From contig CAVSHT010000004.1 in the NCBI GenBank assembly GCA_963727895.1, positions 1-64,000 of the forward strand: a DNA stretch of 64,000 nt, in the 5' to 3' direction. A program made the position numbers and the translations under genes. This DNA is from an uncultured Methanosarcinaceae archaeon. GTDB lineage: Archaea > Halobacteriota > Methanosarcinia > Methanosarcinales > Methanosarcinaceae. Below, in pieces: positions 1 to 64,000 of the stretch (positions within the stretch are counted from its first letter, which is position 1; each line of letters begins with the position of its first letter). The notes under the pieces are model-generated. The model made no database searches. It was given only the letters and a program-made list of their open reading frames with translations, and had not been told where the DNA came from.

Positions 1-1396
<1,396 letters not shown>

Positions 1397-1865
1397 ATTA
1401 TGTCCCTAGCAAATATTTTTTGCAACGGAACCACTTGAAGCTATAAATATGGTTAATATAGAAATATTATTTTTGTAACGGAGCCATATGTTATAACTAA
1501 GCCTTATTCCAATTTATTAGATATTTGATTTATATATAATAGCACAATTAAAAGAACCCCAATAATAAGTATTCCAAATATAATTATAAGTTCGGTTGAG
1601 CCTATCATCGGTTTATCCTCATACTTTTGTTATCTGTGATAAAGATCTAATCCCAAAACCGTACTGAGACTATAAAATTTTCCGTTGGTTATCGATTAAG
1701 AAATTATTCTTTCTTAAAATCTCTTAGGACTCGTAACGAAATAACCTATGTAACATACAATTATCTTTGAAATAAATGGTTGAGATTGTTTGCAAAAATA
1801 CTTGAGTACAATATAAAAACATACCTAAGTTATTTCGTTGCGGGCACTTAGCGAAATCTCATGAA

Positions 1866-2090
1866 ATGGCGAGGAAGGAGGAAGAGATGATACCAGAAGC
1901 AATGAAAAAAAGTTTAGCAGAAGATCTTGGTATAAGTGTTGATGATGTGAAGATTTTCTTCGGTATAGCTGAAAAAATCCGAATTCGTCCAGGATTGAAT
2001 TCAGAAGACATGGAACCTGGTGAAAGTGAATTGTTACTGATGTGGACGAACGGAGAACTTGATGGTATACATGCAAAAAGTGGCAAATAA
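1866..2090 (+). CDS. small hypothetical protein
   Basis: Purine-rich GGAGG upstream of an internal ATG (MIPEAM...); acidic, protein-like composition; no family recognised. Confidence 0.45.
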   Translation: MARKEEEMIPEAMKKSLAEDLGISVDDVKIFFGIAEKIRIRPGLNSEDMEPGESELLLMWTNGELDGIHAKSGK

Positions 2091-2812
2091 TCAATCGAAA
2101 TTAATTTTTAGGCTCAGACTATAGTTTTTAGCACAAAATATTAACATATTTCAGACTGACTGCAGCAGGAAGGAAATACTGAGCTTAAAGCTCCAAAAAT
2201 ACAAACGTTTTAGGTCAAAAAGTTCGTATATCTGAACATCCTGCTAAATTAAATTTAGCATTAAAATACTGCTATCTTCAGGCATTTTATGTAAATAAAT
2301 ATATTTTAGAATGTAGCGTGAAAATTTAAAAGCGAAATTATTTTGGGATAAAACAGTGTATACAAACTGTATAAAAAGGTTCAAGAAGAATTAATTATTA
2401 TTTGTTTACATGGAACTTAAAGAAAAAATATTGATAAGTGCGTTTATAATAGCAATAATTGCTTTTTTGTCACATCTTCAATTGCAAAGGACAAGTTAAC
2501 AGAATATGAATCACCAAATATGGTTAATGCAAATACTTCAATTGGAGCAAGTACAATATCAACACAATCTATAATTATTGGAGTTCTACCTTCTGTATTT
2601 ATTGTGATGGGGGGGTTATAATATACCGTAATTGGCCTTAAAATTTTAAAATAATGTGGATAAGAAAACCGTATAATCAAATGTAGTAAAATCAATTATC
2701 CGTCTTCCAATTTTTTACTCCATACACAATCAGTATAAAACCAAATATTATAATAATTACTCCAATAAATTGATTAGTATAACCAATGCTTCCCCCAAGT
2801 ATTACTAAAAAA

Positions 2813-3668
2813 AGTTCCGTTGCAAAAAATATCTGCTAGGGATATACTAAAATAAAAATGAAATCAAAGATGGTGATATACTATCTAATTCCTTTAAATG
2901 GAAACACTTTGTAAGTGAAATTATCTTATTGAATGTGAGATGGTACTTAAAATACCCACTTAGCTATAGAAATTTAAAGGACATGATGGCAGAAAGGGGA
3001 GTAGAAGTTGATCACAGTACTATCATGAGATGGGTACATCAATATTCACCTGAAATAGAAAAGAAGGTCAGAAGACATTTAAGACCAACTAATAACTCTT
3101 GGAGAGTTGATGAGACTTACGTAAAAGTGAAAGGTGAATGGAAATATTTTTACCGAGCAGTTGACTCAAATGGAGATACAATTGATTTCGTGTTAAGTGC
3201 AAAACGAGACCAAGAAGCAGCGAACAGATTCTTCAAAAAAGCTTTGAACTCTAATCATAATCAAATTCCAAGAGTAATAACAGTTGACAAAAATCCAGCT
3301 TATCCACCTGCTATAGATAAACTGAAAAATGATAAAATACTACCTATAAACGTAGGCATTCGACAAATCAAGTATTTGAATAACATTATAGAACAAGATC
3401 ATAGATCCATTAAACGAATAGTTAATCTAATGTTAGGATTTCAGTCTTTTCGATCTGCCAACAAAACTTTAAAAGGAATTGAAGCTATGAATATGGTTAA
3501 AAAAGGACAAATCAAAAATTTTAATTATTCTGGTCTTAATGAAGCTAAATATATTAATCAATTATTTAGAATAGTTCTATAATATTGACACATTTTCTTA
3601 AATATTTGTACTTTTGTTTATTGATTATGGATTTACATGCTTATTCTGAGATTTTTTGCAAAGGAACC
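2813..3668 (+). mobile_element. IS6-family element; transposase start codon mutated
   Basis: TIR (G)GTTCCGTTGCAAAAA at both ends; DDE transposase motifs WRVDETY, ITVDKNP, NNIIEQDHR; ATG of other copies is ATA here. Confidence 0.95.
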
Positions 3669-3934
3669 GTTTTTCCACCTCAGTACAGAACTGTGAAGTA
3701 GTACCAATACAAAAAATTGATATTGACAACAATGAAACTCAATTGGGGTACATACCATGTTATCAGCTTCTTGCCCCTGAAGTGGACAGCCTTCTAACGC
3801 TTGAGCCTACTATTTCTTCAAGAACCATTGCCGAAAGACTTAACATAGGGAAGGATACGGCGCTAAAAGCCAAAAAATACATTAGAGATTCAAGAGCTTC
3901 CAGGTATCAAGAAAAAACGCCTGGATTAATATGA
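3669..3934 (+). pseudogene. C-terminal fragment of an HTH-containing backbone protein, truncated by IS6 (copy 1)
   Basis: SSRTIAERLNIGKDTALKAKK is HTH-like; homologous to 35738..36017; begins directly at the IS6 end. Confidence 0.6.
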
Positions 3935-4119
3935 ACTACTCTCTTCAAAATTTGTACTGTTATTTATTTTTCCAGAAATACACTTCTTTTTCGCAGACAA
4001 TCTTTAGACTGTTGATTTCATACAAACGATATGCGTACACTTCTTACAAACATTTACACCTATTATCTCATTTTTGTGTCTGCTCCAGTAAAACCAGTAT
4101 CAGAAGAAAAAAATGACTT

Positions 4120-4822
4120 GCTACTTATTATTAGCTAGACATGCGTCTGAGAAGACCAGACAGACAGACAAAACAAAAGTATGTTAGTATTCTGTTTTTG
4201 TCGCAAGAAGGGGAATTGCCAGCGACCAGCCAGTCAGCCAGAAGAACCGCTGCGATAAATAAGCACGTCTGCTTATAGTATTACAAATGTTTTCATATAT
4301 AGAATAATATATTATACAGTGTATCACCTAGGTATCAACTCAAACTCGGGAGTGCAAGTTTCACGCACTAACTTTTTATTGCACTCACCCTCCAGATAAA
4401 ACGCCTTTTCTTCGGGCACTCTCTCTGTTGGGGTTATAGTTTTCCCCAACAGGCAATCCTTGTTTTGAAATATTTTTAAAAACCTAGTTTTAAGGCTCTA
4501 GGATGGTTCTGAAAATATGGTAAGTTAATTGCTTACGGCTTAGGAGTTTGAGGCTCTACGGGCAAATTTGGAGCGTTGGTTTCATCCAATGAAATACTGT
4601 GACCGAATGTAACCAGGTAACGTATTTTGCAAGATTTATCTCAAAATAGATTTTTTTACTTTATTTTTAATAATTTTATTTTTATATATCATACACTAAC
4701 CATCTCAAATTTAGACTATTTTCAGTCAATACTTAACTTTAATCTTAGAAGACTTTTTCATTTATTATCAGGATTTCATGAGATCCTTGTTTTTGCTTTC
4801 AACCTTCTTTCTGGCTTGTCTG
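4120..4822. other. conserved non-coding block between convergent genes; candidate origin/cis-acting site (copy 1)
   Basis: Blocks shared with 36200-37080: CAGA repeats, CAGCCAGAAGAAC, TTTTAAGGCTCTAGGA...GGAGTTTGAGGCT, CAAGATTTATCTCAAAA. Function is inferred. Confidence 0.4.
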
Positions 4823-5530
4823 TTACGCAGTGACGGTTTGTTCCGGTCCTGAGAGCCAGGGGGAAAGTTCTTCATCTGGGATTTGTCTTGCGAAAATTAA
4901 TCTAAGTTCGTTTCTGCCATGATCTGCTTTATCGATGAATATATCATTAGTAGAACATCTTTTTTCAGCTGCCGTGAAAACATCTCGTTTTAGCTTTCTA
5001 ATATTCTTTGTAGACTCAGGCTGGAACTCTTCAGGCAGATAATTCTCAACGAATTTTTTAAAATCCCTTGAATCCATGATCCTGGAATCTATGTTTGCAA
5101 AAGGAGATGCAGCTTTAGGAAGCATGTCCTTATTGTTTTTCATATACTCAACAAGAAAATCAGCGCGAATTTCTGTGATATTTTTAGAAGGAGAAATTAG
5201 AGATCGATCAATAAGTTCAGGTTTTAATGTAGTGTTTATTTTAGAGACCATGTCGTTAAGCTTGGTTATTTGTTCAGGAATAGTAGATTCGTGGTCTTCA
5301 TCATCATAAGAAAAGTCATCAATTCCAAGAATAGTTTCAATTTCTGCAAGTCTTTGAATCGGCCTTATTTCCGAAGTTGCAAGATTAGCATTGAATTTTG
5401 TCTTAATTTCTTCCTGGAATTCAAGATCTTCATTAATTAGATATCTTGCAAAACCTTTCAGTGCCTCAATAAAACCTGGATCTGAAAAAAAGTGCATAAA
5501 CTCTTCAGGTACATAATCAGCGAGGCTCAT
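4823..5530 (-). CDS. conserved plasmid/provirus backbone protein, 235 aa (possible C-terminal winged helix), copy 1
   Basis: Intact ORF with GGAGG RBS; clearly homologous to 37081..37782 with many silent changes. Confidence 0.85.
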   Translation of the reverse strand: MSLADYVPEEFMHFFSDPGFIEALKGFARYLINEDLEFQEEIKTKFNANLATSEIRPIQRLAEIETILGIDDFSYDDEDHESTIPEQITKLNDMVSKINTTLKPELIDRSLISPSKNITEIRADFLVEYMKNNKDMLPKAASPFANIDSRIMDSRDFKKFVENYLPEEFQPESTKNIRKLKRDVFTAAEKRCSTNDIFIDKADHGRNELRLIFARQIPDEELSPWLSGPEQTVTA

Positions 5531-5613
5531 ATAAAGCCTCCTGAGGTCAAACTAGGGTCAAAAAACGGCACGAAAAGTATATAAGCAAAGCTGTACTTGT
5601 TATTATTGATCAT
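5527..5613 (-). CDS. 28-aa leader peptide MINNNKYSFAYILFVPFFDPSLTSGGFI, ATGA-coupled to the 235-aa gene
   Basis: GAGGAG RBS; its TGA overlaps the downstream ATG; same length, frame and overlap at 37779..37865. Confidence 0.7.
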   Translation of the reverse strand: MINNNKYSFAYILFVPFFDPSLTSGGFI

Positions 5614-5700
5614 GTCTTAGTTCTCCTCTATACAGGGGATCTGAGGTTACAAGGTCGAAGCTGTAACCTCAACTAATAATCTTTATTTGTTCTTTTTTGT
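5605..5700 (+). ncRNA. candidate cis-antisense RNA with two hairpins (copy 1)
   Basis: BRE/TATA GAAAAG-TATATAAG at 5572-5585; hairpins TCCTCT/AGGGGA and TGAGGTTACA/TGTAACCTCA (5642-5671); T-rich tail. Boundaries are estimated. Confidence 0.5.
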
Positions 5701-5835
5701 TATTATTATTCTGGTTCCGTCCGTGTCAATTTCTACCTTTTCTCCTTTTTGCAAGTCGAACTTGTCACGGAGAAATGCAGGCAGATACACAAATACTCGA
5801 TTTTTTTTATCTTTTAATATTGTCATCTCTGCCAT
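5683..5835 (-). CDS. AbrB/MazE/SpoVT-type DNA-binding protein, 50 aa (not in the ORF track)
   Basis: Manual translation: MAEMTILKDKKNRVFVYLPAFLRDKFDLQKGEKVEIDTDGTRIIITKKNK, with the typical 'V.LP..LR....L..G..V.I' pattern. Confidence 0.8.
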   Translation of the reverse strand: MAEMTILKDKKNRVFVYLPAFLRDKFDLQKGEKVEIDTDGTRIIITKKNK

Positions 5836-5970
5836 GCATAGACATATAGCTAGACACATATTTAATACTTTTTGTTTTATCAGTAGTTCCTTTTCTTTCT
5901 CTTCTTGTCATTTTACAATACCTACTCACTTTTGAGCGCAGCAAAAATAGTAGGAAAAGCAAAAACAAGT

Positions 5971-6237
5971 TTAAACAGGGATTCTCTGCCTCAAATGGAC
6001 TCTTCTCCATTCAGCTTCAATGTCTGCGGGAGTTGCAATCATTGATTCTTTACCAGGCCAAGTTATAACAAACAATTCTGGATTTTCACTGTACTGAATT
6101 CTTGCTCCATCTCTGAGCATTTGTTTGAAGATGCAATTTCTTCATTCTAGACAGGTCATTACTTGTGGTTTTTCAGTCATGTTCCGTATTCTATGCTGGA
6201 CTGCTATATTTTGTTTTTGAGATGTTCCCATTTTCAT
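5971..6237 (-). pseudogene. paralogue of 12050..12316 with an internal TGA
   Basis: Same 267-nt length and near-identical sequence; Trp codon changed to TGA at 6142-6144. Confidence 0.85.
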
Positions 6238-6253
6238 TTTGTTGCGCTCCTCT

Positions 6254-6320
6254 TTGTATCTGTCATACAATAAAAGAATTGCAAAGTATTTAAGTGTTTG
6301 CATCTATATGACAGATACAA
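6254..6320. promoter_or_regulatory. operator-like 14-bp perfect inverted repeat around an AT-rich promoter
   Basis: TTGTATCTGTCATA (6254-6267) / TATGACAGATACAA (6307-6320), with a nested TGCAAA/TTTGCA. Confidence 0.55.
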
Positions 6321-6331
6321 TATAGAAAAAA

Positions 6332-6550
6332 TTAATCAGGAATCTTTTTTAATTCCTCCTCATTAATCTCTACATATCCACATTTACAAAAAACATTCGG
6401 CTTAATAACTTCTCTTTTTCCTTCGGCGTTGGTAAATTTGGACTGAGCTACAGACATGTATCTGCCGCACTTTGGGCAAATCGGACGCGGCTTCTTACCC
6501 TTCCCTCTCCAATATGACATATGTGAAGGAGTGTTTTGTTTACGTTCCAT
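6332..6550 (-). CDS. small zinc-ribbon protein
   Basis: CPKCG ... FCKCG motifs and a basic N-terminus. Confidence 0.65.
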   Translation of the reverse strand: MERKQNTPSHMSYWRGKGKKPRPICPKCGRYMSVAQSKFTNAEGKREVIKPNVFCKCGYVEINEEELKKIPD

Positions 6551-6973
6551 GAACTTAAATTAGTGCACACTGTACTTATATATTTGTATCTATAGTACAT
6601 ACACAAGTTTCGACTAAACAGAATTGTTTTTGCTATCATTCTAAGCCATTTTAATACGTTTTTAGAACCTATGATAGGTACTCTCTATCACGGTTTCGCA
6701 GAAAACATCATAGAAGACAGGAGAATAAGAGGATATCAAAACCCATAAGTATAGAAATTATAGTTCAGTTGGAAGTATCATTGCTACTAGAATATGTCAA
6801 AAACATAACATTCCATTCAAGACAGTTGAGCATTATTTTGAGTCAAAAAATGATGCCTATATATGGATGGATGATTCAGAATCAGTTTGGTAAACGTAAC
6901 CTGAGTATGACAGATAGATCAGATCTAGCAAAAAAGCGTTACATTTTTTAGTTTTTATTTTGAATAAACTATA

Positions 6974-7630
6974 TTAAGAAAAATATTTCTTTTTAATTTT
7001 CATTTCTTTTTGATATTCAGTGTATGAATAAATGATCGTGAACCCTGAAACAAATAGTGCAGGTATAATTATAAAATAAACTGCAAACTCCTTGAAAAAA
7101 ACACCAAATATAGAAACTATTCCTGCAATCCTGAACAATTTTCCTCCAAGTCTGTTAGTCTTTCTCCAGACTGTGTCACTACTGAGAGTCCAGGGTGTTC
7201 TGATTCCTATAAACCAGTTTCTTTCTGCTTTTTCCATAAGAAAACCCACATAATAAAACAACATCCCTGTTCCTATAGGATACAAAACATTCGTGCTGAT
7301 CTTAGTTCCTGTATTCCAGAGCAAGCCTTGAAGATGAACAAGAACCATAAACAGGACAAGAACAATTATAAATCCGTCATAGTATTTCCTGAATTTTTCT
7401 ATGTTTTCCTTCAGTGGGTCAATTATGGGAATTGCTAGAAAAAGTATTGTAAGTAAAGTAATCACTATTGGAGTAAAAAAAAGCCCCCAGAGCTTTGACA
7501 TATAGCCGTTTACTTCTCCCTGAGCATTCCAGTGAGTTGCCATTATCTCAGGAGTCTGTGGGTAAAAATAAATTGATAAGAGATAGGAAAAAAGGGTTAA
7601 GCCTATTATTGCGATTGTACTTTTACGCAT
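6974..7630 (-). CDS. SdpI-family membrane protein (DUF1648 + SdpI)
   Basis: ATHWNAQGEVNGY, RNWFIGIRTPWTLSSDTVWRKTNRLGGK; multiple TM segments. Confidence 0.92.
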   Translation of the reverse strand: MRKSTIAIIGLTLFSYLLSIYFYPQTPEIMATHWNAQGEVNGYMSKLWGLFFTPIVITLLTILFLAIPIIDPLKENIEKFRKYYDGFIIVLVLFMVLVHLQGLLWNTGTKISTNVLYPIGTGMLFYYVGFLMEKAERNWFIGIRTPWTLSSDTVWRKTNRLGGKLFRIAGIVSIFGVFFKEFAVYFIIIPALFVSGFTIIYSYTEYQKEMKIKKKYFS

Positions 7631-7888
7631 ACAAATTACCTAGTCCTCCCAAATATTTAAAAATGGCTATTTTTTAACTTATGAGGTCTTCCTATATGTG
7701 GTTTCTGAGGAGATAGATAATGTTCTACGGATTTCCATAAAACGTTATTAATTTCATGAAATGACATATACGTAAATTTATTATTTCAACATAATATTAT
7801 TATTGGGATAGGCTCGATATCTAAAAAATAATGCTTTTTTAACTTATGTGAGTATATTATAACATAGTTTCAAAAAAGGTGGAAAACA

Positions 7889-8068
7889 ATGCTAGATGTT
7901 GAGAAACTTACAACCCCAGAACTTCTTATATTACATGAAGGACTGATTGATCTTTATTACCAAAGTCAAATTGGAGAATTTGAAAAAGAACAACAGGAAG
8001 CAATACAAAGGTTGAAAAATGAGTGTAGGCATGAAATTATAAAAAGAGGAGTAAATATTAAGGAGTAG
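7889..8068 (+). CDS. small hypothetical protein, 59 aa (MLDVEKLTTPELL...)
   Basis: AGGTGG RBS; followed by another RBS/ATG that IS1 cuts off; below the ORF-track cutoff. Confidence 0.5.
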   Translation: MLDVEKLTTPELLILHEGLIDLYYQSQIGEFEKEQQEAIQRLKNECRHEIIKRGVNIKE

Positions 8069-8117
8069 GTGTATGATTAACGTTGGTAGCTTTTTTGGTT
8101 ATGTTACAAAAAAATCA

Positions 8118-8718
8118 GGTGTTGATACTTAAACATAGTTATATACTATTAGAAAGTATATTTCTTCATGAACTGCCCCATATGCAATAGTTCCAGTCAC
8201 AAAAAGAACGGTATAGTTGGTGGGCTTCAACGCTACAAATGCCATGATTGTGGATATAACTATACAGTAGAGCTAAAATCAACTGCTTTTTCCGCCTCTG
8301 TTAAAAGACAGGCTTTACAACTTTACCTTGAAGGATTGGGCTTTCGTTCAATAGGAAGAGTTTTAGGGGTGAGTCATGTTTCTGTCCAAAAATGGATCAA
8401 GAAATTTGGTCAGGAGTTAGAGAACCTAAAAAGTGAAAGTGAGATATCTATTGTTGAAATGGATGAGATGCACACTTACATAGGTAACAAAAAAAATATT
8501 GCTGGATCTGGATTGCTGTTGATGGAGTTGGGAAAAAGTTCATCAACTGCTCTTTTGGCAGCAGAGGAACGGAAACTGGAAAACTACTCTGGGAAAAATT
8601 GAAGAAAAAAGACATTGGAGAAGTGATAACCGATCACTGGAGAGCATATGCAGAGTTTATTCCAGAAAAGAGTCATACTCAATCCAAACAAAAAAGTATA
8701 CTGTTGAAGGATATAACA
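8118..8718 (+). mobile_element. IS1-family element, 3'-truncated at an IS6-type end
   Basis: InsA zinc finger CPICNS...YKCHDCG + HTH; A-run frameshift site; InsB-like EMDEMHTY; stops at GGTTCTGTTGCAAAAA. Confidence 0.9.
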
Positions 8719-9254
8719 GGGTTCTGTTGCAAAAAATCTAGTGCCATGGCAATTTAATTATTGAGCATAATATTTAGTAGCTTCTTGTCAGAGCACAATG
8801 ATTCTGATCTTTATATGACCAATAACTAAATTTTCAAGACACTCGTTTATTTTGTTACAGTTACTAAGTATAACCAGTTCGATTTCAAGCATCTGTTCTA
8901 AAAGTTCACTTTTGATATAATCATACTGTAAGCCAATGTTAACAAGCCGTTTGTATGTGATATCATCTACATATGCAATGTTTAACCTTTTTAACACATT
9001 AGCTATCGCAGTTTCTATCGTTTTGTTTTCCAGTTTTCAATCCCCGATAATAACTATTTGTTGGTAATTATATATTTTATACTATGCGATATAAACGGGC
9101 AAAACTGATAAGTTCAAAAATTTCAAAATAAGCATGTAAATCTATGGACAATGAACAAAAGTCAAAATATTCAAGGAAAATGTATCAATATTACAGAACT
9201 ATTCCAAATAATTAATCGATTATTGGTATTGTAATAGCAGTTTTGTAAATCAGA

Positions 9255-9408
9255 ATTGCCTATGTGTTTCTTACTTTTTTAGCTCTTAACGAGATACGGT
9301 TATCGAAGGGAAAATATAGACCTTTAAAATATCAAGTCTCTAACTAACGATTTCTCAAAACCGTTACATAGTCTTTGGAATGGATATTAACAAAAACACA
9401 TAGGCAAT
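9255..9408. mobile_element. MITE with TIR ATTGCCTATGTGTTT
   Basis: TIR at both ends; related copies or remnants at ~22500-22600, ~48370-48513 and 58291-58399. Confidence 0.7.
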
Positions 9409-9822
9409 GTCAAGCGATGCGGGTAATTTTATACGAGTGAACAGAATTGTCTGAAAATTCCAGTTTAATTTGTCATTTTAGAAGGCTTGCCTAAATTTCA
9501 TTTTTCCACTTGAAATATAGGTAAAAATTGAAGTAGTATATGAACAGAGTATTACAAATTATTAATTATTTATTACTAATTATGTTAATGATCTGAAATG
9601 CAATTCCAACTGAAGTTTTCAGGATTTTGAGCTATTTTTGAGTTGGTGCATTTCCATTGCAATATTTTGATGAGTTTTAAAAATTGAGTCGTATCCATTT
9701 GAATGGCATCATCATAAGTTTGTAGTTTGTAGACTCAAAATAGACATAATTATTATCAACTTTAAAACAGTATAACTTAGTACACAACAAGTACAAAATT
9801 TAAAAAGAGGGAGGCGAGAAAG

Positions 9823-9954
9823 ATGTTTGAAAATCGATACGATATAGCTTATAAACTGTTAATAGCTACATTTCTCCTGATGGCTTTGTATTCAATAATG
9901 CATACAGGAGCAGCATCAGGTACAACTCTTATCGGCAGCAACTCAACAGTTTAA
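9823..9954 (+). CDS. 43-aa small membrane/secreted peptide
   Basis: GGGAGG RBS; MFENRYDIAYKLLIATFLLMALYSIMHTGAASGTTLIGSNSTV; downstream T-tract. Confidence 0.55.
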   Translation: MFENRYDIAYKLLIATFLLMALYSIMHTGAASGTTLIGSNSTV

Positions 9955-10257
9955 AAATATAGAATTTAACTTTGAATTACCTTTTTCCTTTTTTGTTTTG
10001 AACAGGCTGAACTTCCAGAAGGGTGCACATGCTTATTCTCAGCCTCTCTATTCACTTATTACTAAAGGGTATGATTTAGTTCAGATTTGTTTTTGAGGCG
10101 CTTAGATGGGCTTAGAACCGGGTCCATGTTTTGAACTCTGTTTTTTGCTATTCCATCTAACAATATGATTTTACAGAAACTGAGAAAAGAGAAATTGAAA
10201 ATCAGTATCTAACAATGGATCTACAAGTTATTAAAACTTTAGAAATCACTGCCAATA

Positions 10258-10515
10258 TTAAATAAATCCAATTCTGAAATAGTTCAATATAATTATTAAG
10301 ATTGCTCCGAAAATGCCCCCAAATGCGCAAATTATAACGGTAAGTAAGGTAATCGTGATTTTAAGTCCGAGTAAAAATTTTGTTGCAAGTAATGTTAAAA
10401 TTCCAAGTACTGCATTTATAGCAAGTTGAGTGCCTTCCCGAATGATTACATACAACACAAAAGCTATTAAAACTGCTAAAATCAACGTTGAAAATTCTAT
10501 AATTATAAACGCCAT
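10258..10515 (-). CDS. BofA-like (pro-sigmaK processing inhibitor family) small membrane protein
   Basis: LAINAVLGIL ... ITITLLTVIICAFGGIFGAILII pattern. Confidence 0.75.
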   Translation of the reverse strand: MAFIIIEFSTLILAVLIAFVLYVIIREGTQLAINAVLGILTLLATKFLLGLKITITLLTVIICAFGGIFGAILIIILNYFRIGFI

Positions 10516-10676
10516 AAGCTCATTTTTGGAATTTAATTATTTATATGTATCATTAGTATATATGTAACTTTCAGATATTAAAAAATATTTTTATCTGTGT
10601 TTTAACTCCTTATTTTCACAGAATGAAGCCATAATACATTGAGTGCTCAAGACATGAATATCTCAGATTAATAAGT

Positions 10677-10795
10677 TAGGACTTATGCACTTGAAGCACA
10701 AAACCAAGAGCATTAAACTCACAACCTAATAAACTTCAAATTTAAACTATGTAGTTTACTATATTTGATTTTGCATCCTGCGTGCGTGAGTCCTA
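10677..10795. mobile_element. MITE with TIR TAGGACTTA(C/T)GCA
   Basis: TAGGACTTATGCA...TGCGTGAGTCCTA; same TIR family as 11452 and 34221. Confidence 0.8.
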
Positions 10796-10833
10796 ACAAA
10801 ATCTGAAGAATTTAGTAGAATATTCAAAATTTA

Positions 10834-11424
10834 TTATTTTACAGTTATCATTTTGCTAACTGTCTTTACGCTGTTTAAATAATAGTTTTTAACTGTCAAA
10901 CTTACTGTATAACTTCCTGCTTTTTTATATATGTGCGTAGGGTTCTTTGCTATAGTTTTTCCTCCGTCACCGAAGGTCCATGACCAATATGTAGGAATGC
11001 CAGTGCTTTTATCTGTAAAATATACTTTCAAAGGGGTTTTTCCAGAAACGGGAGATGCAGCAAAGTTTGCGATTAATTTTTGATTCGTTTTTGCGGTTAT
11101 AAAGGAAGTCTTAGTAAGAGTATCACTTCCACCAGGACCCTTTACGGTCAGTGTCACGTCATAGACCCCAGGCTTTTTGAATGTGTGACCTGCTGTTTCA
11201 CTTTCAGTACTATAAGTTGTTGCACCACTTTTGATATTGTGGAATTTCCAGGCCCAGCTTGTAACCTTGCCAGTAACATGACCTGTGAATTTATCGTAAA
11301 ACGGAACTGTTCCAACGGTGGAGGTTACGGTGATACTATTAATCTTTACATTGCCTGTAGCTAAAGCAGTTGGTATTGAAAATAGTATAATTAAAACCAA
11401 TAAAAGGGAGATATGTTTTTTCAT
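10834..11424 (-). CDS. secreted protein with two PKD domains
   Basis: Signal peptide MKKHISLLL...ALA; WSWTFGDG, PTHIYKKAGSYTVSLTV. Confidence 0.92.
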   Translation of the reverse strand: MKKHISLLLVLIILFSIPTALATGNVKINSITVTSTVGTVPFYDKFTGHVTGKVTSWAWKFHNIKSGATTYSTESETAGHTFKKPGVYDVTLTVKGPGGSDTLTKTSFITAKTNQKLIANFAASPVSGKTPLKVYFTDKSTGIPTYWSWTFGDGGKTIAKNPTHIYKKAGSYTVSLTVKNYYLNSVKTVSKMITVK

Positions 11425-11451
11425 ATTCGATGGATACAACAATTAAATATT

Positions 11452-11569
11452 TAGGACTTACGCGCTTGAAGTAAAAAATCAAATATATTCGGCGTTGTGA
11501 CTTAGTTAGTATTTTAGACATTTAGGGGTTTAATGTTATTGATTTATAAGTCCAACTGCGTAAGTCCTA
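11452..11569. mobile_element. MITE with TIR TAGGACTTACGC
   Basis: 118 bp; interior similar to 34221..34338. Confidence 0.85.
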
Positions 11570-11672
11570 TAAATATTTGAGACATATGAAGTGCTCTTAA
11601 ACTGGCTGTAATAATCTTAGAATAAGGGTTATTGCAGCTACAAAAAGAGTGAATATTGAAGTAAGGGAGTGC

Positions 11673-11909
11673 TTAGGGTCTGAACCCCCATGAAGTGCCT
11701 TTCATTTTCTTTTGCATTTTGCCTTGCTCAGATAATTGCAACAATCTAATTTTTGCATAACGAGGATTACAACCAATCTTATCTGCTATTTCTGAAGCCG
11801 TGGCTGTTGCTTCTTCTAGACATTCCTTTGCTGCTTTGATAAAATCATCATCGGTGAACTCTTCCACATATTTCCCTTTTGTTCTTGGTTTGTCTTTCGT
11901 GTAAATCAC
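11673..11909 (-). CDS. winged-HTH transcriptional regulator
   Basis: ATASEIADKIGCNPRYAKIRLLQLSEQGKM plus wing; divergent from 12050. Confidence 0.8.
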   Translation of the reverse strand: MIYTKDKPRTKGKYVEEFTDDDFIKAAKECLEEATATASEIADKIGCNPRYAKIRLLQLSEQGKMQKKMKGTSWGFRP

Positions 11910-11930
11910 CTATTAGTAATAAATTTCAGA

Positions 11931-12035
11931 CTATATAACCTTATGTTAATAATGACATAAGGCATAAGGTATTTATGCAATCAATGCCTAGTATCTTATG
12001 CCTAATATGACATAAAACAAAAGGCATAAGATATA
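11931..12035. promoter_or_regulatory. divergent promoter with multiple CATAAG operator half-sites
   Basis: Perfect IR TATCTTATGCCT (11992-12003)/AGGCATAAGATA (12022-12033); imperfect IR at 11939-11962. Confidence 0.6.
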
Positions 12036-12049
12036 AGGAGCACAACAAA

Positions 12050-12316
12050 ATGAAAATGGGAACATCTCAAAAACAAAATATAGCAGTCCAGCATAGAATA
12101 CGAAACATGAATGAGAAACCACAAGTGATGACCTGTCTAGAATGGAGAAATCATATATTCAAACAAATGCTTAGAGATGAAGCTAGAATTCAATACAGCA
12201 AAGAGCCGGAACTGTTTGTGATAACTTGGCCTGGAAAAGAATCAATGATTGCAACTCCTGCAGACATTGAAGCTGAATGGAGAAGAGTTCATTTGAGGCA
12301 GGGAATCCCTGCTTAA
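12050..12316 (+). CDS. hypothetical 88-aa mobile-element protein
   Basis: AAGGAG RBS; duplicated as a pseudogene at 5971..6237. Confidence 0.75.
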   Translation: MKMGTSQKQNIAVQHRIRNMNEKPQVMTCLEWRNHIFKQMLRDEARIQYSKEPELFVITWPGKESMIATPADIEAEWRRVHLRQGIPA

Positions 12317-12376
12317 ACTTGTTTTTGCTTTCCCTACTATCTTTTGTTGCGCTTAAAAGTGAGTAGGTGTTTGAAA

Positions 12377-12787
12377 ATGATAGCAAAAGTAAGATGTTCA
12401 GAATGTGGAGAAATACACGACGTTGAAATGGAAATCAACTTAAACAATATTCCTGAAAACGTGGGAGAGGATAACGAATGGTGCCAAGGTACCTTTAAGT
12501 GTATAGTTTTCAAAAATTTACACGAATCAATTAGCGATACTAAAACCTCCCCAACTGTAGAAGATGCAAGGATGACAATGAGAGAATTAGAAAAAGATTT
12601 CTTGAATAAAATTACTGCGTTTGAAGAGACTTATGGAATAACGATCCAATACGTTGAAACATATTTAACTGGTATCCCAATGTGGCAGAGGGGAAACAGA
12701 ATGCGGACAAATTCAGTGAATCCCCGAAAAGCGAAAAGCAGGATTCTGAGGAAAAAGCTCCCGCAAGGCTATTCCAAAAGAGAGTAG
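12377..12787 (+). CDS. hypothetical protein with N-terminal CxxC (virus/plasmid-like; 3' frame uncertain)
   Basis: MIAKVRCSECGEIH after an AGGTG RBS; the overlapping ORF 12682..12885 suggests a frameshift or a second gene. Confidence 0.5.
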   Translation: MIAKVRCSECGEIHDVEMEINLNNIPENVGEDNEWCQGTFKCIVFKNLHESISDTKTSPTVEDARMTMRELEKDFLNKITAFEETYGITIQYVETYLTGIPMWQRGNRMRTNSVNPRKAKSRILRKKLPQGYSKRE

Positions 12788-13011
12788 ATAAATTAGACGC
12801 ACTATACAACGAATGGTTCGAAAGATGTCTGCAAAAGGATGAACAAATGCTTATACAAACAAAAACCAGTAATTGTGAAGCTTAAACCAGTACTTACATT
12901 TTAACAATGTTTAATTTATTCATAGTTTTATGTTTTTACAGATCCAAAAAGATGTAGAAATTTGATATTCTACGCAAAGAGATTTAAATAGCTCAAAATG
13001 GAGTGAGATGT

Positions 13012-14013
13012 ATGACTAAAATGACACTAATCGAAGCACTGGAAAAGCTCGCCTTAATCAAAAACAATGGAATAGATACGTTGATTCAAATTCCTGACAA
13101 TACAAATGGGTATTGTTACTTAACTATATCTAGTTCTTTCTTTCTTTATTTCATCAATAGAATTACCGAGTACTTTAGCATTTCAAGACTCTTCGTATAA
13201 CACTTTGTCTTTCTTCTCAACCTTGCCAGAAAGTGCCTCAATATGCTGTTATATTCTTCAATAGTATACGTTTCTGCTTTTGATTGAGTATGGATCTTTT
13301 CTGGAAGAAACTCTGCATATGCTCTCCAGTGATCAGTCATCACTTCTCCAATCTCTTTTTTCTTCAATTTTTTCCAGAGTAGTTTTCCAGTTTCCGTTCC
13401 TCTGCTGCCAAAAGAGCAGTTGATGAACTTTTTCCCAACTCTATCAACAGCAATCCAGATCCAGCAATATTTTTTTTGTTACCAATGTAAGTGTGCATCT
13501 CATCCATTTCAACAATAGATATCTCATTTTCACTCTTTAGATCCTCTAACTCTTGACCAAATTTCTTTATCAATTTTTGGACAGAAACGTGACTTACCCC
13601 TAAAACTCTTCCTATTGAGCGAAAGCCCAATCCTTCAAGGTAAAGTTGTAAAGCCTGTTTTTAACAGAGGCGGAAAAAGCAGTTGATTTTAGCTCTACTG
13701 TATAGTTATATCCACAATCATGGCATTTGTAGCGTTGACGCCCACCAACTATACCGTTCTTTTTGTGACTGGAACTATTACATTTTGGGCAGTTCATGAA
13801 GAAATATATGTTATAAGCATATATATCTATTTTTGTTTACCAATGCCTACAAATGAACCGATTACAATAAGCGAAGCAATTAAAGCGATCCGAAGCCACA
13901 CTTCAGAAATGTCAGAAACTGAGAATTATGTCATAAGTGGTGACAGAATCCAGAAAGTTGGAGATGATGGATATTTAGGCGAGATTGTATATCAAGTAAA
14001 AGAAGAAAACTAA
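13012..14013 (+). pseudogene. ~84-aa hypothetical gene split by IS1
   Basis: Removing IS1 and one TSD gives an in-frame MTKMTLIEALEK...IPDNTN/EPITISEAIK...KEEN. Confidence 0.8.
13109..13847 (-). mobile_element. IS1-family element, full length, with 8-bp TSD TACAAATG
   Basis: GGTATTG.../...CAATGCC ends; TSD at 13101-13108 and 13848-13855; extra frameshift in insA. Confidence 0.95.
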
Positions 14014-14094
14014 AACAGTCTTTACTCTTCATTCAATTTTACGAGAGACTTGCAAAAATGGACGATTCTTGAGTAGCATCAGCAGGTGATGATA

Positions 14095-14951
14095 GGTTCC
14101 GTTGCAAAAAATATCTGTTAAGGATATAATCAAATAAAAGGGAAGTAAAGGATAATGACATGCTATCTAATCCCTTTAAATGGAAGCATTTTGTGGGTGA
14201 AATTATTTTATTGAATGTTAGATGGTACTTAAAATATCCATTAAGTTATCGAAATTTAAAGGAAATGATGGCAGAAAGGGGAGTAGAAGTTGATCACAGT
14301 ACTATCATGAGATGGGTACATCAATATTCACCTGAAATTGAAAAAAAGGTCAGAAGGCATTTAAGACCAACAAACGACTCTTGGAGAGTTGATGAAACTT
14401 ATATCAGAATTAAAGGTAAATGGAAATATTTTTACCGAGCAGTTGACTCAAATGGAGATACAATTGATTTTATGTTAAGTGCAAAACGAGACCAAAAAGC
14501 AGCGAAACAGATTCTTCAAAAAAGCTTTGAATTCTAATCATAATCAAATTCCAAGAGTAATAACAGTTGATAAAAATCCAGCTTATCCACCTGCTATAAA
14601 TAAACTGAAAAATGATAAAATACTACCTATAAACGTAGGCATTCGACAAATCAAGTATTTGAATAACATTATAGAACAAGATCATAGATCCATTAAACGA
14701 ATAGTTAATCCAATGTTAGGATTTCAGTCTTTTAACACAGCTATTAAAACTTTAAAAGGAATTGAAGCGATGAATATGATTAAAAAAGGACAAGTCAAGA
14801 ATCTAAATTACTCTGGTCTTAATGAAGCTAAATATATTAATCAATTATTTGGAATAGTTCTATAATATTGATACATCTTCTTGAATATTTTAACTTCTGT
14901 TCATTGTCTATAGATTTACATGCTTATTCTGAGATTTTTTGCAACGGAACC
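14095..14951 (+). mobile_element. IS6-family element, transposase frameshifted
   Basis: Both TIRs; +1 A near 14505 splits the ORF into 14160..14537 and 14479..14865. Confidence 0.95.
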
Positions 14952-15137
14952 AAGATTATTGATAGATAAGTACCGTTTGGAAAGGCGGTTTTTTAAGCCT
15001 CTGCTTCAGCCAAACTACCATTTCTTCAGGTCCGATTGCTGAAGTTCTGATTCTCCTACCTCCTTGTTTTCTATACCATTTTCGGGCATCTTGGCATCGT
15101 TTTCTTTTATTTCTATTTCAATATACATGTTACTTAT

Positions 15138-17727
15138 TTATCCGTTCTTCATATTTTGCTCTTCCTTCAGCCGCCCGTTGCTGGTGTTCTGATGAGAAAA
15201 GCTGGTGGTTTGATCCAGCCAGGCTTTAAGGTTCATCCCTCTTTGTATAGCATGGTCCCCAACTGCCTTGCTTAATTGACCTATGTTTGTCTTTGCTCCA
15301 ATGAACACAACATGATCATATTTACCCATAGTATTCTTTAATTTCTCCACAAGCTCGTCATGATCATGACTTTCTGGATGTTCATACTCAAAACCATAAC
15401 TCTCTTTTCCTAACATGGCAGACACGTCCACATCATTGTTATGGTGAACTTCGATATCTGTAAATTCTGGTGTAGCTGTTAATATTCCCGCCCATTGAAC
15501 AACAGAGAAATAATGGTCATGCGTCTGGTTCCCGAAGTTTCCATCATATTTTTTAACCTGAATCTTAATAGATCCATCCTCAGCAATTAAACTATCATGC
15601 GCCCAACAACTGATGTTTCCACGACTTAGAATGTTCTGTGGCGTATATTTCACATATCCTAGCCTCTGTAGAGTGAAATCTACATCTTCGCCTTCGATCC
15701 AATCAAGGAATATAACTTTATTCATTTTTGCAAGTTCAATATATTCTCCTTTAATCTTTCCACCAGCAACGGGAGCTGAAGTATCACCTGATGGAGTGAT
15801 TTTCTCTGTCTCAATTTCTTCTTTGTATTTCCCTTTAATTATCGCGTCTTCTTTTGGTGTAGCATGAAACGCAAGTGGAGCGTGAACGTCCCCAATTTTG
15901 ACAATACCTTGACCTTTGGAATCCGTTCTAAGCTCCTTTACAGCCGAATCATCAAGCATTAGGAAATCTTTAATGTTAAGATATTGACTTCGGATCTAAT
16001 TCATAACCTAGAACAATCTTGATAGGTGTATTGGTCATAAATTCTTCTGAGAGTTTGGCTTTTTCCAAATCAGAAAATTGCTGCGTAGCGAAGATCATGC
16101 CTATATCATAACTTCTGCCCTGTGTGAGGATTTTAAGAACCATGCTGGAAAGCTGAGGATCTCGCAGAAACGCGCCCCCTTCATCGATTGCAATAGTCAC
16201 ACCCTTTTTATTACCTGTGGAAAAATAAGTTATAATCATTTCAGTAACCAGAGCGTTCATAGCTTCCTTAATCATATCTAGAACGTTGACAAGATCGATA
16301 ACGGTAAATCCTTTTGATAAATCAATATCAGTTTGCCTGTTCATGTATGTTAGAGTCCCATCTTCCTCAAAGTAATAAGTCTTCCTTAGAAGTGCCTGGG
16401 CTGCTTCTGAAACTTCCGAATCTTTCGATTCTTTATCTTCTCTCCAAACTCTAACAAGGTCTTTCATTAATGGAAAATCCTTATTCATCCATGATTTTGG
16501 ATCATTTCTAAAGATGTCAAAGCATTTGTAAGTCCGATTGAGCGATTTATCAAGGTACGCCTCCATATTGGGGCTAAACGCATCTTTGAACCACATTTTG
16601 AAGAAGTTGTACACAAAAACTTTCTGCCTATCGTATATTGCAGCAGCTTCTAGGGCAGTCAACCCCTTTCCTGTGTGTAAGATTTGCAGCGAGTTAATAT
16701 TCTTACCGCCTGGACCAACGTTGATTATACATGAATCACGTGAAAAATAATTAGCCATGTCAAGGTAACGTGTTTTCCCATCATCCTTCACTGTAATATA
16801 TACTACATTTCTACCCGATGTATAGAGCCTTCCGAGAATTCCAAGTGTGAAATACGTTTTCCCAGAACCGGAATTCCCTATCAGACACATATGCTGATTT
16901 GCTCTTGCTTCTAACTCTACAACAATTGGTTTTCCGGTCTTTCTATTATCCCCAATATACAACTCCTTCGTGCCTTTTGTTAAGCTATTGTCAGGGTTTT
17001 TACAAGGGCACAGACTCCCTACAAAGCTGGAAACCATGTCCACGAAAGTGAACTCTTCAAAATTGGGATATCCTTGACCAGCTCTGTAAGTTTCAAGTAC
17101 TTTCCTAGAAGGGTAAGATCCATAGACTCTATGAGAGTTCAGCACGACCTTAATACGGCTTTTTGCCTTTCTCATTGCACTAGCATCCTCTGCTCATACC
17201 GTAATGATATAAGCAGTGTGACATAATTTCTCTTCATTGTTGTGTAGTCGTTCAATCGTTGCTGCCATATCCCTAGCATCTAATTGCTGAACTATTGCAG
17301 TCATTCCGAGAGGGTTGTTTCTCTCTGTACTGTTTTGGTTGACCTTGTTTCTGAATATTGCATCCTGTAACAACAATTGAGCTTCATGCGTTGGTATCGG
17401 AACAATACCAAAAGATATGGAAATTACCACCCCCTCGATACCAATCTTCATTAGTTTTTCCAAGAAATCTGGCTTAATGTAGCCGGGGTATCCATCTGTG
17501 GAAAGCTGAGGAAGCCCTACTATGATGCACTCCACTAGCATACCATTAACTTCTAGATAATCCTCTGAAACGACTATCTTATCTGGAGATATCAATCTGG
17601 AATAGTTGTTCCACCATAATTGATTTTCAGCGTTTATTTTTGCGTCTTCAACACGTCTGTTCAAATGAGTGAACTTAGTTCTTATTGGATTTACAAGTCT
17701 GTTGTTAATAGTTCCTGCAACACTCAT
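15138..17727 (-). pseudogene. VirB4/TraC-like conjugative ATPase, broken into three frames
   Basis: NQHMCLIGNSGSGKT (Walker A), IAIDEGG (Walker B), QGRSYDIGMIFATQQ; contiguous ORFs 17194..17727, 15976..17175 and 15138..15959. Confidence 0.8.
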
Positions 17728-18597
17728 TTAAATCACCACTGGTAAAGCCATCTGTCTATATTCCTGTGCAATTTTCATCCTGTCAGTAAGCTTTGATATC
17801 TGCTTCATTCCTGCATCTGTGAGGCTATCAACTAGACCTGGAAATTCAGAATCCATCTGGTCAATTGCATCTTGCAAATTATCATAAACTCCAAGCCCAA
17901 AGAAGGCACAGAACGTCCATTCAATGTCTTTCGTGTTCTTATCTCGGATCATTTCATAGATAGAATACAGGTACTCATACACTTTTTTGTTAACGCCTCT
18001 CTTGTTCATCATTTTCAGTAGCTTTTCCAGCAGCGGTTTTCTAAGAGTCTGCCTTGAAATAGCAATGAATTTGATAGAGGTATTTCCTGCAAGTCCGTCA
18101 ATAACTTCCTGCATCCTCAGACCATGCGCGTCTTCGTCTTCATCTTGAACTTGTGGAGGGACGAACTTGATCAAAAGACCGTAATGGTTGTCAAGAAACT
18201 GAATCAGTCCATCTTCGTGGATATTCTTGAGAGGAAACACGTCTTCCAAAAATTTAAGCTCTGTATCATATCTGGCTATTGTGTGAAGTCCTGAATATCC
18301 ATCAAAGAAGAATTTAAGAAAAAGAATGGATTTTTCCAGCTTGCTTTCAGTTGATGCATATTTGTAATACAATCCCCACCAATCAATCAAAGTGGCAACG
18401 ACTAAGCACTCAATTATACTAGATTCAACGAACGCCAGAGGGAGAACAATGAATACGCTAACAAAGACCCACCCCACAACGACCCCGAAGGATTTTAAAG
18501 TAGCTCCGCCGTGTGCTTTATCCTTAACCTTCCTAATTATTTTTGGAGCATTTGCACTATAAACACTTAATCCAGTTTGTGAACTTGTAGATTCCAT
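17728..18597 (-). CDS. membrane protein of the conjugation cluster (two N-terminal TMs, VirB3/TcpE-like position)
   Basis: Abuts the ATPase gene; TM pair followed by a soluble domain; family assigned from context only. Confidence 0.6.
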   Translation of the reverse strand: MESTSSQTGLSVYSANAPKIIRKVKDKAHGGATLKSFGVVVGWVFVSVFIVLPLAFVESSIIECLVVATLIDWWGLYYKYASTESKLEKSILFLKFFFDGYSGLHTIARYDTELKFLEDVFPLKNIHEDGLIQFLDNHYGLLIKFVPPQVQDEDEDAHGLRMQEVIDGLAGNTSIKFIAISRQTLRKPLLEKLLKMMNKRGVNKKVYEYLYSIYEMIRDKNTKDIEWTFCAFFGLGVYDNLQDAIDQMDSEFPGLVDSLTDAGMKQISKLTDRMKIAQEYRQMALPVVI

Positions 18598-19571
18598 TAT
18601 AATGCACCCCTGACCAATCTTTTACCTGTACTGAACGCTTTCGTGAATCCGAGCATAATAACAAGACTGATTCCGAATAGAATAATCAATAATCCAAGAT
18701 ATTCCGGAACTTGAAGCCAGCCTGGACTTTCATTAACAATGGCTAGCCCAAAAGCAGAGAAACTTACCAGTATGCACTGAAGAAGAGTGATTTTGCAAAA
18801 GTACCAGACCATTGATTTAGAAAACTTCAAGCCTGACCTGGTCACTGCGAGTGCTCCTAGAAGAATGTCACAACCTGCAATCAGATCCATTGCTAAAATT
18901 CGCATTCCAATAAAAAGCGACTCAATCCAGCAACCGGTATCCATTATACAATATAGGACCCACTGATTTTTTGTGACCTGGACAGCGTTTAGAACATCCC
19001 CCATACTTGTAAGGGTTAAACCACTGTTCAGTAGAATAACAAACTTGAAAAAATAGTGAATAAACAAGATTCCGATAAATGCCCTAATTAAGCCATGAAT
19101 ATACTCTGAAATCGGCGTATTAGTGTAAACATAGTGTGCTCTTTCTGCAAGACTGATATGAGCACCGCAGGAAAAGTTTACCACCGCAGCACCTCATAAC
19201 ACATACAGCACGAACAGGAACAATCCAATTAAAGCCGTTTTTAGTCGCATGGCTTTGACAGTTGGGCTTTGGTAAGGATCATGATTGTAAGCTGACATCA
19301 TATAAATTGTGCTTACACTTGGTCCATATTTTTCTTTGACCGCGGCTACCTGCTCCGAATAGTCATCTACTGAGGTATTGTTGGAAGTCGGTTTTCCTGT
19401 ATCATAGGAGTAATTGGTTGGGCTCTGCTCTGTTAAAGAATCTGCCCCGCTGATAAACACATCAATGAATCCATTTTTAACAGCCTGTTCAACCGCTTGC
19501 ACCGGATCAGCTGCCATCACCGGCATAACCCGTACTTGAGAGCAACAGGAGCACGAGGAGTACTTTAGCAA
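18597..19571 (-). pseudogene. polytopic membrane protein (VirB6/TrbL-like position), frameshifted
   Basis: ORFs 19194..19571 and 18597..19184 are adjacent; many TM segments; coupled to the next gene. Confidence 0.55.
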
Positions 19572-19859
19572 GCTTCATTTTTCCCTCCGCTCCTGTATTG
19601 CCTTGTTGAGTTCCTTTACTAAGTAAACTAGTAGAGTAAGCAGCTCTTCCAGCATTGCAAGGGCCACCTTAAACATCGTACATGCAATCCATCACAAAAA
19701 CTTGGCAAATAGCAGGGTTATCGTCAAAAACGGAGCTACCAGTAGCCCGATTATCCAGATGATTATATTCATCTGAAAGCCTCCAGGTTCCGGTAACTGC
19801 CAAAAACGAATATTCCAACAATTATAGCAAATAAAAGAGTCTGTGGGGGCAAGAGCTTC

Positions 19860-20270
19860 CAGAAACTAAGCGGTGCCTCTTCTTTAATCTCATAATTTGT
19901 GATGGGTATCTGATTGCCGTAAATATCATACTGGACGATCTGAACCTTAAATTTTATATCTCCAGGGCTGATTATTCAGGAATCACAAGTTGATTACCTG
20001 AAACGTTATCCTCAGGGTTCCAGTAATCTAATGATGAGATGTTTACAAATTTTACACCTTTCGGAGTTGTGTTTATAGTCCCTGTGTGGAGATAATGCCA
20101 TGTTTCAGAATTATTGAACTTGAAACAAACCTTCATTACATCGGGATTTTCAGGGACATAAACAACCACCTGCTTACTAAAAGAATTGTTCAAAATGGTC
20201 ACATAAGCAGTATTGCTTATAGCCGGACTGAAAGTCTCAGGTATCTTTTCAGTATCGAAATAATGAGAAA
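19860..20270 (-). pseudogene. fragment of an upstream gene of the conjugation cluster
   Basis: Beta-rich C-terminal part of ORF 19972..20550; the N-terminal part of that ORF is antisense to another remnant. Confidence 0.4.
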
Positions 20271-20274
20271 CTTC

Positions 20275-20466
20275 CGTTTTTGAGCACGTTAAACCGGTTT
20301 TAGAAGAAGAACTTGATATTTCTTTTGATGCAAGGCTCGCACTTCTGAACTTAGGCCAATTCAAAGACTTGCCGAGATTGAAACTGTTCTTGGGATTGAT
20401 GACTTTTCTTATGACGATGAAGAGCGAGAACCAACTATTCCTGAAAAAATGACAGCTACCTTTTAA
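20275..20466 (+). pseudogene. third, fragmentary homologue of the 233/235-aa backbone protein
   Basis: 20341..20466 reads TSELRPIQRLAEIETVLGIDDFSYDDEEREPTIPEK, matching TSEIRPIQRLAEIETILGIDDFSYDDEDHESTIPEQ. Confidence 0.85.
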
Positions 20467-21225
20467 TGTAAAATATTGGGATTTGAAAAATAGCAAAAGT
20501 ACTAAGATTTTACATTGACCCCTATTAGAACTCAGACAATAGTGTTTCAATAATGGGTGAGAATACTAAAAGTAGAGTTTCTACAATTAACGTTGTAATA
20601 AACAAAGTACTAAACATCATAAAAATATATAAAAAATAGAGAAATTAAAAGATATATATCCACAATTCCAGCTACACATTCTAAGCCAATTACAGCCATT
20701 CCTACAAACATAGGTATCCCAATCATCAATAGGCCTATGAAAGTCAAGCCATAAGCCAGAAAACAAGTAAAAAAGAAGACTAAAGGCTATAGAGGAAATT
20801 TTTACAGAAATTAAAACACATTGCCCGAATATTTTAACTTTTGTTCATTGTTTATGGATTTACATGCTTATTCTGAGATTTTTTGCAACGGAACCTCTCG
20901 GATTTGCAATCAATACTTGAGCTTTAGATTATGAAAGCAATTCTGAAAATTTTATGATTTTGAGAATAAAGTTGGTTTTGGGATGGCCTCAAGATTAAAA
21001 ATGTAAAATTATTAAATATGTTTTTATATCATTTATCACTTTTATTAAAAAGATCCAAATTATATCTAACTGTTGTGTATGCTGTAAATGTGTATAACTG
21101 CATACATAAACATGAAAATATAAGCCCAAAACATGAAAAAACAGAAACTGTCTTCAATGGTTCAAATAACAAACAAAACTTTCAGTTTTAATTTTAAGAC
21201 CATTTAAAAAAATAGGAGGATTAAC

Positions 21226-22089
21226 ATGGGATCAAATGTAATGCTTAATAATATGCACCCAAATATCATGAATATCAACACATTTAACGATGCTTCTGGC
21301 TTAGTCACTGTATCTGTATTCTCTCGCACTTGGGGGCCTGCCAAATCTATATGGAAAGATGTGGAATTACTCTTACCCGATAAAGAAATGATAGCTATTG
21401 GTGGTGGCGGTAAAGGTGTTGAATTTCCAGCCGGAGGCTTCCTGACCGCCTCTTATCCAAATGATGATCTTTCAGGATGGTTAGTCAGCTCAAAAGATCA
21501 TTCGGTTGTCAATCCTCATGAACTAACCACTTATGTTATAGGAATGAAAATTAAAGGAATGAGTAGAGATCAGTTATATACTTCCATAAATATGCAGGTA
21601 GTTGATAGTGGATTAGCATCACATCCGGAAGCTGAAGCCTTTGTTCCTTCAGATGACTTTGTACTTATCAGTGGAGGCTTCAAAGTTGATTATAATGGAT
21701 ATGGGAATATTGCAACTGCTTCCTTCCCCTCATCAAAGTCTTCTTGGAAAGCATGTTCCAAGGACCATATTATTGTAGATCCTGCTAATCTAAGGGTATA
21801 TGCTATTTCTATCAAAAGGGATCTTAAAATTGGCAAAGTTTCGGTATCAATCACCGAGGAAGTTTCTAATCAATCAAATCATCCTGCAGCTGTAGCGACA
21901 GTTCAATCCGGTTTCGCTCTAGTGGGCGGTGGAGCCGAAGTTCATTGGAATGGATTTGGGAACTTACTCTGGAAGTTAGAGCCCTCAATAACAGTATCTC
22001 AGAGTTTCAGCGCAGCATCTAAGGACCATGTAAAAGAGGACCCAAGCACTATCACAACTTATGCTATGGGAATTAGTATTAAAAAGTAA
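21226..22089 (+). CDS. 287-aa protein with three internal repeats (GGG...SKDH...P..(L/I)..Y.I)
   Basis: AGGAGG RBS; SKDH occurs three times; intact ORF with a downstream hairpin. Confidence 0.85.
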   Translation: MGSNVMLNNMHPNIMNINTFNDASGLVTVSVFSRTWGPAKSIWKDVELLLPDKEMIAIGGGGKGVEFPAGGFLTASYPNDDLSGWLVSSKDHSVVNPHELTTYVIGMKIKGMSRDQLYTSINMQVVDSGLASHPEAEAFVPSDDFVLISGGFKVDYNGYGNIATASFPSSKSSWKACSKDHIIVDPANLRVYAISIKRDLKIGKVSVSITEEVSNQSNHPAAVATVQSGFALVGGGAEVHWNGFGNLLWKLEPSITVSQSFSAASKDHVKEDPSTITTYAMGISIKK

Positions 22090-22117
22090 TCGAGTAAGAT
22101 ATTAAAAATTCAACCAT

Positions 22118-22166
22118 GAGCCTGAGAATAAGCCCTTGTTTTATTCTCAGGGTTCGACCTTTTTTA
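22118..22166 (+). terminator. hairpin followed by a T-run
   Basis: CTGAGAATAA/TTATTCTCAG 10-bp stem, then TTTTTT. Confidence 0.55.
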
Positions 22167-22600
22167 AACTTAAATACTCTCTTTTAACTCTCTAATTTTC
22201 AGACTCCACATACAAATATTCATTTTAAAATCGGTCAAAAAATTGCAATGGAAATATGCCAACCAAAAAATAGCCCAACATCCTAAAAATTTCCATTGGA
22301 AAATCATTTCAGATCATTAACACAATTAGTATGAAAAACTAAACAATTCGTAACATTTACTTAAATATGAATTCTGATTTTACCTTCGTTTCCTGTGGAA
22401 AAATAAAGTTTGGGTCACCCTTCGAAAATGATAGATTAATCTCAGATTTTCGGGTCTTTTACCCAACTCAATGAGATAAAACGCCATCGGTTGAAACGTG
22501 GATATGTGTTTTGTTCACAACCTATTCCAAAGACTATAGACAGGATTTTGAAAAACGATATCAGTATAATTGATATTTTAAATTGCTATATTCTATGGCC

Positions 22601-23456
22601 GGTTCCGTTGCAAAAAATATCTGTTAAGGATATAATCAAATAAAAGGGAAGTAAAGGATAATGACATGCTATCTAATCCCTTTAAATGGAAGCATTTTGT
22701 GGGTGAAATTATTTTATTGAATGTTAGATGGTACTTAAAATATCCATTAAGTTATCGAAATTTAAAGGAAATGATGACAGAAAAGGGAGTAGAAGTTGAT
22801 CACAGTACTATCATGAGATGGGTACATCAATATTCACCTGAAATTGAAAAAAAGGTCAGAAGGCATTTAAGACCAACTAATAACTCTTGGAGAGTTGATG
22901 AAACTTATATCAGAATTAAAGGTAAATGGAAATATTTTTACCGAGCAGTTGACTCAAATGGAGATACAATTGATTTTATGTTAAGTGCAAAACGAGACCA
23001 AAAAGCAGCGAACAGATTCTTCAAAAAAGCTTTGAATTCTAATCATAATCAAATTCCAAGAGTAATAACAGTTGATAAAAATCCAGCTTATCCACCTGCT
23101 ATAAATAAACTGAAAAATGATAAAATACTACCTATAAACGTAGGCATTCGACAAATCAAGTATTTGAATAACATTATAGAACAAGATCATAGATCCATTA
23201 AACGAATAGTTAATCCAATGTTAGGATTTCAGTCTTTTAACACAGCTATTAAAACTTTAAAAGGAATTGAAGCGATGAATATGATTAAAAAAGGACAAGT
23301 CAAGAATCTAAATTACTCTGGTCTTAATGAAGCTAAATATATTAATCAATTATTTGGAATAGTTCTATAATATTGATACATCTTCTTGAATATTTTAACT
23401 TCTGTTCATTGTCTATAGATTTACATGCTTATTCTGAGATTTTTTGCAACGGAACC
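22601..23456 (+). mobile_element. IS6-family element, intact transposase 22666..23370
   Basis: Both TIRs; full 234-aa DDE ORF. Confidence 0.97.
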
Positions 23457-23649
23457 AAAAATACCACTAAAGATTTTCCAATCATCTGCGCGAGGTCCTC
23501 TAGGCTTCTTTTTAAATTTAGACAGGGGTAATAATGGTTTTATTTTATTCCATAATTCAAAAGGTATCTTATAGTCCTGTACCATTTTTCGTTTTGTCAC
23601 TACCAAACATTCTATTCATAGGAATCAAAATATTTTTCGGATAGGCTCT
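23457..23649 (-). mobile_element. IS5-family left-end remnant, truncated by IS6
   Basis: TIR AGAGCCTATCCGAAAA; transposase N-terminus IPFELWNKIKPLLP...RGPRADDWKIFSGIF. Confidence 0.8.
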
Positions 23650-23917
23650 TAGAACAAGCCAGATCATAGAATACCTTTAGAATATACTTTTTCTTCGAGT
23701 TGCAGGCATTACTCCTTGCATGTACCAAAATATCTTTCCAGAAATCAAGAGGAAAAAGAGATGCGATCAAAAATAATAAAGAAAAAACATGGTCAATAGC
23801 CTCTAATTTAAGAAAATCAACTCTTTGAAATTCACTGATTTAATCTTAATTAAGATGGCTATTGATCTCTTTTTTTATGTTAAATACTTACGTTTTGTGT
23901 TTAGTCCTATTTATTTT

Positions 23918-25357
23918 TCATACAGTGCTTTCTGTACTATTCGAATTTATATTTACCGTGGTATTGGTTAGGGTGTTCCCTGAATAATCTCCATTATAAT
24001 TTTTAGTACTTGAATTGTTTCCACTATTTGTGGTGCTTCCTGCACTTTCACCACTATTTGTGGTGCTTCCTGCACTTTCACCACTATTTACGGTGTTTCC
24101 TGAGCCATCATCATAAGTTCTGGAGCCTGAGTCATCAGCATTATTTATGGTGCTTCCGGATCCATCGCCAACATTTATAGTGCTTCCTGACTTATCGCCA
24201 GCGTTTATGGTGGTTCCTGAGCCATCATCATAAGTTCTGGAGCCTGAGACATCTCCATTATTTATGGTGCTTCCGGCTTTATCGTCAGCATTTATTGTGC
24301 TTCCTGAACCAGTACCTGTATTGATAGTGCTTCCTGAACTATCACCAACATAATTTCTGTCGCCTGAATCCTCACCGTTATTAACGGTGCCGCCTGCTAC
24401 ACCACCATTATTATTGTTGCTTCCTGCATTATAACCATTATTAATGTAGCCTCCTGCTAAATCCCCAGCATAATTTTTGGCACCTGATCCATCACCATAA
24501 TTTAGGTAGGCATAGGCATTCTCACCATAGTTATTGTAGGCCCCTGCGCTGTTCCCATTGTTTATGCTGGCTCCTGCGTCGCTTCCATCATAATTTTTGG
24601 AGCCTGCGTACGTTCCATAATTAAAGGTTGATCCTGCATACGTTCCATAATTAAAGGTTGCTCCTGCATTATCTCCATTATTTACGGTGCTTCCTGCATT
24701 AGTTCCAGTATATGATTTACTCCCTGAATTAGTTCCTGTATTTACAGTAGCTCCTGCGTACTTTCCTTTATTGTCAGTACTCCCTGTTGTAGAAGTCTTA
24801 GAAGCAATATCTGCTTTTGCTTTAGAAGCAGTGTTCTTTGTGCTTGATTCATTGGTAACAGGATTAGTTGTGCATGACTCATTGTTAGCAGTGACATTGT
24901 TAGCAGTGACATTGTTAGCAGTGACATTGTTAGCAGTGCTCGTTGTATTCAGTTCATTGCCAACGGTGTTACTTGAACTTGAGCTTGAACTCCGGTGATG
25001 GCAAACTGTGGTACTTGATGTCTGTCCATTTACGGTGCTCCCTGCATTCTGTCCATTGCTGACTGTGAGATTGTTAACCATAAGGCTGTTAATTGAGACA
25101 TTGATAAATGTCACGTTAACAAATGTCACATTGTTAAATTCGACACTTTCAAATGAAACATTACTAAGTGTATTTCCTGAACTCAATTCATCATTAAATG
25201 ACATATTGTTTAACATGTTATCTTGATTGGCACATGTGTTAATTGAATTATTGTTGCCTCCTGTGTTATCCGCTGCGGTTGCGGCAGTTGTCAATAATAT
25301 TAATACTGTGAAAAGATAACCTGTCTTTTTCAGGATGTTAAATACTTGTTTTCTCAT
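23918..25357 (-). CDS. secreted Asn/Gly/Ser/Thr-rich protein with ~26 decapeptide repeats
   Basis: Signal peptide; pentapeptide-spaced VxFxN segment; (NNVTA)3; repeats of [AS]G[SA]TxNxG[DT]x. Confidence 0.9.
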   Translation of the reverse strand: MRKQVFNILKKTGYLFTVLILLTTAATAADNTGGNNNSINTCANQDNMLNNMSFNDELSSGNTLSNVSFESVEFNNVTFVNVTFINVSINSLMVNNLTVSNGQNAGSTVNGQTSSTTVCHHRSSSSSSSNTVGNELNTTSTANNVTANNVTANNVTANNESCTTNPVTNESSTKNTASKAKADIASKTSTTGSTDNKGKYAGATVNTGTNSGSKSYTGTNAGSTVNNGDNAGATFNYGTYAGSTFNYGTYAGSKNYDGSDAGASINNGNSAGAYNNYGENAYAYLNYGDGSGAKNYAGDLAGGYINNGYNAGSNNNNGGVAGGTVNNGEDSGDRNYVGDSSGSTINTGTGSGSTINADDKAGSTINNGDVSGSRTYDDGSGTTINAGDKSGSTINVGDGSGSTINNADDSGSRTYDDGSGNTVNSGESAGSTTNSGESAGSTTNSGNNSSTKNYNGDYSGNTLTNTTVNINSNSTESTV

Positions 25358-26114
25358 TTGTCCTCATTCCCCACTATTTTCCAGATTTTATACAATTTTA
25401 AAGCTGTTGTATTCGAATCCGCTCCCCTTATATAGACAGATTTTTTAAATTTCCAATATACCAATGTATATGCTGAATTAACTTTAAAAAAATGTTTTTC
25501 ATATTTTAATTCAACTAGCGATGATATATAGTTATCCGGGGCTAAAATTTATATTAATATTGTTTTGATAATCTTAATTTAAAAAATCTTTATATATTTT
25601 TACAAAGACATCCTATAAAATGTTATTAAAACAACAGCACGAATAAAAGGTTAAAATTACTTATTTGTTTATTAAGAACCTTTGAAAGAGTATTTCATCA
25701 AAATAAACTCATATATTTTGAGATATCAAAAAATAAATCCTATTTATTATTAAAAATGCCAATTATCTTGGATTAATTCTTAATACGTCAACAAATTCTA
25801 TTTATTTATAAGTAGGTCATCCATTGTTTTTATTTTTAATACTTAATTAAATCTCTGATACATAAATTGAAAATCTTTAATTTCTAATATTAAAACTTTT
25901 TATCCATTTGAATAGCAAATAGTTCCTTTACAATGTATTTTTTTAGTAATTGCTAAGATCAAACTCAAACTCTACAGCATGGAAAATTGTGGAATATTAA
26001 ATGTTACTGTGAAAATAATTATATCTGTTACTAATACACTTCTCATCCACAAACAAGTTTTATTTATTTTTCAGCTTCCAGAATAAGTTCAATTGACTTC
26101 CATTGTGAATTCGC

Positions 26115-26235
26115 GGCTCTGTAGAAAATCTATCTAAATCAGATACGATAGGCTGAAAACCAATTTAAAAAATATATCAGTTAATTCAATCAAAATTAAT
26201 GGAGATTTTTCGAATAAGAAGATTTCTACAGAGCC
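26115..26235. mobile_element. MITE with TIR GGCTCTGTAGAAA
   Basis: GGCTCTGTAGAAAATC...GATTTCTACAGAGCC; one-end remnant near 56182. Confidence 0.75.
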
Positions 26236-26413
26236 TATTTTTGTAAAACTCTAGTTTTTCTGGATGTTTAGATATACGAACCTTTTGACCTAAAACGTAG
26301 CTATCTTTGTGAGATCTTACAAGAGCTAAAAAATCAATTCTTTGAGATACATTGAATCTATTTTTTATAAAAGATGTTTGAATATAATGAGTCGTGTCAC
26401 TTGTTAAAAATGC

Positions 26414-27269
26414 GGTTCCGTTGCAAAAAATCTCAGAATAAGCATGTAAATCTATAGACAATGAACAGAAGTTAAAATATTCAAGAAGATGTATCAATAT
26501 TATAGAACTATTCCAAATAATTGATTAATATATTTAGCTTCATTAAGACCAGAGTAATTTAGATTCTTGACTTGTCCTTTTTTAATCATATTCATCGCTT
26601 CAATTCCTTTTAAAGTTTTAATAGCTGTGTTAAAAGACTGAAATCCTAACATTGGATTAACTATTCGTTTAATGGATCTATGATCTTGTTCTATAATGTT
26701 ATTCAAATACTTGATTTGTCGAATGCCTACGTTTATAGGTAGTATTTTATCATTTTTCAGTTTATTTATAGCAGGTGGATAAGCTGGATTTTTATCAACT
26801 GTTATTACTCTTGGAATTTGATTATGATTAGAATTCAAAGCTTTTTTGAAGAATCTGTTCGCTGCTTTTTGGTCTCGTTTTGCACTTAACATAAAATCAA
26901 TTGTATCTCCATTTGAGTCAACTGCTCGGTAAAAATATTTCCATTTACCTTTAATTCTGATATAAGTTTCATCAACTCTCCAAGAGTCGTTTGTTGGTCT
27001 TAAATGCCTTCTGACCTTTTTTTCAATTTCAGGTGAATATTGATGTACCCATCTCATGATAGTACTGTGATCAACTTCTACTCCCCTTTCTGCCATCATT
27101 TCCTTTAAATTTCGATAACTTAATGGATATTTTAAGTACCATCTAACATTCAATAAAATAATTTCACCCACAAAATGCTTCCATTTAAAGGGATTAGATA
27201 GCATGTCATTATCCTTTACTTCCCTTTTATTTGATTATATCCTTAACAGATATTTTTTGCAACGGAACC
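26414..27269 (-). mobile_element. IS6-family element, intact transposase 26500..27204
   Basis: Both TIRs; full 234-aa ORF. Confidence 0.97.
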
Positions 27270-27379
27270 ATAATTCTTACCTTTTGTACCATTTTCCTGG
27301 TGATGAGATTGATTAACATTCTTAATTGTGAAGGTTTTCAGTGATTTTGTAAAATATTCTGATTTTTTGCAACGGAACC
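27270..27379. mobile_element. IS6-derived MITE truncated by the adjacent IS6
   Basis: Near-identical reverse complement of 43878-43988. Confidence 0.85.
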
Positions 27380-27520
27380 CTTGATTTTATACCTCAAGTA
27401 CATAAGTCATAAAGAAGGTGAATAAAAAAACAGTCTTCATTTTTAACGTTTATAATTTACTTTATTTAAAACAAGTATATAAATATACGAATTTGTTATT
27501 TTATTTTGGGGCTAAATATT

Positions 27521-27820
27521 ATGGCAGAGGTTTTGAGGTTATCACCAGCTATTTGTGTGTATCCAGATGACAAGTGCAAAAATACAACTATTGAAGTGAT
27601 TCTTCCGGGAGTTGAAAAGAAAGATATCTCTTTCAAAATTAGTGACAGTGGTTTCTACGTGAGAGCCACTAGAGAAGGTATTGAATATACGGACAGCTAT
27701 GCTTTTTACTGCCCAGTATAACCTGGAAAAGCAGTTGCTAACTATTTAAATGGCGTGCTTAAAGTCACAGTACCTTATAAATATACTCCTGAAAAATTAG
27801 TGAATGTTAAAATTGAGTAA
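27521..27820 (+). pseudogene. Hsp20/alpha-crystallin family protein with an in-frame TAA
   Basis: EVILPGVEKKDI ... CPV*PGKAVANYLNGVLKVTVPY; stop at 27719-27721. Confidence 0.85.
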
Positions 27821-27886
27821 GATAACAATGACATGATAATCGTCTTTAAAAAAAGAAAATAACTACAAATTATTCACTCAAAATAG

Positions 27887-29251
<1,365 letters not shown>

Positions 29252-30088
29252 ACTGTATGACACTACACTTGTTTTTGATTTTCTCAGATTCTCAAGGCCT
29301 TCGTTGATAGCTTGACTTACATTGTCATACTCGGAGCATACCCAGTTATACAAGTTTTTAGGGACCCTGGAATTAACCCGGATTTTTCTTCCTGAAATGT
29401 CATATATGACATACAAGTATATGACATAAAAAAGGATTTTGCTTTTATTAAAAACTGGCTTTAATAATTCACAGGTATTTTTTGCAACTGAACCAAATTA
29501 ACAAATCGGTCATATTCTACTACTGTGAGAACCTTTGTTCCACCAGATGTTACAAGTCACTTATCCATAAAAACATCTACGAATGAAATATTAAAACATT
29601 CGTATTTTGAATTTTATAAAAATAATTAGCTTTGAAAATTAAGTAAAAATGGGTAAATACCCGAACGTTCTAACTCAAAACGTTCGTATATGGAATCTCC
29701 TGAAAAATTAGATTCTTACAAATATACACAGATTTCACACTATAAACTCTGCTTTTTTCAAATTACGCAACTTATGCTTACATCTCAAAATAAGCGAAAT
29801 CATTTCAGGATAAAACAAACAATTTATAGTATTGAATAGAGTATATCTTATTAAATATCTGAAGTTTTGTTTTAAAAGATTGTTTTATCCTAAAATAAAG
29901 AACAGGATGCTTTTGATGAAACAAATAAATTTTTTTTCCATACTGTTTACATTTATCTTGCTCCTTCTGACGCCAAACTTGACATCAGCAATGTTGGATC
30001 TCTGGACATGAACATTGGAAGATTGGCGAAAGTCAAACCTTTACAAGAATGAGAATGAATTTTAAGACATGCTCTTAGTGATTATTTC

Positions 30089-30238
30089 GGTTGTGGTGCA
30101 AAAATTTTCGTCTCGTACTTTAAGGCTATAATAATTACTTTTTTGTGCCAAATTTTGTGGTGACATTTTGTTTAACTTTCCCAAATGTGAAGGATTTAAT
30201 TAATTTTGTAAAATAGCCAGATTTTTTGCACCAGAACC
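30089..30238. mobile_element. 150-bp IS6-type MITE
   Basis: Reverse complement of 27887..28036. Confidence 0.9.
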
Positions 30239-30708
30239 ACTTTACCAATACAGGAAACCTTATTGAAAGGTTGAAAAAAGCAAATCAAGAAGGAATGCTT
30301 GAAAAGAAACTCAGGGACTTGATGAAGTATAAAGTGCTGATTATTGATGAAATAGGATATCTTCTATTTGACGAAGAAGGAGCTCACTGTTTATTTCAGC
30401 TAATCTCAAGACGTTATGAAAGAAATTCAATGATCTTAACATCGAATAAGTCGTATGGAGAATGGGGAGAGAGATTCAAGGACCATGTAATAGCGGCTGC
30501 TGTACTTGATAGGCTTCTCCATCATTCTACGACAATTAATATCAAAGGGGAAAGTTACAGGCTGAAAGAAAGGAAAAAACAGGGTATAAAAACAGGAAAT
30601 CTATACCAGTAATTTTTAACAAGTTCATGAAAAATTGAGCAAACTTTATATCACAAGGTGGGGAAAATTAATCCGACCAAAATAGGGAAAAGTAAACCGG
30701 CATTGACA
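30239..30708 (+). mobile_element. IS21 right half (3' istB + right end)
   Basis: Ends GGCATTGACA at 30708; TSD TACAGT (30709-30714) matches the reverse complement of 29252-29257. Confidence 0.92.
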
Positions 30709-31134
30709 TACAGTCAAGAAGATGACATACCAAGTAGTCATACAATTGACGAGAGTGTCATACCAAACGTTATACCTAAACCGCAAATAGTCATACATGA
30801 TGACATACTAACATTGAAAACAATAACTGAAGAACAAAAAACTAGAATTGATGATTATAAGATCCAGATTAAAACTCTTTTTGACGAAATTGAAAGGTTA
30901 AGGGTTTCTCTGAATAAATCCCCAGATCCCTCCGAACTCGCCCAACTTCAAGGAAAATACGGAGAGTTAGAAAAACATAATTTAACATTAAGGGAAGAAC
31001 TTGAAAAAGCCCACCAAGAAAAAGATGATATTAAAAATCTTTATGACAACTATATGCGACAAATGCAGACTTTAATTCAACAGAAAGCAATTGAAGCACC
31101 CGGAGAAAAGAAAAAGTGGTGGAAATTCTGGTAA
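30709..31134 (+). pseudogene. coiled-coil 'WWKFW' plasmid protein; 5' part displaced to ~29252-29400 (-)
   Basis: C-terminus nearly identical to 62392..62871; interrupted by IS21. Confidence 0.8.
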
Positions 31135-31684
31135 CAATGTTAAGGCACACTATTTTTTTTGATTATGTATCACTACAACGAGAGCGCTTAATATACCCAT
31201 CAAAACAGCAATATAAATCGACACTGTAAAACGAATTGTCCCACCCTTATTCATAAACACAACAGATGCTGAACAACTATAATAAATAGAGTACTCTATC
31301 ACTGGATAAATATAATAAAAGAAAGCAATTGAAGCTCAAAGAGCAAAAAAGCATTGTGGCAATTCGAATAATTTAGTTTTCTAGTGACCAATTTTTCATT
31401 AGTCACTATACACGCTGATTTTCTCTTAACAAAAACGGTATTGGTAATCAAAAATAGGCATATATGCTTATAACATATATTTCTTCATGAACTGCCCCAG
31501 ATGCAATAGTTCTAGTCACAAAAAGGATGGTATAGTTGGCGGGCGTCAACGGTACAAATGCTCTGATTGTGGCTATAACTATACAGTAGAGCTAAAATCA
31601 ACTGCTTTTTCCGCTTCTATAAAAAGACAGGCTTTACAACTCTATCTTGAAGGATTGGGTTTTCGCTCAATAGGAAGAGTTTAG

Positions 31685-33203
31685 CATGAAAGTACATGAG
31701 GATATCTTCCTCACGTGCTCTCTTCATCCTCTTTTCCCTTTATTGCAAATATTTCACTAATTATTTTTATCCGTTCATCAACCGAGAATATCTCGGTCTC
31801 AACAATCTTCCTCTTTTGAATTTCTCCCTTTTTGATATCCAGTTTCATCTTCGTACATCTCATCGTTTGCAATAAGATGCCATATTATCGTTGCAATTTT
31901 CCTTGCCAAGGCAATAATTGCCTTTGAATGCCCAATTGACTTCTTTTTCCTGTTAAAAAACTCTTTTAACTTACTGTTATTCTTTCTTGCCGCTGCTTGA
32001 GCAATCTGTGTCAGAATCCATCTTGCTCTCTTTGATCCTCTCTTTGTGATTCTTCCGTTGTGGTATTTATCTGCAGATTGGTACACATTAGGAACCAGAC
32101 CAAGCCAGGAAGCAAGCTTATCTCCAGAAGAAAAATCCTTGAAATTGCCTATTTCAGCAAGTAGAATTGCCGCACCAAGTTCTCCTATACCTGGAACTGA
32201 CATTAAAATCTCCATTTCTCGCTTATGATTTCGATAAGCATAATTGAAAATTTCTTTTTCTAAAGCTTCGAGTCTCATCATCAAGACTCTTTATGAGTTT
32301 CAGACAGATCTGAAGTCTGAATGCAGCACTTTGAGAGATTTCTCGATCAAGAATTTCTCTTATCTGAGCAGCTTTTTTTACGAACATTTGGAGAGAGGCT
32401 TGCGATAATCTGGTCAACAGTCTTACCTGAAGAGATTCCTGATAAGATCATTCTGCCATTCTTGCCAAAAATGTCTGTCAGCACATTCTTCAGGTTTAAC
32501 ATTTCAGATGCAAGAATTGAGTGAGCTTTATTTTTTAGATCTGTTCTTTTTTGTACAAGTGTTAACCGAAGTCGAACATATGATCTAAAATCTCTATGAT
32601 CCTTTGGAAAAACTCTTGATGGCTGAATCATATTATTAAGTGCAAGTTGTGCAATGACTTCTGAGTCAATCTTATCTGTTTTTTTATGGGTAAATACCTT
32701 CATATCTCGCGCATTTCCAACTATTACAGGTAGATGCTTTATCAATGAATCATGAATCGGAACCCAAAAGTCACTTGTTGATTCACATGCAACAACATCA
32801 CATTTTTCTGATGTTACCCAATTTTTAAGGGCTAAAATTCCCTCATCATCTCTGTTGAAACGTTGCTGTTGTTTTTCACCAGATCGACTGAGAATTGTAG
32901 CAATGAAAAAGAGTTTGTGAATGTCTAAACCACAAGCTTTGTTTATGACTTCAATCAAATTAATATCACCCAATTTATTTGGGCAGTGGAATTGCCTAAA
33001 AGGCCAATTTAGCATCCGTGATCAAAGTCACACTTGAGCCTTCGATGGCAATTCACTGATTAGTTTTATGACGGTTTTGAAAAACCAAAATCAGGACAAC
33101 CTTACTGCCCAAGGTAATGAGGGCTTAATAGTCCAAAAAAAGAACGGTAGAGTACTTTCATTTCGTTGTGCTTGTTATTCGAAGAATATCATGTGCGTTT
33201 TAG
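31685..33203 (-). mobile_element. IS110-family element (DEDD recombinase, frameshifted), copy 1
   Basis: CGLDIHK, ACESTS, KTDKIDS, SVPGIGE, WLGLVP..YQSA, ALARKIA; no conventional TIR/TSD; TTTAG at both junctions. Confidence 0.93.
32979..33112 (-). ncRNA. candidate IS110 bridge/seek RNA (structured non-coding end upstream of the recombinase), copy 1
   Basis: Closing stem TTGGGCAGT/ACTGCCCAA; internal stems AAGGC/GCCTT, GTGA/TCAC and GGTTT/AAACC are conserved in copy 2 while loops vary. Confidence 0.6.
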
Positions 33204-33746
33204 GGGTAAGCCATGTTTCTGTCCAAAAATGGATCAAGAAATTTGGTCAAGAGTGAGAGAACCTAAAAAGTGAAAGTGAGATATCTATTGTTGAAATGGA
33301 TGAGATGCACACTTACGTCGGTAACAAAAAAAATATTGCTGGATCTGGATTGCTGTTGATAGAGTTGGGAAAAAGTTCATCAACTGCTCTTTTGGCAGCA
33401 GAGGAACGGAAACTGGAAAACTACTCTGGGAAAAATTGAAGAAAAAAGACATTGGAGAAGTGATGACAGATCACTGGAGAGCATATGCAGAGTTTCTTCC
33501 AGAAAAGATTCATACTCAATCAAAAGCAGAAACATTTACAGTTGAGAGATATAACAGCATATTGAGGCATTTTCTAGCAAGATTAAGAAGAAAGACAAAG
33601 TGTTATACGAAGAGTCTTGAAATGCTAAAGTACTCGGTTATTCTATTGATGAAATACAGAAATAAAGAACTAGATATATTTAGATAACAATACCACAAAA
33701 ACAAGTTTGAATATCAAAAAAAAAGAATAGGAAAATATCTTATCTT

Positions 33747-33917
33747 TTAATTATCGCACTCGATCTGATGGATCAAATCACTGGTATATGCTTCAGAGAG
33801 ATATACATCTGAGTTACATGGCGCGATTTTTACCAGTCTCCCAAATCTTGAGACATACATGTCAGAACCGCGTGAAGTTCTCACTTTTGTAAAAGTATAT
33901 CCTTTTGCAAAAATCAT
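33747..33917 (-). CDS. 56-aa hypothetical protein (MIFAKGYTFTKVRTSRGSDMYVSRFG...)
   Basis: Strong GGAGGT RBS; below the ORF-track cutoff. Confidence 0.55.
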   Translation of the reverse strand: MIFAKGYTFTKVRTSRGSDMYVSRFGRLVKIAPCNSDVYLSEAYTSDLIHQIECDN

Positions 33918-34099
33918 TTTTTACCTCCAACACTTAATATGTCAGGCTAAACATATTAAGATTTTTTTACCTATCAATCGTTACATTTTTACAGGTTTAA
34001 ATATTGATTAAAAAGAAAGCCACTCAAGCAACTAAATAACAGAAATCATGGGTTTCGATAACTTGTTATCAGAAAAACGTAATTAGAAAAAGACGATTT

Positions 34100-34195
34100 T
34101 GAATTACAGGAAGCTCTCTCCCAAAAGCTCCCTGCATATCCACAAAAAGAGGTTTATTTTACAATCTAAATACTCCATTCGCCCTTATAAATACT
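34100..34195 (-). ncRNA. candidate small RNA / conserved hairpin element (copy 1)
   Basis: Minus-strand stem GCAGGGAGCUUUU...AGAGAGCUUCCUGU with an upstream TTTATA; conserved at 63115-63210. Confidence 0.4.
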
Positions 34196-34220
34196 AAAGA
34201 AGAAGTTTTTCTGAATATTA

Positions 34221-34338
34221 TAGGACTTACGCACTTGAAGTATAAAATCAAGAACAATTGACGTTGTGACGAATTAGGCGTTTTAGACAGTTAAGGGTTT
34301 AATGCTATTGATTTCTCAGTCCAACTGCGTAAGTCCTA
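34221..34338. mobile_element. MITE with TIR TAGGACTTACGCA
   Basis: 118 bp; absent from the homologous site near 63230. Confidence 0.85.
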
Positions 34339-34548
34339 TATTATTTTGAGATAAAAGAAATAACAGAGTTGGAACGACTTAAAAATCAGAAGGTAATTGA
34401 GGTACCTGGAACTAAAAAGACATAGTGGAGATTCCGGTAGTGTATCATGTTCTATTTTCAATCATTTGTAATCAATTTCTATATATGACATCTCGCTGTC
34501 TGGGTTAAATCCGAGAACACCATCTATTGCAATTGCTTCTCCTGTTTC

Positions 34549-34698
34549 GGTTCCGTTGCAAAAATATTTCCCTCATACTTTAAGGCTATTATTCTTTCCT
34601 TCAAATATTATTTTAACCCCAATTTGATCACTCAAATTGCTTTATTGTGAAGGTTTTCAATGATTTTGTAAAATGCCCTGATTTTTTGCAACGGAACC
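34549..34698. mobile_element. 150-bp IS6-type MITE replacing the left end of the next IS6
   Basis: GGTTCCGTTGCAAAAA TIRs; internal TTGTGAAGGTTTTCAA. Confidence 0.9.
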
Positions 34699-35737
34699 TA
34701 AAATAAAAATGAAATCAAAGGTAGTGACATGCTATCTAATTCCTTTAAATGGAAGCACTTTGTAGGTGAAATTATCTTATTGAATGTTAGATGGTACTTA
34801 AAATATCCATTAAGTTATCGAAATTTAAAGGAAATGATGACAGAAAGAGGGGTAATAGTCAACCATACAACCATTATGAGATGGGTACATCAATACTCAC
34901 CTGAAATAGAAAAGAAGATCAGAAGACATTTAAGACCAACAAATGACTCTTGGAGAGTTGATGAAACTTACATCGGAGTTAAAGGTGAATGAAAATATTT
35001 TTACCGAGCAGTTGAATCAAATGGAGATACGATTGATTTCATGTTAAGTGCAAAACGAGACCAAAAAGCAGCAAACAGATTATTCAAAAAAGCTTTGAAC
35101 TCTAATCATAATCAAATTCCAAGAGTAATAACAGTTGACAAAAATCCAGCTTATCCACCTGCTATAAATAAACTGAAAAATGATAAAATACTACCTATAA
35201 ACGTAGGCATTAGACAAATCAAGTATTTGAATAACATTATAGAACAAGATCATAGATCCATTAAAAGAATAGTTAATCCAATGTTAGGATTTTAGTCTTT
35301 TCATACAGCCATTTGAACTCTAATCATAATCAAATTCCAAGAGTAATCACAGTTGACAAAAATCCAGCTTATCCACCTGCTATAAATAAACTGAAAAATG
35401 ATAAAATACTACCTATAAACGTAGGCATTAGACAAATCAAATATTTGAATAACATTATAGAACAAGATCATAGATCCATTAAAAGAATAGTTAATCCAAT
35501 GTTAGGATTTCAGTCTTTTCATACAGCCATTAAAACTTTAAAAGGAATTGAAGCGATGAATATGATTAAAAAAGAACAAGTCAAGAATCTAGATTACTCT
35601 GGCTTTAATGAAGCTAAATATATTAATCAATTATTTGGAATAGTTCTATAATATTGACACATCTTTTTGAATATTTTAACTTTTGTTTATTGATTATGGA
35701 TTTACATGCTTATTCTGAGATTTTTTGCAACGGAACC
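34699..35737 (+). mobile_element. IS6-family element, pseudogenised, with an internal 218-bp tandem duplication
   Basis: TGA at 34990-34992; 35094-35311 repeated from 35312; right TIR ends at 35737. Confidence 0.93.
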
Positions 35738-36017
35738 CTTAAGAATGCATAGTTTTTCCATCACATTACAGAACTGTGATAGAGTACCAATACAAAAAAT
35801 TGATACTGAAACCAATGAAACTCAAATTGGGTACATACCATATTACCAGCGTCTTGCCCCTGAAGTGGACAGCCTTCTAACGCTTGAACCCACACTTTCC
35901 GCAAGAGCCATTGCCGAAAGACTTAATATAGGAAAAGATACGGCGCTAAAAGCTATAAAATACATTAGAGATTCAAGAGCCTCCAGGTATCAAGAAAAAA
36001 CGCCTGGATTAATATGA
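35738..36017 (+). pseudogene. C-terminal HTH fragment truncated by IS6 (copy 2)
   Basis: Homologous to 3669..3934. Confidence 0.6.
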
Positions 36018-36199
36018 ACTACTTTCTTCAAAATTTTTACTTTTTTTCTTTTTCCAGAAATACACTTCTTTTTCGCAGACAGTTTTTAGACTGTTGCTTT
36101 CATACAAACACTATGGGTACACTTCTTACAAACATTTTACTTATCATCTCATTTTTTGTGTCTGCTCCAATAAAATCAGTATCAGAAGGAAAAAATGAC

Positions 36200-37080
36200 T
36201 TGTTACTTATTACTAACTAGACATGCGTCTGAGAGTAGCAGACAGACAGACAAAACGAAAATTGCTTTTTGCTAGTGGTGGAAGGATTGAGTTTTAAGGG
36301 GAATTTTTCTAAAGAGTTGCAGAAATGGCTTTGAAGATTTTGAAACATGCAAGCCATGCGAAAACGCTATCATTGGAAACAGACAGGTGGTCTTTTTTGT
36401 ATCTCTAAATGATTATATAGACGTGCAAGGCACAGGGAGCAGCCAGCCAGAAGAACACACCAATATTTCAACGAATCAGCCGATATTATAGTAAACATTT
36501 TATATATATTTAAACACATATAATATAATTACTTACTAAAAGTTTTGTTACCATTAAAAACATTGCAGGAGTTCTCTATCACCTCTTCTACACCCTCCTA
36601 ATAAAGCCGTTCGTCCTTGGGCGACACTTCCTGCTGTTAGGGTTTTTCAAGCTTTCCCTGACAGCACACTCCTCTTTTCCTCTCATTATTTTCTAAAGCA
36701 ACGGGAATCCTACTTATGGATCTTGAAGAGCACATACTCCCCTTTTTTAAGGCTCTAGGAAAGGTTTGAAAAAATTGTAAGGTAATTTGCTTACGGTGCG
36801 GGAGTTTGAGGCTGTAGAAGCAAATTTGAGGCGTTTGTTTTAGTCGTTGAGATGTTGTAACCAACTGTGACCAAGTAACGTACTTTACAAGATTTATCTC
36901 AAAATTGATTTTCTTAATTTCTTTTTTTACTTATTTATTTTTTATATCCTACACTAATCGTATCAAATTTAGACTATTTTTAGTTAAATCTTAACTTTAA
37001 TCTTATAAGACTTATCTTTTAATTGTCAGGATTTCATGAGATCCTTGTTTTTGCTTTCAACCTTCTTTCTGTTTTGTCTG
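36200..37080. other. conserved non-coding block; candidate origin (copy 2)
   Basis: Shares motif blocks with 4120-4822. Confidence 0.4.
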
Positions 37081-37782
37081 TTATGCAGTTACTGTCTGTT
37101 CCGGTGAACCTGTCAACCATAGCTCTTCAGTTGGAATTTGTCTTGCAAAAATCAACCTTAGCTCTTTTCTTCCGTGGTCTGCTTTATCGATAAATATATC
37201 ATTAGTTGCACATCTCTGTTCAACTGTCTCAAAAATATCACGTTTTAGTTTTCTCAGATTCTTCGTAGACTCAGGCTGGAATTCTTCAGGTAGATAATTC
37301 TCAACGAATTTTTTAAAGTCTCTGGAGTCTAGTACTCTAGTATCAATATTAGCAAAAGGTGAAACTGCTTTTGGGAGGTCAGTACTTTTTTTCATGTACT
37401 CAATGAGAAAATCAGCGCGAATTTCTGTGATATTTTTAGAAGGTGCTATAAGTGATCGATCAATAAGTTCAGGTTTTAACGTAGTGTTTATTTTAGACAC
37501 TAAATCGTTAAGCCTGGTTATCTGCATAGGAATAGTAGGTTCATGGTCTTCATCATCGTAAGAAAAGTCCTCAATTCCTAAAACAGTTTCAATTTCTGCA
37601 AGTCTCTGAACTGGTCTGATCTCAGAAGTTGCAAGATTAGCATTGAATTTTGTCTTAATTTCTTCCTGGAATTCAAGATCTTCGTTGATTAGATATCTTG
37701 TGAAACCTTTGAGTGCCTCAACAAATCCAGGCTGTTCAAAAAAGTGCATAAACTCTTCAGGTACATAATCAGCGAGACTCAT
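37081..37782 (-). CDS. conserved backbone protein, 233 aa, copy 2
   Basis: Intact; homologous to 4823..5530. Confidence 0.85.
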   Translation of the reverse strand: MSLADYVPEEFMHFFEQPGFVEALKGFTRYLINEDLEFQEEIKTKFNANLATSEIRPVQRLAEIETVLGIEDFSYDDEDHEPTIPMQITRLNDLVSKINTTLKPELIDRSLIAPSKNITEIRADFLIEYMKKSTDLPKAVSPFANIDTRVLDSRDFKKFVENYLPEEFQPESTKNLRKLKRDIFETVEQRCATNDIFIDKADHGRKELRLIFARQIPTEELWLTGSPEQTVTA

Positions 37783-37865
37783 AAAAAGCCTCCTGAGATC
37801 GTGATGTGTTCAAAAAACGATACGAAAATTATATAAGCAAAGCTGTTGTTGTAATTATTGTTCAT
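37779..37865 (-). CDS. 28-aa leader peptide MNNNYNNSFAYIIFVSFFEHITISGGFL
   Basis: AAGGAG RBS; TGA overlaps the ATG of the 233-aa gene; homologous to 5527..5613. Confidence 0.7.
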   Translation of the reverse strand: MNNNYNNSFAYIIFVSFFEHITISGGFL

Positions 37866-37950
37866 ATACTATAACTCCTTATCTACAAGGGGTAGGGGGT
37901 TACAGGGTCCAAGCTGTAACCTCAACAATTAATCTTTTTTAATCATTTCT
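37857..37950 (+). ncRNA. candidate cis-antisense RNA (copy 2)
   Basis: GAAAA-TTATATAA at 37824-37836; hairpins CTCCTT/AAGGGG and GGGGTTACAG/CTGTAACCTC (37896-37923); T-run after. Confidence 0.5.
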
Positions 37951-38231
37951 TCTAGTTTTTCATTCACTATATATTGTTCAAGAAGCATTATTGCCTCTAC
38001 CTTTTTATTATTTAAATTCAGTTTATAATATTGAATTTGTCCGGCCTTTCCAGCCTTTACAATAATATCGTCTTTTAGCAAATTTTTAACATATTTGATT
38101 ACTGCAACTCTCGAGACATCTGTCATTCTGGCAATGTCAGCTAAATACAATTTATCATTATAATTTTCAACGAATGCTTCCAACACTCTTAATCGTGGAC
38201 TATCGCCTAATAATTCTGACAGCACGCTCAT
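37929..38231 (-). CDS. winged-HTH (ArsR/MarR-like) regulator
   Basis: LLGDSPRLRVLE...LADIARMTDVSRVAVIKYVKNLLKDDII...YYKLN. Confidence 0.85.
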   Translation of the reverse strand: MSVLSELLGDSPRLRVLEAFVENYNDKLYLADIARMTDVSRVAVIKYVKNLLKDDIIVKAGKAGQIQYYKLNLNNKKVEAIMLLEQYIVNEKLEEMIKKD

Positions 38232-38305
38232 ATCTTATACTTTATGCCAAAGACTGTATATAATGTTTACTATTCTGCTTATTAAGTAGTCATTTTCGAT
38301 GCGTC

Positions 38306-38916
38306 GGTTCCGTTGCAAAAAATATTTGTTAAGGATATAATAAAATAAAAGGGAAGTAAAGGATAGTGATATGCTATCTAATCCCTTTAAATGGAAGCAT
38401 TTTGTAGGTGAAATTATTTTATTAAATGTCAGATGGTACTTAAAATACCCATTGAGTTATCGAAATTTAAAGGGAATGATGGCAGAAAGAGGGGTAATAG
38501 TCAACCATACAACCATTATGAGATGGGTACATCAATACTCATCTGAAATAGAAAAGAAGATCAGAAGGCATTTAAGACCAACAAATGACTCTTGGAGAGT
38601 TGATGAAACTTACATCGGAGTTAAAGGTGAATGAAAGTATTTTTACCGAGCAGTTGAATCAAATGGAGATACAATTGATTTCATGTTAAGTGCAAAACGA
38701 GACCAAAAAGCAGCGAACAGATTCTTCAAAAAAGCTTTGAACTCTAATCATAATCAAATTCCAAGAGTAATCACAGTTGACAAAAATCCAGCTTATCCAC
38801 CTGCTATAAATAAACTGAAAAATGATAAAATACTACCTATAAACGTAGGCATTCGACAAATCAAGTATTTGAATAACATTATAGAACAAGATCATAGATC
38901 CATTAAAAGAATAGTT
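38306..38916 (+). mobile_element. IS6-family element, 3'-truncated by IS1
   Basis: Left TIR; same Trp-to-TGA stop as the 34699 copy. Confidence 0.92.
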
Positions 38917-39674
38917 GGTATTGTTACTTAACTATATCTAGTTCTTTATTTCTGTATTTCATCAATAGAATAACCGAGTACTTTAGCATTTCAAGACTCT
39001 TCGTATAACACTGACTCTTCGTATAACACTTTGTCTTTCTTCTCAACCTTGCCAGAAAGTGCCTCAATATGCTGTTATATCCTTCAACAGTATACGTTTT
39101 TGCTTTTGATTGAGTATGGATCTTTTCTGGAATAAACTCTGCATATGCTCTCCAGTGATCGGTCATCACTTCTCCAATCTCTTTTTTCTTCAATTTTTCC
39201 CAGAGTAATTTTCCAGTTTCCGTTCCTCTGCTACCAAAAGAGCAGTTGATGAACTTTTTCCCAACTCTATCAACAGCAATCCAGATACAGCAATATTTTT
39301 TTTGTTACCGATGTAAGTGTGCATTTCATCCATTTCAACAATAGATATCTCATTTTCACTTTTTAGGTTCTTTCACTCCTGACCAAATTTCTTGATCCAT
39401 TTTTGGACAGAAACATGACTTACCCCTAAAACTCTTTCTATTGAGCGGAAGCCCAATCCTTCAAGATAGAGTTGTAAAGCCTGTCTTTTTACAGAAGCGG
39501 AAAAAGCAGTTGATTTTAGCTCTACTGTATAGTTATAGCCACAATCAGAGCATTTGTACCGTTGACGCCCGCCAACTATACCATTCTTTTTGTGACTGGA
39601 ACTATTGCATCTGGGGCGGTTCATGAAGAAATATACTTTCTAATAGTATATAACAATGTTTAATTACCAATGCC
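38917..39674 (-). mobile_element. IS1-family element, pseudogenised
   Basis: Both ends; stop after KFGQE; 18-bp tandem duplication GACTCTTCGTATAACACT near 38995-39030. Confidence 0.93.
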
Positions 39675-40017
39675 TCATTTATTATTGAGTAAATAGGCTG
39701 TATTTTTGAATAATTACGAAAAAAGTGAGAATATTAGTTAAAAAAATTCCTTGTTAACTTATGTTTGAGAAACCAGACTTGATAACATCTGTTTTTTATT
39801 ATCATTGGATTCTTAATTATATTTCTCTAAATAGTATATAACAATGTTTAATTACCAATGCCTCATTTATTATTGAGTAAATAGGCTGTATTTTTGAATA
39901 ATTACGAAAAAAGTGAGAATATTAGTTAAAAAAATTCCTTGTTAACTTATGTTTGAGAAACCAGACTTGATAACATCTGTTTTTTATTATCATTGGATTC
40001 TTAATTATATTTCTCTA
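39642..40017. repeat. 188-bp exact tandem duplication including the IS1 left end
   Basis: 39642-39829 repeated at 39830-40017. Confidence 0.9.
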
Positions 40018-40162
40018 GCTATTATATACCATATACAATATAGAGACCCTTGTTATAATTTAAAGCATATCTTGATCAGGACATAAAATAAGGTTATTCT
40101 AGTCGATTTTATTAACTGGTCATTGGCTTAGATTGTATCAACATCTAAAAGGAGATTAATGT

Positions 40163-40444
40163 ATGGGGAAACAAACATTTAAAAAGAAAGCAGCAATACT
40201 GTTTTCATTGTTTTTAATAATAGCATTGACTGCCTCATCAGCATCTGCATGGTATTCGAAAGGAACAGCAGCATCAACAGGAACAAAATCAGCAGGTGCG
40301 GCATCTACAACTGTAAATACCATGAATACGGCTAGTACTGGTACTGGTAGTTGTAGTAGCAGTGGCGGCTGTAGTGGCAGTGGCGGAAGTAGTAGCGGCG
40401 GCTGTAGTGGCAGTGGCGGAAGTAGTAGCAGTGGTGGATGTTAG
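40163..40444 (+). CDS. 93-aa secreted Ser/Gly/Cys-rich protein
   Basis: AAGGAG RBS; signal peptide ending ASA; C-terminal (SSSGGCSGSGG) repeats. Confidence 0.8.
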   Translation: MGKQTFKKKAAILFSLFLIIALTASSASAWYSKGTAASTGTKSAGAASTTVNTMNTASTGTGSCSSSGGCSGSGGSSSGGCSGSGGSSSSGGC

Positions 40445-40603
40445 AAATAATCACATAACTTGAAGAAACACTTAGAGTCTATCCAAAAAAATGGTGCAAC
40501 GTTTACAATTTTTATAAAATACCATTATTGAGTTTTTGGACTGACTCCAAGTTCCTTTTTTCTGATATCTTAATTCAACCTATTCACCAAACACTGTCGT
40601 TTT

Positions 40604-41471
40604 GGTTCCGTTGCAAAAAATATCTGCTAAGGATATAATTAAAATAAAAATGAAATCAAAGGTAGTGACATGCTATCTAATTCCTTTAAATGGAAGCACT
40701 TTGTAGGTGAAATTATCTTATTGAATGTTAGATGGTACTTAAAATATCCATTAAGTTATCGAAATTTAAAGGAAATGATGACAGAAAGAGGGGTAATAGT
40801 CAACCATACAACCATTATGAGATGGGTACATCAATACTCACCTGAAATAGAAAAGAAGGTCAGAAGACATTTAAGACCAACAAACGACTCTTGGAGAGTT
40901 GATGAAACTTACATCGGAGTTAAAGGTAAATGGAAATATTTTTATCGAGCAGTTGACTCAAATGGAGATACAATTGATTTCATGTTGAGTGCAAAACGAA
41001 ATAAAAAAGCAGCAAACAGATTCTTCAAAAAAGCTTTGAACTCTAATCATAATCAAATTCCAAGAGTAATAACAATTGATAAAAATCCAGCTTATCCACC
41101 TGCTATAGATAAACTAAAAAATGACAAACTACTACCTATAAACGTAGGCATTCGACAAATCAAGTATTTGAATAACATTATAGAACAGGATCATAGATCC
41201 ATTAAACGAATAGTTAATCCAATGTTAGGATTTCAGTCTTTTAACACAGCTATTAAGACTTTAAAAGGAATTGAAGCGATGAATATGATTAAAAAAGAAC
41301 AAGTCAAGAATCTAAATTACTCTAGTCTTAATGAAGCTAAATATGTTAATCAATTATTTGGAATAGTTCTATTAATTAATTAATTAATTAATTAATCTTT
41401 GTGAATATTTTAACTTTTGTTTATTATCCATAGACTTACATGCTTATTCTGAGATTTTTTGCAACGGAACC
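40604..41471 (+). mobile_element. IS6-family element with an open transposase ORF 40670..41383
   Basis: Both TIRs; (ATTA)n expansion at the stop codon. Confidence 0.96.
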
Positions 41472-41483
41472 AATTGCCAAGAC

Positions 41484-41577
41484 ACTAGTGTCGAGTAAAT
41501 CCTTAAGAATTCAATGATTCCGAATAATTAATTGCAATCGATTTGATACGACATTTTGCTGTTGACCCGACACTAGT
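41484..41577. mobile_element. MITE-like element with TIR ACTAGTGTCG
   Basis: ACTAGTGTCG ... CGACACTAGT. Confidence 0.6.
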
Positions 41578-41665
41578 TCAGAGAAATAGTTTTTAGTTTT
41601 AGGATAGGTTCAATGGCTATTGTGAGCAAGAAACCTTGTTATCTGAACTTGAATCTTTTGGGGTC

Positions 41666-42810
41666 TTATTGGGGATAGGCAATTAAAATATTCTTTTGTT
41701 TCTCACTTATTTTTTCCGAATTTTCATATCTGCAATGATAGCTTTCCCCTGAGGCTGTAAGTGGATCTACATGGATAGTTGTTCCGAAAAGATAGGAAAA
41801 GTTCTCCAGAAGCTTTTCTCTTATCGCTTTAGCAATTTCATGTCCCTCTTCAACCGAAATCGAAGGCGCAACGGCAACATTGATCTCCACATGGAGCTGA
41901 TGTCCGATCCAACGGACTCTAAGATCCGTAACTTCACAAACACCTTCAACACTCCCAGCAATACTTTTTACGTCATCAATAACTTCAGGTTCAACACCGT
42001 CAAGAAGGCGAGTAAACACGAGTTTGCTTATGTCAAAGACTATTTTCAGGATTGTTATTGTGATTAGCACACCAATAAGAGGATCAATTATAGGGTACCC
42101 TAACCAGATTCCTGCAGCTCCGATAAGAACTGCAAGGCTGGCAAAGCCATCTACCCGAGCATGGTAGCCGTCAGCAATAAGAGCTGCACTCCCAATTTCC
42201 TTCCCTATTTTCATTCGGAACTGGGCTACTAACTCGTTTCCAACACAGCCTATAATCCCGGCGACAACTACAGCCTGCAAATGCTCTACCGGTTGTGGGT
42301 TGAAAAAGCGGTTTATAGACTCATATCCTGCAACTATCGCACTGAAAAGGATGAGGAAAACAATGATCATTCCTGCAAGATCTTCTACTCTGCCATACCC
42401 GTAGGAGAAGCATTTGTTTGGCTTTTTTCTGACCAGGGAAAAAGCTATTGCAAGAGGAATTGCAGTAGATGCATCCCCAAAGTTATGGATGGTATCGGCA
42501 AGAAGAGCAACACTGCCTGACATATAAACAATGGTAATTTGCAGGATAGCTGTGATCATCAGCCCTATAAATGACCATTTGACAACCCAGAGCCCTTTGC
42601 TAGTAGCAAGTATGGGAAGGGATCAACAGTTCCATGAGTATGACTGTGCCCATGGGAATGGGCCTGGGAATGAATTAAGGATTTCTCATGAGAATGAGCA
42701 TGAAAATGGGGGTGGAATTTAAAAAATCCTTTTTTGTGGGTATTCTCATGTAGCTGCTCGGGGCAGCTCTCCTTTTCAGGGGGATGAAAATTAGAATACT
42801 TTTCAGACAT
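41666..42810 (-). pseudogene. cation diffusion facilitator (CDF) with His-rich N-terminus, frameshifted near 42600
   Basis: SGSVALLADTIHNFGD, YGYGRVEDLAG, SAALIADGYHARVD; HSHGHSHTHG is in the upstream frame. The downstream ORF might still be translated. Confidence 0.88.
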
Positions 42811-42936
42811 AACTGACCTCTTGATTAGTTTGTTATTAAACCATCCTGAAACCCATTTCGTTCCTGATCATCAAAGATTTCCAAAAATGCTCTTTTATGA
42901 TAAGAAGCTCGATCGATTACTGAAAGGACGAGATTC

Positions 42937-43051
42937 GGTAGTGGGTGTGAGTTATTGAAAAACATATGTATAAGACTCTCTTTACATTTTCTTTAAATAA
43001 GATAGATGTACTTGCTTTTTAGGAATTGATCAATAACTCACGTACACGACC
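42937..43051. mobile_element. MITE with 8-bp TSD CGAGATTC, apparently nested in an older IS5-type MITE
   Basis: IR GTGAGTTATTGA/TCAATAACTCAC; TSD at 42929-42936 and 43052-43059. Confidence 0.75.
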
Positions 43052-43693
43052 CGAGATTCGAAGAGCAAATTTTGATTAACGATATAAGCTCAACAAGCAA
43101 ACTTGGAAGCAGTTTTATAAATAGTATTTATCTTTAAAAAAGAATTTTTTATGCAGGGATTCATACTTTTTTTGGAGGAATGTTATATAAAGAAACTTTC
43201 CATCATGAGCAGTTGTAGCTAATCTTCCAATATAAGCAAAAAAATTAGATATTTATTACTGGAAATTAGAGATGGGGTATTTTCCTGTATATTAACAATG
43301 ATTTTGAGACTGATTTTTCGTATGGACTGATGAACTCAGAAATACTTCAATATTTTAGTGCAGCGAGAAATCCGAATTTTCAATAAATGTTATAATTTTA
43401 TTATCACAAATTCTCACAATATAATATAAATTTATGAGGAATTTAGAAAATAATTCCTTTAATGAAAACAAGTAACAATGAATTTATCCAAAAGTATGAT
43501 GATGCCTAAAAACAATCACTTAAGAAATAAAATATATATGAAAAACAAGGAAAGACAATTAAAGTTGTGTTTGCTCGCCAAATATTCATAAAAGTCCCAT
43601 TTCCATTTTTCTAAACAAAAATCTTTATATATAATCAATTTCTGCGAAAATCAGAACTAGGAAAAAAGAGATTTAGAAATCTGTTTAGAAAAC

Positions 43694-43843
43694 GGTTCCG
43701 TTGCAAAAAATCAGAGCATTTTACAAAATTGTTGAAAACCTTCACAATAAGATAAGTTTGGTGAGTACATATGGATTAAAATGACATTTTAAGGAAAGAA
43801 GAATAACTTCAACGTACAGAAAAATTATTTTTGCAACGGAACC
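43694..43843. mobile_element. 150-bp IS6-type MITE
   Basis: Perfect IS6 TIRs. Confidence 0.9.
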
Positions 43844-43877
43844 GATAATTTCACCTACAAAGTGCTTCCATTTAAAG

Positions 43878-44026
43878 GGTTCCGTTGCAAAAAATCAGAA
43901 CATTTTACAAAATCACTGAAAACCTTCACAATTAAGAATGTTAATCAATCTCATCACCAGGAAAATGGTACAAAAGGTAAGAATTATAGTATCAAACTGC
44001 TGAAATATTATTTTTGCACCACAACC
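43878..44026. mobile_element. 149-bp IS6-type MITE
   Basis: GGTTCCGTTGC ... GCACCACAACC; separated from the previous MITE by 34 bp of IS6 transposase sequence. Confidence 0.9.
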
Positions 44027-44263
44027 ATTATTATTCCCCACTGCTATGAATCAATACTGATACCCTATTTCCTTCTTAGAAAATAATACCTTTCAGTAAA
44101 CCTCTTTTTCAGGAGTGATTGGCCGAAGAGAACTCGGTCTTTTAAAGCTTGTAGGGAAGAAACGCCTATCGTTATCTGGCGCAAAACTCTCAAAGGTAAT
44201 ATCTAAAAAAAGATTTTAAGCGGTTCATTCTATGCCGCTTAAATAATAGTTAAATATATTCAT

Positions 44264-44524
44264 TTACTCTTTTGGAAGTCCGAAGGCAACAATATAGCCT
44301 CCTGAGTTAGCAACTTCCATGTTGTTTCCTGTGGGCACCAATAGCATACCGTCTCCTATAGATGATCCACCTATGCCAATTGGGGCTCCTACATTGAATT
44401 CCCACAGCTCTTTGCCAGTTTCGGCATCATACGCCCTGAGAATTCCCGATGTTATTAGTGGTGTTTCAGTTGGGGCTCCATAGTCACCAAACGGGTAGGT
44501 TACACCTGTTTCATTATTTCCTAC
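44264..44524 (-). pseudogene. C-terminal fragment of a PQQ-binding-like beta-propeller protein
   Basis: LRAYDAETGKELWEFNVG...YIVAFGLP; cut by a MITE. Confidence 0.8.
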
Positions 44525-44674
44525 GGTTCCGTTGCAAAAATAATTTTTCTGTACTTTGAGGTTATTCTTCTTCCCTTTAAATATCATTTTAACCCAAATT
44601 TGCTCACTAAAATTATCTTATTGTGAAGGTTTTCAACGATTTTGTAAAATGCTCTGATTTTTTGCAACGGAACC
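44525..44674. mobile_element. 150-bp IS6-type MITE
   Basis: TIRs; direct-repeat sibling at 46176..46325. Confidence 0.9.
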
Positions 44675-44936
44675 CTTATCTCTATATTTGATAGGGATTA
44701 GGTATTTATAAATGGATTATTTATTATTTAATTGATTTCTATAAATTCTATTTAATTTATATAATTTATTTGGGAAATTAATCGGCTACTTGCATATGGG
44801 GGTAAGGAATGAAAATAAAATTAATGGTTTTTCTGTTGGTGCTTTGCTTGGTTTTCTCATTTGGGTTAGCACAAGCACAAATGGGAGAATACAATATTGT
44901 TCACAATTTTCTTTCCTAAAAGTAGCTGAGGTTATT

Positions 44937-45965
44937 ATGACTGACAACAAGAGATCACAGAAGGATTATTTGCCCATCTTTTTAATACTCAGTTTCTTTG
45001 TGGTTGTACAGGTTTTTGCTTTATTTTTGTCGGGTTTGATGGCAAAAAGTGGGCTGCAAATTTTTAGAGATCCGACACAGATTTCCAATTCCGCGATTTT
45101 TATTGGTTTAATGTTGATTTCAGCCATACTAAGTCTAATATTTATAAAATTTGGCATTCAGAATCTATCAGAAAAGTCATTAATGGCATGCTCCAAAAGT
45201 TACTATAAATCCATAACATCGAGTATCCATTCAGACTGTGCATACCGCAACCATAAAAGTTACAGTAAGTCACATGCTTTTCAGATTGGTTTTAAATGGA
45301 TCTTTAAATTTCTTGTGTACATTTCAACCATGTTAACTCTTTATATCACATTCGTAATGTTATTCACTTTCATTCCATTTTTTCTATTTTTAACAGTAGC
45401 AGAATACAATATTGCCAGTTTTGTTGTAGCCATCACACTAACAGTGTTAATTTACATGTATCCTGAATGGTATATCATCGATATTATCGGAATATGTTCG
45501 GCTAGTGGTATAGCCGCATTATTCGGAATTTCTTTTTCTATTATACCGGCGATAATTGTTCTTGTGCTTCTTGCGATCTATGATGCCATTTCAGTATACA
45601 AAACAAAGCATATGATAACCATAGTAAATGCAGGCATGGATTCAAAACTACCACTTATGTTGATTGCTCCAAACAACTTGAATTATTCATTTATCAAAAG
45701 TAGCTTCAAAAAAGAAGGCACAGACGAAGCTTTTTTCGTAGGGATTGGGGATATTGTTGCGCCTACTATACTAGTTGTTTCCGCTCACATTTTTCTGCAT
45801 AATGCTTATCCTGTAATTGGAGCAATGTTCGGTACACTCCTTGGTTGCATAATTATGTTCACTATAACTATCAAAGGAAACAGCGCTCAAGCAGGGCTTC
45901 CTTCCCTTAATTTAGGAGCAATACTTGGATTTTTTGCAGGTGGCCTGCTCTTGGGATTTCAATGA
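44937..45965 (+). CDS. presenilin-family (GxGD) intramembrane aspartyl protease with an in-frame insertion
   Basis: YPEWY, YDAISVYKTKHM, GIGD, QAGLP.LN; start moved to the ATG after the GAGGT RBS. Confidence 0.92.
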   Translation: MTDNKRSQKDYLPIFLILSFFVVVQVFALFLSGLMAKSGLQIFRDPTQISNSAIFIGLMLISAILSLIFIKFGIQNLSEKSLMACSKSYYKSITSSIHSDCAYRNHKSYSKSHAFQIGFKWIFKFLVYISTMLTLYITFVMLFTFIPFFLFLTVAEYNIASFVVAITLTVLIYMYPEWYIIDIIGICSASGIAALFGISFSIIPAIIVLVLLAIYDAISVYKTKHMITIVNAGMDSKLPLMLIAPNNLNYSFIKSSFKKEGTDEAFFVGIGDIVAPTILVVSAHIFLHNAYPVIGAMFGTLLGCIIMFTITIKGNSAQAGLPSLNLGAILGFFAGGLLLGFQ

Positions 45966-46175
45966 TGTATCAGCTATCAGGTTGATCTTTTTAGGTAGAT
46001 AAGCTAAATAAAGACAAATTAGCAAAGTTCGAATTTTGCGACAAAGGAGCAAGGGTTCTGTTGCAAAAATATAGTCAACTCATGAATTAATTACACTTTT
46101 AATTTGTTCATCAAATAATTTTATCCAACTATTAGCAAACGATTTTGATTTAGCTAACTTCATGTATTCATTTTT

Positions 46176-46325
46176 GGTTCTGGTGCAAAAATAATTTTTC
46201 TGTACTTTGAGGTTATTTTTCTTTCCTTTAAATGTCATTTTTACCCAAATTTGCTCACTAAAATTATCTTATTGTGAAGGTTTTCAACGATTTTGTAAAA
46301 TGCTCTGATTTTTTGCAACGGAACC
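46176..46325. mobile_element. 150-bp IS6-type MITE
   Basis: GGTTCTGGTGC ... GCAACGGAACC. Confidence 0.9.
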
Positions 46326-46547
46326 GGTAAAACCTATGTGTTTTCTGAATAATCCAATTTTAAGGATACTTCAGAACCCGAATGTTTCATCCTAAGAAGG
46401 TTCGTGTCTTATTTTTGTAGTGTAATTTCTCCTTCGTAATGTTTCCACTTAAAGGAATTAGACAGCATATTACTATTCTCTTGATTTCTTCCTTATTCAA
46501 TTGAATCCTTATTATGAATTTTTGCAGCAGAACCCGACGATAGGCTC

Positions 46548-47198
46548 CTAATCATGCATCTTTGATTTACGTTTGCTCTGAATGTATTTAATAATACCAA
46601 AAAATGAAAAAACAAGAATAATCACAAGTATTGCAAGACTAAAGTTATCTTTTACGATAGGTAAGTTTCCAAAAAAGTACCCTGCAAAGAGGAATGTAGA
46701 TACCCATGAGACAACACCCACTACATTATACCAAAAGAACTTTGAATAGGGCGTAAACCCCATACCTGCTACAAAAGGCGCTAAAGTACGGAATATAGGC
46801 AGAAAGCTAGCTATTATTATTGTTCTTGCTCCATATCTTTGGAAAAATCTGCGTGTGCGGTCAAGGTATTCTTTTTTAATAAACCTTATATCTTCATCTT
46901 TTGTGATCTTCTTTCTTACTAAATGACCAATAAAATAATTGGCGTTATCTCCAGAAACGACTGCAAGACATAATACGAAAAATAGAGCTGATATATTAAG
47001 CGATCCAGTAGCAGCCAAAGTTCCAGTGGAGAAAAGGACGGTATCACCAGGTACTAAGGGAGTTACTACAAATCCAGTTTCACTGAAGAGTATAAAAAAT
47101 AATAATAAATAGATCAGCAGACCATGTTTATTTGTTAATGCGATTAGATGAGTATTAAAATGAAAAATGAGGTCTATATAATAATATAGATTAACCAT
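46548..47198 (-). CDS. DedA/VTT-family membrane protein
   Basis: FSETGFVVTPLVPGDTVLF, GDNANY, FFQRYG, PIFRTLAPFVAG. Confidence 0.93.
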   Translation of the reverse strand: MVNLYYYIDLIFHFNTHLIALTNKHGLLIYLLLFFILFSETGFVVTPLVPGDTVLFSTGTLAATGSLNISALFFVLCLAVVSGDNANYFIGHLVRKKITKDEDIRFIKKEYLDRTRRFFQRYGARTIIIASFLPIFRTLAPFVAGMGFTPYSKFFWYNVVGVVSWVSTFLFAGYFFGNLPIVKDNFSLAILVIILVFSFFGIIKYIQSKRKSKMHD

Positions 47199-47426
47199 GC
47201 AAATACTTCTATAGAAATGTCTGTTACTTATAATATGGCTAATGCCACAAAGAGTCAAAGCAACTTGACCTTTTTGCAACATAACCAAAAATACGAACTT
47301 TTTGACCTAAAACGTAGCTATCTTTGTGAGATCTTACAAGAGCTAAAAAATCAATTCTTTAAGATACATTGAATCTATTTTTTATAAAAGATGTTTGAAT
47401 ATAATGAGTCGTGTCACTTGTTAAAA

Positions 47427-47811
47427 ATGCTCCCAAAACAGCAACAACTATTGTTGTAAGATCTGATACCAATACTCGTATAAGTCATTCAAGAGATCCT
47501 TATTATAACCTTATGCGGCGTATCTTTCAAGAAGATGCCACGCGGTTACAGGGCAAAAATTCCTTGTAATGATTGAAGAGCGACAAGCTGCAGGAAATGC
47601 AATCCGAACGGATGAGTGGAAAGTCATTTTGGAAGAACTCCAAATATGTCGTGCTTCATTTTACGCAATGTGCAATAAACTGCTTGGAGCAGGGCTTATC
47701 TCTATAAAAAACAAAGAATACAGGCTTTCAGGCCAGTTTTCAAAGGATCTTCTGGATATGGCTAGCTGGTGGTGGACTGCAATTCTCAATAACCCAGAGG
47801 AAAATCTGTAA
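47427..47811 (+). pseudogene. hypothetical protein (HTH-like C-terminal half), frameshifted
   Basis: MLPKTATTIVVRSD... joins ORF 47569..47811 by a frameshift near 47540; the upstream ~140 bp is duplicated at ~26274-26413. Confidence 0.6.
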
Positions 47812-47949
47812 TGCAAGTATAACCTTTTGTTATTAAGTTAGAAGGTTTCGTTGCAAAAACTTCAGAATAATCATGTAAATCTATAAACAATGAAAAAAAA
47901 GTTAAAAATATTCAAGAAAATTGATTACATTGAGAAAATTTTGTTTTTC

Positions 47950-48198
47950 TTATTCTTTTTCTTCCTTAGTACTCTGAATTTTTGTAAAATTCGCTAATCC
48001 TACCTCATGATCATTGCAATGATGCAGATCTGAAAGCTGAATAACTTTTCCTCCTATCCTAAATACGTGATCCTGTGACCCAAGGGTATAACATGCTGCA
48101 GATACAAACTTTTCTATTGGAATATTTGCAATTTCAAGCTTGTTTCCTGGATAAAGTTTCCTGCAATTCCTACAATAATAAAATGGAGTTATTATCAT
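47950..48198 (-). CDS. hypothetical protein with CxxC and HHC (putative metal-binding)
   Basis: YYCRNCRKLY ... LHHCND. Confidence 0.6.
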   Translation of the reverse strand: MIITPFYYCRNCRKLYPGNKLEIANIPIEKFVSAACYTLGSQDHVFRIGGKVIQLSDLHHCNDHEVGLANFTKIQSTKEEKE

Positions 48199-48682
48199 CG
48201 TTATCTTCTCATTTTGTAAAATGCATTCCTTTATAACTAACGTTTTTGTTACAATACTATATAGTCCATGTGCCAAAAATCAGAAAAATTTTTAGATTTC
48301 AAACTAATTTTGTTCACTCAACAAAATTTTTTGATATCGGCTGATAAAAGCTATGTGAATTAGTAAAAACTCATTTCAAAGACTATGGAATACAATAAAC
48401 CACACATATGCGAAAATTAAATATCAGGAAGCCCATTTCATTTTCGGGTAGAAATTTTTTCCTATCGATAACCCCAATATCAAATACAAAAAACATAGAG
48501 AAACATATAGGCACTTTTTTCAATGTCTATTAATAGCGAAATAAACTAATATCTTATAGTTTTAGAAAATTTGTTATATATTTAAGATTATGTTTCTGAA
48601 TAGTATATTATATCCGGATTAGTGACTTCTTGAAGCTTATGATTTTACAGAAAAATAGTTACACTGCCGAAGATCAGATTGA

Positions 48683-50935
<2,253 letters not shown>

Positions 50936-51058
50936 TCGTAGTATAAATGTCTTTAAGGGCTTAGAGATCTTCAAAACAAACTTGGATTAGCTTTGAAAAC
51001 CGTAAACATGGTTAGATACTGATGAGACATTAAAATCTAGTAACTAAGGTGAACTTAA

Positions 51059-51169
51059 ATGGGTGTATCTGCAAAGGAGAAAGGTATTTTTGTGAGATCT
51101 GCGGTAACGAAGTTACAGTAGAAAAAGTAGGTGGTGGAACTCTTGTTTGTTGTGGTTAGGAGATGATTC
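51059..51169 (+). pseudogene. desulforedoxin / Dfx FeS4-domain protein remnant
   Basis: YFCEICGNEVTVEKVGGGTLVCCG*EM; early frameshift, TAG, and an IS6-type end at 51170. Confidence 0.8.
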
Positions 51170-51213
51170 GGTTCTGTTGCAAAAATCCTAATATTGAAGC
51201 ATTGATCATCGGT

Positions 51214-51461
51214 TAAGGTTCATGTCCAGAAATCTTTTTAAATCTTCTGACATAGTCCAGGAGCCTATCCCAAAACTCAAAATTGCGTCTCTAAATTTCA
51301 AATTCCAAATGACCAATCGAGTCTCCAATTATAATAATAATTCAGAAACTTTTATCGATGTGAGAATCAAATTGTTTTTGGGATGAGCTCCAGTGGAAAT
51401 ATGGAATTCATCGGGAGTTTCGTCGGGTGTTACTGCAGGAGGTCTGTGGACATGAAGGCTA
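51214..51461. mobile_element. MITE (TTCATGTCC... TIR family) containing a nested IS5-type MITE at 51261..51390 (TSD CAG)
   Basis: Uninterrupted sibling at 59700..59827; nested TIR GAGCCTATCCCAAAA. Confidence 0.75.
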
Positions 51462-52296
51462 GTCCATAAACCATCAAACTAGGAGAAAGTGATATGCTTG
51501 TTCCACTTCCTCCTCTCATCATTGTAACGCCGATCATTGGAAATACAGCTGAAAGAAGAGCTCCCAAAATCACTCCAAAAACACCTCCAACAAAACCTAC
51601 CATTGCGGAATTAAACAAAAAAATCATAAGAATATCTTTATTTTTCGCCCCTATAGCTTTCATTGTTCCTATTTCTTTAGTCTTTTCAAGGACAGAAGTA
51701 AACATAGTATTTGCAATTCCTACAGCTCCTACTATAAGCGATACAGCAGCAATTGCTCCCAAAAAGAGTCTCATTGAATCAATCATACTGGTAACAGCAC
51801 TGGCCATTGATGCTGTGGTTGTTACAGTAAAATCCTGATCACTTGCTTTATTAACATGCCTGGAAATCAAGAGCTTTTTTACAATTGCACTGTCTGCTGC
51901 ATCTACAACAGCCGGACTCTGAGCTTCTACTTCAATAGTATCATATACATTTTTTTCTGCATCTGGAATCAAATTTACCGCGGCATTTATAGGCATATAT
52001 ATCTGATTATCTTCTCCTCCACCCTGTTCTTCCAAAATTCCAACAACTCTTACGGACTTTCCATCTACATTTATAATCTGGTTAATTCCAATATTTTTTT
52101 TGTAAATCCCGGTAGCTACTCCGCTTCCGATAACTGCAACATAATTATCTGCTGGTTCAAGTAACCTTCCCGAATCCAGGGTGATTGTGTTCATATACTT
52201 CCAAACCTGTGGATCTACTCCGGTAACGGAAAGAGAAGCACTTTCTGAGTTGTAGCTTATGTTTACTCTACCAGAAATCTCACCAGTAATATATTT
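51462..52296 (-). pseudogene. MacB/FtsX-type ABC transporter permease, truncated at both ends
   Basis: IAAVSLIVGAVGIANTMFTSVLEKTKEIGTMKAIGA; cut by IS1 at the 5' end and by a MITE at the 3' end. Confidence 0.9.
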
Positions 52297-52544
52297 GGCA
52301 TTGGTAAACAAAAATAGATATATGTGCTTATAACATATATTTCTGCATGAACTGCCCAAAATGTAATAGTTCTAATCACAAAAAGAATGGTATAGTTGGC
52401 GGGCGTCAACGCTACAAATGCCATGATTGTGGATATAACTATACAGTAGAGCTAAAATCAACTGCTTTTTCCGCTTCTGTAAAAAGACAGGCTTTACAAC
52501 TCTATCTTGAAGGATTGGGCTTTCGCTCAATAGGACGATTTTAG
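52297..52544 (+). mobile_element. IS1 left fragment ending at the IS110 insertion site
   Basis: GGCATTGGTAAAC end; insA up to FRSIGRF. Confidence 0.9.
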
Positions 52545-54056
52545 CATGAAAGTACATGAGGAGATTATCCTCACGTGCTCTCTTGATCCTTTTTCCCCAT
52601 AATCGCAAATATTCCACTAATTATTTTAATCCGTTCATCAACCGAAAAAAGCTCAGTCTCAATAATCTTTCTCTTTTGGATTTCTCCCTTTTGATATCCG
52701 GTTTCATCTTCGTCCATCTCATCGTTTGTAATAAGATGCCATAGTATCGTTGCAATTTTCCTTGCTAAAGCAATAATTGCTTTTGCATGTCCAATCGACT
52801 TCTTTTTTCTGTTAAAAAACTCTTTTAACCTGCTATTCTTCTTTCTTGCTGCTGCTTGAGCAATCTGTGTCAGAATCCACCTTGCTACTTTTGATCCCCT
52901 CTTTGTGATTCTGCCGTTATAGTATTTATCTGCAGATTGATACACATTAGGAACTAGACCAAGCCAAGAAGCAAGCTTATTTCCAGAAGAAAAATCCTTA
53001 AAGTTGCCTATTTCAGCAAGTAAAATTGCCGCACCAAGTTCCCCTATACCTGGAACTGACATTAAAATCTCCATTTCTCGCTTATGATTTCGAGAAGCAT
53101 AATTGAAAATTTATTTTTCTAAAGCTTCGAGTTCATCATCAAGACTTTTTATGAGTTTTAGACAGATCTGAAGTCTGAATGCAGCACTTTGAGAAATTTC
53201 TCGATCAAGAATTTCTCTTATCTGAGCAGCTTTTTTCCGAACATTTGGAGAGAGGCTTGCAATAATCTGATCAACACTCTTACCTGAAGAGATTCCTAAT
53301 AAAATCATTCTGCCATTCTTGCCAAAAACGTCTGTCAGAACATTATTCAGGTGTAGCATTTCAGATGCAAGAATTGAGTGAGCTTTATTTTTTAAATCTG
53401 TTCTTTTTTGTACAAGTGTTAACCGAAGTCGAACATATGATCTAAAATCTATATGATCCTTTGGAAAAACTCTTGATGGCTGAATCATATTATTAAGTGC
53501 AAGTTGTGCAATGACTTCTGAGTCAATCTTATCTGTTTTTGTATGGGTAAATACCTTCATATCTCGCGCATTTCCAACTATCACAGTTAGATGCTTTACC
53601 AATGAATCATGAATCGGAACCCAAAAGTCGCTGGTTGATTCACATGCAACAACATCACATTTTTCTGATATTACCCAATTTTTAAGGGCTAAAATTCCTT
53701 CATCATCTCTGTTGAAACGTTGCTGTTGTTTTTCACCAGATCTGCTGAGAATTGTAGCAATGAAAAAGAGTTTGTGAATGTCTAAACCACAAGCTTTGTT
53801 TACAATATCTACCAATTAAAATCACCAAAGTTATTTGGGCAGTGAAATGATCTCAAAGGCAATTTGACATCTGTGATCAAGGTCACATTTGAGCCTTCGG
53901 CGGTATTTAGTGGTTAGTTTTAGTAAGGTTTTGAAAAACCAAAATAAAGACAACCTTACTGCCCAACATTACAAGGGCTTAGTAGTCAAAAAAGAGAAGG
54001 TAAAGTACTTTCATGTATTTGTGCCTGTTATTCGAAGAATTTCATGTATGTTTTAG
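52545..54056 (-). mobile_element. IS110-family element, frameshifted, copy 2 (IS1 on the left, IS6 left end on the right)
   Basis: ORFs 53111..53815 and 52571..53074; TTTTAG at both junctions. Confidence 0.93.
53835..53966 (-). ncRNA. candidate IS110 bridge/seek RNA, copy 2
   Basis: Same closing stem TTGGGCAGT/ACTGCCCAA and internal stems as 32979..33112. Confidence 0.6.
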
Positions 54057-54090
54057 TATATCCCTAGCAGATATTTTTTGCAACGGAACC

Positions 54091-54255
54091 GACTTCCCAA
54101 TAGCAAGTGACTTCTTTATAAACTCAATGGCTTTTTTAGCATCACCAAGAGCACTGTATGCGTTCCCCAGATTGCCAAGCCAAACTCCTTCGTTACGTAT
54201 ATCACCTATTTCTCTTGCAATTTTCAAGGTATGTTCATAATAATCAATGGACTTT
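54091..54255 (-). pseudogene. TPR-repeat protein fragment between IS6-type ends
   Basis: IDYYEHTLKIAREIGDIRNEGVWLGNLGNAYSALGDAKKAIE. Confidence 0.8.
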
Positions 54256-54461
54256 GTTCAATGGAACCATTATACAAAATATATAAAATACGGTGCAAAA
54301 ATTTAATTTTGAGGCTTTTTGCATAGCTGACAAAATAGAAAGATAAATAATGGTCTTCTGCAAAATTTACAATTGTATATTCAAAATAATGTAATAGTTT
54401 TAGCTCATTGTTTTTGTTTATAAACTGATTTATGTGAGCTTTAAAAGCAAAACTGAGGCAT

Positions 54462-55922
54462 ATGATGAGAAAAAAATATTTTAAGTACATTAGTGAAAAC
54501 TGGATAAAAATAAGATCTTATATTTTAGTTCTTACTTTATTAATTATGCTGGATGCATTTGGTGTTTATATTCTAGTGCATTCAAGTTCTTCACTTTCAT
54601 TGCCAAATAATACTGTCTATGTTGCTACAGATGGGAGAGGAAATTTCAATTGTAATGGAAGCGATGACCAGGTAGAAATAAATGAAGCTCTTGCATATGT
54701 CACAGAAAATCAGCAGTTCACAACTGTTCACTTGAAAGGTCCAAACACATACATTCTTTCCGATACTATTCTAATTGGAAATAATACCACCCTTGAAGGT
54801 GACCCTACAGCCGTAATAAAGCTTAAAGATAAAGCGGATTGGCCAGTTGCTAAACCTCTGATAACACAGATCAACAAAACCGGAGCCTGTGGAATTACTA
54901 TAAAAGGATTTGAAATCAACGGAAATCATGACAATAATTTAGATAGACCAAAAGGATATGGATATTACAATATGATTCATTTCTTCAATTCTACGGATAT
55001 TCAAGTCCATGACATGTATATGCACGATGGCCATGGGGAAGGATTAAAAGTATACAATAGTTACAATATTCAGTTTTATAATAATATTATATATAAAACG
55101 GGGCATAATGGTCTTTTTGATGAAAATTGCCAGAATGTAGATGCCTGGAACAACACAATAACTGTCAGGACTGACAGTGGTTTTAGAAATAAAAACTCAA
55201 ACCATGTAAAAATTCATGATAATAATATAACTTCCTTTTATGACTGGAGTGCAGGTGGCGCTGGAATTATGATTGAGAAAACAACAGGCATCGTTAACGA
55301 TATTGAAATATATAATAATACTATTCAAAATACTTATGGGCCTGGAATATGGTTAATAGGTTGTTTTGAACTTTATCCAAAAGATGAAGCTAAGAATGTT
55401 CACATTTATAAAAATGTCTTTAGTAATACTGGTACAAACCCACATATTGACTGGGTAGGAGGGATAGTAACAAGTGGATTTTATGATACCCTCATCGAAA
55501 ACAATACATTTGATGGGGTATATCACGGTGCAATTATTCAGATGTATCCAAAAAGTGGTACTCACATTTATCCTACATATAATAATTCAGGTCACATTGA
55601 TCTTTCACCCAAAGGTATAGGATATACAACAATTGTCCGTAACAATATCATCGCAAATACCAAACAACGCAAAAAAGATCCAAATGGAACTGGATATGGG
55701 GTAATTAATTATCTTCCAAAAACACATACTATTATATTGGAGCATAACTGTCTGTACAATAACTATGCAGGTAACTATCTAAACTGTACATCAACCACTG
55801 ATATCTATGTAGATCCTCTCCTTTTAGACCAAGATATTGGTGCAGGGTATTCTTCAGAAGAACATCCACAAGGTATTAATCAAACAATGATAAACTCTAT
55901 ATTTAAAAGTGAATATTCATAA
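54462..55922 (+). CDS. right-handed parallel beta-helix protein (disaggregatase-related type)
   Basis: N-terminal TM; VYVATDGRGNFNCNGSDDQVEINEAL; repeated I.NN.I motifs. Confidence 0.88.
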   Translation: MMRKKYFKYISENWIKIRSYILVLTLLIMLDAFGVYILVHSSSSLSLPNNTVYVATDGRGNFNCNGSDDQVEINEALAYVTENQQFTTVHLKGPNTYILSDTILIGNNTTLEGDPTAVIKLKDKADWPVAKPLITQINKTGACGITIKGFEINGNHDNNLDRPKGYGYYNMIHFFNSTDIQVHDMYMHDGHGEGLKVYNSYNIQFYNNIIYKTGHNGLFDENCQNVDAWNNTITVRTDSGFRNKNSNHVKIHDNNITSFYDWSAGGAGIMIEKTTGIVNDIEIYNNTIQNTYGPGIWLIGCFELYPKDEAKNVHIYKNVFSNTGTNPHIDWVGGIVTSGFYDTLIENNTFDGVYHGAIIQMYPKSGTHIYPTYNNSGHIDLSPKGIGYTTIVRNNIIANTKQRKKDPNGTGYGVINYLPKTHTIILEHNCLYNNYAGNYLNCTSTTDIYVDPLLLDQDIGAGYSSEEHPQGINQTMINSIFKSEYS

Positions 55923-56742
55923 GGTACCTGTACCTGCATTGATTTCTATCAATGACGTGGTTCCGTTGCAAAAAATCTCCAGAGTGTACGTTTTAAGGAG
56001 GATTCAACTCTAATACTACTGTTTTTCTCTGCTATGGAAAGACCAAGAGAGAGATATAAAATTAATGATATTAATCTATATGTTTACCTGCCGAATCTAG
56101 GATTTTTGCAATAGCACCCAAAAAGAGGAGCATTTTTAGTAGTCTTTTTTATAATATTTAGAGGAATAGTAGATTTTTGGAGATTTCTACAAAGCCAATG
56201 TAAATTGAACTTAATTTATAGGACTGTTTTCATTAATTACACAAAACACTATATAATCCTATAAAATGTGGCAACAATCTAAACTTCTTGTAACACTAAC
56301 TAAATTTATTTTAAATATTTTAACTAGATCTATAAAATTTCTATTAATATTTTTCATGTATACTATTTAAAAAACTTTGACCACATAAGCCAAATTTATA
56401 TAATCAGTGTAACCTAATTTCATCAATAACATAAGATACTTTATCATGGGGAAAATTATATGCAATTTATAAAATTCAGTGTATCTATCATTGAATAGTT
56501 CGTCTATTAAAAGAGTAAGCATTTTCTCAAAAGTCATTGAATTATTCCTTTGTATAGAAAAATTTGGATTTTTAAAGAATTTTAGAGTTATAAGAAAAAT
56601 AAATCATACTAAATTTTATAATGTTAAATGATAAAATATCAAAAAGATAAAGAGAAACACTTTAAAATAATCAAACTCTGATTCAACCTATTAGATATTA
56701 TTGATAAGATCTGAATTCAGAGTCCGTTTGGGAGTGAGACAG

Positions 56743-58008
56743 ATGATAAACCTAAAGCAGATGATTCTCTCGCTAATGTGCTTTTCTATTTTATTAAACA
56801 TTCCTATTGTATCATGTAGTTCTCAAGTCGTTTATGTTGCAGGAGATGGCACTGGTAACTATAATTGCGATGGTAAAGTTGATGATATACAGATAAACCA
56901 AGCTCTTAGTTATGCTGCTAATCACCCCGGTACAATAGTATATCTAAAAGGGCCATTTGTTTATGATATAAGAAGTTCTTGTTTAATTGGATCAAATACT
57001 GAACTTACAGGAGACTCTAATGTAAAACTCAAATTAACAAATAATGCTGGGTGGACAACCAAAAGTGCAGGAACTCCAATTATAGGTCAATTAGGAGGCA
57101 CGGGAACTGTTGTTCATGATATAAAAATACATGGATTTGAAATAGACGGTAATGAAGGTGCTCAATCAGGTTCTGGAGGAAATGATCTGTATAGAGTAAT
57201 TTCTTTCCAAGGATCAAGTAGTGCATCTGTATATAATATTCAAGTATATAATATGAATTTACATGATGCAAAAGGCGATGGATTTAGATGTACATATGGA
57301 AAAAACATCTATTATTGTAACAATATTGGAAATAACTTACAGCATACTTGTGTAATGTATTCTTGTATTAATTCAGGAGAAATACATGACAATATTGCTC
57401 ATCAGTGTACTTGCTCAGGAGATAGACTAGACAACTGCCAAAATATTACAGTATATAATGAAAAAATTTTACCATATTCTGGCACTACAACATATCCAAA
57501 AGACAAACAAGGTTATGCATTATCTGACACCGGTATACAAATAATCAATGCAGCTTCTTCTCCGTCTACTTCAAAAATAACAATTCACGATTGTGATATT
57601 ATGTCTGGAGTCAACGGCATTTGGCTCAATAACTTAAATGATGCATCAAATGTTATTATCTATAATAATGTTATACATGATAGTGGATTTGAAAGCGTGG
57701 ATGTCACTCGAAATGGCGGACTTGCAATTAATAAATGTGAGAATGGAATTACAATCAAAAATAATAATATCACAGGTTCTTATGTTGCTGGAATAAATGT
57801 TAATAGTGCAGTTTCGGGTACTCGCAAAGTAACTGTTACAAACAATAATATTATGGATGGCAAAACTGGATATGCTATAAAAAATAGTGTTTCCTCATAT
57901 GTTAATTTAATTTTAACTCATAACTATATATATGGGAATCCAGCTAAATTTTATCCATCTTCTCTTGTTAATACAAATCCGGCAACATCTCCAAACAAGA
58001 AGATTTAA
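56743..58008 (+). CDS. secreted right-handed beta-helix protein, paralogue of the previous gene
   Basis: Signal peptide; VYVAGDGTGNYNCDGKVDDIQINQAL. Confidence 0.88.
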   Translation: MINLKQMILSLMCFSILLNIPIVSCSSQVVYVAGDGTGNYNCDGKVDDIQINQALSYAANHPGTIVYLKGPFVYDIRSSCLIGSNTELTGDSNVKLKLTNNAGWTTKSAGTPIIGQLGGTGTVVHDIKIHGFEIDGNEGAQSGSGGNDLYRVISFQGSSSASVYNIQVYNMNLHDAKGDGFRCTYGKNIYYCNNIGNNLQHTCVMYSCINSGEIHDNIAHQCTCSGDRLDNCQNITVYNEKILPYSGTTTYPKDKQGYALSDTGIQIINAASSPSTSKITIHDCDIMSGVNGIWLNNLNDASNVIIYNNVIHDSGFESVDVTRNGGLAINKCENGITIKNNNITGSYVAGINVNSAVSGTRKVTVTNNNIMDGKTGYAIKNSVSSYVNLILTHNYIYGNPAKFYPSSLVNTNPATSPNKKI

Positions 58009-58027
58009 ATTAAAATTTAGTCGACTG

Positions 58028-59083
58028 GTTCCGTTGCAAACAAATTATGAAAGGGATTTACTGAAATAATAGAAATATAGGAGTATATGTTATGCCAGTA
58101 AATTCCTTTAAATTGAAACATTATGCAGGGGAGATTATTTGGTTCCGTTGCAAAAAATCTTAGAATAAGCATGTAAATCTATGGATAATGAACAAAAGTT
58201 AAAATATTAGAGAAGATGTATCAATATTACAGAACTATTCCAAATAATCAATTGATTACTGGTATTTTGATGGCAGTTTTGTAAATCATAATTGCCTATG
58301 TGTTTATCATAGAATTTTTGCATTTGATATGGGGTTATCGAAGAAAACTCTTATATTCTCATAATCTTTGGAATTGATTTGAACTCAAACACATAGCAAG
58401 CTTTAACCGATATCGTTTTTATTTGTTGAGTAAACAAACTCAACGAATTCGCTAGATTTTATTTATAAATGATCTGAGGTATTAGTGAAAAAAGGTGGGA
58501 ACTGTAAGGAAGGATATTACTCTTTGCTTGTTAATTTCAGAATTTCTTCTATTATCTGGTTTTTTATGCTGTTTGTTACTCTCTTTATTTTCTTCCTCTT
58601 CCATTTCTTTCCTGAATTCTATATAATCCCTCTCGACTTCTTCTATCTTGTTTTCCATTTGTGATCTCCATCCAATATTAGCAAGTCACACTCTATTTAT
58701 ATATTTTGGAATAATCTAGTATTTTTTTGAGTCGTTCAAATTCTCCTTCTAAGAATTCCCCATTCTATGAGCCTCTTTTCTATGTATCTCATTTCGTAAT
58801 CTGTAAAAGATAGGCTCTGGTAATGTCTAATAAAGCAACAATAACATAAAAATGTTGACTAGATTTTAGGAGATCTACATAAACTTGATTACTGGGGCCA
58901 AAACGAGTATGGTTATAAAAGGACAAATCAATAATCTAAATTACTCTGGTCTTAACGAAGCTAAATATATTAATCAATTATTTGGAATAGTTCTATAATA
59001 TTGATAAATCTTCTTGAGTATTTTAACTTTTGTTCATTATTCATAGATTTACAGACTTATTCTAAGATTTTTGCAATGGAACC
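58028..59083. mobile_element. cluster of degenerate IS6 ends and MITE remnants
   Basis: Left-end relic 58028-58140, right end 58141-58250 (-), right end ~58905-59083 (+). Confidence 0.75.
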
Positions 59084-59362
59084 GGTAAAAGTAAATTTCA
59101 TGTATTTGCTGAAAATTTAAATATTTAATAAAGTTTATGAAACAACCTCAAGCAACGTATTCAACTTTACACTTGTCTAACAAAATTGTTGCATGTTTTT
59201 CGAGTTGGAAAATTCTCCATTGAATTTGAAGAGGATATGTTTATACTTTAATTAGTTGGCATTTTTAAAATCTGTATTCAATTAGTGATAAATATAATAA
59301 AGTTATAAAGTTGATAATTAACCAATATTTTTAAAAATTTATTGAATGAATGTGAGTCTATA

Positions 59363-59557
59363 ATGAAAAAATCAAGTTACATAATATTATTTATTTCCCT
59401 GATTGCCTTTTTTTCAGTTTATAACTCTTTGTTTTTGACTGCACCCATAAAATTCTCAGCGATTTTTGGAGTAATTATTGTATCAATAATTGAATCATTT
59501 CCACTATTTCTAATCATAGCCCTAATTATGATTATATTAACTCATAATCAAAAATAG
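59363..59557 (+). CDS. small two-TM membrane protein
   Basis: MKKSSYIILF...; downstream hairpin CAGGGAAC/GTTCCCTG (59580-59608). Confidence 0.5.
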   Translation: MKKSSYIILFISLIAFFSVYNSLFLTAPIKFSAIFGVIIVSIIESFPLFLIIALIMIILTHNQK

Positions 59558-59699
59558 TCATATATTTTAACATTTTTCACAGGGAACCTCAACAGCAAAA
59601 GTTCCCTGCTTAAAGTAGGTATGGTAGATGTTTAAGTACAATCTTAATACACTATATAACTTGATAAACTCCGTAGAATGAATCATCCTAATTATTGCT

Positions 59700-59827
59700 T
59701 AGTGTTCATGTTCACAGATCTTCCTTAGTAAATCTGATTTAAATCTTCTGATATAGTCCAGTAAATATGAAATTCACAGGGAGTTTCATTAAGTGTTATT
59801 GTAGGAGGTCTGTGGACATGAACTCTA
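59700..59827. mobile_element. MITE, 128 bp
   Basis: TAGTGTTCATGTTCACAGA ... TCTGTGGACATGAACTCTA. Confidence 0.8.
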
Positions 59828-60078
59828 AGGTTATATTAGTATCCGGGTCGTGTTGCAAAAATTTTAATATTTGGGGAGCAGAGCAAAAAGGACGCGTGTT
59901 GTTGCAATTGCAACCCCCTAAAATCATATCTAATAAGTAAAAAGAGAAGACCATTGGCGTCAACCGATGGATAATACATAGAAGGCATATTGGTCTGAGA
60001 AGTTGCAAATAACATTCTTTATTTGTAACTCCTGAACATTTGTATACTTCACTGCTCAAACTACTTAGTCCAAATCTC

Positions 60079-60831
60079 TTATTTAATGTAGTACGTTACC
60101 TGTACTGACATTGAAACAGTAGACTCACCTGGCTGAATAGGAATGGAAACTGATCCCGCTGCTGTTTCTGTTGGCGTCTTGTATTCGGAATTTACTATAG
60201 AACCGCTGTTTTCACTTATAGATGACGTCTGAACGCCGGTTATCTTAGCACCCAGGCTCTTAGCAAGCGAAGTGGCTTTAGAGAATGCATCTGCTACTGC
60301 TTCATTCATCAGTTCCTCACGAAGCTGTTTTTGCTTGTCATCGGATACCGAGAATGAAATGCTTCCAATATCATTAGCTCCGGCGGCTGTGGACCTGTCA
60401 ATTATCTCACTCAGGTTGTTGAGTTTCTTGGTTGTGACCTGCACACTGTTGGATGCAGAGTAGCCTTTGATTGTTTGCGTATCATTCGCATTGTAGTTGT
60501 ATACCGGGGATACGGAAACATAGGATGTCTGTATTTCCTTGTTCTGCAATCCCATTGCTTTGAGTCCTGCTATTACAGTGCTCATAAGGACTGCGTTTTT
60601 ATCTGTCGCTTCCTTTGCAGTTTCAGATTGAACTACAACACCGATGTTCAATGTTGCCGTGTCAGGGATAACTTTCTGTTCAGCATATCCACTAATGGAA
60701 ATAGTATTTTTCGTATCTTTTTCGGATCCACTCTGTGAAATGACATATATCGTTGCTGACATCAGCACTAGAATAACTGATAGCGCAATGATAACATAAT
60801 AAAGCTTATCGTTTTTATTTTCCTGTGGCAT
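60079..60831 (-). CDS. SIMPL/DUF541 domain protein
   Basis: TISISG.AEQKVIPDTA, GYSASNSVQV, AVADA..KA..LA, IQPGE..V...VQVTY. Confidence 0.92.
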   Translation of the reverse strand: MPQENKNDKLYYVIIALSVILVLMSATIYVISQSGSEKDTKNTISISGYAEQKVIPDTATLNIGVVVQSETAKEATDKNAVLMSTVIAGLKAMGLQNKEIQTSYVSVSPVYNYNANDTQTIKGYSASNSVQVTTKKLNNLSEIIDRSTAAGANDIGSISFSVSDDKQKQLREELMNEAVADAFSKATSLAKSLGAKITGVQTSSISENSGSIVNSEYKTPTETAAGSVSIPIQPGESTVSMSVQVTYYIK

Positions 60832-60920
60832 TTTCACATACTCCTTTTTCAATACTTTGTTAACTGATGATTCGACCAATTCTAGCAATTAATAAATGCA
60901 CACATACATATTAAAAAGTT

Positions 60921-61011
60921 AGGTACTGTGTAGTCTATGGGGTCTGGGATAAATTTTCAGCATTCTGTGACGTCTGTCATAAAGTCAAACCCCGTAGACT
61001 ACACAGAACCT
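60921..61011. mobile_element. 91-bp MITE/palindrome with 23-bp IR
   Basis: AGGTACTGTGTAGTCTATGGGGT vs ACCCCGTAGACTACACAGAACCT (21/23). Confidence 0.7.
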
Positions 61012-61058
61012 CTCAAACTCATTAAAGGTTCATAGTAGGATTCTGTAGCAACTAATGC

Positions 61059-61970
61059 TTATTCTACTACAGTTGCGCATGCAAAGTGTCCATGTTTAGA
61101 TGCATGATATCCATCTGAACGCCTTTGGAAATAACGTTTTTCAATGGCGAGTGAGTTTAAATCCTCATAAAGTTTCAATTTTAAACTTATCAGATTGTCT
61201 GCCAATGTCAATGGGTTAAAGCCTGTTATCATTGGTTCTCCTATTTTTTGTAAAAACTCTTGTTTCCTTTTCATTTCTGTAGATAGATTATTCTGATTAA
61301 ATGCGTCATTATCTAAGTAATCAAAAACAACAGTGCTGCCTATTGGAGCAACATTTGTGATTGAATGAAGAGTAGAAAACACCTCATCAGGGGTCAAGTA
61401 CATGGTGACACCTAGCCAACTAAAAAAGGTTTTAGCTCTTGTGTCATACGATGATGAACGAGTTAGTACTGATTTTAGGTCTTCTTTTGTGAAATCAATA
61501 GAAATGAAATTCAATTTTGCAGGATGTTTCCATCCCAACTTAGCAATTCGATGAAGTTTAAATTCTTGTGTAGCAGGGTGATCAACTTCAAACACTTCTA
61601 ATTGTTCCATTAATTCTGGTCTCCGAAATGCAAAAGTGTCTAATCCTGCTCCAAGGATTACATACTGCTTAACTCCTTGACTAATAGCTTTCTCTAATGT
61701 GTCTTCAGTGTATTTTGCGCGGCTGAGAATATTAGGTGAACGAATTAAGGATACTAAGGTAGTTTTCGGGTCAGACTTTTGTTCGTTATGCTTGAAATTG
61801 TCGATCTGTTTAGCTTGAATCAAAATATTTTCAATACGTGCTCGTTTTTCTTCAGGAATTAAACTATAAGCTAGGAAATCATCAAATATTTTAGGAGTAT
61901 CATTCATGGAGTGATAAGCACGCGTGTAGGCTGTAATCATCGCAGTAAAACTAGGGTCTTTTTCTTTCAT
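61059..61970 (-). CDS. class I SAM-dependent methyltransferase (leucine carboxyl methyltransferase-like)
   Basis: QYVILGAGLDTFAFR, VFEVDHPATQ, WLGVTMYL. Confidence 0.93.
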   Translation of the reverse strand: MKEKDPSFTAMITAYTRAYHSMNDTPKIFDDFLAYSLIPEEKRARIENILIQAKQIDNFKHNEQKSDPKTTLVSLIRSPNILSRAKYTEDTLEKAISQGVKQYVILGAGLDTFAFRRPELMEQLEVFEVDHPATQEFKLHRIAKLGWKHPAKLNFISIDFTKEDLKSVLTRSSSYDTRAKTFFSWLGVTMYLTPDEVFSTLHSITNVAPIGSTVVFDYLDNDAFNQNNLSTEMKRKQEFLQKIGEPMITGFNPLTLADNLISLKLKLYEDLNSLAIEKRYFQRRSDGYHASKHGHFACATVVE

Positions 61971-62391
61971 TATATTTTACAGGAGGCAAGTGAGTTTAAA
62001 TATTTGTATATTGGACCGTATCTCATTAAATCTAGTATTTTTAAGAGAAAACTACTGAATTTTTAAAAGTGATAAGTTCTTTTTGTGGAATTAAAAGATA
62101 ACCTAGTTTTGCCTATGTTTTTGTCTACTCAACTGTTACATACACTATAAGAATACATGGTATTTGACCGATTAGTAGATCCTTCAATGGCTAAAAAGGA
62201 TAAGAAAAGCATAGCTATTATACAATACACAAATATAAAATGTGTTTACTTAAAATTTACACAATTGTCTTAACAATTTAAAAATTAGGTTCTCCTAACT
62301 ATTTTAAGATTTGTATTAATTCATACTTTTACCGATTTCAAAAGATTACAGTTCGAAAACATTACATACTCCTTTTTACATTTTTGTTTTC

Positions 62392-62871
62392 ATGGTCGAG
62401 GATAAAAAGAGAACAGGTGTAAAGGTCTGTGGTTGGATCTCGGATGACGTGTTCTCCAAGTTGCAAGAACTAGGGTACAATAGCCACACAGTAATTGTAA
62501 GAAAAGGTGCAGAATTGCTTATTGGGCAACCCATTGGAGACCGAGGAGAACTTTTAGAGGGAACAGTAAGATACCCAATGTTCTCTCATAATTCCAAGTT
62601 AAAGAACAACAGAGAACAAACAGGGAACACAAAAGAACAGCTTGAACTAAGTAGAGAACGAGAGGGAACAATAAAAGAACTAAGGGCACAAAACGGAGAA
62701 CAGAGAGAACATATAGAAACCCTCAAAACAGAACTTGAAAAAGCTCATCAGGATAAGGATGATATCAAAAATCTTTATGATAATTACATGAGGCAAATGC
62801 AGACTCTTATTCAGCAGAAGGCAATTAAAGCACCTGGAGACGAAAGTAAAAAATGGTGGAAGTTTTGGTAG
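62392..62871 (+). CDS. plasmid-type protein: RHH-like N-terminus, coiled coil, C-terminal KKWWKFW
   Basis: Intact ORF; paralogue at 30709..31134. Confidence 0.8.
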   Translation: MVEDKKRTGVKVCGWISDDVFSKLQELGYNSHTVIVRKGAELLIGQPIGDRGELLEGTVRYPMFSHNSKLKNNREQTGNTKEQLELSREREGTIKELRAQNGEQREHIETLKTELEKAHQDKDDIKNLYDNYMRQMQTLIQQKAIKAPGDESKKWWKFW

Positions 62872-63114
62872 TCTTGGAAAGTGTAGGTTGAAATTGATAT
62901 AAAACATAGTTATAAAAGAAAAGAGAACATCGAGGGGATAAACTTCTCTTTTCTAGGGATTTCTCTTTTCTAGAAAGAACTGTTGTAGACATAATAGTTT
63001 AAAAAACCTTTGAGACTGTGAATTATATTACCAAGAAACTCTATAAATTCAAAAGATGGATAAAAAACTGGAAGGTCAAAAGCCTATTACTAAGGATCAA
63101 TTTGCTGTTATAAT

Positions 63115-63210
63115 AATTACAGGAAGCTCTCTCCCAAAAGCCCCCTGCATATCCACAAAAATGGAGGTATATTTCGCAATCTAAATACAACATACTGTTC
63201 TATAAAAATT
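63115..63210 (-). ncRNA. candidate small RNA / conserved hairpin (copy 2)
   Basis: Homologous to 34100-34195; the stem change A-U to G-U keeps pairing on the minus strand. Confidence 0.4.
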
Positions 63211-63359
63211 ACAGAAAAAACTCTTCTGAACAGTATTCCTATATAAAATAAAAGAAAGAGTTGGAACTGAAAGGTTCAGTAACTTCTCGTTCATTAGAAA
63301 TAATAAACTCCCCACTCTCAATTTTTGACATTCAATATTTTTCAATCTAATCTGTTAAT

Positions 63360-64000
63360 TTACTTTACTGTAATAGTCATAGTTTTGGCATTACTTCCAG
63401 CAGCGTTCTTCACTGTCAGTTTAACAGTATACTTTCCTGCTTTAGTATACTTGTGCGCTGGATCTGACTGCTGAAGTGCTTTTGTCACCGAAGTTCCAAG
63501 ACCATGACGTTGGTGAGCCTGTGCTCTTATCAGTAAACTTTACATTCAAAGGATGTTTTCCAGTAGTTGGAGATGCAGAAAATTTAGCAAGCGGTGAGTA
63601 GATAAGAGTACCCATGTAAATATCAGACCCGCTATTGCGCCCATCAACCCATACTATCCTATTGCCGTTGATTTTAGGAGAAGAAGCGGATTTACTGGTT
63701 GAGATTTGAGTGTCCGTTTTAGTGGAGATATCATACATCCGGATTTCACTTTCTTCAGTGATACGGTCGACATACGTGTATATTACCTTCTCGGCGTAGA
63801 TAGCAGGCTCTGTCGATATATCTGAAGGAAGAATGTGAGTCCATGTGTCAGTAGATAAATCATACATGGCAATATTATCGGCGTCAGTTACATAAACTAC
63901 CCTGCTACCGTAGATTGCAGGATCAAATGTATATTCAAAATCAAGCAGTTTTTCCTTGTGAGTAGAGAGGTTATATAGGCCGATATAGGAATACCCATTG
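63360..64000 (-). pseudogene. cell-surface protein (methanogen beta-propeller repeats + PKD), frameshift near 63465; 5' part lies outside the window
   Basis: PAIYGSRVV, PKINGNRIVWVDGRNSGSDIY, WSWNFGDK; the PKD tail HKYTKAGKYTVKLTV continues in another frame to a stop at 63360. Confidence 0.85.

Follow-up and report, generated by a model that had tools for sequence, protein, structure and literature searches.

A candidate antisense RNA with two conserved hairpins at the 5′ end of an accessory gene family in a methanogenic archaeon

Two gene copies and the features at their 5′ ends

The window, that is, the whole stretch of DNA analysed here, comprises 64,000 nucleotides of contig CAVSHT010000004.1 (assembly GCA_963727895.1) from an uncultured archaeon of the Methanosarcinaceae. 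It contains two copies, A and B, of a gene for a protein of about 235 amino acids, each preceded by a short leader open reading frame (ORF) whose stop codon overlaps the start of the main gene. The features of the two copies are listed below; the promoters, the antisense RNAs and their parts are predictions.

Copy A
4823..5530, minus strand: main gene, 235 aa, from the list of ORFs
5515..5544, minus strand: junction hairpin in the mRNA, main Shine–Dalgarno sequence paired to codons 2–4
5527..5613, minus strand: leader ORF, 28 codons, its TGA shared with the main ATG as ATGA
5571..5585, plus strand: predicted antisense promoter, BRE-like CGAAAAG and TATA-like TATATAAG
5605..5698, plus strand: predicted antisense RNA, ~77–91 nt; covariance-model match at 5605–5690, E 1.8e-6
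5624–5639, plus strand: hairpin 1, the complement of the leader Shine–Dalgarno sequence
5643–5670, plus strand: hairpin 2
5682–5698, plus strand: T-runs
5683..5859, minus strand: upstream gene, 58 aa, AbrB/MazE-like; Pfam PF04014, E 5.6e-6

Copy B
37081..37782, minus strand: main gene, 233 aa, sharing 87% identity with copy A
37779..37865, minus strand: leader ORF, 28 codons, ATGA overlap with the main start
37823..37836, plus strand: predicted antisense promoter, CGAAAA and TTATATAA
37860..37943, plus strand: predicted antisense RNA, ~81 nt; covariance-model match at 37861–37943, E 9.5e-8
37875–37892, plus strand: hairpin 1, the complement of the leader Shine–Dalgarno sequence
37896–37923, plus strand: hairpin 2
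37935–37940, plus strand: T-run (T6)
37929..38231, minus strand: upstream gene, 100 aa, winged-HTH-like, overlapping the T-run with the end of its coding sequence

The sequence features listed in an earlier inspection of the letters alone (the sequence-only reading) are all present at 5527–5700 and 37779–37950, and hairpin 1, which that reading took for an anti-Shine–Dalgarno element, is complementary to the leader Shine–Dalgarno sequence at both copies. The antisense promoter motifs of both copies lie within the leader ORFs. Transcription from them would start near G5608 in copy A, a position taken from the usual archaeal TATA-to-start spacing, and near G37860 in copy B; the complement of the leader start codon occupies positions 5611–5613 of the copy A RNA. 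The main AUG and the overlapping leader UGA are situated in the loop of the copy A junction hairpin, and the 43-nt junction folds with −16.2 kcal/mol (RNAfold, z −3.9). Homology between the copies ends shortly past the T-run, at ~5690 in copy A and ~37940 in copy B. The upstream gene of copy A, with its stop codon inside the T-run region, also matches TIGR01439 with E 1.2e-6, slightly below the cut-off of that family, and the upstream gene of copy B has weak Pfam matches (HTH_11, HTH_24 and MarR-type) and an ArsR-type NCBIfam match, all below cut-off.

The genome that carries the window (3.67 Mb) encodes McrA and contains 8 copies of the gene family, all chromosomal; degraded copies are represented by L007 and by a fragment at 20299–20457. 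Elsewhere the family was found in 5 of 36 sister genomes and at 47 metagenome loci, with 213 cluster representatives, and is a patchy accessory family without a name. Its proteins are 190–240 aa long; their N-terminal half is helical, and a winged-helix domain lies in the C-terminal part. In the AlphaFold model of the copy A protein (mean pLDDT 76.3) this domain spans residues ~112–217, and VIA-align gave winged-helix matches with Z of 5–7.7. As far as the model indicates, the fold is generic only. The 235-aa protein belongs to no Pfam, PHROG or NCBIfam family, a Foldseek search of the PDB returned no row at E ≤ 0.001 (RepE rows were weak, E ~0.3), and neither the ESM Atlas nor a pattern scan of the genome contigs provided a functional lead. 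There was no match among 72,556 plasmid records, in the phage collection or in IMG/VR, and a Pfam search with 30 of the 150 listed distant representatives produced only two matches, both below cut-off. The suggestion of the sequence-only reading that the protein is a replication or toxic factor thus gained no support, as there is no domain family and only a generic winged-helix fold.

The 8 genome copies share no larger common backbone. The only neighbours common to copies are a 92–103-aa HTH-like ORF (5 copies) and insertion sequences; adjacent IS6/IS240 transposases are separate genes, no transposase domain was detected in the 235-aa protein by Pfam or NCBIfam, and no terminal repeats or other sign of a self-mobile cassette were found. 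Depending on the locus, the upstream gene is AbrB-like (copy A), winged-HTH (copy B) or zinc-ribbon-like (below cut-off), or there is ParE two genes away, or none. An upstream partner comparable to CopB, which had also been proposed, finds no support in view of this lack of conservation among loci.

Conservation of the element across the gene family

With E ≤ 1 as the threshold, a covariance model of the two-hairpin element (model R1, built from 7 sequences) matched 43 of the 65 loci of the gene family, and 42 of the 43 matches are antisense to the gene and located at its 5′ end. Some of the 22 loci with no match at this threshold are cut near the gene 5′ end. Scoring of 150 out of 2462 candidates with a further model (R2) detected exactly 7 matches in the 3.67-Mb genome, one per intact gene copy, the two in the window scoring E 1.8e-6 (copy A) and 9.5e-8 (copy B); the seven predicted antisense RNAs are 62–89% identical to one another. 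Across 150 further genomes from the same taxonomic family, screened under stricter filters and with 30 candidates scored per genome, R2 gave no match, a weak null result because the draw apparently contained none of the sister genomes in which the gene is known to occur. Rfam 15 yielded 0 matches at gathering scores for the window and 0 at E ≤ 10 for positions 5480–5760, and no description of the two-hairpin antisense element was found in a literature search.

MAFFT alignments of the module (A3–A5) were structurally inconsistent, and model-based alignments were used instead. In 38 distinct rows, 95.5% of the cells are paired compared to 77.4% in shuffles, and 0 of 500 shuffles reached the observed pairing, figures that do not represent probabilities because the alignment is fitted to the model structure and the sequences are mutually related. 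In the same fitted alignment, 12 of 13 pairs changed on both sides, including 8 of 8 in hairpin 2, where 96.9% of the cells are paired. When the 3′ partners are shifted by 1–3 columns, pairing falls to 43–75%. The stems of hairpin 2 fall into at least 10 classes, very variable in length and sequence, and the helix geometry is constant. By eye, UUGG or CUGG recurs in the hairpin-2 loop in roughly half of the rows.

Folding of single sequences gave z −1.96 for the plus strand and z −2.92 for the minus strand of copy A, where the antisense strand is not preferred, and −23.3 kcal/mol (z −3.64) for the plus strand compared with −14.8 kcal/mol (z −1.23) for the minus (sense) strand of copy B. The strength of the two-hairpin case lies in the comparison of loci, the folding of copy A being weak by itself. 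The plus-strand structure proposed in the sequence-only reading is upheld, for an RNA that is itself predicted, by the covariation of hairpin 2, by the strand asymmetry described below and by the matches at 43 of 65 loci; comparison of loci likewise supports an oligo-T end after the hairpins.

The patterns used to search for promoters on both strands were composed post hoc, with the data already inspected. A BRE+TATA-like motif is present within the 45 nt upstream of the model start at 29 of 37 unique loci, and at 0 of 37 on the opposite strand, in 1 of 259 gene-body windows and in 38 of 1850 shuffles, which supports the claim of a conserved plus-strand BRE/TATA inside the leader ORF. At 27 of the 37 loci the match starts within 22–45 nt upstream of the model start, at distances of 23–42 nt, with a spacing of 27–33 nt in 25 of these 27, and the motif is kept across at least 5 different peptide contexts. 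On the sense strand, a TATA-like heptamer occurs ~22 nt upstream of an A-run at 19 of 35 loci, a position from which the mRNA 5′ leader and the antisense RNA would nearly coincide in extent.

The relationship between the leader and the main gene was compared in 39 unique rows. The leader is part of the protein in 10 (fused form) and split off with a 4-nt overlap (ATGA or GTGA) in 22; of the remaining rows, 2 have a 1-nt overlap, a 1-nt gap separates the two frames in 2, and 3 could not be assigned. A split leader of 27–57 codons terminating at the main start is found in 26 of the 39 rows, confirming in further homologues the kept frame and stop/start overlap from which coupling is predicted. 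The split leaders differ in sequence, each has its own Shine–Dalgarno sequence, and a junction hairpin around the main start is usual (19 of 22 unique split junctions) with stem sequences that are unrelated. The first codons of the leader share homology with the N-terminus of those family members that have the fused form: the leader is a split-off N-terminus of the regulated protein. The earlier term "leader peptide" is accordingly apt for a short overlapping ORF and not for a free-standing invention. Conserved leader residues overlap the positions of the antisense promoter and of the main Shine–Dalgarno sequence, suggesting that what counts is that the leader is translated and not which peptide results. 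By inspection, the leaders are aromatic-rich and have no clear membrane span.

A candidate control mechanism and its alternatives

These comparisons lead us to propose that the module probably serves as a 5′ antisense translation control of an uncharacterised accessory gene family in a methanogenic archaeon. The comparison shows directly that the element and its promoter motif are conserved, that the structure covaries and favours one strand, that the reading frame and the overlap are kept, and that a junction hairpin recurs; from this we infer the synthesis of the antisense RNA, its pairing with the mRNA, and translational coupling. A canonical archaeal BRE/TATA within the first 10–15 codons of the first reading frame would direct outward transcription of a 75–90-nt RNA antisense to the mRNA. 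This RNA would begin a few bases ahead of the start-codon complement, carry an anti-Shine–Dalgarno sequence folded into hairpin 1, and continue through a second stable hairpin to an oligo-U end. As it would be fully complementary to the mRNA 5′ leader, pairing could keep ribosomes off the first frame or make the duplex a target for cleavage. The first frame would be the protein itself in about one quarter of the examined loci, and in the window copies and most others a 27–57-codon leader whose stop overlaps the main start. A small hairpin whose loop contains the AUG would hide the main Shine–Dalgarno sequence, so that main translation would need ribosomes completing the leader and the antisense block would thereby reach the main gene. 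Leader-independent translation is also possible, as the main gene has its own Shine–Dalgarno sequence.

The promoter motifs of the two strands point towards one another across ~110 nt, an arrangement that would also suit an antisense transcript acting elsewhere than at the ribosome site, through interference of convergent promoters or as a trans-acting or other small RNA (such as a primer or a mobile-element specificity determinant). With seven copies whose RNAs are 62–89% identical, cross-talk in trans is conceivable. We consider this scenario unlikely because the only invariant coding relation is that the element covers the Shine–Dalgarno sequence and start of the first frame, at 42 loci, and because a coupled leader with a junction hairpin is sensible mainly for control at translation initiation.

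The two strands differ in which imperfect pairs they would have to accommodate. In the alignment of 35 unique rows, again fitted to the model structure, Watson–Crick cells number 225, G·U cells 40 and A·C cells 0 in hairpin 2, and the corresponding numbers in hairpin 1 are 114, 44 and 7. The G·U-versus-A·C argument, previously made for the window alone, thus extends to the family, with 84 G·U against 7 A·C over the two helices. A stem finder with equal penalty for G·U and A·C returned 28 G·U compared to 2 A·C, and the antisense strand is the better fold in 31 of the 35 rows.

This asymmetry makes it quite improbable, in our estimate, that the structure works in the sense mRNA only, as a weak hairpin masking the Shine–Dalgarno sequence (CCCC against GGAG) together with an upstream hairpin, in the manner of a thermometer or of a leader that responds to a protein or a ligand, and that no antisense RNA is functional. 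Several observations are in keeping with such a leader: hairpin 1 sets the leader Shine–Dalgarno sequence against a C-run that is conserved, RNA thermometers typically pair imperfectly, the sense strand of copy A folds no worse than the antisense strand (z −2.92), and the sense TATA-like motif would put the entire element in the 5′ leader at 19 of 35 loci. However, each antisense G·U is a mismatch in the sense RNA (G·U to A·C of 40/0 in hairpin 2 and 44/7 in hairpin 1), 31 of 35 rows fold more stably as the antisense strand, and the antisense BRE/TATA at fixed spacing and the antisense oligo-T would be left unexplained.

The same counts bear on the idea that hairpin 2 is a DNA palindrome, an operator for a dimeric protein (the winged-helix protein or the small upstream regulator), with covariation reflecting co-evolving half-sites. 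Symmetric change is indeed also expected of palindromic operators, the downstream protein has a winged-helix domain, and small AbrB-like or HTH genes lie upstream of both window copies. A DNA palindrome, however, gives no reason for G·T without A·C on one strand (40/0; 28/2), the stems vary widely in length and sequence (at least 10 classes) with the helix geometry kept, and the upstream regulator is not conserved, which together make an operator very unlikely. That the leader ORFs are debris, the split forms being frameshifted pseudogenes of the fused form with an accidental overlap, would agree with the homology of their first codons to the fused N-termini and with a genome rich in insertion sequences and containing degraded copies (L007; the 20299–20457 fragment), but is scarcely credible when 26 of 39 unique rows keep a 27–57-codon leader ending exactly at the main start, the leaders are diverse with their own Shine–Dalgarno sequence and usually a junction hairpin, and the main ORFs are intact.

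Relation to known antisense systems and to RNA libraries

The antisense translation control proposed here resembles several bacterial circuits. In plasmid R1 and the IncFII group, the antisense RNA CopA acts on the target CopT, the leader tap is coupled to repA, and CopB is a repressor. The likeness consists of a small two-hairpin antisense RNA, here predicted, from the leader region and over the ribosome-binding site of the leader ORF, of a leader stop that overlaps or abuts the main start, and of a main ribosome-binding site masked by structure. The differences are the archaeal host with a BRE/TATA promoter and no sequence or model similarity (0 Rfam matches at E ≤ 10), the absence of a conserved CopB-like partner, a downstream protein with a generic winged helix only in place of a shown replication initiator, chromosomal copies that lie among insertion sequences and are absent from the plasmid collection, and a leader that is a split-off N-terminus of the regulated protein. 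Of the R1-like layout seen by the sequence-only reading, the antisense RNA and the coupled leader stand as predictions, and the CopB partner does not; Rfam gave no homology to the CopA family.

In IS10, RNA-OUT pairs with RNA-IN in the multicopy inhibition of the transposase. Common aspects are an outward antisense promoter inside the first codons of the regulated gene, an RNA (here predicted) over the Shine–Dalgarno sequence and start codon of the mRNA, and the presence of multiple copies (here 8). Unlike in IS10, the regulated protein has no transposase domain and there are no terminal repeats, and RNA-OUT involves no leader ORF or coupling. In the hok/sok/mok type I toxin–antitoxin system, an antisense RNA blocks translation of an overlapping frame further upstream, and expression of the downstream gene is coupled to that frame. 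A block of this kind is predicted here; the product, however, is a soluble winged-helix protein of 190–240 aa as opposed to a small membrane toxin, and the leaders are not transmembrane-like (by inspection), with no known toxicity.

Archaeal transcriptomes are rich in antisense RNAs, and we know of few whose mechanism has been worked out. The element matches the class of archaeal cis-antisense RNAs in promoter motif and genome type, the RNA itself being predicted. For the Sulfolobus plasmid pRN1, counter-transcripts were not confirmed: "antisense" did not occur in the papers checked for this. Short reading frames paired with cis-encoded antisense RNAs, and antisense RNAs overlapping mobile-element genes in RNA-seq data, are described in Methanosarcina mazei (PMC4152357; bioRxiv 10.1101/2025.10.28.685009). 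Five such pairs of a small-protein RNA (spRNA) and an antisense RNA are described there as intergenic, stand-alone small-protein RNAs that are mostly genus-wide, three of them leaderless (PMC4152357; bioRxiv 10.1101/2025.10.28.685009). The present element probably comes from the same genus and shares the combination of a short frame with a cis-encoded antisense RNA, here predicted. It differs from those pairs, going by these descriptions, in being confined to an accessory family of patchy distribution, present in 5 of 36 sister genomes, and in combining the 5′ end of a larger gene with a covarying two-hairpin structure.

A further speculation, which we regard as rather doubtful, is that the module provides dosage and incompatibility control of unrecognised mobile or plasmid-derived replicons of Methanosarcina. 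The winged-helix protein would be a limiting maintenance or initiator factor, and specificity groups would be set by hairpin 2 and the loops, which diverge fast, with each of the 7 co-resident copies controlled only by its own antisense RNA. If this were true, it would be the first R1/IncFII-type antisense "copy-control" circuit described in archaea, of independent origin and with the N-terminus of the regulated protein split into a coupled leader.

The element is a family-wide candidate supported by covariation, with a clear testable design that mirrors bacterial plasmid and transposon control circuits without kinship to them. If confirmed, it could supply Methanosarcina genetics with a small natural part for controlling translation, and could serve as a model of antisense pairing and translational coupling in archaea and as a case of a leader peptide arising by the split of the N-terminus of a regulated protein. 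It also points to an unnamed protein family that may be tightly regulated while multiplying in insertion-sequence-rich genome islands.

The region occurs in RNA libraries: the only public RNA runs that contain it are 11 metatranscriptome runs (word shares 0.07–0.17), available as unstranded contigs, which do not give strand, ends or level. In the 4 of these 11 runs that were compared with the region, the contigs are from relatives (90–99% similar) and cover 5455–5660, 5486–5659 and ~5606/5615–5793, with strand not given. The contig from ~5606 to 5793, which crosses the T-runs, fits an operon mRNA or read-through equally as well as a terminated small RNA. Two contigs, each from a different study, stop at 5659/5660, which lies within the hairpin-2 loop, and one begins at ~5606, near the predicted antisense start; we take these positions as hints at the level of coincidence.

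Structure and strand of the two-hairpin element

The window's two copies of the gene family (A and B) are 89% identical across the aligned kilobase, and the features that a sequence-only reading had listed at both (leader ORFs, BRE/TATA, two hairpins and a T-run) were all found in the sequence:

4823–5530, minus strand: copy A main gene, 235 aa
5527–5613, minus strand: copy A leader ORF, 28 codons, its TGA overlapping the main ATG
5571–5585, plus strand: copy A BRE-like and TATA-like motif
5624–5639, plus strand: copy A hairpin 1, complement of the leader's Shine-Dalgarno
5643–5670, plus strand: copy A hairpin 2
5682–5698, plus strand: copy A T-runs
37081–37782, minus strand: copy B main gene, 233 aa
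37779–37865, minus strand: copy B leader ORF, 28 codons, preceding the 233-aa gene
37823–37836, plus strand: copy B BRE-like and TATA-like motif
37875–37892, plus strand: copy B hairpin 1, complement of the leader's Shine-Dalgarno
37896–37923, plus strand: copy B hairpin 2
37935–37940, plus strand: copy B T-run

The likeness of the copies ends right beyond the T-run (~5690 and 37940), and the gene upstream of that point is a 58-aa AbrB/MazE-like one in copy A and a 100-aa winged-HTH-like one in copy B. About 335 nt 3' of the main gene (4488–4822) are also kept between the copies. This stretch contains, notably at 4770–4799, a palindrome (4770–4787) followed by a plus-strand T-run, which would suit a terminator for plus-strand transcription entering the gene's 3' end.

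The same module was recognized by eye in all seven intact genome copies and in distant relatives from sister genomes with 28–41% protein identity. A covariance model built from seven sequences (model R1) was run on all 65 loci then collected and returned 45 matches at E ≤ 1. Of these, 43 covered the full length, each in a different locus, and 42 of the 43 lie at the gene's 5' end on the strand opposite the gene. The 43rd, in L057, was discarded as far from the gene, and the two short extra matches are the palindromic hairpin 2 on the sense strand. At this threshold 22 of the 65 loci had no match, some of them being truncated near the gene start. A second model (R2), searched over the whole genome, recovered the seven intact copies alone (150 of 2462 candidates scored); under stricter filters it had no match in 150 other genomes of the taxonomic family, and Rfam contained no match to the element.

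Pairing was evaluated in a model-based alignment of 38 distinct rows. Standard pairs occupy 95.5% of cells compared with 77.4% in shuffles, and 0 of 500 shuffles reach the observed value, counts that are not probabilities because related rows were aligned by a fit to the structure. Changes on both sides were seen in 12 of 13 pairs, including 8 of 8 in hairpin 2, where 96.9% of cells pair. The same helix is preserved across at least ten stem sequences with no relation to one another. Pairing falls to 43–75% when partners are slid by 1–3 columns, and this sharp peak at zero slide is convincing.

The strand is settled by the wobble pairs. A G·U pair on one strand becomes a C·A mismatch when read on the other, and across 35 unique rows the counts of G·U and A·C cells are 40 and 0 for hairpin 2 and 44 and 7 for hairpin 1; the asymmetry first noticed in the window thus extends across the family, and the helices are maintained in the predicted plus-strand antisense RNA rather than in the mRNA. 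A stem finder penalizing G·U and A·C equally gave 28 versus 2, and the antisense orientation is the more stable fold in 31 of 35 rows. A DNA palindrome as the source of the helices is very unlikely, as it gives no reason for such asymmetry. One hairpin-1 position is U·G in 29 of 35 rows, which would leave the antisense hairpin intact and weaken the mirror hairpin that would otherwise mask the Shine-Dalgarno in the mRNA.

In about half of the rows the hairpin-2 loop (5652–5661 and 37906–37913 in the window) reads UUGG or CUGG by eye, resembling the YUNR U-turn motif known from antisense loops in bacteria; neither copy in the window has it.

Among the seven copies the module diverges faster than the coding body (mean identity 70.3% versus 82.7%; lower in 20 of 21 pairs). 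Faster divergence would limit cross-talk among copies, and it is also the ordinary behaviour of non-coding sequence.

Promoter motifs, predicted leader coupling and a proposed mechanism

The genome encodes McrA and therefore belongs to an archaeal methanogen, which makes it legitimate to read the motif as an archaeal promoter. The motif is conserved: in antisense orientation, 29 of 37 unique loci have a stretch rich in purines and then a TATA-like box upstream of the element. The controls gave 0 of 37 (opposite strand), 1 of 259 (gene-body windows) and 38 of 1850 (shuffles), a contrast that is inflated by a pattern written after the sequences had been seen, yet large. In 27 of 37 loci the box starts 22–45 nt before the model's first position, and in 25 of these 27–33 nt before it. 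The usual archaeal promoter-to-start spacing would place the antisense start near G5608 and G37860, a few bases ahead of the start codon's complement. The motif is retained across five or more differing peptide contexts, which argues for selection on DNA rather than peptide. On the sense strand, 19 of 35 loci have a TATA-like heptamer ~22 nt upstream of an A-run, so that the mRNA would start about where the antisense RNA ends and its 5' leader and the antisense RNA would be nearly co-extensive; where a small gene abuts the module, as in the window's two copies, the mRNA may be operonic instead.

The coupled leader proposed from the window was recovered as a layout in most rows. In 22 of 39 unique rows the first frame is an ORF of 28–57 codons whose stop shares a 4-nt overlap, ATGA or GTGA, with the next start, and in 10 it is the protein itself (191–240 aa). 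Of the others, 2 overlap by 1 nt, in 2 a single base separates stop from start, and 3 are unclassified. The first codons of the window's leaders resemble the N-terminus of the fused proteins, and by this comparison the leader is not an independent invention. Residues shared by the two leaders map to the antisense promoter and the main gene's Shine-Dalgarno; the peptide as such is probably unimportant. In four own-genome paralogues with a differing N-terminus (L004, C3:57.0–58.1 kb; L008, C3:43.6–44.7 kb; L005, C14:36.8–37.8 kb; L006, C4:80.4–81.4 kb) the main gene follows two small ORFs in succession; the second, of 31 aa, is what is left of the window-type N-terminus, and it too terminates in an ATGA overlap.

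The mRNA is predicted to form a small hairpin around the main start, in which the Shine-Dalgarno pairs with codons 2–4 and the AUG lies in the loop. Of 22 unique junctions, 19 have it, their stem sequences being unrelated (mean z −1.57 relative to mononucleotide shuffles), and as modelled it is the classical design for translational coupling.

These results lead us to consider antisense control a fairly probable reading. The antisense transcription, pairing, coupling and direction of effect that we infer would combine as follows. The antisense RNA would pair with the 5' leader, and either initiation at the first frame would be blocked or the duplex marked for cleavage. At loci with a leader as first frame, ribosomes completing it would open the junction hairpin and allow translation of the main gene, and the antisense block would thereby be relayed to that gene. 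Unstranded metatranscriptome contigs from related sequences offer at most a hint in favour of this model and in part sit uneasily with it: contig ends lie at 5659/5660 in two studies and at ~5606 in one, and one contig runs past the T-runs into the upstream gene.

The module would work like the CopA/tap/repA circuit of plasmid R1, hok/sok/mok and IS10 RNA-OUT, and is a member of none of them. The CopB-like partner expected from the R1 analogy was not borne out, the upstream gene not being conserved among loci, and the replication role that this analogy would give the main protein is hypothetical. For Methanosarcina mazei, one report describes cis-antisense RNAs detected by RNA-seq, some opposite transposase genes (PMC4152357), and another describes five small-ORF/antisense pairs, which differ in being stand-alone intergenic loci (bioRxiv 10.1101/2025.10.28.685009). 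We found no account in the open-access literature of an archaeal gene family whose 5' end has a coupled leader and an antisense RNA that is conserved and structured.

The gene family and its surroundings

The 235-aa protein belongs to no family in Pfam, PHROG or NCBIfam. Its own genome has eight long copies and one fragment, all in insertion-sequence-crowded regions. Within the genus, 5 of 36 sister genomes have relatives, compared with 0 of 24 genomes from five other families of the order. A protein database yielded 43 relatives, metagenome contigs 47 family loci and a clustered library 213 representatives (E ≤ 0.001); no member was found in plasmid, phage and IMG/VR collections. In the AlphaFold model (mean pLDDT 76.3) the N-terminal half is helical, an acidic linker is disordered, and the C-terminal domain (residues 112–217) resembles many winged-helix domains (Z 5–7.7), with no Foldseek match at E ≤ 0.001. 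The modelled winged helix probably binds DNA or protein.

The family copies form small islands between insertion sequences. The window contains many full or broken IS6/IS240-type transposase genes (2929–3582, 14160–14865, 22666–23370, 26500–27204, 34729–35651, 38371–38931 and 40670–41383), pieces of IS1, IS21 (IstB) and IS110, and a 168-nt insertion-sequence end segment (3501–3668) with over 100 occurrences in the genome. Beside five of eight copies, and convergent to the main gene, lies a 92–103-aa ORF with an HTH-like stretch and no family (3656–3934 and 35706–36017, plus strand); its start and the insertion-sequence end repeat overlap. Unannotated ORFs running in one direction form a cluster (15138–20550, minus strand) that includes a 399-aa AAA_10/TraG-like P-loop ATPase (15976–17175) with weak PHROG matches to terminase and FtsK; together with an adjoining 53-residue winged-helix-family fragment (20299–20457, plus strand) with two in-frame TGA codons, it may be the remnant of an integrated mobile element.

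At L010, a sister-genome locus, a gene for a ParE-type toxin (PF05016, E 4.2e-6) and its DUF7557 partner precede the module (516–1015); they form a type II toxin-antitoxin pair of the kind usual in mobile DNA. Two neighbours recur in a distant metagenome subgroup (L029–L032, L026, L051 and L052), a small secreted or membrane protein in divergent orientation and a 51–73-aa zinc-ribbon-like ORF ending 3–15 nt before the module, which hint at a compact mobile-element backbone.

Follow-up and report, generated by a model that had tools for sequence, protein, structure and literature searches.

Examples of IS110-family elements with another transposon as their target have been published before, and what is new here is an archaeal member. 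IS1383 of Pseudomonas putida H belongs to this family, and Muller, Lauf and Hermann are said to have described in 2001 that it targets the inverted repeats of IS1384; IS4321/IS5075 are IS110-family elements that reportedly target another transposon, Tn21. Within the IS110 group, IS621 of E. coli employs a bridge RNA (PMC11208160; PMC11208158). According to the accessible text of the first of these reports, each loop of that RNA carries the sense (left-arm) guide on its 5' strand and the antisense (right-arm) guide on its 3' strand (PMC11208160). Natural reprogramming among relatives is described, in the available text, in the seekRNA paper (PMC11187229).

The window considered here is the whole 64,000-nt stretch of DNA analysed, and it holds two copies of an element that we consider, with high probability, to be a Methanosarcina insertion sequence of the IS110 group, its recombinase being guided by a bridge-type RNA that the left end (LE) encodes and the target of type I, the main sublineage with 22 guide-RNA loci, being a site in IS1. 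The first copy comprises the following features.

31685..33203, minus strand: IS110-family element, copy 1, decayed, with the transposase on the minus strand
32347..33015, minus strand: transposase N-terminal fragment, DEDD RuvC-like domain (PF01548, E = 3.9e-21)
31799..32284, minus strand: transposase C-terminal fragment, Transposase_20 domain (PF02371, E = 1.9e-28)
31685..31695, no strand: subterminal inverted repeat, 11 bp, RE-terminal arm CATGAAAGTAC; the repeat is kept in relatives
33152..33162, no strand: subterminal inverted repeat, LE arm (complement of CATGAAAGTAC), 41 nt inside the left end

In the transposase orientation the LE of copy 1 lies at 33203 and the RE at 31685, the left end being long and non-coding (242 nt) and the right end short (98 nt). 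The left junction reads ...ATAGGAAGAGTTTAG (31670–31684) followed by CATGAAAG from 31685, and the right junction ...GTGCGTTTTAG (33193–33203) followed by GGGTAAGCCATG from 33204, where the host IS1 resumes as originally predicted. Neither terminal inverted repeats nor a long target duplication are present, and a T/A run is all that the junctions share; the subterminal inverted repeat that had been predicted is found in both copies (52545–52555 and 54005–54015 in copy 2). The Pfam assignment of the element is DEDD_Tnp_IS110 plus Transposase_20, with E = 2.5e-17 (PF01548) and 3.6e-26 (PF02371) for the intact 390-aa protein, while the transposase of copy 1 is broken into ORFs of 222 and 161 aa, and the identity of this copy to the others, about 94%, marks it as decayed. 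The match of the element protein to the IS621 transposase structure 8wt6 (phmmer, E = 3.7e-9) is limited to the C-terminal domain, residues 224–362, and it was only through this alignment that the catalytic Ser was compared.

Across the genome we counted 25 loci of the element, 19 full-length and 6 partial, and the IS110 copies are 98–99% alike among themselves. A 20-bp tandem duplication, found in 15 of the 19 full-length copies, disrupts the recombinase reading frame, and the genome holds only one intact recombinase gene (390 aa, C4:393125–394297). Most copies have probably been mobilised in trans, with this lone gene supplying the recombinase. No type I copies of more than 90% identity were found in 40 related genomes, where the best reached 83–87%.

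The non-coding left end appears to encode the guide RNA, of which the following parts could be delimited in copy 1.

32981..33110, minus strand: bridge-RNA-like fold in the LE (RNAalifold, 12 lineages)
33087..33095, minus strand: target-loop 5' strand, segment A; CCTGATTTT in copy 1, CTCGATTTT in active type I (guide comparison)
33063..33071, minus strand: target-loop 3' strand, segment B; TCATAAAAC in copy 1, TCCTAAAAC in type I; same sense as the left target and the A run
33006..33017, minus strand: donor-loop 3' strand, GGATGCTAAATT, same sense as the RE tip CATG-CT-AAA

The RNAalifold consensus of 12 lineages contains 36 pairs, compensatory changes being present in 4, and consists of an outer stem, GGGCAGT (33104–33110) with ACTGCCC (32981–32987), around two stem-loops, each with an internal loop, which form target loop and donor loop. 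The strand of the fold is fixed by five nearly invariant G-U pairs, which are valid only on the transposase-sense strand. One type I target-loop strand, CUCGAUUUU, is complementary to AAAATCG, and the other, CCUAAAAC, is identical in sequence to CCTAAAA, so that the two are matched to the left and right target on opposite strands and overlap on the core; read from the sequences, both strands are shown to specify jointly CCTAAAATCG. In the donor loop a dinucleotide covaries with the RE tip across lineages (CT, CC, TT, GA, TC), which suggests that this loop reads, and would pair with, the right-end tip CATG-CT-AAA. The variable loop segments also covary with the flanks in Methanosarcina relatives and in one Methanospirillum lineage (transposase 54% identical) that has the same two-loop layout. 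When segment A was tested by permutation against the right-end flank in 12 lineages, the score was 48 against a mean of 29.8, with a P of 1e-5 that overstates independence because the lineages are related and AT-rich.

The guides of copy 1 at present match poorly to the site that this copy occupies, and the target predicted from them, CATAAAATCA.., has many scattered matches, none of them a clear target. Neither the 12-lineage fold nor the Methanospirillum lineage yielded a convincing guide for the start of the left end (the right donor arm); one candidate, the 5' half of the inner donor hairpin, was rejected as showing no covariation in the latter. An Rfam scan of the intact copy with its flanks (E ≤ 1) returned no bridge-RNA family and one chance sub-threshold miRNA match. 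Expression of the LE RNA is to be expected if the model is right, as a predicted transposase-sense transcript of about 130–150 nt with its start near LE position 90.

As far as the accessible text on IS621 describes that system, our element resembles it in the DEDD plus Transposase_20 recombinase, in the combination of a long left end with a short right end, in an RNA that lies in the left end, has the sense of the transposase and bears two internal loops, in having one loop strand sense to the left flank and core and the other antisense to the core and right flank with overlap on the core, and in a multicopy repeat as the natural target. Against the same text it differs in the archaeal host, in the right-donor guide, which was not found in our lineages, and in the order of the guides: in both loops the 5' strand holds the antisense right-arm guide and the 3' strand the sense left-arm guide. 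In the IS1111 group, in so far as the available text covers it, a long right end carries the guide RNA, downstream of the transposase, whereas in our element the guide RNA is upstream and belongs to the left end. Natural reprogramming of guides among relatives is common to this element and, in the available text, the seekRNA elements.

The IS1 that hosts copy 1 and an unoccupied counterpart were delimited as follows.

31427..31684, plus strand: host IS1, left part, with a truncated insA ORF at 31487–31684 (about 240 genomic copies by blastn, zinc-ribbon match on the ORF, empty IS1 alleles compared)
33204..33694, plus strand: host IS1, right part, insB region (PF03400 on the ORF 33436–33687; repeat families)
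8353..8377, plus strand: empty IS1 target site, an example, ATAGGAAGAGTTTTAGGGGTGAGTC (genome comparison)

By Pfam the host is a DDE_Tnp_IS1 element, and the final TTTAG of its left part (31680–31684) is common to, or ambiguous with, the IS110 right end. The genome is crowded with this element: about 237 copies, at approximately 750 bp each, make up about 5% of the 3.67-Mb assembly, and some 110 copies of IS6 are present as well. The original prediction placed the left junctions of both IS110 copies of the window at one base of IS1 insA, and this proved correct (31684/31685 and 52544/52545). Tabulating the flanks of all genomic copies, as had been proposed, extended the observation to the genome, where 16 of 24 right-end junctions fall at one identical IS1 nucleotide, a concentration that chance does not explain for an element of this share of the assembly; of the left-end junctions 13 of 23 are in IS1, with 2 short IS1 stubs in addition, and 221 IS1 sites are unoccupied. 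The position is internal to the IS1, about 258 nt from its end and at about codon 65 of the insA coding sequence, and each IS1 copy contains CCTAAAATCG, or a version with one base changed, a single time, in the part of insA that encodes the helix-turn-helix. As in IS1383, one insertion sequence specifically targets one site of another, and most copies share a single defined site in a different mobile element, as is known for transposon-targeting systems; unlike IS1383 and such systems, whose target is a terminal inverted repeat, this element uses an internal insA coding site, and the type II site described below lies 34 nt inside the IS6 end. The likeness to IS4321/IS5075 is that of an RNA-guided DEDD element parasitising another transposon and carrying subterminal inverted repeats.

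Occupancy among the IS1 alleles follows the guides. Alleles with the right target TCn are occupied in 13 cases and empty in 63, while the others are occupied in 3 and empty in 158 (Fisher P = 4e-5); the better an IS1 allele matches the guide, the more often it is occupied. The commonest allele, AAGAG, has 134 empty and 3 occupied copies, though only one of the two guide strands matches it. With its roughly 237 sites, IS1 is shown to dominate the pool of near-cognate targets. The remaining 7–8 type I junctions are mostly in unique DNA that matches just half of the guide, and the C before CT is kept at 6 of the 7 off-target left-end junctions. Perfect 10-nt matches outside IS1 number nine, and all of them are empty; base pairing alone is therefore insufficient to predict occupancy, and selection or an additional determinant must contribute to it.

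The second copy in the window joins two different insertion sequences.

52297..52544, plus strand: second IS1 copy, left part, ACGA allele, adjoining copy 2 (repeat and flank comparison)
52545..54056, minus strand: IS110 copy 2, a chimera (identity profile)
54057..54090, minus strand: IS6 left-end stub, 34 nt, joined to the LE of copy 2 (flank comparison)
2845..2856, plus strand: unoccupied IS6 left-end site TACTAAAATAAA, in agreement with the 12-nt target that both target-loop segments of copy 2 together predict

Its left junction is ...ATAGGACGATTTTAG followed by CATGAAAG at 52544/52545 and its right junction ...TTTTAG followed by TATATCCCTAGC...GCAACGGAACC at 54056/54057. The sequence thus resumes in an IS6 left end as predicted, and the empty site was confirmed in the IS6 copy at window position 2814 (...GCTAGGGATATA-CTAAAATAAA, the last ten bases at 2847–2856), whose transposase (2929–3582) belongs to PF13610, DDE_Tnp_IS240. 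The LE-side stretch of about 300 nt (approximately 53757–54056, with the guide RNA at 53837–53964) comes from a second sublineage, type II: it is 81–84% identical to type I and 90–94% to a relic at C4:93227, while the rest of copy 2 is 95–100% identical to type I. On the identity profile copy 2 is shown to be a recombinant of the two sublineages, with its LE and guide RNA from type II, and the mixed IS6/IS1 flanks follow from this recombinant origin. Recombination between copies may also account, by analogy, for the mixed flanks of five other copies; no orthologue of the unique flank of the intact copy, that is, no empty site, was found in 40 genomes of the genus, and the origin of the flanks of these five copies is therefore a matter of inference. 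The guides of copy 2 match the IS6 site at 12 of 12 positions. Together with one junction and one relic, this makes the IS6 left end a plausible programmed target of type II, whose guides would read TACTAAAATAAA, 34 nt inside. The original prediction that IS1 and IS6 serve as targets thus holds for IS1, where insertion was repeated and independent, and plausibly for IS6, but in the latter case for type II; insertion sequences in general are not preferred.

In the mechanism that we propose, a bridge-type RNA from the 242-nt LE would direct the recombinase to the guide-matched site, which for the type I guides would be that in IS1 insA, each sublineage having one programmed site. The best surviving alternative, which we nevertheless regard as improbable, is that insertion requires only a T run with an AG motif and that the bias to IS1 comes wholly from selection, hits in genes being lost and hits in dead IS1 copies surviving. 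The nine empty perfect matches and the off-target copies in unique DNA speak for it, as does the age of the IS1 copies, whose nearest neighbours are at most 97% identical and in which insertions are therefore probably neutral. For the same nine matches, which fit purifying selection as well as design, the 'safe harbour' of the original prediction is best regarded as an interpretation. However, 16 insertions at one nucleotide of a 750-bp element are beyond what selection can do; selection also leaves unexplained the surplus of occupied alleles that match segment A, and it gives no account of the covariation of loops and flanks in other genomes, whose targets are not IS1.

Less probable still is direct recognition of the IS1 site by the recombinase protein, with the conserved LE structure being merely a 5' UTR or promoter element, a reading for which one may cite the want of RNA expression data and the small number of predicted pairs with compensatory change. 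It is opposed by the loop segments, which vary among lineages with proteins 80–88% identical and follow the flanks of each lineage, and by copy 2, which is 95–100% identical to type I over most of the coding sequence, yet whose guides and left-end target differ; its diverged LE-proximal 300 nt include only the first 60 nt or so of coding sequence (about 20 codons). The IS110 family is, moreover, RNA-guided by experiment, as the accessible text of two reports describes (PMC11208160, PMC11208158).

RNA-guided insertion into IS1 appears to have been repeated many times. On a tree of 204 IS1 copies, the nine that are occupied on both sides require 8 state changes, against 9 changes in 268 and 8 in 29 of 300 trials of label shuffling. 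The occupied flanks differ pairwise at 31–43 positions per approximately 735 nt (4–6%), the nearest neighbour of an occupied copy is an empty one in 7 of 9 cases, and IS1 alleles vary within 10 nt of both junctions. Since the occupied IS1 copies are this divergent and scattered on the tree while the inserted elements are 98–99% alike, insertion must have occurred repeatedly and independently and no single composite has spread; judged by these comparisons, the element is shown to have entered IS1 on at least eight separate occasions. A single ancestral IS110-in-IS1 insertion multiplied by composite IS1 transposition or by gene conversion between IS1 copies, which the original prediction had named as the case that would overturn it, is the least probable reading of all and is largely refuted: the identical base and orientation in every occupied IS1 and the high abundance of IS1 favour it, but occupied copies are scattered like random labels, 7–8 junctions lie outside IS1, and the lineage with the 20-bp duplication occupies four or more IS1 alleles with differences inside the 10 nt next to the junction, so that conversion tracts would have to stop within a few bases.

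TTTAG had been taken for a duplicated core. The AG beside CATG belongs to the right end of the element and the AG of the other junction to the target, one base out of register. TTTAG is not such a core, and the AG is specified by the guides. Our first junction model, in which CT/AG was aligned between donor and target, would lose one T per insertion; it was dropped, and we prefer the out-of-register model, in which strand exchange would be conservative and would take place at the end of the A/T run. This differs from the CT core dinucleotide of IS621, as given in the accessible text, in that the crossover would lie in the A run, with CT adjacent to it in donor and target and one base out of register. 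A circular intermediate would fit the model, which predicts the circle junction ...GTACTTTCATGCT-AAA-CGCACATG... (CATGCT-AAA-CGCAC), that is, GCG-TTT-AGCATG in the window orientation, with three T and not four. No back-joining contig was found among the contigs of four public runs, which, as contigs and not raw reads, carry no weight either way. The contigs of two public runs show the IS1::IS110 arrangement again, with the 20-bp duplication, a third run contains a relative whose non-IS1 flanks are about 94% identical, and one public RNA run yielded contigs of relatives only.

IS110 RNA-guided recombinases are under development as genome-writing tools, and natural cases show how guides evolve and how specific they are in a real genome. 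The present genome offers a natural experiment of this kind, with about 237 near-identical targets that bear allelic differences at guide-contacted positions and whose occupancy follows the guide match, with two sister guide programmes for two IS families, and with an archaeal guide RNA whose strand order seems to be the reverse of that in the one solved system. A case of one transposon parasitising another is documented as well, in a methanogen genome crowded with IS1 and IS6. A tentative and rather doubtful extension of these results is that in a methanogen IS110 clade (Methanosarcina, Methanospirillum) the two bridge-RNA loops are mirror-permuted relative to IS621, the right-arm antisense guide being 5' and the left-arm sense guide 3' of the inner hairpin, so that the cargo orientation would be reversed relative to the guide-defined target frame, that sister sublineages of a single genome have been re-programmed against IS1 and IS6, and that a frameshifted non-autonomous sublineage has out-multiplied the single intact master. 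If true, the mirror-loop, re-programming and non-autonomous features would together represent a natural arms race, with transposons parasitising transposons in archaea.

Copy 1 and copy 2, the two IS110 elements of the window (copy 2 at 52545-54056), lie in an assembly of 3.67 Mb in 19 contigs with about 36% G+C, of which the window covers C4:1-64000. Their ends are named here in transposase orientation, the right end (RE) being on the left side in the window and the left end (LE) on the right side.

31685-33203, transposase on the minus strand: IS110-family element with domain matches, copy 1
32347-33015, minus strand: ORF of the copy 1 transposase with a DEDD_Tnp_IS110 match
31799-32284, minus strand: ORF of the copy 1 transposase with a Transposase_20 match
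31487-31684: truncated insA of the IS1 interrupted by copy 1
33436-33687: DDE_Tnp_IS1 match in the same IS1

Re-reading of the sequence bore out the junctions of the original prediction. Copy 1 is bounded on the left by ...ATAGGAAGAGTTTAG followed by CATGAAAG and on the right by ...GCGTTTTAG followed by GGGTAAG, while copy 2 begins with ...ATAGGACGATTTTAG followed by CATGAAAG and ends with ...TTTTAG followed by TATATCCCTAGC...GCAACGGAACC, where GCAACGGAACC is the IS6 left end. The empty IS6 site is also where it had been placed, at 2847-2856 (...GGGATATA-CTAAAATAAA) in the IS6 copy at 2814, whose transposase has a DDE_Tnp_IS240 match, and the 11-bp subterminal inverted repeat is found in both IS110 copies. 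The insertion sequence load is extreme, with about 237 IS1 copies in the 3.67-Mb assembly (rated 84% complete) and 226 ends of IS6 type, which correspond to about 110 copies from several subfamilies. The window itself holds at least seven IS6 copies and five IS1 copies or fragments, its IS-load regions being 2814-3674, 14095-14951, 22601-23456, 26414-27269, 34663-35737, 38305-38916 and 40604-41471. Between two inverted IS6 copies, at 23962-24762, lies a block of 11 direct repeats, imperfect (61-70% alike) and spaced at 30 nt and 117 nt.

By blastn the genome contains 19 full-length IS110 loci and six partial or interrupted ones. Matches to the left half of IS1 extend to the insertion site in 238 cases; one is unrelated sequence and was excluded, and the other 237 sites comprise 221 empty ones and 16 with IS110 at the same base. 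Tabulated over all genomic copies, the flanks are enriched in IS1, as the claim of IS targeting implied, with 16 of 24 RE junctions at one base.

Flanks of the IS110 junctions in the genome
RE junctions (window-left side): total 24; IS1 16; other 8
LE junctions: total 23; IS1 13; IS1 stub of 13 or 8 nt only, 2; non-IS1 8

The flanks outside IS1 include the IS6 end at copy 2 and one flank within a transposase gene of the IS6 family, which is a repeat with about 68 copies; all others are DNA present once or twice in the genome. Five further mixed-flank copies would most simply be accounted for by recombination between copies. Outside the window, at C3:103144-103450, the RE side of a hybrid copy is found inside an IS6-family transposase gene; the other approximately 56 copies of this gene carry CC-AAATCG at the site, a near match to the guide of the main IS110 sublineage (type I). 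At C3:277513-277545, also outside the window, the IS110 LE is followed by 13 nt of IS1 (GGGTGAGTCATGT) and then by CATGTGCAGTAG, a string similar to the CATGTGCGTTGTAG at the end of the element itself; this arrangement may reflect an imprecise event or be the scar of an earlier insertion. An IS1 stub of the same kind, 8 nt long, is present at C6:20878. A relative about 94% identical to the element, with non-IS1 flanks on both sides, occurs in an anaerobic-digester metagenome of another study.

On a FastTree phylogeny of 204 IS1 copies, the nine copies occupied on both sides require eight state changes; with shuffled labels nine changes were needed in 268 of 300 trials and eight in 29. The occupied IS1 flanks differ pairwise at 31-43 of about 735 positions, and seven of the nine are closest to an empty copy. 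Among the IS110 insertions themselves identity is 98-99%, with the exception of the window copies (about 94% and 96%). Moreover, a 20-bp tandem duplication common to 15 of the 19 full-length copies marks a single IS110 lineage, which is found in the IS1 alleles AAGAG, ACGA, AAGA and ATGA. These alleles differ less than 10 nt from the junction, and gene conversion of the insertion between IS1 copies was rejected on this ground. Composite spread by IS1 transposition was rejected since the occupied IS1 copies are diverged and scattered while their IS110 copies are near-identical. The possibility that the junctions derive from one duplicated insertion is likewise ruled out by the tree and the flank divergence. 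Taken together, the tree changes, the flank divergence, the IS110 identity and the marked lineage in differing alleles argue that IS110 entered already-diverged IS1 copies at least eight separate times.

The IS110 family is RNA-guided by experiment (PMC11208160, PMC11208158, PMC11187229). In our alignment of the left ends two short variable segments flank a conserved hairpin, and RNAalifold on 12 lineages predicts a fold of 36 base pairs, of which 4 show compensatory changes. In this fold an outer stem encloses two stem-loops that both contain an internal loop, and several G-U pairs that hardly vary are valid on the transposase-sense strand only. Segment A, the 5' strand of the first loop, matches the A run and the RE-side flank in reverse complement, and segment B, the 3' strand, has the same sequence as the LE-side flank plus the A run.

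Segments of the first loop and flanks in related lineages
M. spelaei: segment A CCTTATTTT, RE flank AAATAAG; segment B AGAAAAC, LE flank AG-AAAA, 7/9 copies
L005: segment A TTTTCTTTGG, RE flank CCAAAGAAAA
L006: segment A matches at 11/13 nt
Methanospirillum: segment A CTTAATTTT, RE flank AAAATT, 3/5 copies; segment B TTAAAAAAC, LE flank TT-AAAAAA, 4/5 copies

In a permutation test over the 12 lineages the score was 48, compared with a mean of 29.8 (P = 1e-5, with independence overstated, the lineages being related and AT-rich). The 3' strand of the second loop repeats the RE tip, and its dinucleotide co-varies with the tip.

Donor-loop dinucleotides
CT (CATG-CT-AAA): type I and several relatives
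CC: compared relatives L005, L007, G004 and G012
TT: compared relative L004
GA: Methanospirillum
TC: the second sublineage (type II), matched by an RE relic at C5:174462

No guide matching the LE start was identified in the left-end RNA fold. From this model, a bridge-type RNA encoded in the left end would direct IS110 insertion.

Among the 24 guide-RNA loci of this genome, 16 read CTCGATTTT (A) and TCCTAAAAC (B), which together specify CCTAAAATCG in transposase orientation; five have C-to-T changes that keep pairing via G-U wobble (four in both segments, one in segment A only), and the remaining three, a relic and the two window copies, differ.

Empty IS1 copies by allele
CCCTAAAA-CTCTTCC: 134
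CCCTAAAAA-TCGTCC: 46
CCCTAAAAA-TCTTCC: 12
CCCTAAAA-TCGTCC, the exact guide match: 1

IS1 occupancy tracks the guide match: alleles with a right side starting with TC are occupied in 13 copies and empty in 63, the others in 3 and 158 (Fisher P = 4e-5), and the exact-match allele is occupied three times and empty once. The C before CT asked for by segment B is kept at six of seven off-target LE junctions; a preprint on off-target insertion arising from half-match recombination bears on such copies. With the commonest IS1 allele, AAGAG, segment B extended by one base (CCUAAAAC) would pair fully before exchange (31669-31684 versus 8353-8368 of the window). By analogy, an IS621-like HSG logic, in which cognate pairing beside the right-arm guide blocks exchange, could, speculatively, explain the rare use of AAGAG.

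At the window-left junction all occupied IS1 copies have one T fewer than the matching empty alleles. A non-conservative event, our first reading of the missing T, was dropped after comparison with the junctions of relatives. At the LE junction the A run is invariably that of segment B (four A in type I), and at the RE junction it consists of the three A of the donor-loop strand and any A left from the target. This pattern agrees with an exchange that is conservative and takes place at the 3' end of the run; it is proposed to fall between CCCT-AAAA and TCG in the target and between CATGCT-AAA and CGCAC in the donor. The AG beside CATG would therefore be the element's and that at the other junction the target's; by this arithmetic the two have different origins, and the supposed duplicated TTTAG core is not borne out. 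The circle junction is predicted to have three T, not four.

The first approximately 300 nt of copy 2, including the guide RNA, are 81-84% identical to type I and 90-94% to a truncated relic at C4:93227-94172, and the other 1.2 kb are 95-100% identical to type I. Its segments CTTTATTTT and TTACTAAAAC predict TACTAAAATAAA, a 12-mer with six occurrences in the genome, three of them at one and the same position within left ends of IS6 (2845-2856 of the window is one of these). Given this diverged end, type I remainder and IS6-matching guides, copy 2 is a recombinant of two elements, one programmed for IS6 and one of type I resident in IS1, hence its mixed IS6/IS1 flanks. It is probably immobile, since its donor-loop strand TC mismatches the CT of its own right end. 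The programming of type II for IS6 is suggested by the one junction of copy 2 and the guide match.

The sole intact transposase gene (390 aa) belongs to the copy at C4:393027-394539; its start lies 242 nt inside the left end, and 98 nt remain downstream. Relatives with 80-88% protein identity exist in other Methanosarcina genomes and a 54% lineage in Methanospirillum; none in these genomes was found in IS1. The 20-bp duplication (ATTTCAGATGCAAGAATTGA x2; for example at C4:466252-467784, and lacking in copy 1 in the region 32385-32404) splits the gene into a 162-aa DEDD ORF and a 262-aa ORF overlapping by about 13 nt, and this broken lineage is the most numerous among the copies. The broken copies would either have moved in trans or have two halves acting as separate chains; a preprint on a trans-acting IS110 recombinase bears on them.

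In IS621 both loops have a left-arm sense guide on the 5' strand and a right-arm antisense guide on the 3' strand, the left donor arm being the element's right end (PMC11208160, PMC11208158). In contrast, the guide-strand order is swapped in both loops of the RNA predicted for this archaeal clade, in the left ends of all copies (for example at window 32981-33110), in loci L031-L034 and L048, and in the 54%-identity Methanospirillum lineage, and the layout is possibly unusual. Among the titles and abstract openings listed for IS110 together with Methanosarcina, none concerns this element. Transposon-targeting by IS110-family elements is already in print: IS1383 reportedly targets the inverted repeats of IS1384 (Muller et al. 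2001), and inverted repeats of the Tn21 family are said to be targeted by IS4321 and IS5075 (Partridge and Hall 2003).

The idea of an IS110 that uses multicopy IS1 and IS6 through a TTTAG core holds for the one IS1 base repeatedly entered, but IS6 would be the target of the second sublineage and the core is given up. We infer an archaeal RNA-guided IS110 parasitising another insertion sequence, a known kind with a new archaeal member. The system provides clean natural data on how guides match their targets, together with an IS6-aimed sublineage.

What the first reader, a model, noticed from the sequence alone, without database searches (positions are those of the whole stretch)
53835..53966. 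Two natural variants of a putative bridge RNA whose variable segments track their targets
Seen: the non-coding ends keep the same stems but differ in short segments. Copy 2, adjacent to the IS6 target, has CCAAAATAAA (53939-53948; 9/10 to the IS6 site CTAAAATAAA) and TTTTAGTA (53918-53925; identical to the junction at 54051-54058). Copy 1 instead has CCAAAATC (33085-33092), resembling the IS1 site CTAAAATC, and TTTAGCAT (33008-33015), matching the donor end. Inference: these are target- and donor-guide loops, i.e. natural reprogramming. Caveat: the matches are short and AT-rich, some may simply be stems, and copy 2 lacks the perfect donor match.
Basis: inference. Interest (0 to 1): 0.7.

Follow-up and report, generated by a model that had tools for sequence, protein, structure and literature searches.

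The report
Bridge RNA of an archaeal insertion sequence
The stretch is the guide-RNA gene of a decayed jumping gene in a Methanosarcina genome, and its short variable loops do spell out where the element inserts, which makes it a natural but unsurprising case of RNA-guided retargeting.

Summary
This lies just upstream of an IS110-family RNA-guided transposase gene (Pfam PF01548 + PF02371; NCBIfam NF033542, 261 bits).

The fold is a closing helix around two stem-loops. It recurs in 42 of 151 Methanosarcinaceae genomes searched. Across 47 distinct sequences, 23 of 37 pairs show compensatory changes.

- **Target loop (stem-loop 1):** the 3' strand repeats the left insertion junction, and the 5' strand is antisense to the right flank.
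- **Donor loop (stem-loop 2):** the 3' strand repeats the element's own right end.
- **Covariation:** all three track their DNA partners across lineages (0 of 10,000 class permutations for each flank).

Copy 2 is a mosaic. Its first ~300 nt are a second RNA type aimed at an IS6 end. The rest is 98-100% the common type, which is aimed at an IS1 site. This explains its IS6/IS1 flanks and its donor mismatch.

The guide order is IS1111-like, but the RNA lies upstream as in IS110-type elements. Both window copies are dead, and no RNA evidence was obtained. This is a known mechanism in a modestly new variant.

The parts
52540..54056 (-). Copy 2 of the IS110-family element (mosaic). The boundaries are uncertain by about 2 nt because donor and target share an A-run.
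   Evidence: Junctions read. The mosaic is shown: element positions 1-300 are 89-93% identical to the type-B copy at G000:C4:94172 and 80-84% to type A. From position 301 on, copy 2 is 95-100% identical to type A and 58-86% to type B.
53835..53966 (-). Bridge/seek RNA core of copy 2: a closing helix enclosing stem-loop 1 (target loop) and stem-loop 2 (donor loop).
   Evidence: Model R1 match at 136.4 bits, E 8e-35. Fold energy -37.1 kcal/mol, z -3.48.
53941..53950 (-). 5' strand of the stem-loop 1 internal loop. [quoted passage not shown]
   Evidence: Its reverse complement matches 8 consecutive letters of the intact IS6-end site at window 2849-2856.
53917..53926 (-). 3' strand of the stem-loop 1 internal loop. 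This is the guide with the same sense as the left half of the target.
   Evidence: Nine letters are identical to the left junction at 54050-58. The diagonal of highest mutual information with the junction columns is 1.13, 0.75, 0.66 and 0.39 bits.
53927..53940 (-). Apical hairpin of stem-loop 1.
   Evidence: Helix 3: 83% of cells paired, 2 pairs with compensatory change.
53861..53872 (-). 3' strand of the stem-loop 2 internal loop, the donor guide. The 8 letters at 53863-53870 predict the right end of a type-B element.
   Evidence: It matches copy 2's own right end at only 6 of 8. It is identical to the type-B right-end remnants at G000:C5:174472 and C14:3337 and to two miniature elements.
53967..54056 (-). 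Terminal part of the non-coding end, upstream of the RNA core. It holds two copies of the subterminal repeat (54040-54046 and 54005-54014), a T-run and an AT-rich box about 25 nt before the closing helix.
   Evidence: Read. The promoter role of the AT-rich box is an inference only.
52571..53815 (-). Transposase gene of copy 2, interrupted by a single in-frame TAA at 53111-53113.
   Evidence: Pfam PF01548 (E 6.6e-21) and PF02371 (E 1.9e-27). It is 225 of 233 residues identical to the full-length copy P0001.
52545..52555 (-). Subterminal repeat at the right end of copy 2. The right end proper is 52540-52548 and is of type A.
54057..54090 (-). Remnant of an IS6-family terminal inverted repeat. 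This is the left flank of copy 2.
   Evidence: The same end is found about 40 times in the genome.
52347..52539 (+). IS1-type fragment forming the right flank of copy 2. It is cut at the same site as in copy 1.
   Evidence: Pfam PF03400 hits the downstream IS1 part beside copy 1.
2845..2856 (+). Intact 12-letter site in an uninterrupted IS6 end. It is matched by both target guides of copy 2.
31680..33203 (-). Copy 1 of the element (type A, frameshifted), inserted in an IS1 element.
32977..33113 (-). Bridge/seek RNA core of copy 1. The 5' target guide is 33087-33096, the 3' target guide is 33063-33072 and the donor guide is 33008-33015.
   Evidence: Model match at 159.1 bits. Fold energy -43.3 kcal/mol, z -3.66. 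The donor guide matches copy 1's own right end 8 of 8.

Best explanation
53835-53966 (minus strand) is the gene for a bridge RNA (also called seekRNA). It belongs to an IS110-family insertion sequence of a Methanosarcina genome and lies in the non-coding end upstream of the transposase gene, in the same direction.

The RNA is about 135-140 nt. It folds into a closing helix that holds two stem-loops, each with an internal loop.

[quoted passage not shown] The 3' strand pairs with the bottom strand to the left of it. The two guides overlap on a run of A, where exchange must occur.

**Donor reading (stem-loop 2).** The 3' strand of the loop pairs in the same way with the element's own right end.

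The DEDD/serine recombinase would then exchange strands between the circularised element and the target, as shown for IS621 and ISEc11.

**Two RNA types in this genome.**
- Type A (22 of 24 copies, including copy 1) is aimed at a site inside IS1.
- Type B (copy 2 and one truncated copy) is aimed at a site inside the end of an IS6 element.

**Copy 2 is a mosaic.** It is a type-B RNA end joined to a type-A body near the start codon, most likely by homologous recombination between an element in IS6 and one in IS1. Its left flank is therefore IS6 and its right flank IS1, and its donor loop does not fit its own right end.

**Shown here:** the fold, its conservation, the guide-flank and guide-end covariation, and the mosaic.

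**Inferred:** that the RNA is made, that the recombinase binds it, and the chemistry.
For: **Protein**
- Pfam PF01548 and PF02371 both hit.
- NCBIfam NF033542, 'IS110 family RNA-guided transposase': 261 bits against a cut-off of 140.
- PDB IS621 transposase: E 3.7e-9.

**Fold**
- 21 sequences: 88.4% of cells paired, 15 of 37 pairs compensatory, 0 of 500 shuffles as high.
- 47 distinct sequences: 91.8% paired, 23 of 37 pairs compensatory, 0 of 500 shuffles. Slid controls give 28-48% paired.

**Strand**
- Two helix positions are G-U in 43 and 44 of 46 sequences. Others alternate G-C with G-U.
- These would be A-C mismatches on the plus strand.

**Distribution**
- Model hits in 42 of 151 family genomes, in 6 of 16 genera.

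**Target guides**
- Left junction: 3.48 against 1.76 of 5; 0 of 10,000 permutations.
- Right flank: 6.44 against 5.64 of 9; 0 of 10,000 permutations.
- Mutual information between RNA columns and left-junction columns forms a diagonal.

**Donor guide**
- Of 10 distinct RNA/right-end pairs, 6 match 8 of 8, 2 match 7 of 8 and 2 match 6 of 8.
- One of the two 6-of-8 pairs is the mosaic copy 2.

**Empty sites**
- 216 uninterrupted IS1 sites carry the left-half letters, so those letters belong to the target.
- Occupied IS1 sites are enriched for the variant that fits the 5' guide: 13 of 16 occupied against 63 of 216 empty, Fisher p 5e-5.

**Copy 2**
- Both guides fit 12 consecutive letters of an intact IS6 end.
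Against: - **No RNA evidence.** No public RNA run holds this stretch. Contigs of relatives cover only 53836-53899 and 54002-54055, at 80-95% likeness, and cannot show strand or ends.
- **Fold energy does not pick the strand.** z is -3.5 and -3.7 on the minus strand, and -3.1 and -4.0 on the plus strand.
- **The right-flank effect is modest.** Several lineages fit badly, for example L088 and L095.
- **Relatives are not independent,** and alignment A3 was fitted to the model.
- **All sites are A-rich.**
- **No guide was found for the donor's other half,** the left end of the element.
- **The IS1 enrichment has another possible cause.** IS1 copies that already carried the insert may have spread (could not tell).
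- **No copy in this assembly looks active.** Copy 2 has a stop and copy 1 has frameshifts. The only uninterrupted reading frame has Tyr where 25 of 26 relatives have a conserved Asp.
Confidence: 0.85

Rival explanations
1. The matches are chance or mere stem sequence. In AT-rich DNA, short A/T strings recur, and the two segments pair with each other.
For: - The 12-letter site is not rare: 6 in the genome against about 4.4 expected, and 3 in the window at up to 1 mismatch against 2.28 expected.
- The minimum-energy fold pairs four A-U between the two guides.
Against: - The segments lie between stems that covary.
- Their letters change together with the flanks across 28 and 22 guide classes; 0 of 10,000 permutations each.
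- The A-U self-pairing is expected, because both guides cover the shared A-run.
Confidence: 0.03
2. The segments act as DNA, not RNA. They would be protein-read copies of the junction sequences in the element's end, for example extra transposase binding sites, and the conserved fold would be a by-product.
For: - No RNA was demonstrated.
- The end does hold repeated DNA motifs: subterminal repeats in two copies on the left and one on the right.
- Fold energy is alike on both strands.
Against: - Compensatory changes occur in 23 of 37 pairs, and G-U pairs make sense on one strand only.
- One guide is sense and the other antisense to the target. This is the pattern of the RNA guides shown experimentally in this protein family (passages).
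- The protein falls in NCBIfam's RNA-guided transposase family.
Confidence: 0.07
3. The fold is only a 5' leader controlling translation of the transposase. The differences between the copies are ordinary divergence between two element lineages, with no link to targets.
For: - The fold ends about 20 nt before the ribosome-binding site and start codon.
- Earlier work proposed regulatory roles for IS110 non-coding ends (passage).
Against: - This does not explain why loop letters repeat the left junction, the right flank and the right end, lineage by lineage.
- A leader role could coexist with the guide role.
Confidence: 0.05

Closest known systems
IS621 / ISEc21 bridge RNA (IS110-type; Durrant 2024, PMC11208160; Hiraizumi 2024, PMC11208158; Siddiquee 2024, PMC11187229; passages read)
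   Same: - The recombinase has the DEDD RuvC-like and Tnp domains.
- The RNA gene lies upstream of the transposase, in the left non-coding end.
- There are two internal loops, one for the target and one for the donor.
- Each target guide covers the crossover letters.
- Loop letters covary naturally with insertion sites.
   Different: - The guide order is reversed. Here the guide that pairs with the top strand comes first (5'). In IS621/ISEc21 the bottom-strand guide comes first.
- The overlap is an A-run of 3-6 letters, not a fixed dinucleotide.
- Only one donor guide was found.
- The host is an archaeon.
- Protein similarity to IS621 is weak (E 3.7e-9, C-terminal domain only).
IS1111-type seekRNA elements (ISEc11, ISPa11, ISKpn4; Siddiquee 2024, passages read)
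   Same: - The top-strand guide comes before the bottom-strand guide.
- Subterminal inverted repeats are present.
- A spacer of 9-10 bp lies between the repeats in the reconstructed circle junction. This equals the 3 + 7 (or 3 + 6) bp terminal extensions quoted.
- Natural reprogramming between relatives is seen.
- The targets are other mobile elements.
   Different: - The RNA-coding end is upstream of the transposase here, not downstream.
- The terminal repeat is short: 4-8 bp in the copies read, against the usual 11-13 bp. A better 10-bp copy lies about 40 nt inside the left end.
- Full-length relatedness to the IS1111 transposase was not tested.
ISMtsp17 (named in Siddiquee 2024 as an IS1111 relative with an upstream non-coding region; passage)
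   Same: It is a known exception combining IS1111 traits with an upstream non-coding region.
   Different: Its sequence, guide order and host were not seen here, so no comparison was possible.
IS4321 / IS5075 (title of Partridge and Hall 2003 seen in a reference list)
   Same: They are IS110-family elements that insert into the terminal inverted repeats of other transposons. The type-B element here does the same with an IS6 end.
   Different: They are bacterial and target Tn21-family repeats. Nothing beyond the title was read.

Membership tests
IS110-family bridge-RNA elements (broad sense) | Recombinase with a DEDD RuvC-like domain and a Tnp domain | tested here: met
   PF01548 E 6.6e-21 and PF02371 E 1.9e-27. 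NF033542 at 261 bits against a cut-off of 140.
IS110-family bridge-RNA elements (broad sense) | A long non-coding end that encodes a conserved structured RNA with internal loops | tested here: met
   Non-coding end of about 240 nt. 23 of 37 pairs compensatory, 91.8% of cells paired.
IS110-family bridge-RNA elements (broad sense) | Loop letters covary with both halves of the target | tested here: met
   0 of 10,000 permutations on each side.
IS110-family bridge-RNA elements (broad sense) | A second loop matches both halves of the donor (the joined ends) | tested here: inconclusive
   The right-end half is matched: 6 of 10 distinct pairs are perfect. By eye over, the 5' side of that loop does not follow the left end. 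A systematic scan could not be run.
IS110-family bridge-RNA elements (broad sense) | The RNA is expressed and bound by the recombinase | not testable with these tools
   Searches gave only contigs of relatives, without strand or ends.
IS110-type in the narrow sense (IS621, ISEc21) | The bottom-strand (left) guide is on the 5' side of the loop and the top-strand (right) guide on the 3' side | tested here: not met
   Here the 5' side is antisense to the right flank and the 3' side repeats the left junction. The definitions come from passages.
IS110-type in the narrow sense (IS621, ISEc21) | The non-coding region lies upstream of the transposase gene | tested here: met
IS1111-type | The top-strand guide comes before the bottom-strand guide | tested here: met
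   with the passage.
IS1111-type | Subterminal inverted repeats, usually 11-13 bp, set 7 (or 6) bp and 3 bp from the ends | tested here: inconclusive
   Reading. The spacing fits: a 9-10 bp spacer in the reconstructed junction. The terminal repeat is only 4-8 bp. A 10-bp perfect copy lies about 40 nt inside the left end.
IS1111-type | The non-coding region lies downstream of the transposase gene | tested here: not met
   Only about 30-60 nt lie between the stop codon and the right end.
IS1111-type | The transposase is related to that of IS1111 over its full length | not tested
   No named IS1111 reference protein was at hand. tblastn against plasmids gave only unnamed 'IS110 family transposase' hits.

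The most novel reading that the evidence does not exclude
These Methanosarcina elements are a distinct architectural class of RNA-guided insertion sequence.

- The RNA lies upstream, as in IS110-type elements.
- The guide order, subterminal repeats and junction spacing are those of IS1111-type elements.
- Only one donor half is read by RNA. The other may be read by protein.
- The RNA may have its own archaeal promoter inside the end.
- Miniature elements of about 75 bp, made of the two termini alone, would be served in trans by whichever RNA has a fitting donor loop.

The mosaic copy 2 would then show that the RNA module can pass between elements by recombination. This would be a natural route to retargeting beyond point mutation.
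Probability: 0.35. Interest if true: 0.55.

Novelty: new variant of a known kind. Interest (0 to 1): 0.4.

Why it matters
Bridge and seek RNAs are the newest class of programmable genome-rearranging tools. Almost all tested examples are bacterial.

This family gives a compact, well-conserved archaeal RNA (about 140 nt) with many natural guide variants and readable empty sites. Its layout mixes the traits used to separate IS110-type from IS1111-type elements. It could therefore help show which features are needed for recombination and which are historical.

For this genome the result is ordinary. The elements are decayed, and they mainly record how one insertion sequence preyed on two others (IS1 and IS6).

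Tried and rejected
- **Rfam.** There was no match at gathering scores in the whole window. In E-value mode on 53780-54080, only three matches appeared, all far below gathering (18.3 against 65, 17.2 against 52, and 12.7 against 44 bits).
- **RNA runs.** 24 runs were listed, and none held more than 0.15 of the sampled words. Laying 4 of them at 80% likeness gave contigs of relatives over 53836-53899 and 54002-54055 only. Nothing covered the target loop, and there was no information on strand or ends. This says nothing about expression.
- **Independence of IS1 insertions.** I compared 150-nt flanks to tell whether occupied IS1 copies were hit independently or spread as IS1-plus-insert units. The right flanks did not discriminate (nearest empty copy at 1-6 differences, and at 51 for one copy; nearest occupied copy at 0-7, and at 82 for that same copy). 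My left-flank comparison was out of register and is void.
- **Mutual information on the right side.** With 24 sequences the result is dominated by noise from relatedness. I rely on the permutation test instead.
- **Subgroup assignment.** tblastn against plasmids found 3,236 records, all named only 'IS110 family transposase'. This was uninformative.
- **Guide for the donor's left half.** A script to scan each lineage's non-coding end for a stretch antisense to its own left terminus was not run, because a limit on typed letters was reached. The question stays open.
- **Antisense RNA.** I considered that the RNA might be read from the plus strand. I rejected this because of the G-U pairs, and because that strand would give a guide geometry matching neither known type.

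Full report
**What is there**

The finding lies on the minus strand, in the non-coding end upstream of a transposase gene. The two halves of that gene hit Pfam PF01548 (DEDD RuvC-like, E 6.6e-21) and PF02371 (E 1.9e-27). A full-length copy elsewhere in the genome (P0001, 390 aa) scores 261 bits against NCBIfam NF033542, 'IS110 family RNA-guided transposase' (cut-off 140). It weakly matches the solved IS621 transposase (E 3.7e-9).

The window is contig C4:1-64000 of a 3.67-Mb assembly that is 84% complete. Close relatives of the protein come from Methanosarcina, with more distant ones in Methanospirillum, Methanoculleus and Methanoperedens records.

The interval 53835-53966 runs exactly from one strand of a long-range helix to the other.

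**Copies in the genome**

The non-coding end has 28 matches in the genome, 24 of them at least 194 nt long. In an alignment of 24 copies, 22 share one form (type A, including copy 1). Two share another (type B: copy 2 and a truncated copy at C4:94172).

Most type-A copies sit at one site inside IS1 elements. Several have a different flank on one or both sides.

The genome holds 216 uninterrupted IS1 sites and 16 occupied ones by my anchors, and about 40 IS6 ends. The uninterrupted IS1 sites contain the letters that precede the element in occupied sites. Those letters therefore belong to the target, not the element.

**The fold**

Folding gives a closing helix around two stem-loops, each with an internal loop.

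- On 21 sequences from 16 or so lineages, my hand-drawn structure has 88.4% of cells paired and 15 of 37 pairs with compensatory change. None of 500 shuffles is as high.
- A covariance model built from it finds the RNA in 42 of 151 genomes of the family searched, in 6 of 16 genera.
- On the 47 distinct sequences among 63 matches, 91.8% of cells pair and 23 of 37 pairs show compensatory change. Slid controls give 28-48%. That alignment was fitted to the model, which favours it.
- Fold energy is about 3.5 sd below shuffles on either strand, so it does not choose the strand.
- The G-U pairs do choose the strand. Two positions are G-U in 43 and 44 of 46 sequences, and others alternate G-C with G-U. 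This makes sense only on the transposase strand.
- Rfam has nothing that matches.

**The loops read the flanks**

I extracted the loop strands from the model alignment and the junctions from the loci.

*Left junction.* The 3' strand of the stem-loop 1 loop has the same sense as the left junction.
- The data are 51 distinct guide/junction pairs in 28 guide classes.
- The five variable positions match 3.48 of 5 in cognate pairs and 1.76 (sd 0.24) when classes are permuted. None of 10,000 permutations reaches the observed value.
- Six of the 62 full-length matches had no recognisable left anchor and no hand entry, and were dropped. For nine distant loci I entered the junction by hand.
- The highest mutual information between RNA columns and junction columns forms a same-sense diagonal (1.13, 0.75, 0.66, 0.39 bits).

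*Right flank.* The 5' strand of the same loop is antisense to the right flank.
- The data are 43 sites in 22 classes.
- The best match is 6.44 of 9 against 5.64 (sd 0.22); 0 of 10,000 permutations.
- 13 of these sites are right ends of M. spelaei contigs that are not physically linked to a particular left end.
- Loci whose right end lay outside the DNA held were dropped.
- The effect is real but modest, and some lineages fit badly (L088, L095).

*Right end (donor).* The 3' strand of the stem-loop 2 loop repeats the element's right end. Of 10 distinct RNA/right-end pairs, 6 match 8 of 8, 2 match 7 of 8 and 2 match 6 of 8.

*Donor left end.* By eye I saw no relation between the 5' strand of that loop and the element's left end. 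A systematic scan could not be run.

**Evidence within this genome**

The type-A 5' guide fits one IS1 site variant over 7 letters and the majority variant over only the A-run. Occupied sites are 13 of 16 of the fitting kind, against 63 of 216 empty sites (Fisher p 5e-5).

This could also arise if IS1 copies already carrying the insert had spread. My attempt to tell the two apart failed.

**Copy 2**

Its two target guides together spell 12 consecutive letters. These occur in an uninterrupted IS6 end at window 2845-2856. The left junction of copy 2 lies at exactly that place in another IS6 end (54057-54090).

The 12-mer is not rare in itself (6 in the genome against about 4.4 expected). However, 3 of the 6 are in IS6-type ends.

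The right flank of copy 2 is IS1, cut at the type-A site. The identity profile explains this:
- Over the first 300 positions, copy 2 is 89-93% identical to the other type-B copy and 80-84% to type A.
- From position 301 on, it is 95-100% identical to type A and 58-86% to type B.

Copy 2 is therefore a recombinant between a type-B element in IS6 and a type-A element in IS1, with the breakpoint near the start codon. No reciprocal product was seen in this assembly.

Copy 2's donor loop matches its own (type-A) right end at 6 of 8. It is identical to type-B right-end remnants at C5:174472 and C14:3337 and to the right ends of two miniature elements.

**State of the copies**

- Copy 2's gene has one in-frame TAA and is otherwise full length.
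- Copy 1 has frameshifts.
- Most type-A copies are about 18-20 nt longer than the full-length form and have broken frames.
- The single uninterrupted frame has Tyr where 25 of 26 relatives carry the first Asp of a conserved Asp-x-x-Asp motif. This count covers the relatives in which my pattern found the motif; 32 loci were scanned.
- By spacing, that Asp corresponds to D102 of IS621, whose mutation abolishes recombination (passage). The correspondence is my inference.
- So no copy in this 84%-complete assembly looks active.

**Comparison with what is known**

Durrant et al. [quoted passage not shown] Siddiquee et al. (PMC11187229, passages) state three things:
- The non-coding region is usually downstream in IS1111-type elements and upstream in IS110-type elements, with named exceptions.
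- IS1111-type elements have subterminal repeats set 7 (or 6) and 3 bp from the ends.

Here the top-strand guide comes first, as in IS1111-type elements, but the RNA lies upstream, as in IS110-type elements.

Reading the ends, the reconstructed circle junction has a 9-10 bp spacer between two short inverted repeats. This fits the IS1111 spacing. However, the terminal repeat is only 4-8 bp, and a better 10-bp copy lies about 40 nt inside the left end. That internal copy covaries with the right end between Methanosarcina and Methanospirillum elements.

Geometrically, the RNA-DNA pairing equals that of IS621 if both target and donor are turned by 180 degrees relative to the genes.

Vaysset et al. 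(bioRxiv 10.1101/2024.06.21.599552, passages) list 662 archaeal IS110 recombinases but, in the passages seen, say nothing about their RNAs. One search for bridge RNA together with archaea, IS110 and Methanosarcina listed no paper describing this RNA. That is one search of one library, not proof that it is unpublished. Supplementary tables of the 2024 papers, which I did not open, may list these elements.

**Verdict**

The mechanism is a known one. The layout is a modest variant, and copy 2 is a relic whose interest lies in showing a swap of the RNA module between elements.

Noticed in passing
G000:C4:415170-415223 (-), G000:C16:3587-3638 (+), G000:C7:77945-77989 (+); outside the window: These are miniature elements of about 75 bp. 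Each is made of the first ~52 nt of the left end joined to the last ~16 nt of a right end, with no RNA core and no gene. Two of them carry the type-B right end that fits copy 2's donor loop. The flanks of the C16 copy resemble the type-B target. RNA-library contigs of related organisms also match only this terminal piece.
   Followed up: partly
G000:C4:393125-394297 (-) = L016:326-1495: This is the only uninterrupted transposase frame in the assembly. It has Tyr in place of a conserved Asp that 25 of 26 relatives keep, so it may be inactive.
   Followed up: partly
whole genome G000; in the window e.g. 31487-31684, 33205-33687, 52347-52544: The load of insertion sequences is very heavy. My anchors count 216 uninterrupted and 16 interrupted IS1-type sites and about 40 IS6-type ends in 3.67 Mb.
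   Followed up: no
G000:C5:174462-174675 (-) and G000:C14 near 3337 (+): These are remnants of type-B right ends with no left end nearby. They are the only trace of a complete type-B element in the assembly.
   Followed up: partly
G000:C6:20878-25505 (+) and G000:C8:141070-142566 (-): One type-A copy carries an insertion of about 3 kb with a 257-aa reading frame. Another is cut at its left end by an IS6 end. Both are nested insertions among the three IS families.
   Followed up: no
window 53967-54000 (-) and the same place in relatives: A conserved T-run followed by an AT-rich box lies about 25 nt before the closing helix of the RNA. It is possibly an archaeal terminator and promoter pair that would give the RNA its own start. 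This was not tested.
   Followed up: no
L039 (Methanosarcina MAG), downstream of its transposase gene: Two right-end-like motifs lie about 20 nt apart. The first does not fit that element's donor loop and the second does. This may be a nested or tandem end.
   Followed up: no
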